Assembly (NCBI GenBank): GCA_902826395.1
Contig: CADEER010000004.1
Location: 3,574-67,573, forward strand
Source of the DNA: an uncultured bacterium
GTDB taxonomy: Bacteria > Desulfobacterota > Binatia > HRBIN30 > CADEER01
DNA: 64,000 nucleotides
Direction of reading: 5' to 3'
A program made the position numbers and the translations under genes. This document shows, piece by piece, positions 1-64,000 of the stretch (position 1 is its first letter; every line of letters starts with the position of its first letter). Under the pieces are notes generated by a model. It did not search any database, was not told the DNA's origin, and worked only from the letters and a program-made list of their open reading frames with translations.

Positions 1-382
1 CTTCGCCTGCCGACGGCAGCGAGCAAGCCCGGCGATGTTCGCCTGACGCAGCGACATCGGTGTTGTAGGTCAGAAACGGATCCTCCGGACTGGCGGCGGC
101 GAGCTGGCGCAGATCGCCCATGAGCTCTTGCAGACGCGGCCAGTCGGTCGAGCGATCGCCGCTCAGTGCGACCTGGCCGACGGCGTGCCGTCTGCCGCGG
201 ATCAAATCGACATCGAGTTGTAGCTGCCGGACGTCGCCAGCCTGGTTGATGCGGCCACGGTTGAAGCGCACGAACGACGAATCCTCGGCGCGCAGGTGGC
301 AGGTGAACACCTCGTCGCCGGACAGCAGCTCCGGCATCGCCGCCGCGAGCGAGAAGAAGTAGTCGTGGGAGTCCGTCGACAT
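1..382 (-). CDS. pmbA: PmbA/TldE-like metallopeptidase, N-terminal part (gene continues beyond window start)
   Basis: A minus-strand ATG (plus 'cat' at 380-382) sits 2 nt downstream of the tldD stop. The translation MSTDSHDYFFSLAAAMPELLSGDEVFTCHLRAEDSSFVRFNRGRINQAG... stays open to the window edge. This is the classic tldD-pmbA adjacency. It is absent from the ORF track because no stop falls inside the window. Confidence 0.5.
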   Translation of the reverse strand, partial: MSTDSHDYFFSLAAAMPELLSGDEVFTCHLRAEDSSFVRFNRGRINQAGDVRQLQLDVDLIRGRRHAVGQVALSGDRSTDWPRLQELMGDLRQLAAASPEDPFLTYNTDVAASGEHRRACSLPSAGE

Positions 383-384
383 CG

Positions 385-1839
385 TCACTCGCCGCCGAAC
401 ACGTCGACGGCGCGAAAGCGGCAGGCCGGCGCGGCGTGCCCGACCCGCATGATCTGGTTCGGCTCGCCCTTACCGCAGAACGGAGTGCCGAGGACCTGCA
501 AGGTCGCGGCGCTGCCCACCAACTCGAGGCTGCGCCAGAACGTCGCCGACCGACCCCGATAGCTCGGATTCTTCACCACCTCGGCAAGTCGGCCGCCGCG
601 AATCCGCCGCCCGTACTCGCAGCCGAACTGAAACTTGTCGCGCGAGTCGTCGATCGACCACGAGCGATTCGTCTCCATGTAGACGCCGTCGTCGACTTCG
701 GCGAGGAGGCTCGCGAAGTCGGCGTTGCCCGGCTCGAGATTGAGATTCGCCATGCGGTCGATCGGCGGTCGATTCCAACTGCTGGCGCGCGCCGTCGCCG
801 CACCCGGCAGCCCGGCGCGGCGCTGCGAAACTGCGCCGCCGAGGGGTCGCAGCAGGACTCCGTCGCGGATCAGCGCTACCGGCTCGGCGGCCTGTCCGGC
901 GTCGTCGTAGGCGTAACTCGCGAGCTCACCGTCGCACGTCGGATCGAAGGTGATGTTGAGCTGAGCGGAGCCGTAGCGATAGCTGCCGAACATGTCAGGC
1001 GTGACGAAGCTGCCGCCGGCGTAGTTGCGTTCGTCGCCGAGGATGCGGTCGAGCTCGAGCGGATGCCCGATCGACTCGTGGATCTGCAGGATCATCTGAT
1101 CCGGGGCGAGAACCAGCGGCAGAGATCCGCTCGGACAGTTCGGCGCCGCGAGCAGCTCCAGCGCCTGTTCGCGCAGGCGGCTGCCACAGCTCCAGAAGTC
1201 GACCTCGTCCAGCACTTCGAGACCGCCCTGGCGGGCATAGGCGTGCCCGCCGAAGGTTCGCGTTTGCGTGTCGTTTTCGTCGCTAGCCGTGACCGCCGCC
1301 ATCGGCACCAGGTAGTCGAAGACCTGACTCACCAGTCCGCCCGCCGAGCCGCTGATCGACGACTCGACGCGGGTCCACCAGAGCGATGCCGATCGGTCGG
1401 CGATACGCGCGTCGCCACCCATCGACTGCGACAATGAGATCAGCCTATCCACCTTTTCGGCGTACGGCTGCGTTACCCACGCTCGCGCGATGGGGCTGCG
1501 GTACTCACCGCTGCGCGGCTGCGGCAGCTCCGCGTTCTCGGTGCCGCGTCGTGTCGCATGGAGCGCCCATTGCGCGGCTCGCTCGTAGGCGCCGCGCAAC
1601 CCGTCGTCGCCCATGTCCGAGGTCGCGGCATAACCGACGCCGCCGCCGCGTGCCACGGTAACCATCGCCCCGAGATCGACGGCTCGGCGACCCGGCTCGG
1701 CCACGTCGCGCCGCACGGCCAAGGTCTCATCGTCCTGGCGCACGATCCGCAGAGTCCAGGAATCCGAACCGCTACCGGTCGGCGGAATGTCTCGGAAGCG
1801 CCTGTGCGCGGCATCGATCGACTCATGCATCGGACTCAT
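385..1839 (-). CDS. tldD: TldD-family Zn metallopeptidase (the track ORF is 688 aa; likely true start is an internal Met giving ~484 aa)
   Basis: Shows the HESIGHPLELD...GGSFV motif typical of the TldD/PmbA family. Internal Met codons at 1839 and 1830 give an E. coli-like length. The longer ORF would overlap the divergent asd. Confidence 0.75.
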   Translation of the reverse strand: MSPMHESIDAAHRRFRDIPPTGSGSDSWTLRIVRQDDETLAVRRDVAEPGRRAVDLGAMVTVARGGGVGYAATSDMGDDGLRGAYERAAQWALHATRRGTENAELPQPRSGEYRSPIARAWVTQPYAEKVDRLISLSQSMGGDARIADRSASLWWTRVESSISGSAGGLVSQVFDYLVPMAAVTASDENDTQTRTFGGHAYARQGGLEVLDEVDFWSCGSRLREQALELLAAPNCPSGSLPLVLAPDQMILQIHESIGHPLELDRILGDERNYAGGSFVTPDMFGSYRYGSAQLNITFDPTCDGELASYAYDDAGQAAEPVALIRDGVLLRPLGGAVSQRRAGLPGAATARASSWNRPPIDRMANLNLEPGNADFASLLAEVDDGVYMETNRSWSIDDSRDKFQFGCEYGRRIRGGRLAEVVKNPSYRGRSATFWRSLELVGSAATLQVLGTPFCGKGEPNQIMRVGHAAPACRFRAVDVFGGE

Positions 1840-1968
1840 GCATATCGACGGGGAGGGCTTGCCGCCAGTAGCGATTCCGTCCACGCTCATCGAATCGCTG
1901 GCGTTGATTCCCCGACGGATGCGCCGGATATAGACGCGATCGTCGCGCCAGCGGTGGAGGATTTGGAG

Positions 1969-2991
1969 ATGAGTGAAGCGAGCGGTTCGAAACCTGTGGT
2001 TGCAGTGGTAGGCGCGACCGGCGCGGTCGGCGAGGTCCTGCTCGACATCCTGGCGCAGCGCAACTTTCCGGTTGGTGACCTGCGGCCTCTCGCCAGCGAG
2101 CGGTCGGCCGGCACTTCGGTCACCTATCGCGGCAAGGCCTACGAGGTAGGTCTCGCCGAACCCAACGCTTTCGAGGGCGTCGACTTCGTTTTCTTCGCGG
2201 CTACCGGCGCCCTTTCGAAGGATCTCGCTCCCGAGGCTGCCAAGCGCGGCGCCGTCGCCATCGACAAGTCGAGTACCTGGCGTATGGACCCGCGCGTCCC
2301 ACTCGTAGTGCCGGAGATCAACCCCGAGGCGCTGCGCGGGCACGAAGGCATCGTCGCCTGCCCCAACTGCACGACCATCGGCTTCGTCATGGCGTTGGAA
2401 CCCATTCGCCGCGCCGCCGGTTTGCGCCGCGTCATCGTGACTACGATGCAAGCCGTGAGCGGCGCCGGCAGACCTGGGCTCGACGAGCTCGAGAACCAGA
2501 CCGCGGCGATCGCGCGCGGGGACGAACCCGTGGTCGAGGCTTTTCCGGCGCGCATCGCGCAGAACGTGATCCCGCTATGCGAGACGTTCCGCGACGACGG
2601 CTACTCCACTGAAGAAGTCAAGCTACTCTTCGAGACACGCAAGATCTTCGATGCGCCCGAGCTCGACGTGACGATGACCTGCACCCGCGTGCCGGTGCCG
2701 ATCGGACACTCGGCGAGCATCTTCGTCGAGACGGAGAGGCCGCTTTCAGCCGAGGACGCGCGTCGCGCGTTGGCGAACTTCCCCGGGGTGACCGTCGTCG
2801 ACGACCCCGGCCGCAAGATCTTCCCAACGCCGCACGATGTCGCAGGTAAGGACGAGGTCATGGTCGGCAGGATTCGCAAGGATCTGAACGGCGATGGCCT
2901 CTGGCTGTTCCAGGTCGCCGACAATCTGCGCAAGGGAGCAGCCACCAACGCCGTGCAGATCGCCGAAACACTGCTTCGACAGCGCGGCTGA
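1969..2991 (+). CDS. asd: aspartate-semialdehyde dehydrogenase
   Basis: Starts MSEASGSKPVVAVVGATGAVGE (Rossmann fold) and has the NCTTIG active-site Cys motif, 340 aa. A GGAGG Shine-Dalgarno lies upstream of the ATG at 1969, in frame with track ORF 1558..2991. Confidence 0.9.
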   Translation: MSEASGSKPVVAVVGATGAVGEVLLDILAQRNFPVGDLRPLASERSAGTSVTYRGKAYEVGLAEPNAFEGVDFVFFAATGALSKDLAPEAAKRGAVAIDKSSTWRMDPRVPLVVPEINPEALRGHEGIVACPNCTTIGFVMALEPIRRAAGLRRVIVTTMQAVSGAGRPGLDELENQTAAIARGDEPVVEAFPARIAQNVIPLCETFRDDGYSTEEVKLLFETRKIFDAPELDVTMTCTRVPVPIGHSASIFVETERPLSAEDARRALANFPGVTVVDDPGRKIFPTPHDVAGKDEVMVGRIRKDLNGDGLWLFQVADNLRKGAATNAVQIAETLLRQRG

Positions 2992-3017
2992 GCTCGAACA
3001 TCGACCGGCACGGTTCG

Positions 3018-3060
3018 CCACCGACGGCCGATGTATTGATTTTCGCCGTCGGGCCTTCTT
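3018..3060 (+). terminator. possible stem-loop terminator after asd (ccgacggc...gccgtcgg followed by a T-containing tract)
   Basis: An 8-bp inverted repeat with a 16-nt loop lies just downstream of the asd stop. It is weak. Confidence 0.25.
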
Positions 3061-3138
3061 TACTCGGCGAATTCACGTTCAGCGTCGGGAGATGGCAGCA
3101 CACCTCCCGAGACGACCGCTCGCACGGAGGGAGGCATC

Positions 3139-5034
3139 ATGGCCAGCACGGAACCGCGTTTGACCACCGAAGAGGAATCACGTCGCGTAGCCGAAGAATC
3201 ACGCGAGACAGAATGGCAGGGACGCGGCTTCCTCAGAGAGCTGTTCCTCGGCCAATTCAGCGTCGATCTGGTACATCCGTTCCCGGCGGCTGGTAAGGAT
3301 CGCCCCGAGTTCGCCGCTTTCTACGAGAAGCTGCGCAACTTCCTCCTAAACGAAGTCGACTCGATCGCCATCGACGAGACCGGCGAGTACCCCGAACACG
3401 TCGTCGATGGCCTTCGCAAGCTCGGCGCCTTCGGAATGAAGATTCCCGTCGAGTACGGTGGCCTCGGATTCACAGTCTCCGAGTACTGCAAGGCGATGGA
3501 GATGATCGGCAGTTTCGACGGCAACATCACCGCCCTGCTGTCGGCGCACCAGTCGATCGGCGTCCCGCAGCCGCTCAAGCTGTTCGGCACCCCAGAGCAG
3601 AAGGAAAAGTACCTGCCGCGTTGCGCCGCGGGCGCGATCTCCGCGTTCGCCCTCACCGAGCCGCACGCCGGGTCCGATCCAGCCAGTCTCACCACCACGG
3701 CCAAGCGCGAAGGCGACTTCTTCGTGCTCAACGGCGAGAAGCTGTGGTGCACGAACGGGACGCTGGCCGAGCTACTGGTGGTCATGGCGCGCGACCCCGA
3801 CACCAACCGGATCAGCGCCTTCGTGGTCGAGACTTCCTATCCAGGGGTCAAGGTCGAGCATCGCTGCCGCTTCATGGGACTGAAGGCGCTCGCCAACGGC
3901 GTCATCAGCTTCAAGGACGTGCGCGTGCCGGCGGAGAATCTGATCGGCGGTGACGGCAAGGGATTGAAGATCGCGCTCATCACCCTCAACACCGGGCGCC
4001 TCACCCTTCCCGCCGCGTGCGCCGGCATCGCCAAGCAGTGCCTGGAGACGGTGCGCGGCTGGAGCGACGCCCGTCACCAGTGGGGTGTGCCGATCTGGAA
4101 GCACGAGGCGGTGTCGCACGAGATCGCCGACATGGCGGCGACGACGTTCGCGATGGACTCGGTCGCCAAGCTGGCCAGCCAGATGGCCGACCGGGGCGGC
4201 TACGACATCCGTCTGGAGGCAGCGGCCGCCAAGGAGTGGAACACGGTCAACGCCTGGGACATCGTCGATCGGACGCTGCAACTGCGCGGCGGCCGCGGGT
4301 ACGAAACCGAGAAGTCGCTCGTCGAGCGCGGCGAGACGCCGATCCCGGTCGAGCGCACGCTGCGCGATTGCCGCATCAACCTCATCTTCGAGGGATCGAG
4401 CGAGATCATGCACCTCTTCATGGCCCGCGAAGCGGTCGACAAGCACCTGCAGATCGCCGGCGCCGTCATCGACAAGAACAACGGCTTCTCGCAGAAAGCC
4501 GCCGCCATTCCCGGCATCGTCTCCAACTACGCCGTCTGGTATCCACCTCTCTGGTTCAAGGGCCTGACGAGCTGGAACAACTTCCAGGATTGGGGCCGCC
4601 TCGCCAAGCACATGCGCTTCATCGAGCGGCGCGCCCGCAAGCTGGCTCGCGAGAGCTTCCACGGCATGGCGCTGTATCAGGCCAAGATGGAGCGCAAGCA
4701 GGGATTCCTTTTCCGCTGCGTCGATATCGTCATGGAGCTGTTCGCGATGGCGGCAACCCTGTCACACGCCCGCCACCTGAAAGATTCCGGATCGCCCGAG
4801 GCCGAGCGCGCGATGGATCTCGCCGATCTCTTCTGCAAGCAGGCGCAGCGCCGGGTGAAGGATTCGTTCCGCGCCCTGTGGAGCAACGACGACAACTCTC
4901 TCAACAAGGTTGCGGCGCAGGTGATGAAGGGCGAGCACGCCTGGGTGTTGGAGGGTCGGCTCGACATGGGGTTCACGCCGGAGTCTTTCCAGGCGAAGGC
5001 CATGACCACGTCACCGCCGTCAGCGGCTGCATAG
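3139..5034 (+). CDS. acyl-CoA dehydrogenase family protein (long form, 631 aa)
   Basis: Has the ACAD fold signature (TEPHAGSD, FEGSSEIM and a C-terminal helical domain) and a GGAGGGAGG RBS. Confidence 0.8.
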   Translation: MASTEPRLTTEEESRRVAEESRETEWQGRGFLRELFLGQFSVDLVHPFPAAGKDRPEFAAFYEKLRNFLLNEVDSIAIDETGEYPEHVVDGLRKLGAFGMKIPVEYGGLGFTVSEYCKAMEMIGSFDGNITALLSAHQSIGVPQPLKLFGTPEQKEKYLPRCAAGAISAFALTEPHAGSDPASLTTTAKREGDFFVLNGEKLWCTNGTLAELLVVMARDPDTNRISAFVVETSYPGVKVEHRCRFMGLKALANGVISFKDVRVPAENLIGGDGKGLKIALITLNTGRLTLPAACAGIAKQCLETVRGWSDARHQWGVPIWKHEAVSHEIADMAATTFAMDSVAKLASQMADRGGYDIRLEAAAAKEWNTVNAWDIVDRTLQLRGGRGYETEKSLVERGETPIPVERTLRDCRINLIFEGSSEIMHLFMAREAVDKHLQIAGAVIDKNNGFSQKAAAIPGIVSNYAVWYPPLWFKGLTSWNNFQDWGRLAKHMRFIERRARKLARESFHGMALYQAKMERKQGFLFRCVDIVMELFAMAATLSHARHLKDSGSPEAERAMDLADLFCKQAQRRVKDSFRALWSNDDNSLNKVAAQVMKGEHAWVLEGRLDMGFTPESFQAKAMTTSPPSAAA

Positions 5035-5059
5035 TGCCGCGAGCCTCACGTACCTCGGC

Positions 5060-6328
5060 ATGACATACCGGGAGATGAGCGGCGCCGCCCTCGACGGCGA
5101 GCTGCGTGCCGTCCGACAGCGCCACCAGGAGCTGTCGACTCGCGGTCTGTCGCTCGACATGACGCGCGGCAAACCGTGCGCCGAGCAACTCGACCTCGCG
5201 AACGGAATCCTCTCTTGCGTCGGTCCGGCCGAGATCGCGGCCGCGAGCAGCGACCCGCGCAACTATGGCGGTCTCGACGGCTTACCGGAGGCGAAGCGGC
5301 TGTTCGCCGACTACATGGGAGTCGGTAACGACGAGATCCTCGTCGCCGGTAACTCGAGCCTGGCGTTGATGTACGACTCGCTCGTGCGCGCCTGGCTATT
5401 CGGCGTGCCCGGCTCGCCACGGCCATGGGGCAAGCTCGACAAGGTCAAGTTCGTTTGCCCGAGCCCGGGCTACGACCGCCACTTCGCGATTTGCGAAAGT
5501 CTCGGCATCGAAATGATCGTCGTCGACATGAACGGCGATGGGCCGGATATGGACGCCGTCGAACGCCTCACCGCCGCCGACGACTCCATCAAAGGCATTT
5601 GGTGCGTGCCGCGGTACAGCAATCCCACCGGAGTGACGTTCTCAGCCACGGTCGTCGACCGCCTTTCGTCGATGCGCGCCGCACCCGACTTCCGCATCTA
5701 CTGGGACGATGCATATGCGGTGCATCATCTCGACGACGATCCTCAGCCTCTGCCCAGCATCGTCGACGCGTGCAAGAAGGCTGGCAATCCGGATCGGCCA
5801 CTGCTGTTCGGCTCGACGTCGAAGATCTCGTTTGCCGGTGCCGGCGTAGCGGTCATGGCGGCGAGCACGGCCAATCTGAAGGATCAGATGCGCCACATGG
5901 GGATGCAGACGATCGGCCCCGACAAGATCAATCAGCTTCGACACGTGCGCTTCTTCCGCGACATGGCAGGGATCGAGGCGCACATGAAGAAGCACGCGGC
6001 GATCATTCGGCCGAAGTTCGCATCGGTCCGTGCCTCGTTCGAGGCAAATGTCTCCGGTACCGGCATCGCAGCGCTCAGCCAGCCGCGGGGCGGCTACTTC
6101 TTCAGCATGGACGGCCTGCCCGGTACCGCTGCTCGCACCGTGGCCCTCGCTGCCGAAGCGGGAGTCAAGCTCACTCCCGCCGGCTCGACGTTCCCGTTGG
6201 GCCGCGATCCACAAGACCGCAACCTTCGCCTCGCCCCGACCTTGCCCGGTCTCCCCGAGATCGAGCAGGCCATGGAGATCATCTGCAACAGCGTCCGCCT
6301 CGCAGCGCTCGAGAAGCTGTGCGCGTGA
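5060..6328 (+). CDS. PLP-dependent aminotransferase (class I/II fold)
   Basis: Carries a fold-type I aminotransferase signature with a candidate PLP-lysine in STSKISFAGAG. It is 422 aa. Confidence 0.6.
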   Translation: MTYREMSGAALDGELRAVRQRHQELSTRGLSLDMTRGKPCAEQLDLANGILSCVGPAEIAAASSDPRNYGGLDGLPEAKRLFADYMGVGNDEILVAGNSSLALMYDSLVRAWLFGVPGSPRPWGKLDKVKFVCPSPGYDRHFAICESLGIEMIVVDMNGDGPDMDAVERLTAADDSIKGIWCVPRYSNPTGVTFSATVVDRLSSMRAAPDFRIYWDDAYAVHHLDDDPQPLPSIVDACKKAGNPDRPLLFGSTSKISFAGAGVAVMAASTANLKDQMRHMGMQTIGPDKINQLRHVRFFRDMAGIEAHMKKHAAIIRPKFASVRASFEANVSGTGIAALSQPRGGYFFSMDGLPGTAARTVALAAEAGVKLTPAGSTFPLGRDPQDRNLRLAPTLPGLPEIEQAMEIICNSVRLAALEKLCA

Positions 6329-6337
6329 GCGCCGACG

Positions 6338-7738
6338 TCAGCTATTGAGGGGGCGGTTCGCGGCGGCGAGAACCGACTCGTGACTCATCTCGGACAGAGT
6401 CGGGTGCGGAAAGATCGCCTCGATGAGGTCGATATCGCGGGCCTCGAGAGTCCGGGCGATCGAGAAGCCGTGGATCAGCTCGGTAACACCTGTGCCGATC
6501 ATGTGGGCGCCCAACAGCTCGCCCGTCGCGGCGTTGACGACGGTCTTCACCATTCCCGCCTTGTCGTCGATCGCTAGCGCCATGCCGTTCGCCTGAAACG
6601 GAAATCTGCCGATCCGCACATCCAAGCCAGCAGCGCGCGCTGCCGCTTCGGTCATGCCGACGCTGGCGACCGGTGGTCGGGAAAAGGTGCAGGCCGGCAC
6701 CCGGCTGACGTCCAGCGGTCGAACATGCTCCAAGCCGGCGATGTGTTCGACACAAACAACGCCCTCATGGCTCGCCTTGTGCGCCAGCCACGGCGGGCCT
6801 GCCACGTCGCCGATCGCATAGATCCCGGGCTCGGCGGTGGCACTGAAGTCGCCCACCACGATATGGCCGCGCTCGACGGCAACCCGGGTGGTTTCCAACC
6901 CGAGGTTCTCGACGTTGCCGGCGATTCCCACTGCAACGAGGATCCGCTCGACCGACACCGGCGATTCCTGCCCCTTGCCGAGATCGATGACGGCTACCAG
7001 GCCGTCGTTGCCGTCCGGCTTCACCGAGCCGATTGCGGCGCTGGTGTGGATATCGATGCCGCGCTTTTCGAGCGCCTTCCTGGCGAGGTCCGAGATCTCC
7101 TCGTCCTCTTGCGGCAGAATGCGCTCCGCCATCTCGACGATCGTGACCGCGCATCCGAGATCGGCGTAGAAGCTGGCGAACTCGACCCCGATCGCGCCGG
7201 CACCGATCACCAACAGGCTTGCCGGCAGCGTCTTGGGAACCATCGCTTCCCTGTATGTGACGATACGCTCGCCGTCCGGCTCGATGCCGGGCAATGCGCG
7301 AGCCCGCGCTCCAGTCGCGACGATGATGTTTGCCGCACTCAGCTCGATGTCGCCATCCTGGGCAGCGACGCGCACCGCGCGCGGCCCGGTCAGCCGTGCC
7401 GTTCCTGAAATGACGTCCACCTCATTCTTCTTCATCAGGTACGCCACACCCTTCGAGAGACGCTCGGCAATCTGTCGCGACCGCTTCACCAGCTTGGCGA
7501 GGTCGACCTCGACGCCTCCGGCGCTGAGACCGAAGACGGCCAGGTTCTCGACCTGGTGCTTGACCTCCGCGGCATGCAGCAACGCCTTGGTCGGAATGCA
7601 TCCCCAATTCAGACACACGCCACCGAGGCGATCGCGCTCGACGACGGCGCTGCGCAACCCGAGCTGGCTGGCGCGAATCGCCGCCGTATAGCCGCCCGGA
7701 CCGCCGCCGATGACGATCAGATCGTAGCTGTCAGCCAT
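6338..7738 (-). CDS. lpdA: dihydrolipoyl dehydrogenase
   Basis: Has the FAD motif DLIVIGGGPGGY and the redox disulfide GGVCLNWGCIPTK. It is 466 aa. Confidence 0.9.
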   Translation of the reverse strand: MADSYDLIVIGGGPGGYTAAIRASQLGLRSAVVERDRLGGVCLNWGCIPTKALLHAAEVKHQVENLAVFGLSAGGVEVDLAKLVKRSRQIAERLSKGVAYLMKKNEVDVISGTARLTGPRAVRVAAQDGDIELSAANIIVATGARARALPGIEPDGERIVTYREAMVPKTLPASLLVIGAGAIGVEFASFYADLGCAVTIVEMAERILPQEDEEISDLARKALEKRGIDIHTSAAIGSVKPDGNDGLVAVIDLGKGQESPVSVERILVAVGIAGNVENLGLETTRVAVERGHIVVGDFSATAEPGIYAIGDVAGPPWLAHKASHEGVVCVEHIAGLEHVRPLDVSRVPACTFSRPPVASVGMTEAAARAAGLDVRIGRFPFQANGMALAIDDKAGMVKTVVNAATGELLGAHMIGTGVTELIHGFSIARTLEARDIDLIEAIFPHPTLSEMSHESVLAAANRPLNS

Positions 7739-7781
7739 CAGAGACGAGGGACCGGTTGCTGCAGCCGGATGGCGCGTCGGG

Positions 7782-8828
7782 TCACTTCGGAAGCTCTGCG
7801 GGCGGGTCGGCGTTCATCACATCCCCGGTCAACGCCCTCATGAACTCGACGAGATCCTGCTTTTCACTGGAAGTCAGGTTCAACACCTTCATATCGGACG
7901 ACAAGGTCGGATTCTTGATTCCACCCTTGTCATAGAACTCCACGACCGCCATCAGCGTCGCCTCGCTACCGTCGTGCATGTATGGCGCGGTTTCGACGAT
8001 GTTCCGCAGAGTCGGTGTCTTGAAGGCACCCTTGTCCTCCTCTTTCTTGGTGACCTCGTAGCGGCCGAGGTCGGGCTTCGGCTTGTCCATGCCGACTCCG
8101 ATGTTGCGGTAGTTCTCGTCCGTGAAGTTGAAGCTGGCGTGGCACTTCACGCAATTCGCCTTGCCGTTGAACAGCTCCATGCCGCGCACCTCCGCCGGGC
8201 TCATCGCGCTCTTGTCGCCGGCTTGATACCGGTCGTAGGCACTGTTGCCGCTGACGACGGTACGTTCATAGGCCGCGATCGCCTGGGCGATACGGGTCAT
8301 GTCGATCTTCGGATCGCCGAACGCCTTGGCGAAGAGCGGCGCGTAGCCAGATATGTTGCGGACCCTCTCGACGACCTCGTCGTGCGACCCCATCGCCATC
8401 TCGACCGGATTTGTAAGAGGGCCGTGGGCCTGGAGCTCGAGGTCGGCGGCGCGTCCGTCCCAGAACTGATCCGCCGAGAACAGCCGATTGATCACGGTCG
8501 GGCTATTGCGGCCACCCAGCAGACGCCCGACTCCGAGGGAAGTCCTCGCCGGATCCGCGAAGCCATGGAACGGATTGTGGCAAGTCGCGCACGATATGGT
8601 GCTGTCCTTCGAGAACCGATTGTCGAAGTAAAGAAACTTGCCGAGCTCGATCTTGGCGTCGCTCATCGGGTTCTCGTCCGGGATGTAGGCCGCATCCGCC
8701 TGCAAACCGAGAGGCAGTGTCATCGACCAACTGCCGGACTTGATCGTCTCGCGCTTGCCCGCGCCATCCGCAGCGTATGACGAAGCCGAGAACGCGACAG
8801 CGAGCGTGGTAAGAAGAATAAGGCGCAT
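7782..8828 (-). CDS. di-haem cytochrome c peroxidase (CCP/MauG family), periplasmic
   Basis: Two CxxCH haem motifs (CATCHNPFHGF and CVKCHASF). The signal peptide begins at MRLILLTTLAVAFSASSYA, an internal Met preceded by GGAGG. The track ORF extends to 8912. Confidence 0.8.
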   Translation of the reverse strand: MRLILLTTLAVAFSASSYAADGAGKRETIKSGSWSMTLPLGLQADAAYIPDENPMSDAKIELGKFLYFDNRFSKDSTISCATCHNPFHGFADPARTSLGVGRLLGGRNSPTVINRLFSADQFWDGRAADLELQAHGPLTNPVEMAMGSHDEVVERVRNISGYAPLFAKAFGDPKIDMTRIAQAIAAYERTVVSGNSAYDRYQAGDKSAMSPAEVRGMELFNGKANCVKCHASFNFTDENYRNIGVGMDKPKPDLGRYEVTKKEEDKGAFKTPTLRNIVETAPYMHDGSEATLMAVVEFYDKGGIKNPTLSSDMKVLNLTSSEKQDLVEFMRALTGDVMNADPPAELPK

Positions 8829-9062
8829 GGAAACCTCCGTTATCATCGAGTCCGAGAACGACAGCGAGAATAAGTGCGACCGCAGTTCCCCGCAACATCG
8901 CGCCGTCGACAATAGAATGTTCGACTGCGCCGCCAGTTACTTGACCCGCGCCGGTCGCCTTGTATTTTAGGCAAAATTCTATTCCCGATCGCGGCTGATA
9001 AGCGTTTCGAATGTTTCGATTCGCGGCGACGATGCGCGGACGGAGAGAGGAGATACTTCCGA

Positions 9063-9721
9063 ATGTCTGCCATAGCGGGCTTTCTGGCTTCGCCGATCGG
9101 GCGCAAGGTGCTGATGGCGCTGACCGGGTTGCTGCTGTTCCTTTTTCTCGTCACCCATCTCGCCGCCAACCTGCTGATCCTGATCGACGCCCAAGCGTAC
9201 AACGAGTACAGCCATGCATTGATCTCCAATCCGCTGATCTACATCGCCGAGATCGGCCTCCTGATTCTGTTCGTCGCCCACCTGGTGTCCGGAATCATTA
9301 TTTATAACCGCGGCCGCGCGGCGCGAATCTCTGCCTACGAGGAGCACCGCTGGGCGGGCGGTCCGAGTAGCAAGAGCGTCGCATCGACGACGATGATCCT
9401 GACGGGCGCCTTCTTCCTGATCTTCGTGCCGCTGCACGTCTGGACGTTCAAGTTCGGTACCTACTACGACGCGGGTGGCGGCGTCCGCGATCTGCACCGG
9501 CTGGTAATCGAAGAATTCCAGAACCCGCTGATGGTCCTGTTCTATGTCGTCGGAATGGCAATCCTCGGTTTCCACCTGTGGCACGGGTTCGGGTCGGCGT
9601 TTGAGTCCTTGGGCGTCACTCACAGCCGGACACTGCGCCGGGTTGGCAACGTGACAGCCGTATTGATGGCGGGTGGGTTCGCGATCATCCCATTGGTCAT
9701 TCTGTTGACGGGAGGCCTGCG

Positions 9722-9725
<4 letters not shown>
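9063..9725 (+). CDS. sdhC: succinate dehydrogenase/fumarate reductase cytochrome b subunit (Bacillus-type, 5-TM)
   Basis: A polytopic membrane protein with His ligands, sitting directly upstream of sdhA with a GTGA overlap. Confidence 0.75.
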
Positions 9726-11650
<1,925 letters not shown>

Positions 11651-11661
11651 GGGCACCGTCA

Positions 11662-12435
11662 ATGGAGACCGGAACCTTCACTTTGAATTTGCGCGTGTGG
11701 CGTCAGGCGAACGGCACTGCCGATGGACAGCTCGTCGAATACACGGCGCGCAACGTGTCGCCCGACATGTCTTTCCTCGAGCTGCTTGACGTCGTCAACG
11801 ACGATCTGGTCAAGCAAGGAAAGGACCCGATCGCCTTCGACTCCGACTGTCGAGAAGGCATCTGCGGTTCGTGCGGAATGGTCATCAGCGGTGTCGCTCA
11901 CGGCCCTCAGCGCGCCACTACCGCCTGCCAACTCTTCATGCGCCATTTCGAGGATGGCGACACGGTTACCGTGGAGCCCTGGCGGGCCAAGGCCTTCCCC
12001 ATCATTAAAGACCTCGTAGTCGATCGCAGCGCCTTTGATCGTATCCAAGCGGCCGGCGGTTACATCTCGGTCGACACGGGCGGCGCCGTCGACGCCAATG
12101 AAATGCTGATCCCCAAGGACTCTGCCGAACGTGCAATGGACGCTGCTTCCTGCATCGGCTGCGGCGCCTGCGTCGCGGCCTGCAAGAATGCCTCGGCGGA
12201 GCTCTTCATCGGCGCCAAGGTGACTCAGTTCTCGCTGCTGCCGCAGGGCCAGCCGGAGCGCAATCGCCGAGTCCTGGCCATGATCGAACAGAGTCAGAGC
12301 GAGGGCTTTGGCCCGTGCTCGAACGAGGGCGAATGCGAAGCCGTGTGCCCGAAGGAGATCAGCGTCGCACACATCCAAACCCTTCACCGGGAGTACACGC
12401 GCGCCTCGCTACGCCGCATCTTCGGCTTCAGTTGA
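11662..12435 (+). CDS. sdhB: succinate dehydrogenase iron-sulfur subunit
   Basis: 2Fe-2S motif [11 protein letters not shown] plus [11 protein letters not shown] and CPKEI clusters. Uses an internal ATG at 11662 of track ORF 11563..12435. Confidence 0.85.
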
Positions 12436-12450
12436 AGAGCGCTCGGATGG

Positions 12451-14661
12451 TCAGTCGCTCTTGGCTTTGAAGGCCGCGTCGTCGTTCGTCGTGGGAGCCG
12501 AGAAGGACGCACCCCAACAGCCTCCTGCATTGTTGCGCAGCTGAGCAACCGTGGGCAGCGCCAATCCGAGCGTCGGCATGCCGAGGTTCTCTCCCTTCGC
12601 CTTCAGCTTGAGCACCGTCTTGCCGGCGAGTCCCGCCTTGATCTTGGCCACCTGAACGCCATCGGGAATGCCTTCCGGGTCGCGGTAGCGGTACCCCGAC
12701 CCGATCTCTTGCCACTTACTTCCCGCCGTTGCACGTATAGCCGCGACCACGCCGCTGCCGTCGTAGACACAGAGCGCGTACTCGGTCGCCACCATCGGAT
12801 CGCCGAGCTCGCCGAGATCCGTCGCCTCTCCCCTGACCAGGCGAAACACAGCCAGATCGGACCGCGGTTGGGCGCCGTCTTTTAGTAGGAGCTTCGCCTT
12901 GCCGCTCTGGATGCTCCCTTTGCAAGGAACGAGGGGAGCGTCGTCACCGCTGCAGGTGCCCGCACCATCGCAAGCGTCCATATTCGAGCAGAGATTCCCG
13001 TCGTCGCAAACGGACCCGGCCAGCTCGAAGCCGCATGCCGCGGAGCAACAATCGCCCGCTGATAGGTTGCCGTCGTCGCACGCCTCGCCGGCAGTAACGA
13101 CGCCGTTTCCACACGCGGTCGGAGTGCAGTTCTCGTCACAACCGTCGCCACTCTCGAGGTCGCCATCGTCGCACACCTCACCCGGATCCAGATCTCCGTC
13201 GCCGCAGACCGTGGTCTCATCGGCACCCACGTCGACCCGCCCACCATTGATGCGCGCCGTGCCGTCTATATCGAGCTCGCCGACGCCAGCCACAAAGGCG
13301 GGATCGCCGGCATTGATTGCAGGCGAACCGGCCGCCAAGTGCAGATCCCCGGCGCCGGGATCGACGAGCAGCGGGTCGGCAAACAGGCCACTACCCTCCT
13401 GCGCAGAGCCCGCCTGGTAGGTCGCGAAGCCGGAGTACGAGTCCCCTTGCCACACGAACTCGGTGCCTCCCGCTGCGGGCGAGTACCACAGGTTGTAGTC
13501 GAGCGCGTTGTTCGAGTTGCCGCTCTCGGAATAGGTGACCGGCCCCAGGCCGGTGCCGAAGAAGACATTGTTGCGGACCACATTGTCGGACGCGTACTGA
13601 ATCCACAGCTCGCCGAAACCTTCCAGCGCCGTGTCGTTTCCGAAAGTCGTGTTATTGAGGAACACGCTGTCGCGCACTCTCCCGACACCTGCGCTGAAGC
13701 CCCCGAAGACAATCCCGGCGCGCAAGTTCGCGTAAACGAAGTTGTCGCGGACCACGATCCCAGTTGTGTTGATCCCGGCATTCTCGGCACCGATCTCGAT
13801 CCCTAGATCGCTCTCGCCCACGATGTTGCGCTCGATCAGGATGTCGCGCCCACCGTCGACATAGATTCCGCCCGCGTAGCCCCCGCCCTGCTGGTTCGCA
13901 CGAAGTACCACATTGTCGCGACACACCCCGTTTCGAGCAACTAGTGCGGGATCGGGGTTGATGTCGGTCTCGCCGCCTATGAAGTCGATTCCGATATTGT
14001 TGACGTCGCGGACAACGTTGTTCGTCACCGTGAAATCCGTGACGTTTGCGTTGAGAACCAGCGCCTCGCTCTGAAACGGGTCGCAATCGTAGATGAGATT
14101 GCCGTCGATCAGAATCTCCGAGATCGCCGTCGGTTCCGTCCCGTATACGGTGATACCCATCGCGTGCTGGCCGCGAATCTCGTGGATTTCGTTGTCGACA
14201 ATCTCGATGTGCGAGCCGCTGCCGATGACGCGAATCCCGGAGCCATCGTTGACGCCGAGGTTGTTGCGAATCTCGAATCCGCGAATGCGCACGTAGCTGC
14301 GGCTCGAGATCAGCACCATGTTGGCGCCCGAAACCGCCGTCCCGTCGAGAACTGGCCGATCACCCGGGCATGCCTCCAGCGATATGAAACCCGCTCCCGC
14401 GTTGCCGCTGCTCGGGAATGCCACCTTCTCCGCGTAGGGCCCCCCAGACTCGCAGACTTGCACCGTGTCACCCGGCTGGGCGGCGTTCAGCGCGCCCTGG
14501 ATCGTCGCGTAGTCGAGCGGGACGTTGAGCAGCGCCGCGGATGCCATTCCGGCCCACCAACTGATGCCTGCAATTGCACTGAAGATCCGATTCCGCATGG
14601 CGGCGACTCTGCGCAGCGCAAGTCCGCGTGTCAATGCGAGATTTCGAAGCGAACGACGCAC
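12451..14661 (-). CDS. secreted right-handed parallel beta-helix (pectate-lyase-like) protein with Myxococcus-type cysteine-rich repeats
   Basis: Has a signal peptide (likely start MRNRIFSAIAGISWWAGMASAALL, near 14598) and repeated NNxVxxN beta-helix rungs. The C-terminal region carries three or more CxDGNxxxGDxC repeats of the TIGR02232-type myxo cysteine repeat. Confidence 0.7.
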   Translation of the reverse strand: MRRSLRNLALTRGLALRRVAAMRNRIFSAIAGISWWAGMASAALLNVPLDYATIQGALNAAQPGDTVQVCESGGPYAEKVAFPSSGNAGAGFISLEACPGDRPVLDGTAVSGANMVLISSRSYVRIRGFEIRNNLGVNDGSGIRVIGSGSHIEIVDNEIHEIRGQHAMGITVYGTEPTAISEILIDGNLIYDCDPFQSEALVLNANVTDFTVTNNVVRDVNNIGIDFIGGETDINPDPALVARNGVCRDNVVLRANQQGGGYAGGIYVDGGRDILIERNIVGESDLGIEIGAENAGINTTGIVVRDNFVYANLRAGIVFGGFSAGVGRVRDSVFLNNTTFGNDTALEGFGELWIQYASDNVVRNNVFFGTGLGPVTYSESGNSNNALDYNLWYSPAAGGTEFVWQGDSYSGFATYQAGSAQEGSGLFADPLLVDPGAGDLHLAAGSPAINAGDPAFVAGVGELDIDGTARINGGRVDVGADETTVCGDGDLDPGEVCDDGDLESGDGCDENCTPTACGNGVVTAGEACDDGNLSAGDCCSAACGFELAGSVCDDGNLCSNMDACDGAGTCSGDDAPLVPCKGSIQSGKAKLLLKDGAQPRSDLAVFRLVRGEATDLGELGDPMVATEYALCVYDGSGVVAAIRATAGSKWQEIGSGYRYRDPEGIPDGVQVAKIKAGLAGKTVLKLKAKGENLGMPTLGLALPTVAQLRNNAGGCWGASFSAPTTNDDAAFKAKSD

Positions 14662-14864
14662 CTCACCCCGACCTCATACGTAGAAGCACCATCCGTGAGA
14701 TTGCGCACAAGCAGACAGCGATGGCTCGTATTCACAGTGTCTCTGAGTACGTGTAACCACTAACGATGGTTTCTCTAATTGCCCATTAGCAGCCAAACCT
14801 CCAAGAGTCGCACTCGTGGCGACTGCGACGTCCGCGGCGCCCGCGAACTTGGAGGAACTCGGAG

Positions 14865-15515
14865 ATGCACACTCGGATTTGGCGCTCGATTGGATGCGCG
14901 GCGCTCTTATCGGCTGCCCTTACTCAGGCATATGGCGAGTCTCTGCCCCCTGACGAGCTTTGCCGCAGGCGGCTCGACCGGATGCTGGCCGCACAGACCT
15001 GTCGCCTCATCGAGGAGGTCAAGAAGTGCTCCGAGCGAGTCGGCGACGCGGAAGCGTTTGCCACATCATGTCTGCCATTCCTGGGTGAGGACGACAATCT
15101 GCATGCTGACGAGGCTCGGCTCGACATCGCGCTTACGCGGGTCGAGCGTCACGGCGACGACAAGTTTCCGCGTAAGTGCACCGGCATGACGCCCGATTTC
15201 TTTGAGCCCGCGTGTTTCGCGATCACGGACTCACGCGTGCAGTTGCGCCGCTGCGTGTACAACGACCACACACTCGACGTCCTCGTCGACCTCGTGGAGG
15301 CCTCCACGGCTTTGCCGCAGGAGTGTCGCACTCGCACGCTCCACCTGGCAAAGCTGGCGTGGCGGGATTGGATACAGGACGATGACGATCGCGCACTCGA
15401 GCGCGGACCCGCCAGACTCAGACGCAAGTGCGACAGTACGGATCATTGGGCCGTCGTGGCAGACGCCATAAGGTCCCGTTCACTGTCACTTCGCCAGATC
15501 GTACTCGACGAATGA
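14865..15515 (+). CDS. hypothetical secreted Cys-rich protein
   Basis: Signal peptide MHTRIWRSIGCAALLSAALTQAYG, about 10 Cys, native-looking codon usage. No recognisable domain. Confidence 0.45.
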   Translation: MHTRIWRSIGCAALLSAALTQAYGESLPPDELCRRRLDRMLAAQTCRLIEEVKKCSERVGDAEAFATSCLPFLGEDDNLHADEARLDIALTRVERHGDDKFPRKCTGMTPDFFEPACFAITDSRVQLRRCVYNDHTLDVLVDLVEASTALPQECRTRTLHLAKLAWRDWIQDDDDRALERGPARLRRKCDSTDHWAVVADAIRSRSLSLRQIVLDE

Positions 15516-16436
15516 TTGCGTAGCTCGCGGCTCCCCCGACTCGCGACCGGCGCCCCAATTTGCCAAGCTGACGGGGTGGCGTTCGCGGTCGTCAGGACCA
15601 CTCGCAACCGGCAGTTGCTCGACGAGTGGTCGCTCGTGCTCGCGGCGGCCGACATCGAGCATGAGACGCCGCTTCGCGACGGCATGTACTCGCTCGCGGT
15701 CGCCCCCGCGGCAGCCGATCGCGCCGTCGCTACCCTATCCGGCTACGACCGGGAGCGCCGGCGCCGCTGGCGCTCCCGGTGGGTAGAGTCTGAAGCGAGC
15801 GCGAACGTCGCCTGGCTGGTGCCGGCGGCAATCCTGCTGGGCTACATGTGGACTGGCCCGGTCACCCGGGGGTCTTTCGCATTCGAGCACGGAGCGGCGG
15901 TCGCGCAGCAGATTCGTTCGGGCGAGCTCTGGCGCATCGCTACCGCGCTGACCCTACATGCGGACGCCGGGCATGCCGCTTCGAACGCACTCTCGTCACT
16001 GATCTTTCTAATCCCACTGTGCCGCGTCCTCGGCGGCGGTACTGCGTTTGCTCTCGCGCTAGCCTCGGGAATGGCAGCTACCTTGATCAACGCCTACCTG
16101 CGCGGCCCCGGATACGCTGGGATCGGCGCCTCGACGTCGGTCTTCGCTGCCGTCGGGTTGCTGGCTGGGATCCGGATCCGCCGCGATGATCCGCAGCCGC
16201 TCTGGCGGCGAATCGGGCCCGTCGGGGCTGCGCTCGGTATCCTCGCGATGCTCGGCGCGTCGCCCGAGACCGACGTGGTGGCGCACTTGCTTGGGCTCGT
16301 CGCCGGAGTAGCGAGCGGCGCGATGGTCGCCGCCGCTCGGCACTCTGCACCTTCGCCGTCCGTCGATGCGATGTTGGGTGGCCTTGCGACCTTCGTTCTT
16401 TGTACGGCTTGGTTGATGGCGATTCTGTTCGCTTGA
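15516..16436 (+). CDS. rhomboid family intramembrane serine protease (start uncertain; the track ORF begins at TTG right after the upstream stop)
   Basis: Catalytic GxSG segment (GIGASTSVFAAVGLL) and a TM6 His (VVAHLLGLVAGV). It has a soluble N-terminal extension. Confidence 0.65.
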   Translation: MRSSRLPRLATGAPICQADGVAFAVVRTTRNRQLLDEWSLVLAAADIEHETPLRDGMYSLAVAPAAADRAVATLSGYDRERRRRWRSRWVESEASANVAWLVPAAILLGYMWTGPVTRGSFAFEHGAAVAQQIRSGELWRIATALTLHADAGHAASNALSSLIFLIPLCRVLGGGTAFALALASGMAATLINAYLRGPGYAGIGASTSVFAAVGLLAGIRIRRDDPQPLWRRIGPVGAALGILAMLGASPETDVVAHLLGLVAGVASGAMVAAARHSAPSPSVDAMLGGLATFVLCTAWLMAILFA

Positions 16437-16466
16437 CCGCCTCGAGCTCGCCTCGCAAGGTGGCGC

Positions 16467-17153
16467 ATGCTCAAGATGGTTTTCTTCTGCTTGCGGCGAC
16501 CAGATGTCAGTCACGATGCATATGCCGAGATGGTGCTCGGCCACCACGTGCCGCTGGCGCTGCGGCATCATCCGACGATGCGCAAATACGTCGTGAACAT
16601 CGTCGATCACGTTCCACACGCCGAGCCGCGCTACGACAGCATCGCCGAGCTGTTCTTCGACAACGCCGAAGACTACACCCAGCACCTGTACGACTCCGCC
16701 GAGGGCGAGCGAATCATCCGCGCCGACGTCGGCCGATTCCTGGGTGGCGCCCACGCGTACGCTGCGACCGAGCACGTGCACAGAGAAGTGCAATCGCCGG
16801 CACCGCTAGGCGGCCGCAATCCCCACGTCAAGCTGATTTGCCCGATCCGGCGCCGCAACGACATGACACACGCGGACTTTGTCGACCACTGGCTCAACCG
16901 ACACCGTCCGCTGGCGCTACAACACCACCCAGGCCTGGTCCGTTACGTGGCTAATGTCGTCGACGCCGCACACTCAGAAGGCGCACCCGCGCTCGACGGC
17001 ATCGGCGAGCTCTATTTCACAAGCCCCGAATCGCTCCGCGACGAGATGTTCGACTCCCCAGCCGGCGAGGACATTATCCTGCGGGACGTCGAGACGTTCA
17101 TAGGGCACACCTGCGCCTACCTCGCGACCGAGTACGTCCAGAAGCGGCCCTAG
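16467..17153 (+). CDS. EthD-domain protein, tandem duplication (two ~110-aa EthD-like halves)
   Basis: Contains two collinear halves of similar sequence: MVFFCLRRPDVSHDAYAEMVLGHHVPLALRHHPTMRKYVVNIVDH and VKLICPIRRRNDMTHADFVDHWLNRHRPLALQHHPGLVRYVANVVD. Confidence 0.55.
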   Translation: MLKMVFFCLRRPDVSHDAYAEMVLGHHVPLALRHHPTMRKYVVNIVDHVPHAEPRYDSIAELFFDNAEDYTQHLYDSAEGERIIRADVGRFLGGAHAYAATEHVHREVQSPAPLGGRNPHVKLICPIRRRNDMTHADFVDHWLNRHRPLALQHHPGLVRYVANVVDAAHSEGAPALDGIGELYFTSPESLRDEMFDSPAGEDIILRDVETFIGHTCAYLATEYVQKRP

Positions 17154-17171
17154 CCACCTGCGAGGAGCCTC

Positions 17172-18071
17172 TCAGTCGGACAATCGGCGATACGTCAGGA
17201 GGTGCTTCAAGGCTTCCTCCCGCTCACCCGACCGCTCCAGCAGCTTGCCGAGATTGAAGTGCGCGTCAGCGAATCGTGGGTTGATCTCCAGCGCCCGTGC
17301 ATAGTGGCGGCGCGCCTTCCCCAGACGGTGCAGGTCCTCGTAGGCAACCGCCAGGTTGTAGTGCGTGACAGAATCGTCCGGGCTGCGCTGTAGAGCTTCC
17401 GTGTAGAAGCGAGCCGCACCTCGAGGATCGCCTCCCTCATGCACCAGGCGACCGAGATTGATGTAGGCGTCCACCAGCGCCGAATCGATCTCGAGGGCGC
17501 GTTCGTACGCGGCTCGCGCGCCGTTCGGATCTTCGTGCTCGATCAGGGTGCCGTACTCGAACCAGTCGTTGGCGTTCTCGTTGGCCGTCCCCAGGTTGCG
17601 CCGGCGCGCCGCGCGCAGCTCGGCCGGCGCTGCCTCAACCCCCTCGCCCGCGAACTGGAAGACCTGCTGGCCGCTCTCCGGTTGCCACATTGCCTCGCGG
17701 TCGCGCGCGACGATCTGGCCGGCTTCGGTGTAGAGGCGCACCCCGCTCAAGGGGCGATCGGCCGGCAACTGCTTCTTGAGTTGGCGCAGTGCGTAGTGAA
17801 CGCGGCGCGGCGAAATGTCCGATGAGCGAAGCAGCCCCTGCGCCGTGCGAAGCAACACCAGATCTTGAAAGCCAAAGCGAAAAGCACGCCCGTGCCGACC
17901 CGGTGCGCAATGCCCCGCGTGCACCATCCGTCTGATTCGGTTGGCAGACACTCCGAGGATACGAGCGACGTCGACGGTCCGGTAGCGCTGGCTCCCGGGA
18001 CCACCGACAACATCCGTCGCCACGGCACTCGACCCGTTTCCTGCCGGGCTCATGCCACTCCTCCCACTCAA
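17172..18071 (-). CDS. transcriptional regulator, excisionase/MerR-like HTH plus tetratricopeptide repeats
   Basis: N-terminal HTH TVDVARILGVSANRIRRMV, and a C-terminal run of TPR-like AYxxLG/AxxxY repeats. Confidence 0.6.
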   Translation of the reverse strand: MSGRSGMSPAGNGSSAVATDVVGGPGSQRYRTVDVARILGVSANRIRRMVHAGHCAPGRHGRAFRFGFQDLVLLRTAQGLLRSSDISPRRVHYALRQLKKQLPADRPLSGVRLYTEAGQIVARDREAMWQPESGQQVFQFAGEGVEAAPAELRAARRRNLGTANENANDWFEYGTLIEHEDPNGARAAYERALEIDSALVDAYINLGRLVHEGGDPRGAARFYTEALQRSPDDSVTHYNLAVAYEDLHRLGKARRHYARALEINPRFADAHFNLGKLLERSGEREEALKHLLTYRRLSD

Positions 18072-18176
18072 GGCACCATCGAGAACACACGCATCGATGT
18101 TACTGCGCGTCTCCGAAATTCCTTACAAGACTCCGAGCCTGACGCCAATCCCCGCGGGCCGAAATTCAGGACCGGC

Positions 18177-19034
18177 TCACTCTGATCCCGCCTTGCGCAG
18201 ACTCTTGGCGCCGCTCTTCTTGCGCGGCGGCTTGCGGGGCTTGGCACCGATTTCGCGCGTTCCTTCTGCCGCAAGACTCGCCTTCAGCGCCTCCATGAGA
18301 TCGATGATCTGTCCTTTGGGCGGCTCGCTTGGCGTTGCCACGACCTCCTTGCCCGCGACCTTTTGCTCGATCAGTTCGAGCGCCCGCTGTCGGTGTTCAT
18401 CCTCGAACTTGGTCGCATCGAACTTCTTGCTCGCCAGTTGCTCGATCAGTTGAATGGCCAGGCTTACTTCACCTTCCTTCACGCTCACACCGTCGCCGCG
18501 GTCGATCTCTGCGAAGTCACGCACCTCGTCAGCGTAGAACAGGGAGTGCATCATGATGCCGCCTTCTGCTTCTCGCAGCAGGACCAGTTGCTGCTGGCCG
18601 CGACTCGAGAACCGTCCTACCGCCCCCATACCGGCTTCGCGCATAGCGTCGACGAGCAATCGGTAAGGCTTGGCGCCGCCCTTGTCCGGCCCCAGGAGGT
18701 ACGCCTTGTCGAAAAACACCGGATCGATGGACGCGATCGGTACGAACTCCTCAATCTCGATCGATTGGTCGGACTGCGACTCCAACGCCTTGATCTCATC
18801 GGTGCCGAGCACCACGTACTGCCCTTTTGCGTACTCGTAGCCCCGCGACGTCGCGTTTCGCTCCACCACTTCGCCGCAGGCCGTGCAAACGAGCTGCTGC
18901 TTCAGCCGCGCGTTGTCCTTGGCGTGGAGCATATTGAAGTGGAGGCTCTTCGATTGAGTTCCCGAGAACAGCTTGACCGGAACCGAGACGAGTCCGAAGG
19001 TGATGATTCCGCTGGAGATTGCTCGTGGAGCCAT
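18177..19034 (-). CDS. ku: Ku protein (NHEJ DNA end-binding) with lysine-rich C-terminal tail
   Basis: MAPRAISSGIITFGLVSVPVKLF is the conserved Ku N-terminus. The C-terminus KPRKPPRKKSGAKSLRKAG is a basic tail. Confidence 0.85.
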   Translation of the reverse strand: MAPRAISSGIITFGLVSVPVKLFSGTQSKSLHFNMLHAKDNARLKQQLVCTACGEVVERNATSRGYEYAKGQYVVLGTDEIKALESQSDQSIEIEEFVPIASIDPVFFDKAYLLGPDKGGAKPYRLLVDAMREAGMGAVGRFSSRGQQQLVLLREAEGGIMMHSLFYADEVRDFAEIDRGDGVSVKEGEVSLAIQLIEQLASKKFDATKFEDEHRQRALELIEQKVAGKEVVATPSEPPKGQIIDLMEALKASLAAEGTREIGAKPRKPPRKKSGAKSLRKAGSE

Positions 19035-19119
19035 TGGGGGTCCCCTCTAACAAGACCGCTTCGACAGTTATCGTGCCGAGCCTATCACCGGGCTCGACGG
19101 CGCGGAAGCATTTTGTGGG

Positions 19120-21666
19120 ATGAGAATGCCGCGCCGTTCGCTAGAACCGTACCGAGACAAGCGCGACCCGGCCCGCACGCCGGAGCCGTTCGGTACCGCA
19201 TTCCCGGCGGGACCCGGCTATGCGTTCGTCGTCCAGCAGCACGGCGCGCGCCGCTTGCATTGGGACCTGCGCCTCGAGATCGACGGCGCGATGGTGAGTT
19301 GGGCGGTACCGAAGGGTCCTTCCAGCGATCCGGACGAGAAGCGACTAGCGGTGCAGACGGAAGACCACCCTTTGGAGTACGCCGACTTCGAAGGAGTGAT
19401 CCCAGCGGGCAACTACGGCGCCGGACCGATGATCCTTTGGGATCGCGGCTCGTACCGCACCTGGGACGGTGACGCGCCGCCACAGGCGCTCGAGGCGGGC
19501 AAGATCGACATCGAGCTGTTCGGACACAAGCTGCGCGGCCACTGGGCTCTGGTGCGCCTCAAGAAGAGCGACAGTGGCCGCGATTGGCTGCTGATCAAGA
19601 AGGCCGATCCCTACACTTCCATCGAGGAGTTGGTCGATCGCTTCCCGGCCTCGGTCGCGTCCGGCCTGACCCTCGAAGAGCGATTGCATCCCGAAACGAG
19701 ATTCGCACCTCTGAGAGAAACGATCGCGCGAACTGCAGCGCCGGGGGCGAAGCTGCGCCGCATCGACCTGGCCCCGATGCTCAGCTCGACCCGCAACGAC
19801 GCCTTCGACGACGACAGCTGGCTCTTCGAGCTCAAGTACGACGGCGTCCGGGCCATTCTCGCACGCCTCGATGATGGCACCCTGCACCTCACTTCGCGGC
19901 GCGGCCGCGACTATCTGGGCACCTTTCCCGAGATTTCCCTAGTCGGGCGCCATCTCCCTGCATCGTCCTTCGCTCTCGACGGCGAGATCATCGCCGTCGA
20001 GGATTCGGGCGCCGGCTCATTTCAACTCCTCCAGAAGCGCCTCGGCAACGAAGGCGGTTCGGCGGTACGGGTCGTCATGTACGCGTTCGACCTCCTGCAT
20101 TTCGAAGGCCGCGACCTGCGAAACCTGCCGCTGCTGCAGCGCAAGGAGCTTCTGCGGATGTTTCTTCCGCCCGTCGGGCCCGTGCGCTACGCCGATCACG
20201 TCGCAGGCGCTGGACAAGCGCTCCTTGCGGCGGCGCGGCAACGCGGCCTGGAAGGCATCGTCGCCAAGCGCACCGACTCCGTATACACGGCGGGACGCCG
20301 CAGTCGCGACTGGATGAAGATCAAGTTGCCGCGCACCGCGCGCCTCGTCGTCGTCGGCTGGCGCCCGGTCAAGGGATCCAGCCCGCGTGTTGACGGCGCC
20401 ATGCGTATCGGCTCCGTCTTGCTGGCCTGGCTTGCCGACGGTGCGTTGCGCTACGCCGGCAATGCTGGCAGCGGCCTCGACGAGACCGCCGCCAGCTCTC
20501 TCGCCGCGCACACCGAAGCGTTGCGCGTCAGCGAGCCGGAGTTCGATCCGAGCTCCCTCCCCATTCCAGGCGACGCTGTATTCCTGCGCCCTCATCTCGT
20601 CGCGCAAGTCCGCTACACTGAAGTCACAGACAGCGGAGCGCTGCGCCAACCGGTACTCGAAGGAATTCTCGACAACGTGGATTGGCGCGATTGTCTCGCA
20701 CCGCCGGAGCTACAGAGCGAGTCGGTTGGCGTCGATCGAACGGCGCCGCCAACCGGCTCGCCGCCCGGTGAGCGACGATTGATTCTCAGCAACCAAGAAA
20801 AGGTCTTCTGGCCACAAGACGGCCACACGAAAGGCGACCTGCTGCGCTACTACGAAGAGATCTGGCCCTACCTGCAGATCTACTTGCGCGACCGACCGTT
20901 GGTACTGACGCGCTATCCGGACGGCATCGAGGGCAAGAGCTTCTTTCAGAAGCACGCCCCCGATTACTTGCCCGAATGGATCGAGACTTTTCGGGTCGAC
21001 GACACGGACTTCATCATCTGCAACGATCCTGCCGCGCTTCTCTATGTCATCAACCTCGCATGCATCCCGCTTCACATCTGGAGTGCCCACCGCGACCAGA
21101 TCGACAATCCCGATTGGCTGATTCTCGACCTCGATCCGAAGGGGGCCGAGTTTGCGGCCGTCGTCGAGGTGGCCCAGCATTTTCGCCGGCTCTTGGAAGC
21201 GCTCGACCTACCGCACTATGTCAAGACGTCCGGTCAGGCCGGCTTGCACGTACTGCTGCCCCTTGCCGGGCAACTGGATCACGGTCAGGCGAAGATGCTG
21301 GCGGAGGTCTTGGCGCGCGTCGGCGCAGCCGAGTTACCCGAGATCTCGACCGTGGCCAGACCCCTGCGCGATCGGGGCGGCAAGGTGTACATAGACTTTC
21401 TTCAGAACGGACGCGGCAAGACGATCGCCGCGCCGCTTTGCGTCCGTCCGGTACCCGGGGCGCCCGTATCGATGCCGCTGCGCTGGAACCAGGTGACGGA
21501 AAAACTCGATCCTCGGCGATTCACCATCAAGACCGCGGCCGAGGCGATTCGTGAATCGTCCGATCCTCTGGCACCCATCCTCACGGACAAGGTGGACCGT
21601 CGGTTACTTGCTGAGGCAGTCGGCCGCCTCCAGGCACGACTGCAGGAGACCTCGACCGCTCGCTGA
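19120..21666 (+). CDS. ligD: multidomain ATP-dependent DNA ligase LigD (phosphoesterase - ligase - polymerase/primase order)
   Basis: N-terminal PE motif FVVQQHGARRLHWDLRLE, ligase KxDG motif ELKYDGVRA, and a C-terminal LigD polymerase domain (FWPQDGHTKGDLLRYY...). It is 848 aa and divergent from ku across an 85-bp gap. Confidence 0.85.
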   Translation: MRMPRRSLEPYRDKRDPARTPEPFGTAFPAGPGYAFVVQQHGARRLHWDLRLEIDGAMVSWAVPKGPSSDPDEKRLAVQTEDHPLEYADFEGVIPAGNYGAGPMILWDRGSYRTWDGDAPPQALEAGKIDIELFGHKLRGHWALVRLKKSDSGRDWLLIKKADPYTSIEELVDRFPASVASGLTLEERLHPETRFAPLRETIARTAAPGAKLRRIDLAPMLSSTRNDAFDDDSWLFELKYDGVRAILARLDDGTLHLTSRRGRDYLGTFPEISLVGRHLPASSFALDGEIIAVEDSGAGSFQLLQKRLGNEGGSAVRVVMYAFDLLHFEGRDLRNLPLLQRKELLRMFLPPVGPVRYADHVAGAGQALLAAARQRGLEGIVAKRTDSVYTAGRRSRDWMKIKLPRTARLVVVGWRPVKGSSPRVDGAMRIGSVLLAWLADGALRYAGNAGSGLDETAASSLAAHTEALRVSEPEFDPSSLPIPGDAVFLRPHLVAQVRYTEVTDSGALRQPVLEGILDNVDWRDCLAPPELQSESVGVDRTAPPTGSPPGERRLILSNQEKVFWPQDGHTKGDLLRYYEEIWPYLQIYLRDRPLVLTRYPDGIEGKSFFQKHAPDYLPEWIETFRVDDTDFIICNDPAALLYVINLACIPLHIWSAHRDQIDNPDWLILDLDPKGAEFAAVVEVAQHFRRLLEALDLPHYVKTSGQAGLHVLLPLAGQLDHGQAKMLAEVLARVGAAELPEISTVARPLRDRGGKVYIDFLQNGRGKTIAAPLCVRPVPGAPVSMPLRWNQVTEKLDPRRFTIKTAAEAIRESSDPLAPILTDKVDRRLLAEAVGRLQARLQETSTAR

Positions 21667-21674
21667 TCCCCTGA

Positions 21675-22919
21675 TCACCGGCGCTGCGCCTTCGCCAAGT
21701 TCGGAGATGTGGGGCGCGTCCGGCCCGCTCGACCGCGTTGGATTGCCGAATCACCGAAGCGGTCGGCAACCGCATCCAGCGCCTGAGCGATGCGGCGGGC
21801 CCGCCGTTCCGGTGACGGCTGGAAGAGCCGAAGTTGGCCAGCGTCGTTGGCGATGGGCTCGCCCTGCCGACTCAGGTCGCTGAGCGAAACTCCCACGAGT
21901 CGAATCGCCAGGCTCGTCCCATCTGCCTTGCGCAAGAGCTCACGCACGAGCGGCCAGATATCTTCTACGGTGTCCGAGGGCTGCGGTAGGGCCGCTTGCC
22001 GCGTCACCGTATGAAAGTCGCTCGTCCGGACCTTGACGGTGACCGTGTTTCCGTTCACGCCCTTGCGCCGTAGGCGGCGGGCAACGGCTTCGAGGAGATT
22101 CAGCAGTGTCGCCTCGACGGTCGACCGATCCCGGACGTCCTCCAGGAACGTGGTCTCCTTGCCAATCGATTTGCGCTGATGTCGGGGATCGACCGCGCGG
22201 CCGTCTTCGCCGCGCGCCAGAGCCGCAAAATGTCGCGCCATACGAGTGCCAAACGCCCTCTCCAAGACCGTCGCTGGCACCCGAGAGACATCGCCGATAG
22301 TGGACACCCCCAGGTCTCGAAACATCTGCACCGCCTTTGGTCCGGCGCCCCACAATCGCTCGATGGCAAGGCCGTTGAGAAACTCTCTGACCTGATCCGG
22401 TTCGACGACAACCAAGCCGTTCGGCTTGCGCAGGTCAGAGGCAATCTTGGCGAGGAACTTCACCGGCGCGACGCCGATCGATGCGGTTAGTCGCTCCTCG
22501 CGCCGCACCGCTTCTCTGATCTGCTCGGCGATGGTGCGCCCATCGCCGAACAGCTTGGCACTACCTGTCACGTCGAGGAATGCCTCGTCGATGCTGATCG
22601 GCTCGACGGCGTCGCTGAAGCGATTGAGGATGGCCATGAATCTTTGCGACGTGGCCGCATACTCGCGACCGCGCGGAGCGACGAAGACCGCACTGGGACA
22701 CCGCCGATAAGCCTGGGAGATTGGCATCGCGGAATGAATGCCGAAACGCCGCGCTTCATAACTGGCGGCAGTGACGACGCCCCGGCCACGCCCACCCTTC
22801 GGATCGGCGCCGACCACAACCGGCTTGCCCGCGAGCGTAGGATTGTCGCGGATCTCGACGGCGGCGAAGAAGGCGTCCAGATCGACGTGGAGGATCGTTC
22901 GCGCCCTAACTCCGCGCAA
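21675..22919 (-). CDS. dinB: DNA polymerase IV (Y-family translesion polymerase)
   Basis: Starts ILHVDLDAFFAAVE with Y-family palm motifs. The track ORF (to 23015) has an implausible N-terminal extension. A TTG at ~22919 gives MRGVRARTILHVDLD, so the start is uncertain. Confidence 0.75.
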   Translation of the reverse strand: MRGVRARTILHVDLDAFFAAVEIRDNPTLAGKPVVVGADPKGGRGRGVVTAASYEARRFGIHSAMPISQAYRRCPSAVFVAPRGREYAATSQRFMAILNRFSDAVEPISIDEAFLDVTGSAKLFGDGRTIAEQIREAVRREERLTASIGVAPVKFLAKIASDLRKPNGLVVVEPDQVREFLNGLAIERLWGAGPKAVQMFRDLGVSTIGDVSRVPATVLERAFGTRMARHFAALARGEDGRAVDPRHQRKSIGKETTFLEDVRDRSTVEATLLNLLEAVARRLRRKGVNGNTVTVKVRTSDFHTVTRQAALPQPSDTVEDIWPLVRELLRKADGTSLAIRLVGVSLSDLSRQGEPIANDAGQLRLFQPSPERRARRIAQALDAVADRFGDSAIQRGRAGRTRPTSPNLAKAQRR

Positions 22920-23103
22920 CTCTCCCGCTTGTCCACCCAAATCCGTCACCACCCAGTCTCCGTCTCGCCGAACCCTGCCCCGGTGATGTATCCGCCTGTC
23001 CCGCCAGAGGAACAACTACTGAAACTTGCCAATCCCTTCCTACAGATCCAACACCAGACGTGTCTGGGGATTCGCGTTGCATCAACGGCACTCCACGAGA
23101 ACG

Positions 23104-23135
23104 AAAAAGGGCGGAGACATTCGTCTCCGCCCTTC
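23104..23135 (-). terminator. rho-independent terminator downstream of the ompA-family gene
   Basis: On the minus strand: GGGCGGAGAC-gaa-GTCTCCGCCC followed by TTTTT. Confidence 0.6.
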
Positions 23136-23162
23136 TCCACTTCTAGAGTTGAAGCTTCGTGT

Positions 23163-24182
23163 CTAGTTGGCGACTCGCAACTCGACGCGACGGTTCTGAG
23201 CGCGGCCTTCGGCCGTGTCGTTTGTCGCAACCGGTTTGCTCTCGCCGTGGCCCTCGACGCTGATCCGGGAGGCGTCGATGCCGCCCTTTACGAGGTAGTC
23301 ACGCACCGCATTGGCGCGGCGCATCGACAGGCCTTGGTTGTACTCCTCGGAACCGACGGAGTCCGTATGACCTTCGGCAACGATGGTGACCGAACCCTGG
23401 CTCTGCAGGATGCGGATTGCCTCGTCGAGGATGACTCGCGCATCCGGACGAATGTTGGCTTTGTCGAAGTCGAAGTTCACACCGCGCAACGTGATTCGCT
23501 TGGTCGGCGTCGGCATCGTCTCCTCAGCAGGAGGAGGAGGCGGCGGAGGAGGCGGCGGCGGAGGCGGAGGAGGCGCGGCCTCGCTCGTGTTGGCCGTCAG
23601 GCGCAGGCCGGTGTTCACGAAGCGAACATCGCCAATTCCGCGGACGCGCTGATAGTAGCGATTAAAGTCCGCGAACAGACCGACCTTCATGTTGTCGGTT
23701 ACCCGGTAGTCAATCCCGCCACCGGTCGTCCAGCCCCACGACGTATCAGTGATTGCGCCGCTGTTGAGTCCGGTCATTCCGCCAATCAATGCCCGGGCGT
23801 TGAGCTCGACCTTGTCGATCGGCAGGGCAATACGCGGGCCAATTCCGGCATCGCCAGCCCATGTGTTCTTGTTTCGAACGATTACACCATTCGGCGGTGT
23901 AACTGTCGTGAGATCGCGCGACAACCCGATGAATCCGAGCTGGCCCATGGCACCGACGTTGATCCGTCGGTCTTGCGGCTTGAAGAACATGTACCCGATG
24001 AACGGATGCACACCGCCGCCTTCATCGGCTGCTCTCGACAAGGCGTTCGTCGGAACCGTTGCATGAATGTCGGCACCCCCAAACAGCTCGCCGTCCATCG
24101 CCGCAGTCGGTTGCGGCGCGCCCAAAAGGCTTACGCCCATCAAGGCGACCGCCATACTTAAGGCTAGCCTCTTCATATCCAC
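23163..24182 (-). CDS. OmpA-family outer-membrane protein (N-terminal beta-barrel, poly-Pro linker, C-terminal OmpA peptidoglycan-binding domain)
   Basis: Signal peptide MDMKRLALSMAVALMGVSLLGA, a 28-Pro linker, and the OmpA_C signature (NQGLSMRRANAV, GESKPVATNDT, RRVELRV). Confidence 0.8.
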   Translation of the reverse strand: MDMKRLALSMAVALMGVSLLGAPQPTAAMDGELFGGADIHATVPTNALSRAADEGGGVHPFIGYMFFKPQDRRINVGAMGQLGFIGLSRDLTTVTPPNGVIVRNKNTWAGDAGIGPRIALPIDKVELNARALIGGMTGLNSGAITDTSWGWTTGGGIDYRVTDNMKVGLFADFNRYYQRVRGIGDVRFVNTGLRLTANTSEAAPPPPPPPPPPPPPPPAEETMPTPTKRITLRGVNFDFDKANIRPDARVILDEAIRILQSQGSVTIVAEGHTDSVGSEEYNQGLSMRRANAVRDYLVKGGIDASRISVEGHGESKPVATNDTAEGRAQNRRVELRVAN

Positions 24183-24568
24183 ACCTCCTCAGTTCTCTGT
24201 TTGATGGCTGATTCCAAAAACAACCGAGAGTTGCACCGTGAGGCCCTCCCCATCGGTACTCCCTAATAGCGTCGGGAAGTCACTAGCCCAGCTACTCCCA
24301 ACAACCGCACACGACACGGTGTCTGTCACCCTATTTCTCTCTCGCCAGATCGGCAAGCGAGGCACTTTGCTTCAAGTGGGCCCCGTCTACCGTTCCCAAC
24401 GTTGGATCAAGGATTCGCTTGAAGGCACATTCCCTTCGCGTCGAGTACATGACTCGTGTAGGTCAAATCCGCTAGCAACCCAACCACCTCCGTCCCAACC
24501 CGTTCCATCCGCAAGGGCACTGTCGTTCCTTTTGGCACATTGGACCCCCTTCGTGCAAGCGAATGCCC

Positions 24569-25174
24569 CTACATCTGCCGGCGTCCCTCGAGCGCCTTTC
24601 CCAATGTAGCCAAGTCGGCGTATTCGACGTCGCCGCCCATCGGCAAGCCGTGGGCAATACGACTTACGGTGACACCGAGGGGTTTGGCCAGCTTAGCCAA
24701 ATAGAGAGCGGTCGCCTCTCCTTCGGCCGTCGGATTCGTGGCGACAATCAGCTCGCGAATCTTCCCCTCACCGATGCGGCGCATCAGCTCGGTGATACGC
24801 AGATCGTCGGGGCCGACCCCGTCGAGCGGAGCCAAGGTGCCCTGCAGCACATGGTAGCGACCACGAAAGCCGCCTGACCTCTCGACGGCGGCCAGATCGG
24901 CCGCCTCCTCTACCACGCAGACAACTTCGTCCGAGCGCCGCGGATCCGAGCACATCTCACACGGATCGCCGCCCGCCAGGGCGCAACATATCGAACAAGT
25001 GTAGAGCTCTTCGCGCAACGCCAAGAGTGCATTGGCCAGGCCCTCAACATCATTGCGCTGCGACCGAGTGAGATGAAACGCGAGACGCGTCGCCGTCTTC
25101 TCGCCTATGCCCGGAAGCTTGGTGAGCTCTTTGATCACCCGCTCGAGCGGTACTGGTATCCCCGCCATCCCCAC
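24569..25174 (-). CDS. recR: recombination protein RecR
   Basis: HhH motif KLPGIGEKTA, a C4 zinc finger (CSICC...CEMC) and a Toprim domain. It is 201 aa. Confidence 0.9.
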   Translation of the reverse strand: MGMAGIPVPLERVIKELTKLPGIGEKTATRLAFHLTRSQRNDVEGLANALLALREELYTCSICCALAGGDPCEMCSDPRRSDEVVCVVEEAADLAAVERSGGFRGRYHVLQGTLAPLDGVGPDDLRITELMRRIGEGKIRELIVATNPTAEGEATALYLAKLAKPLGVTVSRIAHGLPMGGDVEYADLATLGKALEGRRQM

Positions 25175-25189
25175 CTCCCAATGCCAGCA

Positions 25190-25510
25190 TCAGCCGAGAC
25201 CCGGAATCTTCAGGCCACCGGTCAGCTTGCTCATTTCGTCTGCCATCTGCTGTTGTGCGGCGCGCAATCCCTGATTGACGGCGGCGACGATCAGATCGGT
25301 CATCATATCTCGATCACCGCCCCCCAGCACGCTGGGATCAATTTCGATCCGCAGGACCTCGAGGCGTCCGTTCACCGTCGCCTTCACCATCCCGCCCCCA
25401 GCGCTGCCCACCACGGTCCGGCTGGCGGCCTCTTCCTGCACCTTCGAGAGGCGTTCCTGAAGGTCCTTGGCTTGCTGCATGAGCCCCGTGATGCCGAATC
25501 CCTTGCTCAC
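25190..25510 (-). CDS. ybaB: YbaB/EbfC nucleoid-associated protein
   Basis: Starts MSKGFGITGLMQQAKDLQERLSKVQEE and contains GGGMVKATVNG. It is 106 aa with a 4-nt overlap with dnaX. Confidence 0.85.
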   Translation of the reverse strand: MSKGFGITGLMQQAKDLQERLSKVQEEAASRTVVGSAGGGMVKATVNGRLEVLRIEIDPSVLGGGDRDMMTDLIVAAVNQGLRAAQQQMADEMSKLTGGLKIPGLG

Positions 25511-27234
25511 GCTCCCCCTCCTTCTCGGGGGCGCCGTTGCCGCACCTCCGACAGCTCGCCGTCGAGAATTTCCAAGGCCGCCTGTACGGCTGGGTGACGC
25601 ATCGCCGCGCCGGCGCGTTCTGCCTGGTTTTGCTCTACCGGCTCTTCGCTCGAGGCCGCCTCGCGCCCCACCGCCCTGACACGCAGGCTGATTGCCCGAC
25701 CAAAAAACTCGGCGGCCAGCGATTCGACCGCAGCGGAGCGCGCGCTGTCTCTCAAATAGTTAGCGCGAAATCCGGCCGGCGCTTCGATCTCGAGCACACT
25801 CCCTTGTAGGGCACCCCCGGTACAAGTCTTCAGATGGGCTCCCAGCGCCGGTACCCGCTCGCTGGCGAACTGTCGAAAGCCGTTCCACGCATCATCACTG
25901 GCGGGGGCGACCGCGTCCACCGCATCCTCATTCTGCGGGATACCTTCGCGTAGTGGTTGCATGTCGGCCTGTAGGGATCCCGAAGCGGCTCGTTCGGTGG
26001 CAGCTGGCGCTCCCCCGCGCGGCGGCCGCGCCAGGGCGTTGCCGGAACCGGGTCCCGCGGCGGCACCCGATGCAACACTGACGCCCGGCCGAGCGGAACC
26101 ACCGTCGAGCGCCTCGATACGCCGCAGAAGGTCGTCGACTGGCACCAACGGTTCCATGGTGACGAGCCGGAGCAGCGCCATTTCCAAAACCAGCTTCGGA
26201 TAGGGCGAGCGGCTTACCTCGTCATCCGTTTGCAACAACACTCGAAAGCATCGGTCTGCGTCGCGCGGCGCAATGGACCCGGCCTGCCGGCGCAGGGAGT
26301 CGATCTCGTCCGAGGGCAGTTCGGGCAGCAGCTTGCCGTCGCTTACGTGCATCACCGTCAGATTGCGAAAGTGTTCGAGCAGGTCGCGTGTCAGTCGTCG
26401 CAAGTCGCACCCGAGTCGGTGCACTCCTTCTAGTGTTTGCAGGACACGCTGCGCATCGCGTTCGATGATCGCTCCGCCGACGTCGTACACCACGCTGCGG
26501 TCGGCGATACCGAGGGCAGCCAGAGCATCTTCGTCAGAGACCGCACCTTCGGCGCCCGCCGTAATCTGATCGAGCAGCGATTGCGCATCGCGCATACTGC
26601 CCTCCCCCTCGCGCGCCAGCGTAAACAGGATGCCGTCGCTGATCGTCACCTTTTGCTCGGCAGCGATCGCCCGCAGCCGCTCCACCACCAGGCCGAGGGG
26701 AATACGCCGAAAATCGTAACGCTGGCAGCGCGACTGGACCGTTGCGGGCAGTTTCTGCGGGTCGGTGGTCGCGAAGACGAATTTGACGTGAGGAGGTGGC
26801 TCCTCGAGGGTCTTCAACAAGGCGTTGAAGGCATTCGTCGAGAGCATGTGGACTTCGTCGATGATGTAGATCTTGAAGGCGCTCTTCGCCGGACTGTAGC
26901 GGACGTTCTCGATGATCTCGCGCACGTCGTCGACGCCGGTGTTCGACGCACCGTCGATCTCCAGCACGTCGATCGAACGCCCCTCCGTGATCTCTTCGCA
27001 GTTGGTACACTCGTTACACGGCTCGGGACTCGGTCCCCGTTGGCAGTTCAGAGCCTTGGCGAGGATTCGCGCCGCCGTCGTTTTGCCGACGCCACGCAGT
27101 CCGGTGAAAAGAAAGGCATGCGCGACGCGATCCGCGCGGATGGCGTTGCTCAGGGTGCGCGCAATGTGTTCCTGACCAACGAGATCGGCAAACAACTGCG
27201 GGCGCCAGCGACGAGCCGTAACGACATAGGCCAT
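25507..27234 (-). CDS. dnaX: DNA polymerase III subunit gamma/tau
   Basis: Has the AAA+ clamp-loader Walker A (GLRGVGKTT), the Zn module and a Pro/Ala-rich tau linker. Likely start is the internal Met of MAYVVTARRWRP. The track ORF runs to 27291. Confidence 0.85.
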   Translation of the reverse strand: MAYVVTARRWRPQLFADLVGQEHIARTLSNAIRADRVAHAFLFTGLRGVGKTTAARILAKALNCQRGPSPEPCNECTNCEEITEGRSIDVLEIDGASNTGVDDVREIIENVRYSPAKSAFKIYIIDEVHMLSTNAFNALLKTLEEPPPHVKFVFATTDPQKLPATVQSRCQRYDFRRIPLGLVVERLRAIAAEQKVTISDGILFTLAREGEGSMRDAQSLLDQITAGAEGAVSDEDALAALGIADRSVVYDVGGAIIERDAQRVLQTLEGVHRLGCDLRRLTRDLLEHFRNLTVMHVSDGKLLPELPSDEIDSLRRQAGSIAPRDADRCFRVLLQTDDEVSRSPYPKLVLEMALLRLVTMEPLVPVDDLLRRIEALDGGSARPGVSVASGAAAGPGSGNALARPPRGGAPAATERAASGSLQADMQPLREGIPQNEDAVDAVAPASDDAWNGFRQFASERVPALGAHLKTCTGGALQGSVLEIEAPAGFRANYLRDSARSAAVESLAAEFFGRAISLRVRAVGREAASSEEPVEQNQAERAGAAMRHPAVQAALEILDGELSEVRQRRPREGGGA

Positions 27235-27299
27235 TGCGCCTTTCCGACCTCCACTCAACTCGACCGCGCCCGCGACATCACGACAATCCAACGAGGATG

Positions 27300-27415
<116 letters not shown>

Positions 27416-27552
27416 CCCTCGGTGCCTTCTTTCGTAGCCCCTAGTCGGAGGGACTGCAACTTGCCCGCCGCCTTTACCGATTTTCACGGCGGTCGAGTCT
27501 TTCGTCACCGTCAAAGCCGAGCCGCGCGGCTCTCGACGAGTTCTACACGAGA

Positions 27553-27638
<86 letters not shown>

Positions 27639-27696
27639 TCGCCCGGGACACTGCCTTTTCGAATCTCCCGGGTCAACATAGAGTGACGCTCCAGCC

Positions 27697-27969
27697 ATGA
27701 TGCCTCCCGATGAACACGACGACGCAGAAGCAGAGGGACTTTTCGTCCCGTGCGAAAGTTTGCGGCCCGAGACCCTGCGCGCCGTTGTCGAGGATTTCGT
27801 CACCCGCGAAGGCACGGACTATGGCACTCGCGAGCACTCCCTGACCGACAAAGTCGACGATGTCCTGCGCCAACTGCGCGATGGGCGTGCGCGGCTTTCA
27901 TTCGACCCGGCGAACGGCAGCATCGATGTCGTCGCCGCTAATCCACGCGACCGGCGGCGTCGCAACTGA
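27697..27969 (+). CDS. yheU: YheU-like protein (UPF0270 family)
   Basis: ...SLRPETLRAVVEDFVTREGTDYGTREHSLTDKVDDVLRQLRDGRARL matches the conserved core of E. coli YheU. Confidence 0.55.
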   Translation: MMPPDEHDDAEAEGLFVPCESLRPETLRAVVEDFVTREGTDYGTREHSLTDKVDDVLRQLRDGRARLSFDPANGSIDVVAANPRDRRRRN

Positions 27970-28070
27970 TCACCTGACGCCCGCGGACCGCGCTGCACCC
28001 GGTGGCGCGTCACCGCCCCGCAACAGCCGGCCTAGCCTGCAGGGAATCGGCCCTCACACCCTGGAACTGT

Positions 28071-28931
28071 TCACCGGTCAGCCTCCCCGGCGCCCGTCGG
28101 AACGATCTGCGCGATCTCGCCCTCGTAGGTTTCGAATGCGCACTCGTCAATGGCCACAGCGATGTCGACAGCCGGCGCGACCGTCAGCGCACGACCATCC
28201 TCGCTCAGGCTCAGCGCCCCGGTGATCTGCTCGGCATCATCGCCGAAGGTGAAACCGACCAGTTCGGCCTCGCGGGCGGCGTTTGGCTCCGCGAAGAAAC
28301 TCAAGGTCGGACTATCCTGGCCCGTTACAATGGCTACGCCCACCAAGCCGTCGAGCACGCTGAAGGTCGCCGGGAGATCGGAGCCGCCGCAACCAGCATT
28401 CCATCGGCCGGTGAAGACGCATGCCTGCTCTTGTCCCGCCCGGTCATCGAGAAAATCGAACGGACACGGACACCCGTCGAGCGCGCTCGACACGGCTGCG
28501 ATCAACTCACCGATGCTTACGCTCCCGTCTCGATTACCGTCCATCCTCAAACAAGAGCTCGCGTCTCCGCGGCCCAGGGCTACCCCAACCCCACGTATCA
28601 GCTCCTCGACCGAGACCCGCCCGTTGCCATTGCAGTCGCCTGCGCAACTCGGCGAGTCGCCGACCACCTCCGTCGCGGCTGCTCGCAGGACAGAACCACT
28701 TATCAAGCACGCCGACGCGACAAGGGCCGCAGCACAAAGCAGGACCTCGCCAAGCAATCGACACCGCTCCGCGATAACGCCGCAACCAATCCGGCCTCTC
28801 AACGGTGCACTAGCGAACACGCGCCGAATCACCATTCTGGTCAGAACCGGCCACCGCCCGAGAAACTGCCGGCCGCTGTGAACAGATAGGGAGAACTGCA
28901 CCGAGCGCGCGACTCGCGTCGAGATCATCAT
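28071..28931 (-). CDS. secreted protein with two dockerin-type (EF-hand-like) Ca-binding repeats and an uncharacterised C-terminal domain
   Basis: Two dockerin-like repeats (GDCNGNGRVSVEELIRGVGVALG and MDGNRDGSVSIGELIAAVSSALDG) follow a hydrophobic leader. The start is uncertain, possibly the internal MVIRRVF... Confidence 0.5.
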   Translation of the reverse strand: MMISTRVARSVQFSLSVHSGRQFLGRWPVLTRMVIRRVFASAPLRGRIGCGVIAERCRLLGEVLLCAAALVASACLISGSVLRAAATEVVGDSPSCAGDCNGNGRVSVEELIRGVGVALGRGDASSCLRMDGNRDGSVSIGELIAAVSSALDGCPCPFDFLDDRAGQEQACVFTGRWNAGCGGSDLPATFSVLDGLVGVAIVTGQDSPTLSFFAEPNAAREAELVGFTFGDDAEQITGALSLSEDGRALTVAPAVDIAVAIDECAFETYEGEIAQIVPTGAGEADR

Positions 28932-28994
28932 CGGAGGCTAGCCGCGAGACACCGGACCTAGCAAGCCGGGCCGGCAACGCTCACCCCCGCTAGG

Positions 28995-29028
28995 AGAATA
29001 AGGGGGGACGGGTCGCCCGCCGCGGGCG
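28995..29028. repeat. perfect 13-bp inverted repeat hairpin (gacgggtcgcccg-ccg-cgggcgacccgtc)
   Basis: Read directly from the sequence. It sits at the edge of a ~250-bp low-GC stretch (29040-29290). Confidence 0.7.
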
Positions 29029-29296
29029 ACCCGTCGGCTGGAAGGGGAACAAGGAGGACATTCCAGCTGTCTGTCTTATACAGCAAAGACCGCTCGTTGT
29101 ATAGATGGCATCGCTCGGATCAAGCATAGGAATTCTACCTATGTGAGCTAGCAAGCGTCTGCAGTCTCGCTGTCCATGAATCACTTATCAGGTGAATCAG
29201 GCGAAGCGATTGCCACCCTGCCCGTCGCAGTGAGCAGCTCGTGCGCGGCCTGACCGGATCTGCTGATCACGCGCCACCGTCCCGGTGGGAAAGAGG

Positions 29297-29386
29297 CGGA
29301 GAGGGGGGGATTCGAACCCCCGAGCGTCTTTGGGACGCTACACGATTTCGAGTCGTGCCGTTTCAACCGGACTCACGCACCTCTCC
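29297..29386 (-). tRNA. tRNA-Ser (anticodon CGA)
   Basis: Minus-strand sequence: GGAGAGGTGCGTGAGTCCGGTTGAAACGGCACGACTCGAAATCGTGT (long variable arm) GGGGGTTCGAATCCCCC CCTCTCC G. Anticodon loop is CTCGAAA. Same orientation and acceptor stem as the tRNA-Ser(GGA) 1.7 kb away. Confidence 0.8.
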
Positions 29387-29440
29387 GGAGGCCGACTCTA
29401 TAGCGAGGCAAGCTCAGCCAAACAAGGCGGCCATCGCGCT

Positions 29441-29869
29441 TCAGCGCCGGCTTCGAAAGAACTCGCGCAGCAGAGTCGCTGCTGCGTCGCCACACACACC
29501 GCCGCGCACGGCAAACGCGTGATTGAGTCGCGAATCCCTGGAAAAATCCCCAAGGGTCCCCAGAAAACCGCCTTTCGGATCCGGACATCCATAGACGACC
29601 CGCGTCATCCGCGCCTGAAGCAGCGCGCCGACACACATCAGGCACGGTTCCACTGTCACGAACAACTCGGCCCCCACGAGCCGATAGTTGCCGATCGATC
29701 GGCAAGCCTCTCGCAGAGCGACGATCTCCGCGTGTGCGGTCGGATCCGCCGACGCGATCGGTCGATTCTGGCCCCGCCCTACCACTGCTCCGCCAACGAC
29801 GACTATCGCGCCAACCGGAACCTCCCCGACGTGGGCAGCCCGCTCAGCCTCGAACAGCGCCAGCGCCAT
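29441..29869 (-). CDS. tadA: tRNA-specific adenosine deaminase
   Basis: CDA Zn motifs HAEIVALR and TVEPCLMCVGAL. Uses the internal Met of MALALFEAERA, with a GTG 9 codons upstream also possible. The track ORF extends to 30004. Confidence 0.8.
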   Translation of the reverse strand: MALALFEAERAAHVGEVPVGAIVVVGGAVVGRGQNRPIASADPTAHAEIVALREACRSIGNYRLVGAELFVTVEPCLMCVGALLQARMTRVVYGCPDPKGGFLGTLGDFSRDSRLNHAFAVRGGVCGDAAATLLREFFRSRR

Positions 29870-30024
29870 GTATTCTTCGTCGCTCAAACCCGGCACCGAG
29901 TGGCCGATGGGCGCCGCGCCGTACCCCGCCGCTGGCCAGGCTTGCTTCCGATCGCACCCACTCCTCGTCCCGTCGCGGTCCACGCCTGTTGCGATCCAAT
30001 GCAACGAAGAGTATCGAACGTCGA

Positions 30025-30183
30025 ATGCCGTACGAGGTTGGTCAAGAGGTCGTGGTCATGTCGATTCCCGGCCGGTTTCGCATCGTCGAGGTCGATGGCC
30101 GGATTCTGACGATCGAGAACGACTCTGGGGTCCGCAAGCGGGTCGTCAAACAAGCCGTTCGGCTCGTCCCTTCTCATTCCTGA
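30025..30183 (+). CDS. hypothetical small protein (52 aa)
   Basis: MPYEVGQEVVVMSIPGRFRIVEVDGRILTIENDSGVRKRVVKQAVRLVPSHS has native-looking GC3 codon usage. It is the only part of track ORF 29734..30183 not antisense to tadA, and it overlaps the Nudix gene end by 10 nt. Confidence 0.3.
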   Translation: MPYEVGQEVVVMSIPGRFRIVEVDGRILTIENDSGVRKRVVKQAVRLVPSHS

Positions 30184-30695
30184 AACGGCTCGCCGGCCCG
30201 CCGCCAGCTCAACCAAGCCCGAAACGCCACGACCCCATCGGGGCAGTAGGGGTCGTGTTGTATGCGACGCTCGATTTCGTCCGGTGGTAGCCACTCGCCC
30301 GATACTACCTCATCGGCTTGGAGATGGAGTGGGGCAGCCGCTCGGCACTCGAAGATTGCCCCCTGGACCCGGTTCGAGGGGTCCGCATAGCGGAGGAATC
30401 CCACGCGCCGTAGTCCCTGTGCCTCGACCCCGATCTCTTCTCGCACCTCGCGCCGCGCACCCTCCTCGTACGACTCGCCTAGTTCGAGCACCCCGCCGAC
30501 TACAGTGTCGAAATGGGAGGGAAAGACGTCCTTTGTCGGCGTGCGCAGGTGGACGAACACCCGATCCGACTCGTCGAGGACGACGATGTAACAGGCGCGA
30601 TGCAGGAGATTGCCGGAGCGAACCTCACGCCGCGTGGCACGCCCAATGACCCGGTCGTCCGCGTCGACGACGTCTACCAAATCATCAGCGCTCAA
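30174..30695 (-). CDS. NUDIX hydrolase
   Basis: Nudix box GGVLELGESYEEGARREVREEIGV. It is 173 aa. Confidence 0.65.
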   Translation of the reverse strand: MSADDLVDVVDADDRVIGRATRREVRSGNLLHRACYIVVLDESDRVFVHLRTPTKDVFPSHFDTVVGGVLELGESYEEGARREVREEIGVEAQGLRRVGFLRYADPSNRVQGAIFECRAAAPLHLQADEVVSGEWLPPDEIERRIQHDPYCPDGVVAFRAWLSWRRAGEPFQE

Positions 30696-30698
30696 TCG

Positions 30699-31328
30699 TC
30701 ACTCCGCGAGCTGCACGGAAAACCGGGCGGCCTCCTCGGGGGTGTTTACGTTGCGAAATGACTCTTCTGCACCGCCGACGCCCTCCATCACTTCCTGCGG
30801 AATGTAGGCCGTCCTGACCAGCGGCAAGAAGTCGCGCATCGAACGCGCGCCGTCGTTGATCGCGGCGGCGATGCGACTGCGCAGGTGAGACGCATAGATG
30901 GCGTGCAACGGCTCGATGTCGCCATCCCAAGTCGGGACGACCGCCTCGTTCTCTCCGCCGAGAGCGCGCAGTCGTTCGACGAGAAAGAGAATCGGTTCCG
31001 GCCGAAGAAACGGCATGTCGCAGGCGGTCACGAACGCATGCCGCGCTTCGATGCGACCGAGGCCGGCGTGCAGGCCGCCGAGCGGACCTAAACCTCGCAG
31101 CTCATCTCCCGTGACCGCGACGGCGAAGCGCCGGTACTTCTCGGGCTGATTGCTGACCACCAGAACCTCGTCGAAGCACCCTCGGAGAACTCGCAACGTG
31201 CGCTCTAGTACGGTCTCTCCGTCTACCTGGAGGAAAGCCTTGTCGCGCCCTCCCATGCGACTGTTGCGGCCGCCGGCCAGGATGATTCCGGCGACTCCTG
31301 GCATCCGTCGCGGAACTGCGTCGCTCAT
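30699..31328 (-). CDS. mobA: molybdenum cofactor guanylyltransferase
   Basis: N-terminal GIILAGGRNSRMGGRDKAF nucleotidyltransferase motif. It is 209 aa. Confidence 0.7.
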   Translation of the reverse strand: MSDAVPRRMPGVAGIILAGGRNSRMGGRDKAFLQVDGETVLERTLRVLRGCFDEVLVVSNQPEKYRRFAVAVTGDELRGLGPLGGLHAGLGRIEARHAFVTACDMPFLRPEPILFLVERLRALGGENEAVVPTWDGDIEPLHAIYASHLRSRIAAAINDGARSMRDFLPLVRTAYIPQEVMEGVGGAEESFRNVNTPEEAARFSVQLAE

Positions 31329-31522
31329 TCTTGCTCTGACCTCGTACGGGGGAAGGGAGGCCCGACCATAAAAACGGCGCTTTCACCAGTCAACCTCACC
31401 TGCTCACTCTCACTCTCACCACGTCGAGCCGATGCTTGACGTGAGGCGCAATCGCGATTCTAACTCGCCCAACGCCCTGCCGGCGCTCGAGGCGCGACCA
31501 CGACGGGAGATTCGAGGCCACG

Positions 31523-31954
31523 ATGTCGACGACATACACGGGACCGCTGCCAGTACCTACTCCGGAATCGCGCCCATTCTGGGACGCGGCGAAGCAACAC
31601 CGGCTTTCGCTTCCCTACTGCGAGAGCTGTAAGCGCTCGTTCTTCTATCCACGGCCATTCTGCCCTTTCTGCTTCGGCGAAGATGTTTCGTGGCGCGATT
31701 CCTGTGGGCGCGGGACGTTGATTACCTTCGTCATCAACCATCGTCCGCCGCGAAGCTTTCCGAACCAGGATCCGCTCGTCATCGGCATCGTCGAGCTCGC
31801 CGAAGGGCCGCGGCTGATGTCGCAGATCGTCGGGGTCGAGCCCTCGCCGGACCATGTCGTCTGCGACATGCCGGTAGAAGTCGTTTTCGACGACGTCACC
31901 GCCGAGGTTACCCTTCCCAAGTTCCGACCGACGAACAGGGCGACGCCGCTATGA
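31523..31954 (+). CDS. Zn-ribbon OB-fold protein (DUF35 family), partner of thiolase-like enzymes
   Basis: Zn-ribbon CESC...CPFC followed by an OB-fold. Its stop overlaps the start of the downstream thiolase-like gene (ATGA). Confidence 0.7.
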   Translation: MSTTYTGPLPVPTPESRPFWDAAKQHRLSLPYCESCKRSFFYPRPFCPFCFGEDVSWRDSCGRGTLITFVINHRPPRSFPNQDPLVIGIVELAEGPRLMSQIVGVEPSPDHVVCDMPVEVVFDDVTAEVTLPKFRPTNRATPL

Positions 31955-33123
31955 GCGGCGCCAGCTCAGCGACCATGCCGCTGCGAGCACGCGCCGCGAT
32001 CGTCGGCGTCGGTGAGTCGGACCAGATCGGTCGACTGGCGGACAAGTCGGCGCAGCAACTCCACATGGAGGCAGCGCGCAATGCGCTCGCCGACGCTGGC
32101 CTCGGTCCCGGCGATGTCGATGCGGTATTCACGTCCGGACGCAACATGGCAAACGAGGTTCCCGAGTATCTCGGCATCAAGCCGCGCTTCGTCGGCGGCA
32201 CTCAGGTCGGCGGCTGCTCATTCCTGGTTCACGTCGAGCACGCGATGGCGGCGATCGCGGCGGGAGTCTGTTCGGTTGCGCTGATCACACACGGAGAGAG
32301 CGGGTACTCGCGCATCGGCATGCCCCGCCAGCGGTGGGGCGACGACTCGGTAAACAACCAGTTCGAGATTCCCTACGGAGCAGGCGGCCCGGTCATTGGC
32401 TACGGGTTGGCGGCGACGCGACACATGCACGAGTACGGCACGACCAGCGAGCAGCTCGCGGAGGTTGCTGTCGCCGCACGCGCGTGGGCAACGCTCAACC
32501 CGCGCGCCTTCTCCCGCAACCCTCTTTCGATCGGCGACGTGCTCTCCTCGCGCCTGATCGCCTGGCCGTTGCATCTTCTCGATTGCTGCCTGGTGACCGA
32601 CGCCGGCGGCGCCGTTGTATTGACGTCAGCCGAGCGGTCGCGCGATCTTCCCGCGAAGCCGATCTACGTACTGGGGGCAGGCACGTCGCTCACTCATCAG
32701 ATGGTGAGCCAGATGCCGAACTTCGATCGCTGGGACGCGGCAGAGCGATCCGGCGCGGCCGCTTTCGCAATGGCGGGCGTCTCCCCCCGCGACATCGATG
32801 TCGCCGAGATCTACGACGCATTCACCATCGTGCCCCTGCTGGCGCTAGAGGCGCTGGGATTCTGCGGGCGCGGTGAAAGCGGCGCCTTCGTCACTGGAGG
32901 GCGGATTGCGCCCGGTGGCGAGTTCCCAATGAACACCAACGGCGGCGGGCTCTCGTATACCCACACTGGCATGTACGGAATCTTCCTCATCGTCGAAGCC
33001 GTCCGGCAGCTGCGTGGTCAATCCGGCGACGCTCAGGTCAATGGTGCAGAGCTGGCGCTCTGCCACGGCACTGGCGGCGAATGGAGCTCTGCGGCTACGC
33101 TCATCCTATCGACCCACGATTGA
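31951..33123 (+). CDS. thiolase-like protein (SCP-x / non-specific lipid-transfer-protein type acetyl-CoA C-acyltransferase)
   Basis: Thiolase fold with the N-terminal AAIVGVGESDQIGRL Cys-less 'thiolase-like' signature and a C-terminal HGTGGE. Uses the internal ATG at 31951 of track ORF 31690..33123. The DUF35-thiolase pairing is conserved. Confidence 0.7.
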   Translation: MSGASSATMPLRARAAIVGVGESDQIGRLADKSAQQLHMEAARNALADAGLGPGDVDAVFTSGRNMANEVPEYLGIKPRFVGGTQVGGCSFLVHVEHAMAAIAAGVCSVALITHGESGYSRIGMPRQRWGDDSVNNQFEIPYGAGGPVIGYGLAATRHMHEYGTTSEQLAEVAVAARAWATLNPRAFSRNPLSIGDVLSSRLIAWPLHLLDCCLVTDAGGAVVLTSAERSRDLPAKPIYVLGAGTSLTHQMVSQMPNFDRWDAAERSGAAAFAMAGVSPRDIDVAEIYDAFTIVPLLALEALGFCGRGESGAFVTGGRIAPGGEFPMNTNGGGLSYTHTGMYGIFLIVEAVRQLRGQSGDAQVNGAELALCHGTGGEWSSAATLILSTHD

Positions 33124-33143
33124 GCACCGCATCGGCCTGATTC

Positions 33144-33440
33144 ATGAGCCGCAGTGACACCAATGGCTTTCGCCTCTTCTTGCGTCTCGGCGACAGCGTC
33201 ACGCATCGCGACCATCGCGAGTGGGGCGAAGGACGCGTCACCGAAGAGATGACGTCGACCGTCCCCGGCGGCACGTGTCTGGTGCGCATCATTTTCCAGG
33301 ATGGCCGCCAGCGCACCTTCAACAACGACCTCGATTCGCAGATGTGCTGCTACTACCTGGGCCTGCGAAAGGTCTGGGATCCGGAAGAGGAGGACCGCCC
33401 GCGCGTCGTGCAGCGTCGCCGCATCAGCTACAGTCGATGA
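33144..33440 (+). CDS. hypothetical small protein (possibly DUF3553-like)
   Basis: 98 aa. It has a GDxVxHxxxxEWGEGRV core and native codon usage. Confidence 0.35.
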   Translation: MSRSDTNGFRLFLRLGDSVTHRDHREWGEGRVTEEMTSTVPGGTCLVRIIFQDGRQRTFNNDLDSQMCCYYLGLRKVWDPEEEDRPRVVQRRRISYSR

Positions 33441-33486
33441 GTCGTAGGCGCGTTACGCGATCGTGGTGAACGGCGGCTACGGCAGT

Positions 33487-34083
33487 TCAGACGCCGGCGC
33501 GATCGGCCTCCCAGGCGCGGATCGCCTCGGGAGAGAGATACTGCGCGATGTAGTCCTTGAATGCGCGCAGCGCGCGCTTGCGGTCCTTGAACAGCTCTTC
33601 CTTCACCCATTCGCCCTGAACCCAACAGTCGAACGAGGGCTCTCTGGTCAGCGCCAACTCGAGCACTCGCTCGCCAACCGGAGTGCCCGTAACGAGCAAT
33701 CGCACGCTCCGACCGGAATCGATGAAGGCGCCGCGCGCATAGCCGGGTAAATCGACGGCGCTGCGAATCTGCTCCGCTTCCTTTGACGGCAAGGGCCGGT
33801 CGACCAGTTGAACGTAGCCCCAATGCCCGAGATCGGGATTGGCCTCGACGAGGAGCTTCTGATTTAGGTCGGTGAGGCGGGCGCGTGCAGCCTCCTGCTC
33901 GAATCCTTGTGCGGCCCGATAGAACTTCTGGCCGACCGGCGGCGCCGCGACCGGAGCGACGACCGGCGCTGCCTTGACGTTGTCTTTGCCACCGAAGTCG
34001 ACCCACCAGCGGTCCTTCACCGCCTTGTCGTCACCGCCTTCCGGCTGCTCGGCCGGGCTGTCCTTATCGTCCGGCGTGCTCAT
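33487..34083 (-). CDS. hypothetical protein, translationally coupled partner of the SprT-like gene
   Basis: An internal ATG (plus 'cat' 34081-34083) overlaps the stop of the upstream gene as ATGA. The product, MSTPDDKDSPAEQPEGGDDKAVKDRWWVDFGGKDN...SPEAIRAWEADRAGV (199 aa), has no domain I recognise. The N-terminal 190 aa of the 388-aa track ORF is out-of-frame overlap with the SprT-like gene and is probably spurious. Confidence 0.45.
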   Translation of the reverse strand: MSTPDDKDSPAEQPEGGDDKAVKDRWWVDFGGKDNVKAAPVVAPVAAPPVGQKFYRAAQGFEQEAARARLTDLNQKLLVEANPDLGHWGYVQLVDRPLPSKEAEQIRSAVDLPGYARGAFIDSGRSVRLLVTGTPVGERVLELALTREPSFDCWVQGEWVKEELFKDRKRALRAFKDYIAQYLSPEAIRAWEADRAGV

Positions 34084-34509
34084 GCAGCGCGCCGGTTGCC
34101 GTTGCGACTCATGATCGCACGCGGCCCCTTGCGTTCGCCCGCCACGACGCTGCGCTCCATCTTCTCTGCGAAGATGTCCGCTTTGGCCTCTGCGTCCGTC
34201 CACAGAATGTAGTGCCCCATCTCGTGGAAGACCGTGTTGATCCACTGCCGCTCGGAGTTGTACTTGCGGCCGCGTTTCCAGTTCTCCGGATGGACCAGGC
34301 AGATGGTACCGTCCTCGAACGTCCTCCCGGCCGTGCGACCCCAATCGAGGTACTCGAACCACACGACGCACGGCCTCTTCAGCCGGTAGAACTTGCAGAT
34401 CTCGGACACCGCCTTGTTGAACCGCGACACCTTGTGCTCGCGAAAGAACTCGCTGAGCAGCCGGTGAATCGACTTTCTTTCCCGCAGCGGTGGAACGGCC
34501 ATCCGCATG
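34080..34509 (-). CDS. SprT-like zinc metalloprotease domain protein (HExxH), short form
   Basis: GRTAGRTFEDGTICLVHPENWKRGRKYNSERQWINTVFHEMGHYILW aligns with the E. coli SprT core [43 protein letters not shown]. Likely start is MRMAVPPL with a GGGGGTG RBS. The track ORF starts at a TTG at 34622. Confidence 0.5.
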
Positions 34510-34715
34510 ATCTGTGTCACCCCCGGAGGCTTCGAAGTGGGCAGGACGATAGAGGGGCCTCCCCGCCTTGTCAACGTGCCCGGAGCCCTCCGATCCCACT
34601 TCCACTCCAAGAATTTTCTCAATTATTTCATAAGGTTGTCGAATCCGCCTCAATGTTTCTCGCGATCGCGTCCCGACCTGGTCCCGAGCTTTTTCCTTCT
34701 GTATGATCGGCCGCC

Positions 34716-35540
34716 ATGTACCCCGAAATCGCCACCATCGGTCCGGTCACCCTGTACTCATTCGGAGCGATGATGGGCTTGGGGTTCCTGGTCGCCGCGA
34801 ACCTGGCGCGGCGCGAGCTCCGACGCCGCGGTCTGAACCCCGAACTGGCATCCACCCTGCTCTTCGCAACCGCCGCAGGAGGAATCCTCGGGTCGCGTAT
34901 CTGGGCGATTTTCAACGACTGGACGGTCCTGGTGACCGATCCGATGACCGCCCTTTTCGGAGGAGCCGGCTTTGTCTGGTACGGCGGCCTGATCGGCGGG
35001 GCGATCGCCGCCAGCGCAGTTTTCTTCCAGCATGGCATCCCCTGGCTGCGCGGCGCCGATTGCGTCGCGCCCGGGCTCGCCCTCGGCCAGGCCCTCGGCC
35101 GCGTCGGCTGTCACCTCGCCGGCGACGGCGACTGGGGCGCGGTAACCACGGTACCCTGGGGTGTCGCCTACCGGGAGTCGGTCATCGGCTGGCCCTATCC
35201 CGACGGAGTTCTCGTTCACCCCACGCCGGTGTACGAGGCGGTCGCGTATACCGTCTCGTTCTTCCTCATCTGGGGCTTTAGGCGCCGCTTCACCGCCGAC
35301 GGAAGCGCCTTCGCCCTCTATCTCGTTACCGCGCCGGCGGCGCGCTTCTTCATCGAGTTCTATCGCATCAATCCGCCGGTCTTCGCCGGCCTCACCCAGG
35401 CGCAGTTGTTCAGCCTCGCCTTGGTCGCCGCCGGCGTCTTACTGTTCGCCACCGCTCGCTACCGGCAAAGCAGGGACCCATCGCCATTGCTGACTGGCGA
35501 TCTCAATGCCACCGCCGAGCCTTCCGTGTCGACCTCATGA
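34716..35540 (+). CDS. lgt: prolipoprotein diacylglyceryl transferase
   Basis: Lgt signature: a polytopic membrane protein with YGGLIGGAIAA and the conserved G/W-rich motifs. It is 274 aa. Confidence 0.8.
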   Translation: MYPEIATIGPVTLYSFGAMMGLGFLVAANLARRELRRRGLNPELASTLLFATAAGGILGSRIWAIFNDWTVLVTDPMTALFGGAGFVWYGGLIGGAIAASAVFFQHGIPWLRGADCVAPGLALGQALGRVGCHLAGDGDWGAVTTVPWGVAYRESVIGWPYPDGVLVHPTPVYEAVAYTVSFFLIWGFRRRFTADGSAFALYLVTAPAARFFIEFYRINPPVFAGLTQAQLFSLALVAAGVLLFATARYRQSRDPSPLLTGDLNATAEPSVSTS

Positions 35541-36073
35541 AGCGCCTCTTGCCGTTCGCGATCCTCGCCGTGGTGCTCGCTGCAGCCGTCGCCTTGCAGT
35601 CGCTGCAAGGCCGACACAGCACAGGGTACGAAGCCGCCGACTTCGAATTGCCCGATCTCGCCGGGCGCCTGCACCGGCTGAGCGAGCTGCGTGGGAAGGT
35701 AGTCTTCCTCAACTTGTGGGCGACCTGGTGCCCTCCGTGCATCGCGGAGATGCCTTCGATCGAGGCACTGCACCGGAGGTTCGCCGGCAGCGACCTCGTC
35801 GTCCTCGCGGTCAGCGAAGATGCTGACGGAGAGAAGTCGGTACGACCGATCGTCGAGCGTCTCGGGCTGTCGTTTCCCATTCTGCTCGACCCGCAGGGAG
35901 CCCTGTCGCCGCGCTACGGCGTCACCGGCTACCCGGAGACTTTCGTGATCGGCCGCGATGGCCGGGTCCTCGAGCATTTCATCGGCCCGACCGATTGGGT
36001 GAGTCCCGAGCGAATCAACTACTTCGACGCCCTGCTCCGCCAGCCAGCCGGACCGGCCGCCTCCGGGCAGTGA
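35537..36073 (+). CDS. TlpA/ResA/CcmG(DsbE)-family periplasmic thiol:disulfide oxidoreductase
   Basis: WATWCPPC redox motif and GVTGYPETFVIGRDGRV, which is the DsbE/CcmG fingerprint. It has an N-terminal signal anchor and a 4-nt overlap with lgt. Confidence 0.75.
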   Translation: MKRLLPFAILAVVLAAAVALQSLQGRHSTGYEAADFELPDLAGRLHRLSELRGKVVFLNLWATWCPPCIAEMPSIEALHRRFAGSDLVVLAVSEDADGEKSVRPIVERLGLSFPILLDPQGALSPRYGVTGYPETFVIGRDGRVLEHFIGPTDWVSPERINYFDALLRQPAGPAASGQ

Positions 36074-36080
36074 TCGCAAC

Positions 36081-39000
36081 TCAGAACCGCGCCCCGATGC
36101 TGATCGAGAATTCGCCGAATGACTCCTGGGGCCGACTGCCGTCCGCCAGCGTGCGAGTGCGCCGGTCGAGCTTGATGCCGTAGTCGACACTGATCGGGCC
36201 GATCGGCGTGACATAGCGCAGGCCGAGGCCGGCGGCGGTGCGAAAGTTGTCCAACGCCACGTCCGCATCGCGGATCCGAGTCTCCGGATCGGCCGGATCA
36301 CCCGCCCGACAGTCGGCGTCGCAGCGCGTGAGGTAGTTGGCACCTCCGTCGACGAACACGACCAACCCGAGCTCCCAGATCAGCGGGATACGCACCTCCG
36401 CCTTGGTGACAATGGCGAGGTCGCCGCCAACCTCGCTTCCGTCACCGTCATAGGGCCCGAGGCTGTTGACGGCGAAGCCGCGCACCGATTCGCCACCACC
36501 CACGAAATAGCGATTGCGGATCGGCACAATCGGATCGCCGTCCAGGCTGCGCACCCAACCAACGCGCACCGAGTACACGAAGCCCCACTTTCTCCATAGC
36601 GGGATCAGATGGGTGTGTTGGCCGACCACCTCGAACAGATCGACGTCGGACACACCCGGAACGGCATAGCGCACACGCAGCGACTCGAAGAGACCCGATC
36701 GCGGATCGAACACGCTGTCGCGCCCGTCGTAGACGACAAAAGGACTCAAGGATGTGGTCCATGCCTGCTGCTCGTCGCGCTCGCGGAACGGCACAGGCAA
36801 CACGTCGAAGACGCGAGCGAACTCGACCTGCAGATCGGCGCCGACGTGGTACTTGTCAAAAATCCGGCGACTCAGTCCCGTCGCAACGCTGCCGCGCTCC
36901 ACGTTGTACTGATCGACGGCACGCGTATTGCGCTCGCCAAGCAGATTGAGCTGGTACGTCAATGGCCCGTCGAAGAGACGCGGCTCCACGAACTCGCTGG
37001 TCAGGAGGTACTGGGTTGGTTCCTTGCTGTCGCCGGGATCGAAGCCAACCTGACCGCGCAACCTCAGCCTCTGGGCTCTGCGATTGACGTTGGCAAAACT
37101 GATCTCGCCAAAGCCGGTGAGTCCCTGACGGGTATCGTAACCCGCGCCGTAAGCAATTCTGCCCGGTGCTCGCGGAACGACCTTGACCGCGAGGCGTCGC
37201 TCACCCGTACCCGGGGTCGGCAACGCAGCGACCTCCTCCGTCGAATCCCCATCGTCATCATCATCATCGGCAGCAACGGCCGTGTTCTCGCTTTCGTCCT
37301 CCAGGTCGATTGGGGCAATGGAAACGTTGCGGAAGACGCCCGCGTCGTAGATCCGCTGCTGTGCGTTGCCCAACTGCTCGACGTCGACGATTGCGCCGGC
37401 ACTGAACGGCAGGTCGCGTGTAATCACGACATAACGCGTGTCCGAGTTTCCTTGGATCAATATGTCGCTGATTCGGTGCTGCGGGCCCGGTGCGACGTCC
37501 CAAAGGACTTGAGCAGCAACATCGGAGGCATCCGGCTGGCGTTTGATATCGACCTTGACCCGCGCGTCGAAATAGCCCTTGCGCCGCAACTCGGACTCCA
37601 GTCTCGCGCGCGCCTCGCGCAAGGCCACGATGTCGAGCGGCTCACCCATCGCGCCAGCGCCGACGACCACACCGAGGCCGGCAAGGCCTTCCGTCCCCAG
37701 CACATCGCGTACATACGTCCGCGGCCCCTCTTCGACCGTGAATCGCACTCTAGCCACACGCTCCTTCTCGTCGAGCTCGACACTGCTCGATACCTTTGCC
37801 GACTCGAAGCCGCCTCGCACGTAGCGCACGCGGATCCTCTCGCGGTCTTCCGCCAGCACTTCGTCGACGACGCGCGGCGGGCGAACCGCCCCAAGGACCC
37901 CGCCGCGTCCGGTCTCCACTACTTCGCGGAGCGACTCTTCGCCGATGGCCCGATTGCCGGTGATCTCGACGGCCGCGATCTTGAACCGGTCGCCCTCGAC
38001 GACGCTGTAGATGATGTCTCCACCGTCGGACTCGAAGGTCACCGTTGCCTTGTAGAACCCGCGCCGCTGATACTCAGCCTCCATCTTCTTCGCTACCTGT
38101 CGCCAGGTGTTGCGACTGAGGAAGATTCGATCGTAGATCTCGTCGCGCGGCAGGAGCTCTTCGTCGTCGACCGACTCGTTCCCGTTGATGACGATCGCTT
38201 GGCGCCTGCCGACTGCCACCGTCGCGACGAGCCGTCCCGCCACCGCATCGACTTGCTCCCAAGTCACGTCTACCTGCGAGTCGAAGTACCCTTCCTCGCG
38301 CAATCGCCGAACAATCTGGCGGCGAGTCTTGCGCGACAGATCACGGACCTCAGGTGTGCCGATCAACTCACGCAGCACCTCCTCCGCAACCCGCGCCGCT
38401 TCCGCGTCGGTTCCTTCCGCGGGGCGAAGCTCGACCTCAGTCACGATCCGCGGCAGGCCGCTCTCGACTTCAATATCGATCTCGGTGCCGCTCTCCTCGT
38501 GGCGCACCTGCGTCGAGACGCTCGCCGACGCATAGCCGGCGGCGTGGTAGCGCTGCAGAATCCGCTTGGTAGCACGGTCGAGCAGCTCGGGCTCGTACAC
38601 GTTTCCGGGCCGCAGCGGGATCAGCCGTCGAACCTCCTGCTCGGTCGGAGCCGGAGCGCGATCGGGGTTGCCCGTCAGCCAACGCCAACTGGCGCGAACG
38701 ACGGCGAACGGCGGCAACTCGGCACCAGACAAGTTGACATGGGTGAGGCGGGGTCTGAGTCCGAGATCGACCACGAGGACACACTGCGTCGGCTCATCCG
38801 ACGGCGACCCTTCAGGCACCAGGCTCAGCTCGACGAATCGAAAGACCTGCGTCTCGAGCAACCTGCTCGCAACGTGCCCCGCGCGCTCGGTGCTCCATAC
38901 ACCGGGCGCATCGATCCCGGCCAGGGCGCGCAAGCCGTCTTCGTCGATCCAACCATCGGCCACAAATCGAGTCGACGTGAACCGAGCCGGCAAATCGCAC

Positions 39001-39104
39001 GGGGCTGCAACCGCAACGCCGGAGTGATTCGCGGCCAGGATTGCGACCGCCGCGACGACGGCTCGTGCTCCGCGAGACGCACGTGGTGTCAATGCAGAGC
39101 GCAT
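36081..39104 (-). CDS. Omp85-family outer-membrane protein (BamA/TamA-like; POTRA repeats plus C-terminal 16-strand barrel), ~1007 aa
   Basis: Signal peptide MRSALTPRASRGARAVVAAVAILA (internal Met, 2 nt after the tamB stop), POTRA-like repeats, an acidic insert DDDDDDGDSTEE, and a C-terminal 'bacterial surface antigen' barrel ending ...FSISIGARF. Confidence 0.7.
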   Translation of the reverse strand: MRSALTPRASRGARAVVAAVAILAANHSGVAVAAPCDLPARFTSTRFVADGWIDEDGLRALAGIDAPGVWSTERAGHVASRLLETQVFRFVELSLVPEGSPSDEPTQCVLVVDLGLRPRLTHVNLSGAELPPFAVVRASWRWLTGNPDRAPAPTEQEVRRLIPLRPGNVYEPELLDRATKRILQRYHAAGYASASVSTQVRHEESGTEIDIEVESGLPRIVTEVELRPAEGTDAEAARVAEEVLRELIGTPEVRDLSRKTRRQIVRRLREEGYFDSQVDVTWEQVDAVAGRLVATVAVGRRQAIVINGNESVDDEELLPRDEIYDRIFLSRNTWRQVAKKMEAEYQRRGFYKATVTFESDGGDIIYSVVEGDRFKIAAVEITGNRAIGEESLREVVETGRGGVLGAVRPPRVVDEVLAEDRERIRVRYVRGGFESAKVSSSVELDEKERVARVRFTVEEGPRTYVRDVLGTEGLAGLGVVVGAGAMGEPLDIVALREARARLESELRRKGYFDARVKVDIKRQPDASDVAAQVLWDVAPGPQHRISDILIQGNSDTRYVVITRDLPFSAGAIVDVEQLGNAQQRIYDAGVFRNVSIAPIDLEDESENTAVAADDDDDDGDSTEEVAALPTPGTGERRLAVKVVPRAPGRIAYGAGYDTRQGLTGFGEISFANVNRRAQRLRLRGQVGFDPGDSKEPTQYLLTSEFVEPRLFDGPLTYQLNLLGERNTRAVDQYNVERGSVATGLSRRIFDKYHVGADLQVEFARVFDVLPVPFRERDEQQAWTTSLSPFVVYDGRDSVFDPRSGLFESLRVRYAVPGVSDVDLFEVVGQHTHLIPLWRKWGFVYSVRVGWVRSLDGDPIVPIRNRYFVGGGESVRGFAVNSLGPYDGDGSEVGGDLAIVTKAEVRIPLIWELGLVVFVDGGANYLTRCDADCRAGDPADPETRIRDADVALDNFRTAAGLGLRYVTPIGPISVDYGIKLDRRTRTLADGSRPQESFGEFSISIGARF

Positions 39105-39106
39105 CC

Positions 39107-42100
39107 TCACTCGGATCCCCGGCATTCGCACCACGTCAGCCAGCTCGGCAGGCCCCAGAACTCGAACCGTTGCGAGACCTCGCCACCGAAGGCGCCTTCT
39201 TGCGTATGGGTCTGACTCTCCCAGCGCAGTACCGTTGAGACCTGATGCGTCAACGCGTAGCTCGCCTCGACCAGGGTCTGCGGCTGAACGCCGAAGCTCT
39301 GGCCCAACCACGCCGAAAGATCCGGTGTGATGCTCTTGCCGACGCGCAGTTGCGGTTCGAACTGGCCCGTCGAGGGCGAATACCCGGGCCGGATCTCGAT
39401 CTGATCGAAGGGCAACACTTCACGCGCTTCGCCGGCGAGGAAGCCGCCGACGCGCCCGCCGGCGAGACCGGCCAGACGATCGATGGCTGGATCCGATTGG
39501 CCCCCCTCTCTCACCTGCGCCACGGTCTTGCCGAAAGCGATGAGCGCGGCGATATCGGTCTGACTCAATCCGTCCTCGGATCCGAGATGGACGCGGAAGT
39601 CGCCCGTCGTCCCGGTTACCCGCACCGTGACCCGATAAGGGATACCGTCCGCCTCGATCAGGCTCTCGGCGGTGAAATCGATCTGTGCCTCGCCCGGCAG
39701 ATCACGCCGGAACGTGAGGACCCCGTTCTCAATGTCGAACTGGCGGCCGCGCAACGAGATGCTGCCGTCGATGACTTCGATCCTGCCGCGCGGCGACGGC
39801 TTGCGCGGTGTCCCGCGGATTCGCAGGTCGGTCCGCGCTTCCAGCCGGGCGATGTTGTTCTCGATGTAGAGGCCGTCGCGCGCCACGACTCGCAAGTCGA
39901 GCTTGAGGGGCGGCCTGTCGCTTGCAATCCGCTGCGGCGGCGCCATCGCCCGATCGAACGAAGGGATGAGGTCCTGGTACTCGAGATTGCGGTCGTACAG
40001 AAGGTTGTCGATCGCAATTCTCCCGGCGAGCAGCGGCGGTGCATCCCACGCACCGGCCAGCGTCCCGTCGCCCGATAGGATCATCTCGAGGTCGCGGATC
40101 GGTTCGACGCCCACGTCCGCCAGCGACCAGCGCAAGTCCGGTCCGGAATCGACGCCGACTTCGCCGCCGATGCTGAAGCGGCCACCGCCGATCTCGCCGG
40201 TGAGTGCATCGATGTGCGCTCGACTCCCAGAGAATCGGATCGAGGCATCTATTTGAGTCGCCGGCGGCGCGCCGCTGATCTCGACGCCGCCCGCACGAAT
40301 CGCCGCCTTGCCATTGATTCCAACGAGCGCGCCTGCGGTTTTCACGTCGACTTCCAGCTCGAGTGCTCCCTTGGCCTCCTCCACCGCGGGAGTCAGGGAC
40401 GCAGCCCACTCGAGGTCCACGACGCCGCCAATCACCAGCGTTGCTGGGCGGCTGATACCGATTCCCCCGTTGAGGGTCAGCGTCGTCGCACCGCCGCGCA
40501 GCTCGGCGGGGTCGATCAGCAACGCGCCACTATCCAGTCTTGCGCGCACTGGCCGATCGCTGCGCAGCAGCTCGTCGCCGCTGGCGATCTTCAGACCCTC
40601 CACTTCGATTTGCGCGCTTGCCTCGGCCAGTGCCGCGAGGCGTCCCGTCATCGACAGCACGCCGCGCGACGAGACCCGGATCTCCTCCCCGGCAACCGCG
40701 ACCGCCGGCATATCCTCCTGCTCCCAACCGACGCGAACCTCGAACGGAAACCCGCTCCGTCCCTGGATATCCGCCGCCAGTGTCATCGCGCCGTCGAGCA
40801 ACGTCCCTTCGACCCGCCATTCGCCTGCGTTACCGGCGCCGCTTATCTCCGAGTCGCCGAACGCCTCGTCGCCGATGCGCACGTCGGTTGCCGCGAATCG
40901 CAGCGTCCCATCCGCGTTGCGGCCGGCGGCAACTAGCCTCAGCTCGCCGGCCAGGCGACCGGTGATCTGATGATCCCCGCCGTCGACCAACTCCTCGATT
41001 GGCCAATCGTCGATGCTGACCGCTACCTCGCGGACTCCCGTGCCGCGCCCGGCGACCGTTGCAGCAGCACGAAGCTGCGTTTCGTCGCTCACCTGGGCGT
41101 CGACGCGCCACGCTCCGGCTCGAGCCTCCGCTGCGAGGTCGACCTTCCCCAGAGTGACGGCCTCGACCCGAGCGGTGTCGACGCCGACTCGAGCGGTCGC
41201 CTCCAGCGCTGACCACCGTCCGTTTACCGAGACGTCACCACCGACATCGCCCGCGATGTCGGGGATGCTCCACCCGACACTTCGGCGGAGACTCTCGAGG
41301 ATCGGTTGAAGCGGCAGCGCGGCGAGACGCAGCGTCCACTGGTTCGTCACAGCACCCGAGAAAGCGACCTTGCCGCCGCCACTCAGCTCGCCACCACCCG
41401 CTCGCAGGGAGAACGACTCCACCGTCGCTTCGCGCGTCGAAACCTGGCCTCGAACGCGCAACTCCGCCGGCGTGCCGTCCGCCAGACGCAGACCGTCGCT
41501 GGCGACTACCAACGACGCACTCGGCGCATCCTCTGTCCCGGAGAGTGTCGCGTCGGCCACGAAGCCGCCTCGGGCGGGCAGCGCTCTCCGATATGCGAGT
41601 GCATTCAACACGTCCTCGATCGCGGCAACCCGAACCGTCGCGGCACCCGACAGCGCCCCCGTATCGTCGCGCACGAGGCGCATGGTCATGCGACTGTCGG
41701 CATCGACAACGACCTCGGCCGATGCCGAAATCTTCTTCCCGTCGGACGCCACCGTCGCCTCGATCGGAATCGACGGCACGCCGATCCCATCGATGCGCCC
41801 TCTCCCCTCGAGGCGGATGTCCAACTCGTCGAGGTCGATGGTCAGGTCGGCATCGCCCGTCGACTCGCGACTGGCGACGGCCGCTTCGCCCTGCAAGTTG
41901 AGGAGCCGATCGAGCTTGACATCTCGCCATCCGACCGTGCCCGCGAGGCGCAGGTTACTCTCGTCCAGCCGCAGCGCGCCGACCAATCTCCCGGCCGGCC
42001 ACACTGCCTCGATGTCATCGGCGCTCCATACGCCGGCCCGGCGGGCAATCTCCGCGTTGAGACTTTCCAGTTGTACACCGCGAAAGGAGGGCTCGCCGAC

Positions 42101-42943
42101 ACGAGCGGTGGCGCGCACCACCGGATCGCCAAACGGACCTTCGATCCGGAGATCGATCGACGCCCTGCCGTCGACTTCGACTTCGGAGGCCGCGGCGAAC
42201 TCGACCACCTCCCGCAGTTGCCCTGCCAGCTGAATATTGGTCGGTGCGATGCCCTGATCGATCGCTCCCGGCGACGAATCAGCCGTGGCCGCCTGGATCG
42301 TCAACGCCGGGCCGCTCGCCTGCAAGACCTCGGTGGAGAGTAACTCGCCATTCCAATGCGCAGCCGCCCGTACCGTGTCCACCACCGTGACTCGATCGCG
42401 CCACTGCAGCGCGACGCCTTCGGCTGTCGCTCCCAGGTCCGCGCCGCCGAGCGTCTGCAAGGCGACGTCCCCGTCCAGTCGCTCCACGACGACTTGGCGT
42501 CCCTCCGGCAGCAGCAAGCGACCGCGCCGCACTTCAACGGCGAGATCGATCGGTACCGGGAGTCCTCTTCCTCCGCTCGGCTCCGCCTGCGCACGGGTTG
42601 AGCTCGAAGGACGAGAAAGATCGATCTCGATGTCGCTTATCTCGGCGCGCCCGACCAGCTTGCCGGCAGCAAGCGACCGCCCGACATCGATACGAACGCT
42701 CGCGTCGCCAGCCCGAAACAAGGCCGGCGAGCCGACCCGCAGCCCGTTGAGACGCAGCCAGGGCGCAATCGACCGCATCTCCAGCGACTCGATCTCGACA
42801 TCCTCGCCGATCGCGCCGGCAACGCGCTCGACCAGATCGTCCTTCATTCGCTCGACGACGAACGGCAGCAGGATCAGAATCGCCATCGCGACAACGACCG
42901 CCGCAAGGCTGAGCAGCATCGCGATTCGAAGTAGGCGCCTCAC
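39107..42943 (-). CDS. tamB: TamB/AsmA-family translocation-and-assembly module protein (N-terminal TM anchor, long beta-rich periplasmic domain, C-terminal DUF490)
   Basis: 1278 aa. It has an N-terminal membrane anchor (MRRLLRIAMLLSLAAVVVAMAILILLPFVV) and sits immediately upstream of the Omp85 gene. Confidence 0.65.
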   Translation of the reverse strand: MRRLLRIAMLLSLAAVVVAMAILILLPFVVERMKDDLVERVAGAIGEDVEIESLEMRSIAPWLRLNGLRVGSPALFRAGDASVRIDVGRSLAAGKLVGRAEISDIEIDLSRPSSSTRAQAEPSGGRGLPVPIDLAVEVRRGRLLLPEGRQVVVERLDGDVALQTLGGADLGATAEGVALQWRDRVTVVDTVRAAAHWNGELLSTEVLQASGPALTIQAATADSSPGAIDQGIAPTNIQLAGQLREVVEFAAASEVEVDGRASIDLRIEGPFGDPVVRATARVGEPSFRGVQLESLNAEIARRAGVWSADDIEAVWPAGRLVGALRLDESNLRLAGTVGWRDVKLDRLLNLQGEAAVASRESTGDADLTIDLDELDIRLEGRGRIDGIGVPSIPIEATVASDGKKISASAEVVVDADSRMTMRLVRDDTGALSGAATVRVAAIEDVLNALAYRRALPARGGFVADATLSGTEDAPSASLVVASDGLRLADGTPAELRVRGQVSTREATVESFSLRAGGGELSGGGKVAFSGAVTNQWTLRLAALPLQPILESLRRSVGWSIPDIAGDVGGDVSVNGRWSALEATARVGVDTARVEAVTLGKVDLAAEARAGAWRVDAQVSDETQLRAAATVAGRGTGVREVAVSIDDWPIEELVDGGDHQITGRLAGELRLVAAGRNADGTLRFAATDVRIGDEAFGDSEISGAGNAGEWRVEGTLLDGAMTLAADIQGRSGFPFEVRVGWEQEDMPAVAVAGEEIRVSSRGVLSMTGRLAALAEASAQIEVEGLKIASGDELLRSDRPVRARLDSGALLIDPAELRGGATTLTLNGGIGISRPATLVIGGVVDLEWAASLTPAVEEAKGALELEVDVKTAGALVGINGKAAIRAGGVEISGAPPATQIDASIRFSGSRAHIDALTGEIGGGRFSIGGEVGVDSGPDLRWSLADVGVEPIRDLEMILSGDGTLAGAWDAPPLLAGRIAIDNLLYDRNLEYQDLIPSFDRAMAPPQRIASDRPPLKLDLRVVARDGLYIENNIARLEARTDLRIRGTPRKPSPRGRIEVIDGSISLRGRQFDIENGVLTFRRDLPGEAQIDFTAESLIEADGIPYRVTVRVTGTTGDFRVHLGSEDGLSQTDIAALIAFGKTVAQVREGGQSDPAIDRLAGLAGGRVGGFLAGEAREVLPFDQIEIRPGYSPSTGQFEPQLRVGKSITPDLSAWLGQSFGVQPQTLVEASYALTHQVSTVLRWESQTHTQEGAFGGEVSQRFEFWGLPSWLTWCECRGSE

Positions 42944-43020
42944 GAGCGCGGCTCCGGACGTGGCAGCGAGCGCGCCCCGAGACGAGGGTTGACCGACCTC
43001 GGGTCAGCAAATAAGTCGCG

Positions 43021-44142
43021 ATGGTTCAGGACTATCGCGTGAACGAGAGCACATCCGAGACCCAGTCCGCGCCACGGCAGCAGGGGTCGGTGCGTCCGAC
43101 CCTGTCCGGAGGCCCGTCCAAAGCCAAAGGACGTCCAGCATGGATCGGCGGCGCGCTGCTCCTCGGGCTCACCGCGTTCGTCGCCCTGCTGGCGATGACC
43201 GGTGTCGGCGAGCTCTGGCAGGTACTGCGCAGCGCGCGCCACGAGCTCCTCGTACTGCCGCTCCTCTGCGTCGCCGCCAGCTATCTGACGATGGCACTGT
43301 CCTACCACGGCATTGCCCGAGCGGCGGGCGATCACATCCACTTCCTCGACATGCTCAAGATCACTCTGGTCGCCAATTCGCTCAACTACCTGGTGGCAAC
43401 TGGCGGGTTGTCCGGGTTCGCCGCGCGCACCTACTACTTCACGCGCCGCTCAGTACCACCCGAGAAGTCCATCGTCATCTCCCTCGCTCAGACCTTTCTC
43501 ACCAACGTCACGCTACTCGTCTTCGTACTGCTAGGTCTCGCATATGTGTTTGCGGGGCGCGAACTGGAGGGTGCAGCTCTCGCCGGTACGGCGCTGACGA
43601 CCGCACTGTTGATGCTCCTCGCTTTCGTCACCGGCGCGGTGATCTTGCACCGCCCGACGCGCCGGCGGTTCTTGAACATCGTTGCCGAGGTGACCTATCG
43701 CAGTTTTCGCAAGCTGCGGCCCGCTGCGGGTCTGTCGCGCATCTCGATGCGGCGATATCTCGCCACACTGGATCGCGGCATCGCGTTTCTGGTCGCGAAC
43801 AAACGGAAGATGATCGCGCCGACCGTGTTCATCGTGCTCGACTGGGTCTTTACGATTCTGATCCTGCACACGGCATTCATGGCGATCGGAGAGGCCCTGC
43901 CGTTTGGTCAGACGGTCGTCGGCTTCTCCGTGGGCTTGATCCTATCTTTTGTCTCACTGATCCCGGGCGGCCTCGGGATCATGGAAGGATCGATGTCGGC
44001 TGTATTCGCCGGCATGGGAGTTCCGCTGCAAGCAGCGGTGGCCGCAGCCCTGCTGTTCCGATTCTTCTATTACATCGTTCCGCTGGTCGTCAGTCTGATC
44101 TTCCTGCGCGACATCCTGCTACAACTGCGCAACCCAAGCTGA
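43021..44142 (+). CDS. UPF0104 / lysylphosphatidylglycerol-synthase TM-region (flippase-like) family membrane protein
   Basis: Polytopic membrane protein with the TIGR00374-like N-terminal block (...LKITLVANSLNYLVATGGLSGFAARTYYF...). Confidence 0.65.
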   Translation: MVQDYRVNESTSETQSAPRQQGSVRPTLSGGPSKAKGRPAWIGGALLLGLTAFVALLAMTGVGELWQVLRSARHELLVLPLLCVAASYLTMALSYHGIARAAGDHIHFLDMLKITLVANSLNYLVATGGLSGFAARTYYFTRRSVPPEKSIVISLAQTFLTNVTLLVFVLLGLAYVFAGRELEGAALAGTALTTALLMLLAFVTGAVILHRPTRRRFLNIVAEVTYRSFRKLRPAAGLSRISMRRYLATLDRGIAFLVANKRKMIAPTVFIVLDWVFTILILHTAFMAIGEALPFGQTVVGFSVGLILSFVSLIPGGLGIMEGSMSAVFAGMGVPLQAAVAAALLFRFFYYIVPLVVSLIFLRDILLQLRNPS

Positions 44143-44152
44143 CCGGAGTCGC

Positions 44153-44677
44153 TCAGCGGCCGGCCATCACCCGCGCGGCGACGGCCGCCGCGCTGTAGAT
44201 CGGCACCGCGGCGAAACAGACCGTCCGCAACAACTCTGGCAGCACGCGACCGACGGCCTCATCGGCGACGGCACCCGCGAGGATCGCGTAGTTGAATACT
44301 CCGGATAGATGCCCGAGCCGGCTGCCAATCAGGGTTCTCGTATTGCTCCGCCGCAACGAGTCGATGACGTAGAAGCCGAAGGCGCCGGCGATGGCGAGCG
44401 GAACGAACGCCGGTACGAGTCCCACAGCGGCGAGCGCACCCAGGCCAGCGAGGAGAAAGACGATGTCTGCGCAGTGATCGAGCCAGCGCCCAAGCGGGCT
44501 CTCAGCATGCATCTGCCGGGCAATTCGACCGTCGGCGATATCCGACACGATCGCCGCGAAGACCAAGGCGGCGGCGACCCTGAAAGAATCCGAGCGCAAT
44601 GCCCAAACGAGCGCCGGCGCAGTCGCGAGGCGCAAGCCGGTGACCAGATGCGCCGCCCATGGTCGGATGGAGCGCAT
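44153..44677 (-). CDS. CDP-alcohol phosphatidyltransferase family protein
   Basis: DGxxARx8Gx3Dx3D motif (DIADGRIARQMHAESPLGRWLDHCAD). Uses the internal Met of MRSIRPW. The upstream 149 codons of the 323-aa track ORF overlap another gene out of frame. Confidence 0.65.
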   Translation of the reverse strand: MRSIRPWAAHLVTGLRLATAPALVWALRSDSFRVAAALVFAAIVSDIADGRIARQMHAESPLGRWLDHCADIVFLLAGLGALAAVGLVPAFVPLAIAGAFGFYVIDSLRRSNTRTLIGSRLGHLSGVFNYAILAGAVADEAVGRVLPELLRTVCFAAVPIYSAAAVAARVMAGR

Positions 44678-44691
44678 GCGGTCTCCCGTAG

Positions 44692-45114
44692 TCAGGCTTC
44701 TCCGTCGAGCAACGCCCGCACCCGCTCGACATCGCTTGCCAACGTGGCGACACGCGATTCGATTTCGGGTCTGAGCGTCTCCCATTGTGCAGGCACACCA
44801 CGCGCCGCATCGACCGCGGCTACCAGGTCGGCGTACCCAGCGACCACCGCGGCAAAGGCGGTGTAAGATTCGCGCTTCTCCTGACCGCGATGCTGCTCGA
44901 GGAACTGCCGGGCACGCTCGAGTGGATAGATCATCTCGGTCAGGTCGTTCGGCGCCGGCCTTGCTCCCGCCCGTGCCAGGGAGGCCATCTTGTCGGCCAT
45001 TCCTTGCAGTACGTCGAGGTGCACGGTGAGCACCCGCTCGTAGCCGTCGGGGACCAGCAACTCCACGGCGACGACGACCGCAAGTACGGCCAGTAGCAGT
45101 TTGCGCCGATTCAT
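44692..45114 (-). CDS. hypothetical exported helical protein (140 aa)
   Basis: Signal/TM anchor MNRRKLLLAVLAVVVAVELLV followed by a helical region. It sits upstream of the CDP-alcohol phosphatidyltransferase gene. Confidence 0.5.
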   Translation of the reverse strand: MNRRKLLLAVLAVVVAVELLVPDGYERVLTVHLDVLQGMADKMASLARAGARPAPNDLTEMIYPLERARQFLEQHRGQEKRESYTAFAAVVAGYADLVAAVDAARGVPAQWETLRPEIESRVATLASDVERVRALLDGEA

Positions 45115-45263
45115 CGCCGGCCACTATCGAGCATCAGGCGGCGCTCGACAATCCAGCCGAGCCGCCCGGCGTATCGGCCTCCTCCATGAAGGTCGGCCCT
45201 TCGAGCATGGAGACGCGGTATCCCCGGTTGGTTGCGCCATCCACTCTTGTTACCTTCGACGCC

Positions 45264-45647
45264 ATGAATGGACTGTTGTTGCGATGGTTGACGACGGCGG
45301 TGGCGATCTGGCTGACCAGCCTGATGTTCAGCGGGATCCGGGTCAGCGGCCTGGTCGCGATTCTGCTCGCGTCGTTGGCCTTGGCGGTACTCAATACACT
45401 GGTACGGCCACTGCTGTTGCTGGTCACGCTCCCCTTGACGATCGTGACGCTCGGGCTCTTCGTGTTCGTCGTCAATGCGGTAATGCTGAAGCTGGCGGCG
45501 TCCATCGTGCCCGGCTTCGCCGTCGTCGGGTTCTGGACAGCCCTGTTCGGGGCGATCGCATTGAGCGTACTGAACATGCTGCTCAGTGCGCTGCTCCGGG
45601 ATCGCAGTCGACCGGAATACGTCTACATCGAGCACCGGCGCGTGTGA
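45264..45647 (+). CDS. phage-holin-family-4 (DUF360/YvlD-like) 4-TM membrane protein
   Basis: Starts MNGLLLRWLTTAVAIWLTSLMFSGIRVSG and has 4 TM segments. The longer track ORF begins at 45186. Confidence 0.55.
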   Translation: MNGLLLRWLTTAVAIWLTSLMFSGIRVSGLVAILLASLALAVLNTLVRPLLLLVTLPLTIVTLGLFVFVVNAVMLKLAASIVPGFAVVGFWTALFGAIALSVLNMLLSALLRDRSRPEYVYIEHRRV

Positions 45648-46122
45648 CGGCGGCAGCCTGCGCTTCAGTTTGTTGATGAAAAAACTCCGGTAGCTGGTTG
45701 CGGCGCTGGGCCACCCCGCGGGTGATAGCGCGGGAGCTACCGGAGTCGTGGTGCCTGGGATCCCAGGCGGCATCACCTCAGGCGCGACGCGGCTGAAAGC
45801 AGACGCGCCGCACGCGGTGTCGGCCTAGGGGGCCACCACCTCACAAATCACCGAAGTCATACTTTGCACTGGACCACCTCCTTTCTCGGCGCGCCGAACA
45901 TATGCGACTCCCCAGTCGCTCGATCCTTGCAGTCGCCGACTACCGCACCGATCGCCCGGCCCATCTCTCCGGGGCATCGCTCCCGAAGAAACCTGGAGGT
46001 CTGTGACACCTGAGCCGGATTGGCCATTGCCATTTTTATACACCTGCGTACCGACCACTTCCAACGAATTCTTCGCACGCTAGTGGGCGATGGAAGCGCG
46101 ATCGGTTATGAACTCCACGTCA

Positions 46123-47202
46123 ATGCTGTACGCGACCATCCGACCGCTCCTCTTCCGCATCGATCCCGAGACGACACACGAGCTCGCGATGCAGTTGCTC
46201 GGTCTCGTAGAGCGACTACCTGCCACCGCCGGCCCGACGCGGACCGACGCTGCACTCGAGCGGCGCATTTGGGGCTTGCGGTTTCCGAATCCGGTGGGGC
46301 TGGCAGCCGGCTTCGACAAGAGCGCACGTCTGCCGCACGTCTGGCAACGCTTCGGCTTCGGCTTCGCCGAGTTGGGAACGATCACGGCATTGCCACAGTC
46401 CGGGAATCCGAAGCCGCGGCTATTCCGCCTGCGCGAAGCGGATGCCTTGATCAACCGTCTCGGCTTCAACAACGACGGGGCCGAAGCCGTCGCGCATCGC
46501 CTTGGCCGGCGCCTCGCGGAGCGACCTGTCGCCATCCCGCTCGGTATCAACATCGGCAAGTCGGCGGCGGTGGCACTGGCCGATGCTCCTGCCGACTACC
46601 GGCAAAGCTACCAACTACTCGCTGGGCTCGCCGACTACGTGACGATCAACGTCAGCTCTCCCAACACAAAGGGACTGCGCGACTTGCAGGCCGCGGCTGC
46701 CCTTTCGGCGATCGTTGATGCGGTACGCTCCACACCGTTGCCGGGTGACAAACGCCACCCGCCGCTACTGATCAAGGTGGCACCCGATCTCGACGACGCT
46801 CACTTGCGCGACATCGTGGACGTGGCGCTCGAGTGCGGCGTCGACGGTTTGATCGCCACGAACACGACGGTCGGCCGCGACGGCCTGCCCGACTCGCTGC
46901 CCGCCGCAACTGAGGCGGGGGGGCTCAGCGGTCGACCTCTGACGGCACGCTCCACGGCAGTCGTCCGCCGCTTACGTTCGTTGATAGGTGGCCGCCTGCC
47001 CATCATCGGCGTCGGCGGCATTTTCGACGGCGACGACGCGTTCGAGAAGATCGAAGCCGGCGCTGACCTCGTCCAGATGTACACCGGCTTCGTGTACGGC
47101 GGTCCCACGGCACCGCGCCGAGTGATCGAACGCCTGCTGCAGCGGCTCGAGCAGTCCGGATTCGACTCCGTCGAGGCCGCGGTCGGCAGCGCGGCCGGTT
47201 GA
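46123..47202 (+). CDS. pyrD: dihydroorotate dehydrogenase (quinone), class 2
   Basis: Starts [20 protein letters not shown] and has the NRLGFNNDG motif plus the FMN/orotate motifs. The track ORF starts 11 codons earlier at 46090. Confidence 0.85.
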
Positions 47203-47255
47203 ACCGCCGTGGACAGCAGAATACGCTCGCCAGCAAACGCGGATCAGGAGCAACC

Positions 47256-48878
<1,623 letters not shown>

Positions 48879-48884
48879 CCGACG

Positions 48885-49970
48885 CTACTCGAGCGCCGAT
48901 TTCGCCTCGGCTTGCGCCGCGAGGAGCTCCGCCAGGTAGCGTCCGCGCCAGCTGGTGTCGACCGTCGCGACACCGAGTCGCACGACCTCGGCGTTGAGCA
49001 GAAGGTCATCTTCCGCCCTGACGTAGGCCAGCAGATTGCCGTCGCGATCGTGATGACCCCGTTCGGTCAGACCTGGGTCGAGCTCGACTTCGACGCACTC
49101 GCCGACCACTTTTCTCAGAGCCTCGGTGTAAGCCGCATCGACCCCATCCGATGCCGGAAGCACGCCGAGCAGGCGGACACGTTCGTTGCCGCTCAGCGAC
49201 AAAAGCTCTCCACTCACATCGCTCACCAGAAATCGTCCGGCCGAACACCCCCGGTGCCCTCGGCCCCGCATTGCCGAGATGACCAGATACTCGTCGTCCT
49301 CGGAGTGGTTGCGCTCCGCAGCTCTCCGAGCCTGGCTCTCAGGCGATGACGGAGCTGGCGGCGCGGCGACGCCCGACGCTGCGGCGATCGTCTCCTGCCG
49401 AGGTGCGGGATCAACTGTCACCGGCGACGATGTCGCTCTGGGCGGCGCATCGGCTACCTCAGGCGCAACCGGAATATCGGCCGGCGCCGAATCGGGCGGT
49501 GACGGTCGCGCGCTCACGGCGTGGTCCTGGTCACCGCCGGCGATCCGTCCTTCCGTCGTTCCGTCTCCGAACACGCACGCCGTGGTAGCACCGCTCGAGT
49601 CGACGAGACGCGCCCACCAACGGGAGCGACCTACCCCGCCCTCGAGGTAGTACGAGAGGCCGTCCTCGGCATCGAGCTCGATCGCACACTCGCCAAGGCC
49701 GCGGCGAGAGGTGCTAAGGCTCTCGGAATAGAAGCGCACCTCGATTCGCCGCCGACCGGCGGCGACCTCGACGAAAGGATCGCGGTCGAACTTCCGATGA
49801 ACCTCGACCCCGTCTACCCGATTGACGACAAAGTAGGTCGACGAGGCGACTCCAAAATCGATCGCGTTGTGAATGCGCACTTCACCAGCCGCCGGCGGCG
49901 ACTCGTCGCGGCTTGCGGCGCAAGCGCAAATACTCGCTGCGATCACGAGATATCGGAGAGAGCGCCACAT
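48885..49970 (-). CDS. secreted thermonuclease (SNase/micrococcal-nuclease-like) domain protein with Pro/Ala-rich linker
   Basis: Signal/lipoprotein-like leader MWRSLRYLVIAASICACAAS. The C-terminal domain matches SNase (VRLLGVLPASDG...DRDGNLLAYV...AEVVRLGVA). Confidence 0.55.
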   Translation of the reverse strand: MWRSLRYLVIAASICACAASRDESPPAAGEVRIHNAIDFGVASSTYFVVNRVDGVEVHRKFDRDPFVEVAAGRRRIEVRFYSESLSTSRRGLGECAIELDAEDGLSYYLEGGVGRSRWWARLVDSSGATTACVFGDGTTEGRIAGGDQDHAVSARPSPPDSAPADIPVAPEVADAPPRATSSPVTVDPAPRQETIAAASGVAAPPAPSSPESQARRAAERNHSEDDEYLVISAMRGRGHRGCSAGRFLVSDVSGELLSLSGNERVRLLGVLPASDGVDAAYTEALRKVVGECVEVELDPGLTERGHHDRDGNLLAYVRAEDDLLLNAEVVRLGVATVDTSWRGRYLAELLAAQAEAKSALE

Positions 49971-50096
49971 GCGGATTCAGATAGGCAGAACGTCGCGGAA
50001 AGGAAAGCCCGCAAGTGGGCACGTCGTGCCGTGTTTGAATTTGTCCGTGCGGACTGCGAATGGGAAGGCGTCTGCGTAGGAACCCAGGTCGATCGA

Positions 50097-50810
50097 GTGG
50101 AAGCCGCCGTCGCGCTATCGAACGTCAGCCGTGTCTTCGGATCGCTGCGCGCGCTCGACTCCATCAATCTGGAGTTCCCGGTCGGGTCTTCTACCGCTTT
50201 GATGGGCCCAAATGGGGCCGGCAAGACCACGCTGCTGAAAGTTTGCGCGACCCTGATCTCACCCACTTCTGGCGAGCTGCGCGTCGCCGGCCTCGATCCG
50301 CGCCGCGACGGCGCGCTGGTGCGCGCCGGTCTCGCCGTACTGGGACACGATTCCCACCTCTACGGCGATCTCAACGCGACCGAGAATCTGAGCTTTACGG
50401 CTCGCTTGTACGGCATCGACGACGCTGACCGCCTCATCGCCGAAGCGCTGCAGCGAATGGGCTTGCGAGCTGCCGCCCGCCGACCCGTCCGCACGTACTC
50501 GCGCGGCATGCAGCAGCGCTGCGCCCTGGCGCGAGTCCTGTTACAGCGACCGCGCCTTCTGCTCCTCGACGAGCCGGCGACCGGCCTCGATGCCGCGGCG
50601 CGCAGCGCTCTCTACGAGATCGTCGCCGAGCTGCGGGACGCGGGAGCCACGGTGATCACGACCACCCACGACGTCGATGAAGCCGTCATTCTCTGCGACC
50701 GCGCGGTGGTTCTCGACAGCGGGCGAGTCGTCTGGAGTGGCAGCGTCGGCGCCACTGCGGCAGACGGCCGCAGCGAGCTCGAGACACGGCTGCGCACTGC
50801 CCACCGGTAA
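50097..50810 (+). CDS. ccmA: haem-exporter ABC ATPase CcmA
   Basis: Walker A GPNGAGKTT, ABC signature and Walker B. A GTG at 50097 gives the usual ~37 residues before the P-loop. The track ORF is much longer, overlapping the convergent nuclease gene. Confidence 0.75.
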   Translation: MEAAVALSNVSRVFGSLRALDSINLEFPVGSSTALMGPNGAGKTTLLKVCATLISPTSGELRVAGLDPRRDGALVRAGLAVLGHDSHLYGDLNATENLSFTARLYGIDDADRLIAEALQRMGLRAAARRPVRTYSRGMQQRCALARVLLQRPRLLLLDEPATGLDAAARSALYEIVAELRDAGATVITTTHDVDEAVILCDRAVVLDSGRVVWSGSVGATAADGRSELETRLRTAHR

Positions 50811-50814
50811 AACG

Positions 50815-51474
50815 ATGCTCTCCCTACTCTGGAAGGATCTTCTCGTCGAGCTGCGCACCAAGGAAACCCTGGCCTCGCTCTTCCTGCTCGGCACCTTGCT
50901 GCTGCTCGTGCTCAGCTTTGCCTTCGATCCGACCAACCCCCTGCGCGAGAGCGCCGCGCCCGGCGTCCTCTGGGTCGCGATCATCTTCGCTGGGACAGGA
51001 GCGATCAATCGCTCGCTGCTGCGCGAGCGCGAGAACGACGCGCTGTCCGGGCTACTACTGGCTCCGATCGACCGCGGCACCATCTTTCTCGCCAAGGCCA
51101 CGATCAACTTCATTCTGCTCTGGATCGCCGAGTGCTTTCTCGTTCCGCTCTTCATCTTCTTCTTCAATCTGCCGTTCCTGAGCACGATCGCGAGTCTGGC
51201 GATCGTCGTACCGTTGACCACCCTCGGCTTCGCAGCCATCGCCACCTTGTTCTCGGCAATCGCGATTCGCACCCGCGCTCGCGAGATCATGTTGCCCCTA
51301 CTGATGCTGCCGCTCGCCACTCCCCTCTTCCTCGCGGCGGTAGAGATCACGACAGCCCTGCTTGCCGGCACGCCTCTCGCACAGGTCTCGCATTGGTTCA
51401 GACTGATGCTCGCATTCGACGTGGTCTTCCTGGTTGTCGGTTGGTTGACCTTCGAATATGCTGTCGCGGAGTGA
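50815..51474 (+). CDS. ccmB: haem exporter permease CcmB
   Basis: 6-TM protein in the CcmB family. The ATG lies 5 nt after the ccmA stop. Confidence 0.75.
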   Translation: MLSLLWKDLLVELRTKETLASLFLLGTLLLLVLSFAFDPTNPLRESAAPGVLWVAIIFAGTGAINRSLLRERENDALSGLLLAPIDRGTIFLAKATINFILLWIAECFLVPLFIFFFNLPFLSTIASLAIVVPLTTLGFAAIATLFSAIAIRTRAREIMLPLLMLPLATPLFLAAVEITTALLAGTPLAQVSHWFRLMLAFDVVFLVVGWLTFEYAVAE

Positions 51475-51478
51475 ACCG

Positions 51479-52189
51479 ATGAGACCCGGCCAGCAAACCC
51501 CATCGAAGACCGACTCACTCGCTCCGGTCGCGGTCATGGTCTCGATGGTCGCTGCCATGTTCATGGTCTTCATCGCCGTGCCCAACGACGCTTACCAGGG
51601 TCCCGTGCAGCGCATCTTCTACATCCATCTGTCGATGTGGCTGCCGACCTTTACCGCATTCGGAATCGTCGGTGTCGCCAGCTTGCTGTTTCTGTGGAAG
51701 AGGGACCGTCGCTGGGATCACCTCGCTACCGCTTCCGCCGAGCTGGGCCTGTTGTTCTGCACCCTCGGCCTGGCGACCGGCTGCATCTGGGCGAAGCCGA
51801 TCTGGGGCACATGGTGGACATGGGATCCGCGTTTGACGCTGACCCTCGTGCTTTGGATGATCTACGCCGCCTACCTGCTGCTGCGTACGCTAGCCACAGA
51901 TCCCAACCAAGGTGCCGTCATGGCTGCGATCCTCGGTGTTTCTGGAGTCATCGACCTCTATCTGGTCAACCGCGCCGTCTATTGGTGGCGCGGAATCCAT
52001 CCGGCCGTGGTCGTCAACAAGGATGGCGGCTCCGGATTGAACGACCCGATGATGCGGCTGACGTTGATGGTCTGCATGCTCGCCTTCTTCCTGCTTTTTC
52101 TCTGGCTGCTGCGCCTGCGCGTCCGCACCGCCCATCTCGAGGATGAGGTGGACGAGCTTCGCCATCACGTCCTGGCCGCCCAGGTTTGA
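51479..52189 (+). CDS. ccmC: haem exporter CcmC
   Basis: WWD domain WGTWWTWDPRLT and conserved His residues. Confidence 0.8.
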   Translation: MRPGQQTPSKTDSLAPVAVMVSMVAAMFMVFIAVPNDAYQGPVQRIFYIHLSMWLPTFTAFGIVGVASLLFLWKRDRRWDHLATASAELGLLFCTLGLATGCIWAKPIWGTWWTWDPRLTLTLVLWMIYAAYLLLRTLATDPNQGAVMAAILGVSGVIDLYLVNRAVYWWRGIHPAVVVNKDGGSGLNDPMMRLTLMVCMLAFFLLFLWLLRLRVRTAHLEDEVDELRHHVLAAQV

Positions 52190-52207
52190 TCCCGCGAGGA
52201 ACCACAC

Positions 52208-52363
52208 GTGCATCTTTCGTTCTTGTTCGCGGCTTTCGCCGTCGTTTGGGTCGGAGTTCTGGCATACGTGCTGAGCCTCGCTCGACGTAACCGCGACCTG
52301 CAGCATGACCTCGAGGATCTGCGAGCCATCGTCGAGCAGCGTCGCTCGCGAGGCGCCGACTGA
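52208..52363 (+). CDS. ccmD: haem exporter protein CcmD (51 aa; not in ORF track)
   Basis: A GTG with a GAGGA RBS lies 19 nt after the ccmC stop. The product VHLSFLFAAFAVVWVGVLAYVLSLARRNRDLQHDLEDLRAIVEQRRSRGAD has a single TM helix and a charged tail, typical of CcmD. Confidence 0.5.
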   Translation: MHLSFLFAAFAVVWVGVLAYVLSLARRNRDLQHDLEDLRAIVEQRRSRGAD

Positions 52364-52405
52364 GAGAACCGCCGTCGCAGCTCGGCGATAGCGGCGCTCT
52401 GGCCA

Positions 52406-53326
52406 TTGACACGCAGTCCCGCCTCCTACGTTGACGACCCTCCCGTCTCCGGACATGGTAGAGCCGTGAGCGATGGTCCCCTCAGCGAGCTGACGCTTCT
52501 CAGCTTCGAGAGCCGGCGCGCCGCGGAAATTGCACAGCTCGTCGCCGGCTACGGTGGCGAGATCATTTCTGCCCCGTCGATGCGCGAGGTCCCGCTGGCC
52601 GAGAACGATGCCGTGCGTGACCTTCTCGCGCGCCTCGATGCAGGCACCATCGATGTCCTCGTACTCCTGACCGGGGTCGGCACCACGGCGTTGGTAGAAG
52701 TTTTGGCGCCGCGCTGCTCCGCCGCGCGCCTGCGCGAGCTATTGCAACGCCCCCGAATCATCGCCCGCGGCCCCAAGCCGCGTGCCGCCCTGCGAACTAC
52801 GCTCGGCATGGAGCCGGATTTCAACGTCCCCGAGCCCAACACCTGGCGCGAGCTCGTCACTACCGTCGAGACCGCGTGCTCCCCTCTAGCGGACAAGGCG
52901 ATCGCGGTGCAGGAGTACGGCCGCACCAACGACGAGCTACTCGCAGCTCTCCGGTCCCGCGGCGCAGAGGTACTGAGCGTGCCCGTGTATCGATGGGGCC
53001 TTCCCGAAGACCTCGAGCCGCTGCGCCGCGGCGTGCGCACGCTCGCAACCGGGGCCGCCGACGTGGCGCTCTTCACCAGCGCCCAACAATGTGCCCACGT
53101 CCTGCAGGTCGCCGCCGATCTCGGCCTCGACGGAGAGCTGCGCAGCACGGCGGCGCGGGTCGCCTTTGCCTCGGTCGGGCCGATCTGTAGCGAGGCTCTG
53201 CGTGCCGCCGGCCTGCCGGTGGACATCGAACCGGCGAAGCCCAAGATGGGACCGCTGATTCGCGAGGTCGCTCAGCAAGCGCGCCACGTTCTCGCAGCCA
53301 AGCGCAGCAACGGTTCGCCGAGATGA
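52406..53326 (+). CDS. hemD: uroporphyrinogen-III synthase (HemD-like); start uncertain (TTG at 52406 or GTG at 52466)
   Basis: HemD-like N-terminus LSELTLLSFESRRAAEIAQLV... It sits directly upstream of hemE and hemY. Confidence 0.5.
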   Translation: MTRSPASYVDDPPVSGHGRAVSDGPLSELTLLSFESRRAAEIAQLVAGYGGEIISAPSMREVPLAENDAVRDLLARLDAGTIDVLVLLTGVGTTALVEVLAPRCSAARLRELLQRPRIIARGPKPRAALRTTLGMEPDFNVPEPNTWRELVTTVETACSPLADKAIAVQEYGRTNDELLAALRSRGAEVLSVPVYRWGLPEDLEPLRRGVRTLATGAADVALFTSAQQCAHVLQVAADLGLDGELRSTAARVAFASVGPICSEALRAAGLPVDIEPAKPKMGPLIREVAQQARHVLAAKRSNGSPR

Positions 53327-53423
53327 TCGAAGTCGCCGTCGCAGTCGGCTCGATGCCGCACACCGCCTCAGTCGCGAACATGACCGTTCCGTACTTTCTC
53401 GAGCGTCCGACCCGGCCGACAGC

Positions 53424-54461
53424 GTGAAGGATTCCGTCTTCCTGAGAGCGTGTCGGCGCGAGACAACGCCCTACACGCCGATCTGGCTGATGCGCCAAGC
53501 AGGCCGCTACATGCCGGAGTATCGAGCCGTGCGCGAGGGGGTCTCTTTTCTCGATCTGTGCCGCGACTCCGAAAAGGCGGCGGACGTTACGATCACCGCG
53601 GCGAGGCGATTGCAGGTCGACGCCGCAATCATCTTTGCCGACATCCTGTTGATCCTCGAGCCGCTCGAGGTTGGACTCGAGTTCACGCGCGGCGACGGCC
53701 CCAACATCCGCGAGCCGGTGCGCAGCACCGAGCGCGTCGACACCCTGCGCCTCTACGACGTTCGCGACCGACTCGCCTTCGTCTACGAGGCGATACGCCT
53801 CACTCGATCCGAGCTCACTGAGATGCCGCTCATCGGCTTCGCTGGCGCACCATTCACTCTGGCGTCCTATCTCATCGAGGGTGGCGGCTCGCGCAACTAC
53901 ATCCTGACCAAGCGCTTCATGTACGAGCACGAACCGGCCTGGCATCGGCTGATGAGCCTGCTCGCCACCCTGGTGGCAAACTACCTCGCCGCGCAGATCG
54001 AGGCCGGCGCCCAAGCCATCCAGTTGTTCGACAGTTGGGTCGGGTGTCTGACGCCGCAGGATTACGTTCGCTACGTCGCGCCGCACACCACCGTCGCTCT
54101 GAGTAAGATCACCGGGCGCGTACCCGTGATTCATTTCGGCACCGGCACGTCCGGGATACTGCGGGCGATGCGCGAAGCGGGCGGCGACGTCATCGGCGCC
54201 GACTGGCGAATTGTGCTCGACGACGCCTGGGAACGGATCGGCACCGACCGCGCCATCCAGGGCAACCTCGACCCGGTCACTCTGTTCGCACCCACCGACG
54301 TCATCGATCGAGCCGCGAAGGACATCTTGCGACGCGCAGCAGGGCGCCCCGGGCATATCTTCAATCTGGGTCACGGGATCCTTCCGGAGACGCCAGTCGA
54401 TCACGTCAAGTTCCTGATCGACTGCGTCCACGAGGCCAGCGCGGCCGGGCGAGCGACATGA
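53424..54461 (+). CDS. hemE: uroporphyrinogen decarboxylase
   Basis: PIWLMRQAGRYMPEYR signature. GTG start. It is 345 aa. Confidence 0.9.
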   Translation: MKDSVFLRACRRETTPYTPIWLMRQAGRYMPEYRAVREGVSFLDLCRDSEKAADVTITAARRLQVDAAIIFADILLILEPLEVGLEFTRGDGPNIREPVRSTERVDTLRLYDVRDRLAFVYEAIRLTRSELTEMPLIGFAGAPFTLASYLIEGGGSRNYILTKRFMYEHEPAWHRLMSLLATLVANYLAAQIEAGAQAIQLFDSWVGCLTPQDYVRYVAPHTTVALSKITGRVPVIHFGTGTSGILRAMREAGGDVIGADWRIVLDDAWERIGTDRAIQGNLDPVTLFAPTDVIDRAAKDILRRAAGRPGHIFNLGHGILPETPVDHVKFLIDCVHEASAAGRAT

Positions 54462-55903
54462 ATCGCGCCGAGAACACCGGGGCGCCGTGTCGTGTCGCAG
54501 TCATCGGTGGCGGGATCACTGGGCTGGCTGCGGCGCATCGTCTTTTCGAGCTCAGCCGCGATCGGGACCTGGCGGTCGAGACACGCTTGTTCGAGGCGGG
54601 GCCGCGGCTGGGCGGCGTGATTCGCACCGAGACCAGCGACGGATTCGTCTGTGAGCACGGCCCCGACTCGTTTCTTTCCGAGAAGCCGGCTGCCGTCCAG
54701 CTCTGCGAGCGCCTCGGTATCACCGGGCGCTTGATCGGAACCCAAGAACAATTTCGCCGCACCTACGTCGAGTTCGGCGGCGCCCTGCACCCGCTGCCCG
54801 ACGGGTTCTCCCTGATGGCACCGACCCGCCTCGCACCCCTCGCATCGAGTGGCTTGTTCACTCTCGCCGGTAAGGCGCGGATGGCCCTCGATCTCGTGCT
54901 GCCGCGCCGCATGGTGGAAGACGAAAGTCTGGCGTCGTTCGTCAAGCGCCGCCTCGGGCGCCAAGCCCTGGAGCGAGTCGCGCAACCTCTGGTCGGCGGG
55001 ATCTACACGGCGGATCCCGCGACTCTCAGCCTGGCGGCGACCATGCCCCGGTTCATCGAGCTGGAGCGCGACTACGGAAGCATCATTCGCGGACTGCGGG
55101 TTCAGAGCCGCACGTCTGTAGCGACTCGCCAAGCCAGCGGCGCGCGCTGGAGCCTGTTTCTCAGTTTCGCTGACGGTATGGAAACCATTGTCAGCGTTCT
55201 GGCAGAACGCCTGCCGCGCAGGACCGTGCGAACGAGCGCCCCCGTGCGGACTATCGCGCGCACCGCCGCTGGTTGGCGGCTCGACGACGGCGAGGTTTTC
55301 GATGCCGTCATCGTCGCTCTGCCCGCCCCGGCGGCCGGCCGGACGCTGCGCGGCGTCGACCCGGCGCTGGCAGCCGATCTCGAGTCGATCGCCTACGCTT
55401 CCTCGGCGGTCGTCAACCTCGCATATCCTCGCGAGGCCATCCCGCATCCGCTCGATGGGTTCGGCTTCGTCGTGCCCCATGTAGCGAAGCGCCGAATCAT
55501 CGCCTGCAGCTACAGCTTCCTGAAGTACGCGCGCCGGGCGCCTGCCGGCTTTGCACTCCTGCGTTGCTTCGTCGGCGGCGCCCTGAGCACGGCAATTGCG
55601 AGTCTCCCCGACGACGAGATGGTGAATGCGGTGCGCGACGAGCTACGCGACATACTCGGTATTGCGGCCGCGCCGTCGATGACCATCGTGTCGCGCTACC
55701 CCGACTCGATGCCGCAGTACGAAGTCGGTCATCTGCGCCGGCTGGAGCGAATCGAGCGGCGTGTCGCTGCCCTTTCCAACCTCGAGCTGGCGGGAAACGG
55801 CTACCGCGGAGTCGGCATCCCCGATTGCATCGCCAGCGGGGAGCGCGCTGCGGAAGCGGTGTGCGCCCGCCTGCTTTCACGACCGGTGACGGCCGCTGCT
55901 TGA
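54458..55903 (+). CDS. hemY: protoporphyrinogen/coproporphyrinogen oxidase (HemY/PgoX family, FAD)
   Basis: FAD motif VAVIGGGITGLAAAHRL. It is 481 aa with an ATGA overlap with hemE. Confidence 0.75.
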   Translation: MNRAENTGAPCRVAVIGGGITGLAAAHRLFELSRDRDLAVETRLFEAGPRLGGVIRTETSDGFVCEHGPDSFLSEKPAAVQLCERLGITGRLIGTQEQFRRTYVEFGGALHPLPDGFSLMAPTRLAPLASSGLFTLAGKARMALDLVLPRRMVEDESLASFVKRRLGRQALERVAQPLVGGIYTADPATLSLAATMPRFIELERDYGSIIRGLRVQSRTSVATRQASGARWSLFLSFADGMETIVSVLAERLPRRTVRTSAPVRTIARTAAGWRLDDGEVFDAVIVALPAPAAGRTLRGVDPALAADLESIAYASSAVVNLAYPREAIPHPLDGFGFVVPHVAKRRIIACSYSFLKYARRAPAGFALLRCFVGGALSTAIASLPDDEMVNAVRDELRDILGIAAAPSMTIVSRYPDSMPQYEVGHLRRLERIERRVAALSNLELAGNGYRGVGIPDCIASGERAAEAVCARLLSRPVTAAA

Positions 55904-56109
55904 CGCTCCGGAAGATCGCGACATCGACCGGTCAGCGCCATCTCGCGTCCAACTGTGACGCGGCGCTTGTACTTGACACTGCCATTGCCTAGTCTGCGCC
56001 AGACTCGAAGCGCCGGGCGAGATGAGACGATCCGCCGTAAAGCGCTACCCGAGAACAACACCAGGAGTCCTCAGCGCGATCAGATTGATCCACCGTCCGC
56101 CAACCGGCC

Positions 56110-56760
56110 ATGGCCACCGTCCATTCTAGACATGCGGTTCGCCATCCGCGCCGCGTGCGGTGCGACGGGCCAAGCGCGATGACGGCGATTGCCGAGCTTC
56201 GAGCCCCAAGACGTGACCTACCCCGCTACCGGCCCGGGTACCCGCTACCCTCTTATCGATACATTCCCGGCCTCCACCCACATCCGGTCAGAGACCCTCG
56301 TGGCCATTCATTCGGCGTCGCTGAGTCGTTGGACGACCTCGCCGGATGGAATCCACGCGATTGGCCGCTCCTCGACCCATGGCTCTGGGGTGCCGATCTC
56401 TACAACCGCTTCTACTTCTGGGAAGCGCACGAAGCGTGGGAATCCCTTTGGCGCAGCACGGACCGCGGCAGCGAGGCGGGCCTGTTGCTGCAGGGGTTGA
56501 TCCAGATCGCGGCGGCCTTGCTCAAGGTCCATCTTCGATCGACAGCCGGAGCCATGCGCTTGTCCACCACCGCCATCGAAAAACTCACCGTCGTCTCGAC
56601 GCGGACTCCGTTCCTGATGGGAATGGACGTGGTCGATACGACCCACGAAATGCAAATTTACTTCAGTCCACTCGCCCGCCAGGTCCTGCCGTCGCTCGAC
56701 GACGGGGTGCCAGTCGTGCGCCTGGAGTTGGAGCCCGACCGCCGGGAGCTGCGATCATGA
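56110..56760 (+). CDS. DUF309 domain protein
   Basis: DUF309 core LYNRFYFWEAHEAWESLW. The start could be 56110 or the internal Met at ~56179. Confidence 0.5.
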   Translation: MATVHSRHAVRHPRRVRCDGPSAMTAIAELRAPRRDLPRYRPGYPLPSYRYIPGLHPHPVRDPRGHSFGVAESLDDLAGWNPRDWPLLDPWLWGADLYNRFYFWEAHEAWESLWRSTDRGSEAGLLLQGLIQIAAALLKVHLRSTAGAMRLSTTAIEKLTVVSTRTPFLMGMDVVDTTHEMQIYFSPLARQVLPSLDDGVPVVRLELEPDRRELRS

Positions 56761-56853
56761 ACGATCAGCCTTGCCCCGGAACTGTCTCGGCCCACCCGGC
56801 GCCGCCGCACGGAGATCGCGCGCGCGGCCAGTGGACTCGTACAAGGAGGAAGA

Positions 56854-59250
56854 ATGCCCAAAGTCATGCTGATCAATGTCACCCACTCCGAGGAGAGTCG
56901 GGTAGGCATCATGAACGAGGGAGTGCTCGAATCGTTTGAGATCGAGTCGCTGAGCAGGGCCCATCTCAAGGGAAACATCTACAAGGGGATCGTCCACCGC
57001 ATCCACCCGGCGCTAGAGGCAGCGTTCGTCGACATCGGCGCCGAACGCGACGCCTTCCTGCCGCTCGATGAGATCTGCTTCCGCAATCTCGACGAGAGTG
57101 CCAAGGGCGACGGCCGTGCCAACGGAACCGGCGGCAAGCGGCAGTTGCGAATCCGCGACGTGCTCCGTCCCGGCCAGCAGATTCTGGTTCAGATCACCAA
57201 AGAGCAGTTCGCAAACAAGCCACCGACCATCAGCACCTTCTACTCGCTACCCGGTCGCCATCTGGTGCTGCTACCCGGCACCGACGACACCGGCATCTCG
57301 CGGCGCATCGAAGGCGAAGATCGCGACCGATTGCGCAAGGCGGTGGACGATCTGAAGCGCGACGAGGGTTTCGGCCTCATCGTCCGCACCGTCGCCGGTC
57401 TCGAAGAGAACGGCGACGATCTGGCGCGCGACCTCGACTACTTGAAGCGCCTGTGGGCCAACGTACAGGCGGCCGCCAAGACGCAAGGCGCCCCGTCGCT
57501 GGTCTACCGCGAGCACGACATCGTGCAACGCGCCATCCGCGACTTCTACACACCCGACATTTCGGAAATCTACATCGACGACGAGGACGTCTTTCAGCGC
57601 GCCCGAGACTTCCTGCGCGCCATCATTCCGGGCAGCGAATCGGTTCTCCGCCTCTACCGCGGCGAGCAACCGCTCTTTTCGGCGTTCAAGGTGGAGGAGC
57701 AGATCGAGTCGGTGTTCGGCCGCCGCGTCCCGCTGCGCTCCGGCGGCTCCATCGTCATCGACGGCACGGAAGCCTTGACCGCCATCGACGTCAACTCCGG
57801 CGGCGCCGTGCGCGGCGCCAATCCGGAGGAAACCGCCTTCCGGACCAATCGCGAGGCGGCCGCCGAGGTCGCCCGTCAGCTCCGCTTGCGCGACATCGGC
57901 GGCATCATCGTCGTCGACTTCATCGACATGCGCGATTCGCCGCACATCCGCGAGATCGAGCAACTCATGCGCGACGAGATGCACATCGACAAGGCGCGCC
58001 ACGAGACCAGCCGCATCTCGAGCCTCGGACTGATGCAGATCTCACGCCAGCGGCTGCGGCCCGCCGCCGCGGCGACCAGCCACGTCACCTGCCCGCTGTG
58101 CCAGGGCTATGGGTCCGTGCGCACACACGAGTCGGCCGCGCTGGGAGCGATTCGCAAGATCCACAACCGCCTGTCGCTGGGCGACGTCGAGCGCATGCTC
58201 GTCACCCTGCCGCACGACGTCGGACTGTACGTCCTGAATCAGAAGCGCGAGGACCTCGCCAACCTCGAGTCGCGCTACGAGAGTCGCGTCGAGGTGCGGC
58301 TCAGCGAGCGCATGCTGCCGCACGAGATCGAGACCGAGGTGAAGGAGCGTTCGCGCACCAAGACAGTGGCTGCAGCAGTGGAGCCGGGCGGTGTTGCCGC
58401 CGCCAGCAGTGAACGCCCCGCCGCCAGCACTGAACGGCAAACCGCCAGCACGGAACGCACCGCGCCCAACGGCGAACGGGCTACTGCAGAGGGGCCCAAC
58501 GGCAAGCGGCGGCGGCGACGGAGACGACGGCGCGGCGGCCGCGGCACCGAAGGCGCCCTGCCCACCAGCGAGGCCGCCGACCAGTTCGCCGATGCCGAGG
58601 CGACGGCCTCCGATGCGCCGGGAGCAACTTCTCCGGAGAGCGAGCCAGCCCGAGCAGACAGCGCCGTCGACGCTCCCGTGCAAGGCGAGAGCCTCCCTCC
58701 ACAATCAACACCGGATGCGGCGACCAGCCCGCCGGCAGCCGCCGAGGACAGCAATGGCGGCAGCTCGCGCTCGCGCGGCCGCCGCTCGCGCGGCCGGCGC
58801 GGGGGACGTCGTCATCGCCCCGGTGGCGAGCTCGCTCAACAGCCGACGGCGGGAGTCTCCGACGCGCCTGTGACGAGAGCTTCGAGCGCCGCAACCAGCT
58901 CAGAGCCAATGGTCTCGGCGCCCGTCGCTCATCCCGGTGCGTCACATTTAGAGAAGGCCGCTGCGGTCGTCACCGCGCCTGCTTCGCCGGCAGAATCGTC
59001 CGTGCAGCCGATCGCTGCGGAAGCAAGCGCATCCGAGGCAAAGCCAACACGCCGGAAATCCACGACGGACAGCGAGAAGCCGGCCAAAAAGCCGGCTGCC
59101 AAGAAGACCGCGACCAAGGCCGCGGCCAAGAAGGCGCCCGCCAAGAAGACCACCAAGAAAGCAACCCCGCGCAAGTCCTCGGCCAAGAAGACTGGCGCCA
59201 AGACCGTCGATGCGACCGGAGCGGAGAAGAGCGCGGTGGGCGATGGGTGA
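56854..59250 (+). CDS. rne: ribonuclease E/G family endoribonuclease with long disordered Arg/Lys/Ala-rich C-terminal tail
   Basis: Conserved S1 and catalytic core (GNIYKGIVHRIHPALEAAFVDIG..., DVNSGG, Zn-link CPLCQGYG). The tail contains a poly-Arg segment and KKPAAKKTATKAAAKKAPAKK repeats. Confidence 0.85.
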   Translation: MPKVMLINVTHSEESRVGIMNEGVLESFEIESLSRAHLKGNIYKGIVHRIHPALEAAFVDIGAERDAFLPLDEICFRNLDESAKGDGRANGTGGKRQLRIRDVLRPGQQILVQITKEQFANKPPTISTFYSLPGRHLVLLPGTDDTGISRRIEGEDRDRLRKAVDDLKRDEGFGLIVRTVAGLEENGDDLARDLDYLKRLWANVQAAAKTQGAPSLVYREHDIVQRAIRDFYTPDISEIYIDDEDVFQRARDFLRAIIPGSESVLRLYRGEQPLFSAFKVEEQIESVFGRRVPLRSGGSIVIDGTEALTAIDVNSGGAVRGANPEETAFRTNREAAAEVARQLRLRDIGGIIVVDFIDMRDSPHIREIEQLMRDEMHIDKARHETSRISSLGLMQISRQRLRPAAAATSHVTCPLCQGYGSVRTHESAALGAIRKIHNRLSLGDVERMLVTLPHDVGLYVLNQKREDLANLESRYESRVEVRLSERMLPHEIETEVKERSRTKTVAAAVEPGGVAAASSERPAASTERQTASTERTAPNGERATAEGPNGKRRRRRRRRRGGRGTEGALPTSEAADQFADAEATASDAPGATSPESEPARADSAVDAPVQGESLPPQSTPDAATSPPAAAEDSNGGSSRSRGRRSRGRRGGRRHRPGGELAQQPTAGVSDAPVTRASSAATSSEPMVSAPVAHPGASHLEKAAAVVTAPASPAESSVQPIAAEASASEAKPTRRKSTTDSEKPAKKPAAKKTATKAAAKKAPAKKTTKKATPRKSSAKKTGAKTVDATGAEKSAVGDG

Positions 59251-59273
59251 CTACGCCCGCCCGCTCGCGTGAC

Positions 59274-59975
59274 TCAATTGTTGGCGCGGTAGCGGAACAT
59301 CCGCGAACGCCGAGTCGAGTCGGATAGCTCGAGGAACAGCAGACCGCGCACGATCATGAAGAAATAGATCAACAGCGCGGCCAAGAGGGTGCGCCCGAGA
59401 CTGAGGGCGAGTCCGCCTCCGGGGATGTTCCACACTGCCGGGAACGCCAGACCGAGCAAAATATTGAGCGGAAACCATTCGATCCAGTTCTGAAGAATGA
59501 AGCGGTAGCTCTCGCCGAGCAGCTCCATCGTCGAGCGGTGACTCAGATAGATGATCTCAGGCACCGCGTTGAAGAACACCCAGATCAGAATGGAGGAGAA
59601 GATCGTTGCGACGAGGTAGTACGGAGAATCGCGCAGCAGCGAGCCGACCAGCGTAAAGATCCATAGCGCGAACATCACTCCCAACACGTCGGCGAAGTAC
59701 GCTCCCAGGCTCGTCCGGAAGTCGTCCCACGTCACTTTGCCGCTGCGCACGATCGCCTCGATGCAGTACAGGAAGGACCCTCCGCAGAACGCCACCGCCA
59801 GCGGCATCAGGAAGCCACCCACCAGACCGATGCCGAGCATCACCATCGAGGCCGCGTTGAGCACGACCCCGTAGAACAGCATGGCGGCCGCGATCGGCCA
59901 GTTGCGTAGCGCCAACAGAGCGCCGCGCCCGACGACCCTTCTGTAGATCGCCAGCGTAGTGAGCAGCCATTCCAA
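59274..59975 (-). CDS. hypothetical polytopic membrane protein
   Basis: 233 aa, 5-6 predicted TM helices, native codon usage. No domain assigned. Confidence 0.45.
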   Translation of the reverse strand: MEWLLTTLAIYRRVVGRGALLALRNWPIAAAMLFYGVVLNAASMVMLGIGLVGGFLMPLAVAFCGGSFLYCIEAIVRSGKVTWDDFRTSLGAYFADVLGVMFALWIFTLVGSLLRDSPYYLVATIFSSILIWVFFNAVPEIIYLSHRSTMELLGESYRFILQNWIEWFPLNILLGLAFPAVWNIPGGGLALSLGRTLLAALLIYFFMIVRGLLFLELSDSTRRSRMFRYRANN

Positions 59976-60175
59976 GATTCAGATCCTTCCTCGACGGGGT
60001 GCGACGCGCGCCCGCAGGCTAACCGCGGACCGTCACCCGGTCAACGCGCACACGGTACTTGCGCCCGCGCTATCGACACCGGTCGTGCGACGCGACGGGA
60101 CCGAGAAATGAACGAACTTCGCGCACCGTCGGGAGCCCCTTTGCGAGCGAACGGTCAATCGGTATTGTCCGCGTG

Positions 60176-61066
60176 ATGCGAATCGAAGTGGGCAATCACA
60201 GTTCCTATCCCGGCGACGACCCCCTGTCGGCGCAGGTGGAGTTGGGACTCGATTGGATCACCGTCCATCCGCGCGGGGCCGGCGACGAGCTGACGGGGAT
60301 CGCCGCTGCTCTCGCCGGCGCCTCCCTCGGCGATCCGCATACACCGCCTTATCGGCCGACTCCATGTCGTCGGCTGCGCATCCAGGCGCGGCTCCGCAAC
60401 CGCATCGACGGGAATCGGGCCCTGCTCGAGACGTGTGAGGGCGCCGCTCGAGTTGCGCCTGCTCCGCTCAAGCTCTCTTTGACCGGCCCCTACACGCTGT
60501 CGCGGCTGGCGATCATCGAAACCACCGCCTACCGTTCCGCCGACCACCTGGCCGAAGACCTGGCGAACCACCTCGCCGACCAGATCCGCGATGCGGTGCG
60601 GACCGGTGTGCGACTGGTCCAGGTCGAGGAACCGGAGCTATTGCGCGCCCCCTCGGACGTCCGTCTGGTACGCGACGTTCTCGAGCCGCTGCAGGATGCC
60701 GTCGAAGACCGCGCGGCACTGTCGATCGCAACCTACGGCGCGCCCGTGGCGGGTCTGTTCGCTCAGCTCAATTCCCTGCCCGGCTCGATCGTCGCATTCG
60801 ACTGCCTGAGTAGCCCGCAGACGATCGAGGATCTCGCCGCAACCGGATCGGGCAAGCCTATCGCGCTGGGCCTCGCCGCTCCGGGTGAGCTCCCCGATGC
60901 TGCCTCGATCGCTCGCCGCATCGAGAGAGCGACGCATCGCTACGCGCATGACGTGGTCTACCTGCAGCCGGCCTCCGGTCTCGACTCGGTCGACGTCAGC
61001 GACGCCCGCGCTGTCCTCGAGATACTCGCCAAAGCGCGAGCGCTGGTGTCGGGCGTCGACATCTGA
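60176..61066 (+). CDS. UroD/MetE-fold protein (cobalamin-independent methionine-synthase-like family), function unknown
   Basis: Starts at the internal ATG (MRIEVGNHSSYPG...). The LTGPYTLS motif resembles the Meth_synt_2/UroD-like barrel. Weak assignment. Confidence 0.35.
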   Translation: MRIEVGNHSSYPGDDPLSAQVELGLDWITVHPRGAGDELTGIAAALAGASLGDPHTPPYRPTPCRRLRIQARLRNRIDGNRALLETCEGAARVAPAPLKLSLTGPYTLSRLAIIETTAYRSADHLAEDLANHLADQIRDAVRTGVRLVQVEEPELLRAPSDVRLVRDVLEPLQDAVEDRAALSIATYGAPVAGLFAQLNSLPGSIVAFDCLSSPQTIEDLAATGSGKPIALGLAAPGELPDAASIARRIERATHRYAHDVVYLQPASGLDSVDVSDARAVLEILAKARALVSGVDI

Positions 61067-61108
61067 ATTGCTGCCGCATCAACTCTTCGCATAAGGCTGC
61101 TCCCGAAC

Positions 61109-61903
61109 ATGAATGCCACCGAACGCGCTTCGTCCGAGACAGATATCGCCGACCGCCTGCGGAGGCTCGAAGGACTCCCTCTCGCCGGGGTTGCCGTCCT
61201 CGTCGACGCCCATGTCGCCGATGCGCATACCGCTGCGCAATTGGTCGCCGCGCTGCGAAGCCTGGTGGGGACAGAAGGCACGATCGTCATGCCGGCATTC
61301 ACCCAGAATCAGACTCTGCTCGAATCGTCCGCCCGGCCGGTTGCTTTTCACGCCGATCTCGAGGTCGACGCCGCGCTCGGGCGCGCTTCCGACGCGTTCC
61401 GCCGCAACGCTGGGTGTCTGCGCAGCATTCATCCTACCAATTCGTTCGCTGCCTGTGGTGCGCGGTCGCAGATGCTGCTGTCTACGAACCTCGACAACAA
61501 CCCGCTCGGACCGGTCAAGAAGCTGAACCTGCTCAACGCTCTGTCGCTGCGAATCGACCGTTCCGCCGCATTCTACACACCGTACTTCCTCGCCGAGCTG
61601 CAGGCGCTACCGGGGTTGCGCTACCGCGGTACCGCAAAACGCATCAACATCGCCGGTTTCGAGGAGCGCGTCGTCATCGACCGCATCGCCACCTGTACGG
61701 CGGGATTCGCAGCAATCGACGCCGGGCTCGCGGATTCTTCGCGAGCACAGGCCGCTGACGGGATCAGCCTACAGCCGCTGCGCGTGCTCGTCCGCGCCGC
61801 GGCGAGCGCCATCGCATCAGCCCCCGAGCAACTCCTCTGCGGGCGCACCGATTGCGCCGATTGCACCACTCGGCGCGCTGCCATTGCACGAGGGGCTCAC
61901 TGA
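61109..61903 (+). CDS. aminoglycoside N3-acetyltransferase (AAC(3))-family protein
   Basis: GTIVMPAFT and IHPTNSFAACG resemble conserved AAC(3) blocks. It is 264 aa. Confidence 0.45.
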   Translation: MNATERASSETDIADRLRRLEGLPLAGVAVLVDAHVADAHTAAQLVAALRSLVGTEGTIVMPAFTQNQTLLESSARPVAFHADLEVDAALGRASDAFRRNAGCLRSIHPTNSFAACGARSQMLLSTNLDNNPLGPVKKLNLLNALSLRIDRSAAFYTPYFLAELQALPGLRYRGTAKRINIAGFEERVVIDRIATCTAGFAAIDAGLADSSRAQAADGISLQPLRVLVRAAASAIASAPEQLLCGRTDCADCTTRRAAIARGAH

Positions 61904-62197
61904 TCCTGACTGCGGAGCCGGCTTCGACGAATCGACGGCGCGGCCCAGAATCTCGGCGGCACCGCGCTCGGTCAGCATTAGCCGGCCGTCATCATCGACG
62001 CAGCGCGTGACCCAACCCTCACGAGCCAAGCTCGTGACGATCTCTTCGATCACCGGCTCGGGCGTCGTCAAGGCGCGCGCCAACTCGGGGAGCTGGAAGC
62101 CGCAGTTCTCGTCCCACAGGACCTTGCGGGCCAACATGAAGCGGCAGAGGCGGAAGGTCACCCGCGCCAGGGACTCATCATCGAGCGATCGGATCAT
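61817..62197 (-). CDS. hypothetical small winged-helix-like protein
   Basis: Internal Met of the 292-aa track ORF. The product MIRSLDDESLARVTFRLCRFMLARKVLWDENCGFQLPELARALTTPEPVIEEIVTSLAREGWV... looks like a wHTH. It has a low-complexity C-terminal tail and overlaps the end of the AAC(3)-like gene by 87 nt. Confidence 0.35.
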   Translation of the reverse strand: MIRSLDDESLARVTFRLCRFMLARKVLWDENCGFQLPELARALTTPEPVIEEIVTSLAREGWVTRCVDDDGRLMLTERGAAEILGRAVDSSKPAPQSGSVSPSCNGSAPSGAIGAIGAPAEELLGG

Positions 62198-62342
62198 GAG
62201 CCGATATCGAGCAACCGGCGTGCCACATCGCTGCGAAAGAGGCGTGGGAGCGCACCTGACCCTTGGCAAAGCACTGCGCACTGTGCGGCTGTCCATTATC
62301 GACAGCCGTGGCAGCAAAACCGACGCCTTCGCGTCGGCGTGC

Positions 62343-62759
62343 TCAGCGGCGGTCGAGAATCTGGCGCAACTGTACGAGCTCTGTCCGGATTTGGGCGAGC
62401 ACTTTTCTGTACCGCTCGGAGCCCAGCGGCAGTGCCATCTGGCCATCCTCCGCGGTCGCTTCCGGCTCCTCGACGAGCTCGGGGTCGTCATCACCCCGCG
62501 AACCGCGCAGACGCCGCTTGGCGCCTTCGATCGTGTACCGCTCGTCGTGCAGCAGACGGCGGATTTCCAGCAGCGTTTCGACGTCGCGACGGCGATAGAG
62601 ACGGTGCTGCGACCGGGTCTTGCCGGGCCGAATGATGGGGAACTCGGTCTCCCAGTAGCGAAGCACGTAGGGCTTGACTCCCACCAGCTTCGCAACTTCC
62701 CCGATCTTGAAGTACAGCTTGTCGGGAAGCTCGGGAACGCCAGGAGTCGAGCCGCTCAT
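62343..62759 (-). CDS. MerR-family transcriptional regulator
   Basis: HTH YFKIGEVAKLVGVKPYVLRYWETEF. It lies immediately downstream of ihfA, an arrangement conserved in several proteobacterial lineages. Confidence 0.75.
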   Translation of the reverse strand: MSGSTPGVPELPDKLYFKIGEVAKLVGVKPYVLRYWETEFPIIRPGKTRSQHRLYRRRDVETLLEIRRLLHDERYTIEGAKRRLRGSRGDDDPELVEEPEATAEDGQMALPLGSERYRKVLAQIRTELVQLRQILDRR

Positions 62760-62769
62760 CAGTCGCGTC

Positions 62770-63057
62770 TCACTCGCCGCCGTTCATACTCTTCTTGAGC
62801 AGCGGGCTCGCTTTGAATCCGAGTACTCGCCTGGCGCGGATGGTGATCGCGTCGCCCGTCTGTGGATTGCGGCCCTTGCGAGGCCGCTTGCTGTGAACGA
62901 CGAAGTTTCCGAACCCCGAGATCTTCACCTTTTGCCCCCGCTCGAGATGGCCCTTGATCATCTCGAAAACGGAGTCAACCACCTCTGCCGCCTCTTTCTT
63001 TGAAAACCCGACTTTCTCGTGGATCCTTTCGACGATGTCCGCCTTCGTTACGGCCAC
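62770..63057 (-). CDS. ihfA: integration host factor alpha / HU-family DNA-bending protein
   Basis: Starts MAVTKADIVERIHEKVGFSKKEAAEVVDSVFE and contains GFGNF and RNPQTGDAI arm residues. It is 95 aa. Confidence 0.8.
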   Translation of the reverse strand: MAVTKADIVERIHEKVGFSKKEAAEVVDSVFEMIKGHLERGQKVKISGFGNFVVHSKRPRKGRNPQTGDAITIRARRVLGFKASPLLKKSMNGGE

Positions 63058-63081
63058 GAGTTTCCCCCTCGCAGTATCCGG

Positions 63082-64000
63082 CTATTGCCTGTGCTCGACT
63101 TTAAACTTCTTTTCCAGTGCCGCAGCTAGCTGTTCTTGCAATGCATTGACTTCCTCGTCTGTCAACGTCCGGTCGCTGGCGCGGTACGCGACGGAGTATG
63201 CCAGGCTCTTCTTGCCAGGCGCAATAGGCGAGCCGACGTACTCGTCGAACAGACAAACGTCTTCCACCAGCTCCCGATTCCACTCGCGCACGAAGCGAAC
63301 GATGTCAGCGGAGCGAAAGTCCCCTCCCACCACGATCGCGAGATCGCGGACCACCGCCGGGAACCTCGGGAGTCCTCGAAACAACCGCGGGGTCACGGAT
63401 CGAGACGCAAGCCGATCGAGATCGATCTCGAACAGCCAATGTGGACCGTCGGCGTCGAGCGCCAATTCCGCATCGGGATGGAGAGCGCCGGCGACGCCCA
63501 ACAACTGGTCGTCGAGAAGAATCGATGCACTCTTGCCCGGGTGTAGTGTCGGCCACGGCGCCCCCAGCTGCCACGACACTGCTGCTTCCAGGTCGAGGTG
63601 GGCAAACAGGTTCTCGAGCATTCCTTTCACGTCGACGAACTCCGGTGGCCGCCGCGCCCCCAGACCGGCGAGCGGCATCTCGCCCGCCAGGACGCCGGCG
63701 AGGCGCCAGCCTTCGGCAGGCAGGCCGTCGTCCTGTCGCCAGTAAACCTTGCCAAACGAGAATCCGGCGATCGCGGTCGCGTTCTGGTTGCGATTGTGGC
63801 GCCACATCGCAACCACGCTCTGCAGCAGGCTGGTGCGCAGCTCCGCTTCGTCGCGGCTCAGCGGATTGAGGAGCTGCACCGCGGAGCCGCCGAGATTGAT
63901 GCCGGGGAGTTGTTGATTGGCCGCCGTCGTCGCGAACGCCAACCCCACCAGCTCGCAGAGGCCGGCGCTGCACAACAAGCCGCGCAGCTCCCGCTCGAGA
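63082..64000 (-). CDS. pheT: phenylalanine--tRNA ligase beta subunit, C-terminal part (gene continues beyond window end)
   Basis: C-terminal FDEYVGSPIAPGKKSLAYSVAYRASDRTLTDEEVNALQEQL is the PheT anticodon-binding/FDX domain. pheT-ihfA adjacency is conserved. Confidence 0.75.
   Translation of the reverse strand, partial: LERELRGLLCSAGLCELVGLAFATTAANQQLPGINLGGSAVQLLNPLSRDEAELRTSLLQSVVAMWRHNRNQNATAIAGFSFGKVYWRQDDGLPAEGWRLAGVLAGEMPLAGLGARRPPEFVDVKGMLENLFAHLDLEAAVSWQLGAPWPTLHPGKSASILLDDQLLGVAGALHPDAELALDADGPHWLFEIDLDRLASRSVTPRLFRGLPRFPAVVRDLAIVVGGDFRSADIVRFVREWNRELVEDVCLFDEYVGSPIAPGKKSLAYSVAYRASDRTLTDEEVNALQEQLAAALEKKFKVEHRQ

Follow-up and report, generated by a model that had tools for sequence, protein, structure and literature searches.

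A conserved, previously unannotated gene pair of Candidatus Binatia encoding a putative minimal zinc metallopeptidase and a partner protein

Organisation of the locus and its surroundings

Analysis of a 64,000-nucleotide stretch of DNA (hereafter the window) from an uncultured soil bacterium of the class Binatia revealed two overlapping genes on the minus strand, designated A and B, which form a real, conserved and previously unannotated gene pair. The following features were assigned:

34546..34574, minus strand: sigma-70-type promoter of the A-B operon (-35 box TTGACA, 17-nt spacer, -10 box TATCGT)
34509..34545, minus strand: short 5' leader; its GGAG-type ribosome-binding site (GGGGGTGA) precedes the ATG by about 8 nt
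34508..34080, minus strand: gene A, whose frame offers ATG codons at 34508 and 34502 and ends with TGA at 34082..34080; 142 aa (140 aa from 34502)
34080..34083, minus strand: ATGA overlap of the stop of A and the start of B (four bases, 34083..34080)
34083..33487, minus strand: gene B, with ATG at 34083 and stop at 33489..33487; 198 aa

The coordinates and sizes proposed in the initial annotation were right to one base: A starts at 34508 instead of 34509 and encodes 142 instead of 143 amino acids, while B encodes 198 instead of 199. The ATGA overlap that it had placed at 34083 could be read directly on the minus strand. It had also correctly recognized that the mechanical ORF list over-extends both frames, which appear there as ORFs of 388 aa (33487..34653) and 180 aa (34080..34622). 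At third codon positions, A and B have a GC content of 0.85 and 0.78, respectively, compared to 0.75-0.82 for the neighbouring genes. Since these values lie within or near the range of the neighbours, the base composition is considered native, in agreement with the native codon usage suggested earlier.

A consensus scan (34574..34546) showed that the hexamers of the promoter upstream of A match the sigma-70 consensus at 10 of 12 positions. Both hexamers and the GGAG block are kept when 26 upstream regions from related loci of the lgt type are aligned, and an AT-rich upstream block is conserved in the aligned A promoters as well. No palindromic operator, of the LexA type or other, was seen in the alignment of these 26 regions, and an Rfam scan found no RNA element in the A-B region. 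Based on the conserved promoter and GGAG site, a short start of A (34508 or 34502) is favoured over those of the longer ORFs. Independent gene calling on two further contigs yielded a 140-aa A, a 198-aa B and a 4-nt overlap, with a start of A equivalent to 34502. The public NCBI call for A (P0001) is 164 aa long and begins inside the -35 box; within 34509..34622, both this call and the mechanical 180-aa ORF thus have their start in the conserved -35 box or before it.

Some observations were also made on the surrounding genes. An ORF of 98 aa on the plus strand (33144..33440) converges on B and is found with 58-82% identity in most lgt-type loci. It is called as a gene on independent contigs and has no Pfam or PHROG match, making it another Binatia-specific conserved hypothetical. 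The mechanical ORF of 477 aa at 31690..33123 (plus strand) is over-extended and corresponds to a thiolase-like gene of about 390 aa with its start near 31951. On related contigs this thiolase-like gene is preceded by a 143-aa zf-ChsH2/OB-fold (DUF35-type) gene, DUF35-type genes being the usual partners of SCP-x-type thiolases. The bacterial small SRP RNA and a tRNA are located at 27306..27404 and 27554..27638, respectively, both on the minus strand, which fits a core chromosomal location. Downstream of tlpA, two ORFs of 1,076 aa (36081..39311) and 1,278 aa (39107..42943) on the minus strand look like TamA/BamA-type and TamB-type outer-membrane assembly genes, judged from the sequence of the first ORF. 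As these two mechanical ORFs share about 200 nt, the gene at 36081..39311 has probably been called with too early a start.

The putative metallopeptidase encoded by gene A

The product of A contains the motif FHEMGHYILW, in which a zinc-protease core had initially been recognized. All 153 A loci, including those of a clade that carries no B, preserve the pattern HE[MLFI][GA]H, the HPENW loop, D105 and E107. An alignment of 32 diverse members shows 49 invariant columns; the invariant residues include H95, E96, H99, those of the H73-P-E75-N-W loop, D105, E107 and a single cysteine, C38. The C-terminal tail is basic and disordered. The HExxH motif sits in a predicted helix (residues 86-126), drawn by AF2 as one straight helix, which would place D105 off the zinc face. 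No conserved histidine that could serve as third zinc ligand follows H99 in the alignment, and the invariant candidates for this position are limited to D105, E107, H73 and E75. Neither A nor B has a signal peptide or membrane segment. A could be a zinc metallopeptidase that is active in the cytoplasm and has a zincin fold reduced to its essentials, in which H95 and H99 would bind zinc, E96 would act as catalytic base and either D105/E107 or H73/E75 would provide the third ligand.

Scans of A and B against Pfam, NCBIfam, PADLOC and PHROGs returned nothing above threshold, and searches of PDB sequences with A, both by profile and by single sequence, gave spurious matches only. The match of A to the SprT-like family (PF10263) reaches 15.8 bits (E 0.013; gathering threshold 25.6 bits) and covers residues 82-105 only. 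Such matches, all below threshold, were found for 26 of the 32 members (best E 7e-4), while equally weak matches to Matrixin were found for 27. As the Matrixin match is equally common, the SprT-like signal is considered to reflect a generic HExxH helix. By predicted fold, the nearest proteins to A are the SprT/WLM proteases Spartan and Wss1, with marginal fold scores, and the A-family profile found no SprT or WLM structure by sequence.

The initial description of A as SprT-like can therefore be kept in part: the HExxH motif agrees with it and the nearest predicted fold, at marginal scores, may do so, but the PF10263 score, the missing conserved third histidine and the missing Zn-ribbon do not. 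With the characterized SprT/WLM zincins (Spartan/SPRTN, yeast Wss1, bacterial SprT), A shares the HExxH motif on the active-site helix. It differs from them in its match below the Pfam threshold, limited to the motif helix, in having no zinc-binding or Zn-ribbon DNA-binding subdomain, and in having no ubiquitin, SUMO or p97 interaction modules. A probably represents a new minimal zincin family that is nearest to the SprT/WLM group and not demonstrably a member of it. We infer its peptidase activity from motif and predicted fold, with scores below the threshold of every curated family.

Two other groups of small metalloproteases were compared with A. The M78 (ImmA/IrrE) family, proposed initially as a second candidate, was not confirmed by the Pfam and PADLOC profiles, which gave only a faint match to PADLOC capP (E 0.0045); the match to MPTase-PolyVal was at E 0.13. 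ImmA/IrrE and CapP protease-repressor pairs resemble A-B in that a small metalloprotease gene is tightly paired with the partner it acts on. An M78 profile match (CapP included) above threshold together with a paired HTH repressor substrate was not found for A-B. The minigluzincins (proabylysin, projannalysin and selecase) are archaeal and self-inhibited by their own C-terminal tail. A has no sequence relationship to these proteins, from which it also differs in its restriction to Binatia, its much more basic character and the separate gene for its partner.

The A protein is strongly basic, with a pI of 10-11.5 and a net charge of +12 to +14. This charge and the near-invariance of A across Binatia suggest a conserved polyanionic partner, so that A may act on or beside DNA, RNA or the ribosome. 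As a hint of a possible DNA-dependent proteolysis, the charge is indirect and stands alone. The near-invariance itself points to a core cellular role. It is improbable, in our view, that A is instead a YbeY-type metal-dependent nuclease or RNA factor, or a non-catalytic nucleic-acid binder, with B as a ribosome- or RNA-associated protein. The YbeY family is characterized by the motif HxxxHxxxxxH, whereas A carries HExxH with an invariant glutamate, and the fold scores in this comparison are marginal.

Gene B and its linkage to gene A

For B, AF2 predicted a confident core (residues 60-198, pLDDT above 90) in which helices lie on a six-stranded antiparallel sheet, preceded by a disordered arm (residues 1-50) carrying an invariant R25-W26-W27. 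The arm motif can be written as R-W-W-(V)-(D/E); the codons of RWW vary at synonymous sites while the residues are fixed, which indicates selection at the protein level. The pI of B varies from 5.0 to 9.6, so a simple electrostatic pairing with A is not conserved. Some members of the B family have long basic N-terminal extensions.

No match of B to PDB sequences was found, and a Foldseek search of B against the PDB returned nothing significant. An exhaustive profile search among 1.84 billion representative proteins recovered 101 clusters, all belonging to the narrow B family or fragments of it. These results agree with the initial annotation, which could not assign the C-terminal domain of B; no family match was obtained in the scans either. 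Among the proteins recovered, the repeat protein P0328 was discarded as a spurious match from the profile search. The 200-aa protein P0279 combines an ExbD/TolR-like N-terminus with the C-terminal half of B, and is probably a chimera of assembly or gene calling.

PsiB, the plasmid SOS inhibitor that binds RecA (PDB 3nct), is comparable to B at an identity of 12%, with no Pfam match, and Foldseek does not recover the match. The predicted fold of B is a common alpha/beta sandwich, and no homology is claimed. PsiB is encoded in plasmid leading regions, while B is chromosomal, confined to Binatia and always located next to A; unlike PsiB, B has the 50-residue disordered arm with RWW. A module for DNA damage or DNA-protein crosslinks was also considered, in which A would be a DNA-activated protease of the SprT/Wss1 type that trims proteins stuck on DNA, and a PsiB-like B would act with RecA or ssDNA. 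No repair genes were seen in the A neighbourhoods examined, and we regard this reading as unlikely. Slightly less likely still is that A-B is a bacterial counterpart of the eukaryotic DNA-protein-crosslink protease, with A universal in Binatia and a PsiB-like B that couples it to RecA/ssDNA or gates, via the RWW arm, an otherwise promiscuous activity of A. The pair would in that case be a dedicated crosslink-protease system of bacteria that brings its own regulator. A role of A-B in DNA-protein crosslinks is speculation.

The linkage of the two genes was assessed from both sides. Starting from B, 80 metagenome loci were retrieved with the B profile, and the 71 of these with at least 300 nt upstream of B were considered testable. 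A lies immediately upstream of B on the same strand in all 71, and B was never found without A in these loci. Starting from A, B is located directly downstream in 41 of the 80 best A loci, as found by both tblastn and the B profile. The junction is of the ATGA type in the window and its 16 closest relatives, and most other loci have a gap of 0-21 nt. As an ATGA overlap alone is commonplace in bacteria, it is the A-B linkage that provides evidence beyond chance. The pair stays together in at least three different genomic contexts: that of the window (tlpA-lgt / A-B / 98-aa ORF / thiolase) and others with unrelated surroundings.

Two kinds of deviating loci were observed. An SDR-like gene on the opposite strand lies between A and B in L071 (6567-7514, minus strand) and L157 (3123-4124, minus strand), which means that translational coupling is not universal: in this sub-lineage A and B are neighbours only. 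In L029 (3176-3829), L031 (6001-6603), L039 (1068-1730) and L047 (6001-6603), the frame of A remains without a stop for about 80-100 codons past the core. A then has a long, very basic tail and overlaps the 5' region of B out of frame by about 170-190 nt. A fusion of A and B or a programmed frameshift was considered for these four loci and rejected, since the frame of A simply lacks a stop and the overlap is out of frame.

The other 39 of the 80 best loci contain no B. One of them (L067) ends too near A to be judged, and in a neighbour-joining tree of A the remaining 38 group together as one clade. In nearly all B-less loci the order is ubiD - aldolase - acyltransferase followed divergently by A - ileS - lspA, where the genes divergent from A encode an LpxL-like acyltransferase, a class II aldolase and a UbiD-like protein. 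In L023, L026, L035 and about 35 others, A occupies approximately positions 6001-6380 and ends 40-60 nt upstream of ileS (from about 6420), with lspA from about 9330.

The core of A is unchanged in the absence of B, differing at only three positions between the B-containing and B-less classes. The C-terminal tail of A is longer where B is present (median of 24 versus 9 aa). With A upstream of B in 71 of 71 loci and A alone in the B-less clade, B depends on A, but the reverse is not the case. A single loss of B is most likely. To judge from these sequences, B would be dispensable for the core role of A, which appears to work alone in a large clade. The claim of an obligately co-translated partner thus stands as regards a tight, conserved pair, but not as regards the obligate coupling, given the clade that keeps A without B and the two loci with an inserted SDR gene.

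In both major arrangements a lipoprotein-maturation gene is located beside A, lgt in the window and lspA of ileS-lspA in the B-less clade. This raises the question whether A could be a helper of envelope or lipoprotein maturation, for instance in the turnover of signal peptides or precursors, with B as a lineage-specific addition. In the window A is divergent from lgt-tlpA and near the TamA/TamB-like genes, and in some 35 loci of the B-less clade it lies directly upstream of ileS-lspA and next to the LpxL-like acyltransferase. On the other hand, both proteins are without signal peptide or membrane segment, and ileS-lspA is a widespread operon, so that the adjacency may be positional. In addition, there is a third set of A-B loci, among them L022, L031 and L044, in whose vicinity lgt and lspA are both missing. 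We consider such a role quite unlikely.

Distribution and possible role of the pair

Homologues of A form more than 1,000 clusters at 90% identity and those of B 163, the named ones originating from Candidatus Binatia MAGs. Among GTDB contigs, with one genome per species, A is encoded in 272 species genomes. The best 80 of these 272 loci encode proteins 56-84% identical to that of the window, and no assembly occurs twice among them. Their genomes are labelled mostly as Binatia or as the old 'Deltaproteobacteria', the remainder bearing generic or other labels. Based on these labels, the Myxococcota suggested initially as source had to be replaced: the relatives of A and B belong to Candidatus Binatia, and by sequence the pair appears confined to this class.

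Searches of plasmid, phage and IMG/VR sequences returned no relatives of A or B, and a mobile-element origin is rejected on this basis. The pair was also considered as a toxin-antitoxin or defence pair, expected to be mobile, patchy and in need of both partners; this assignment was discarded, the pair being limited to one class with conserved chromosomal synteny. More broadly, the pair could be read as a toxin-immunity, toxin-antitoxin or anti-phage arrangement, with a toxic protease in A and a neutralising immunity protein in B. Vertical inheritance with no assembly represented twice among the best 80 loci, native composition, conserved synteny, the extreme conservation of A and the lack of copies on plasmids, phages or viruses all argue against it. 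Moreover, A survives alone with intact catalytic residues across a whole clade, which would be unexpected for an unneutralised toxin. This makes the toxin reading very improbable, the least likely of the readings considered. What speaks for the DNA-crosslink, toxin, lipoprotein and YbeY-like readings consists of marginal fold scores or gene adjacency.

The explanation preferred here, to which we assign a probability of roughly 40% as a whole, is that Candidatus Binatia inherit A-B vertically as a chromosomal operon of two genes, in which A is a housekeeping-type, probably nucleic-acid-associated metallopeptidase and B its co-translated accessory subunit. B would be made in step with A by termination-reinitiation. 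It would most likely dock on A via its disordered RWW arm and/or the basic C-terminal tail of A. Once docked, it could modulate proteolysis or direct it, serving as adaptor, regulator, dedicated substrate or pseudo-substrate.

Literature searches returned nothing on the A/B family or on proteases of Binatia. The practical reach of the finding is limited, as the lineage is uncultured, the pair is tied to no established pathway, and bacterial genomes commonly contain small HExxH proteins beside uncharacterised genes. Small zincins with a dedicated partner are a familiar theme, of which A-B can be seen as a variation in an uncultured class; only a demonstration of DNA-dependent proteolysis or of a defined regulatory mechanism would make it notable. 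If the preferred reading is true, A represents an unannotated minimal zincin family of about 125 core residues for which Pfam and NCBIfam hold no model, and B an orphan family whose existence hangs on A. The clade with B and the clade without it, between which the core of A is unchanged, would then constitute a natural experiment from which the targeting or restraint of very small proteases might be learned.
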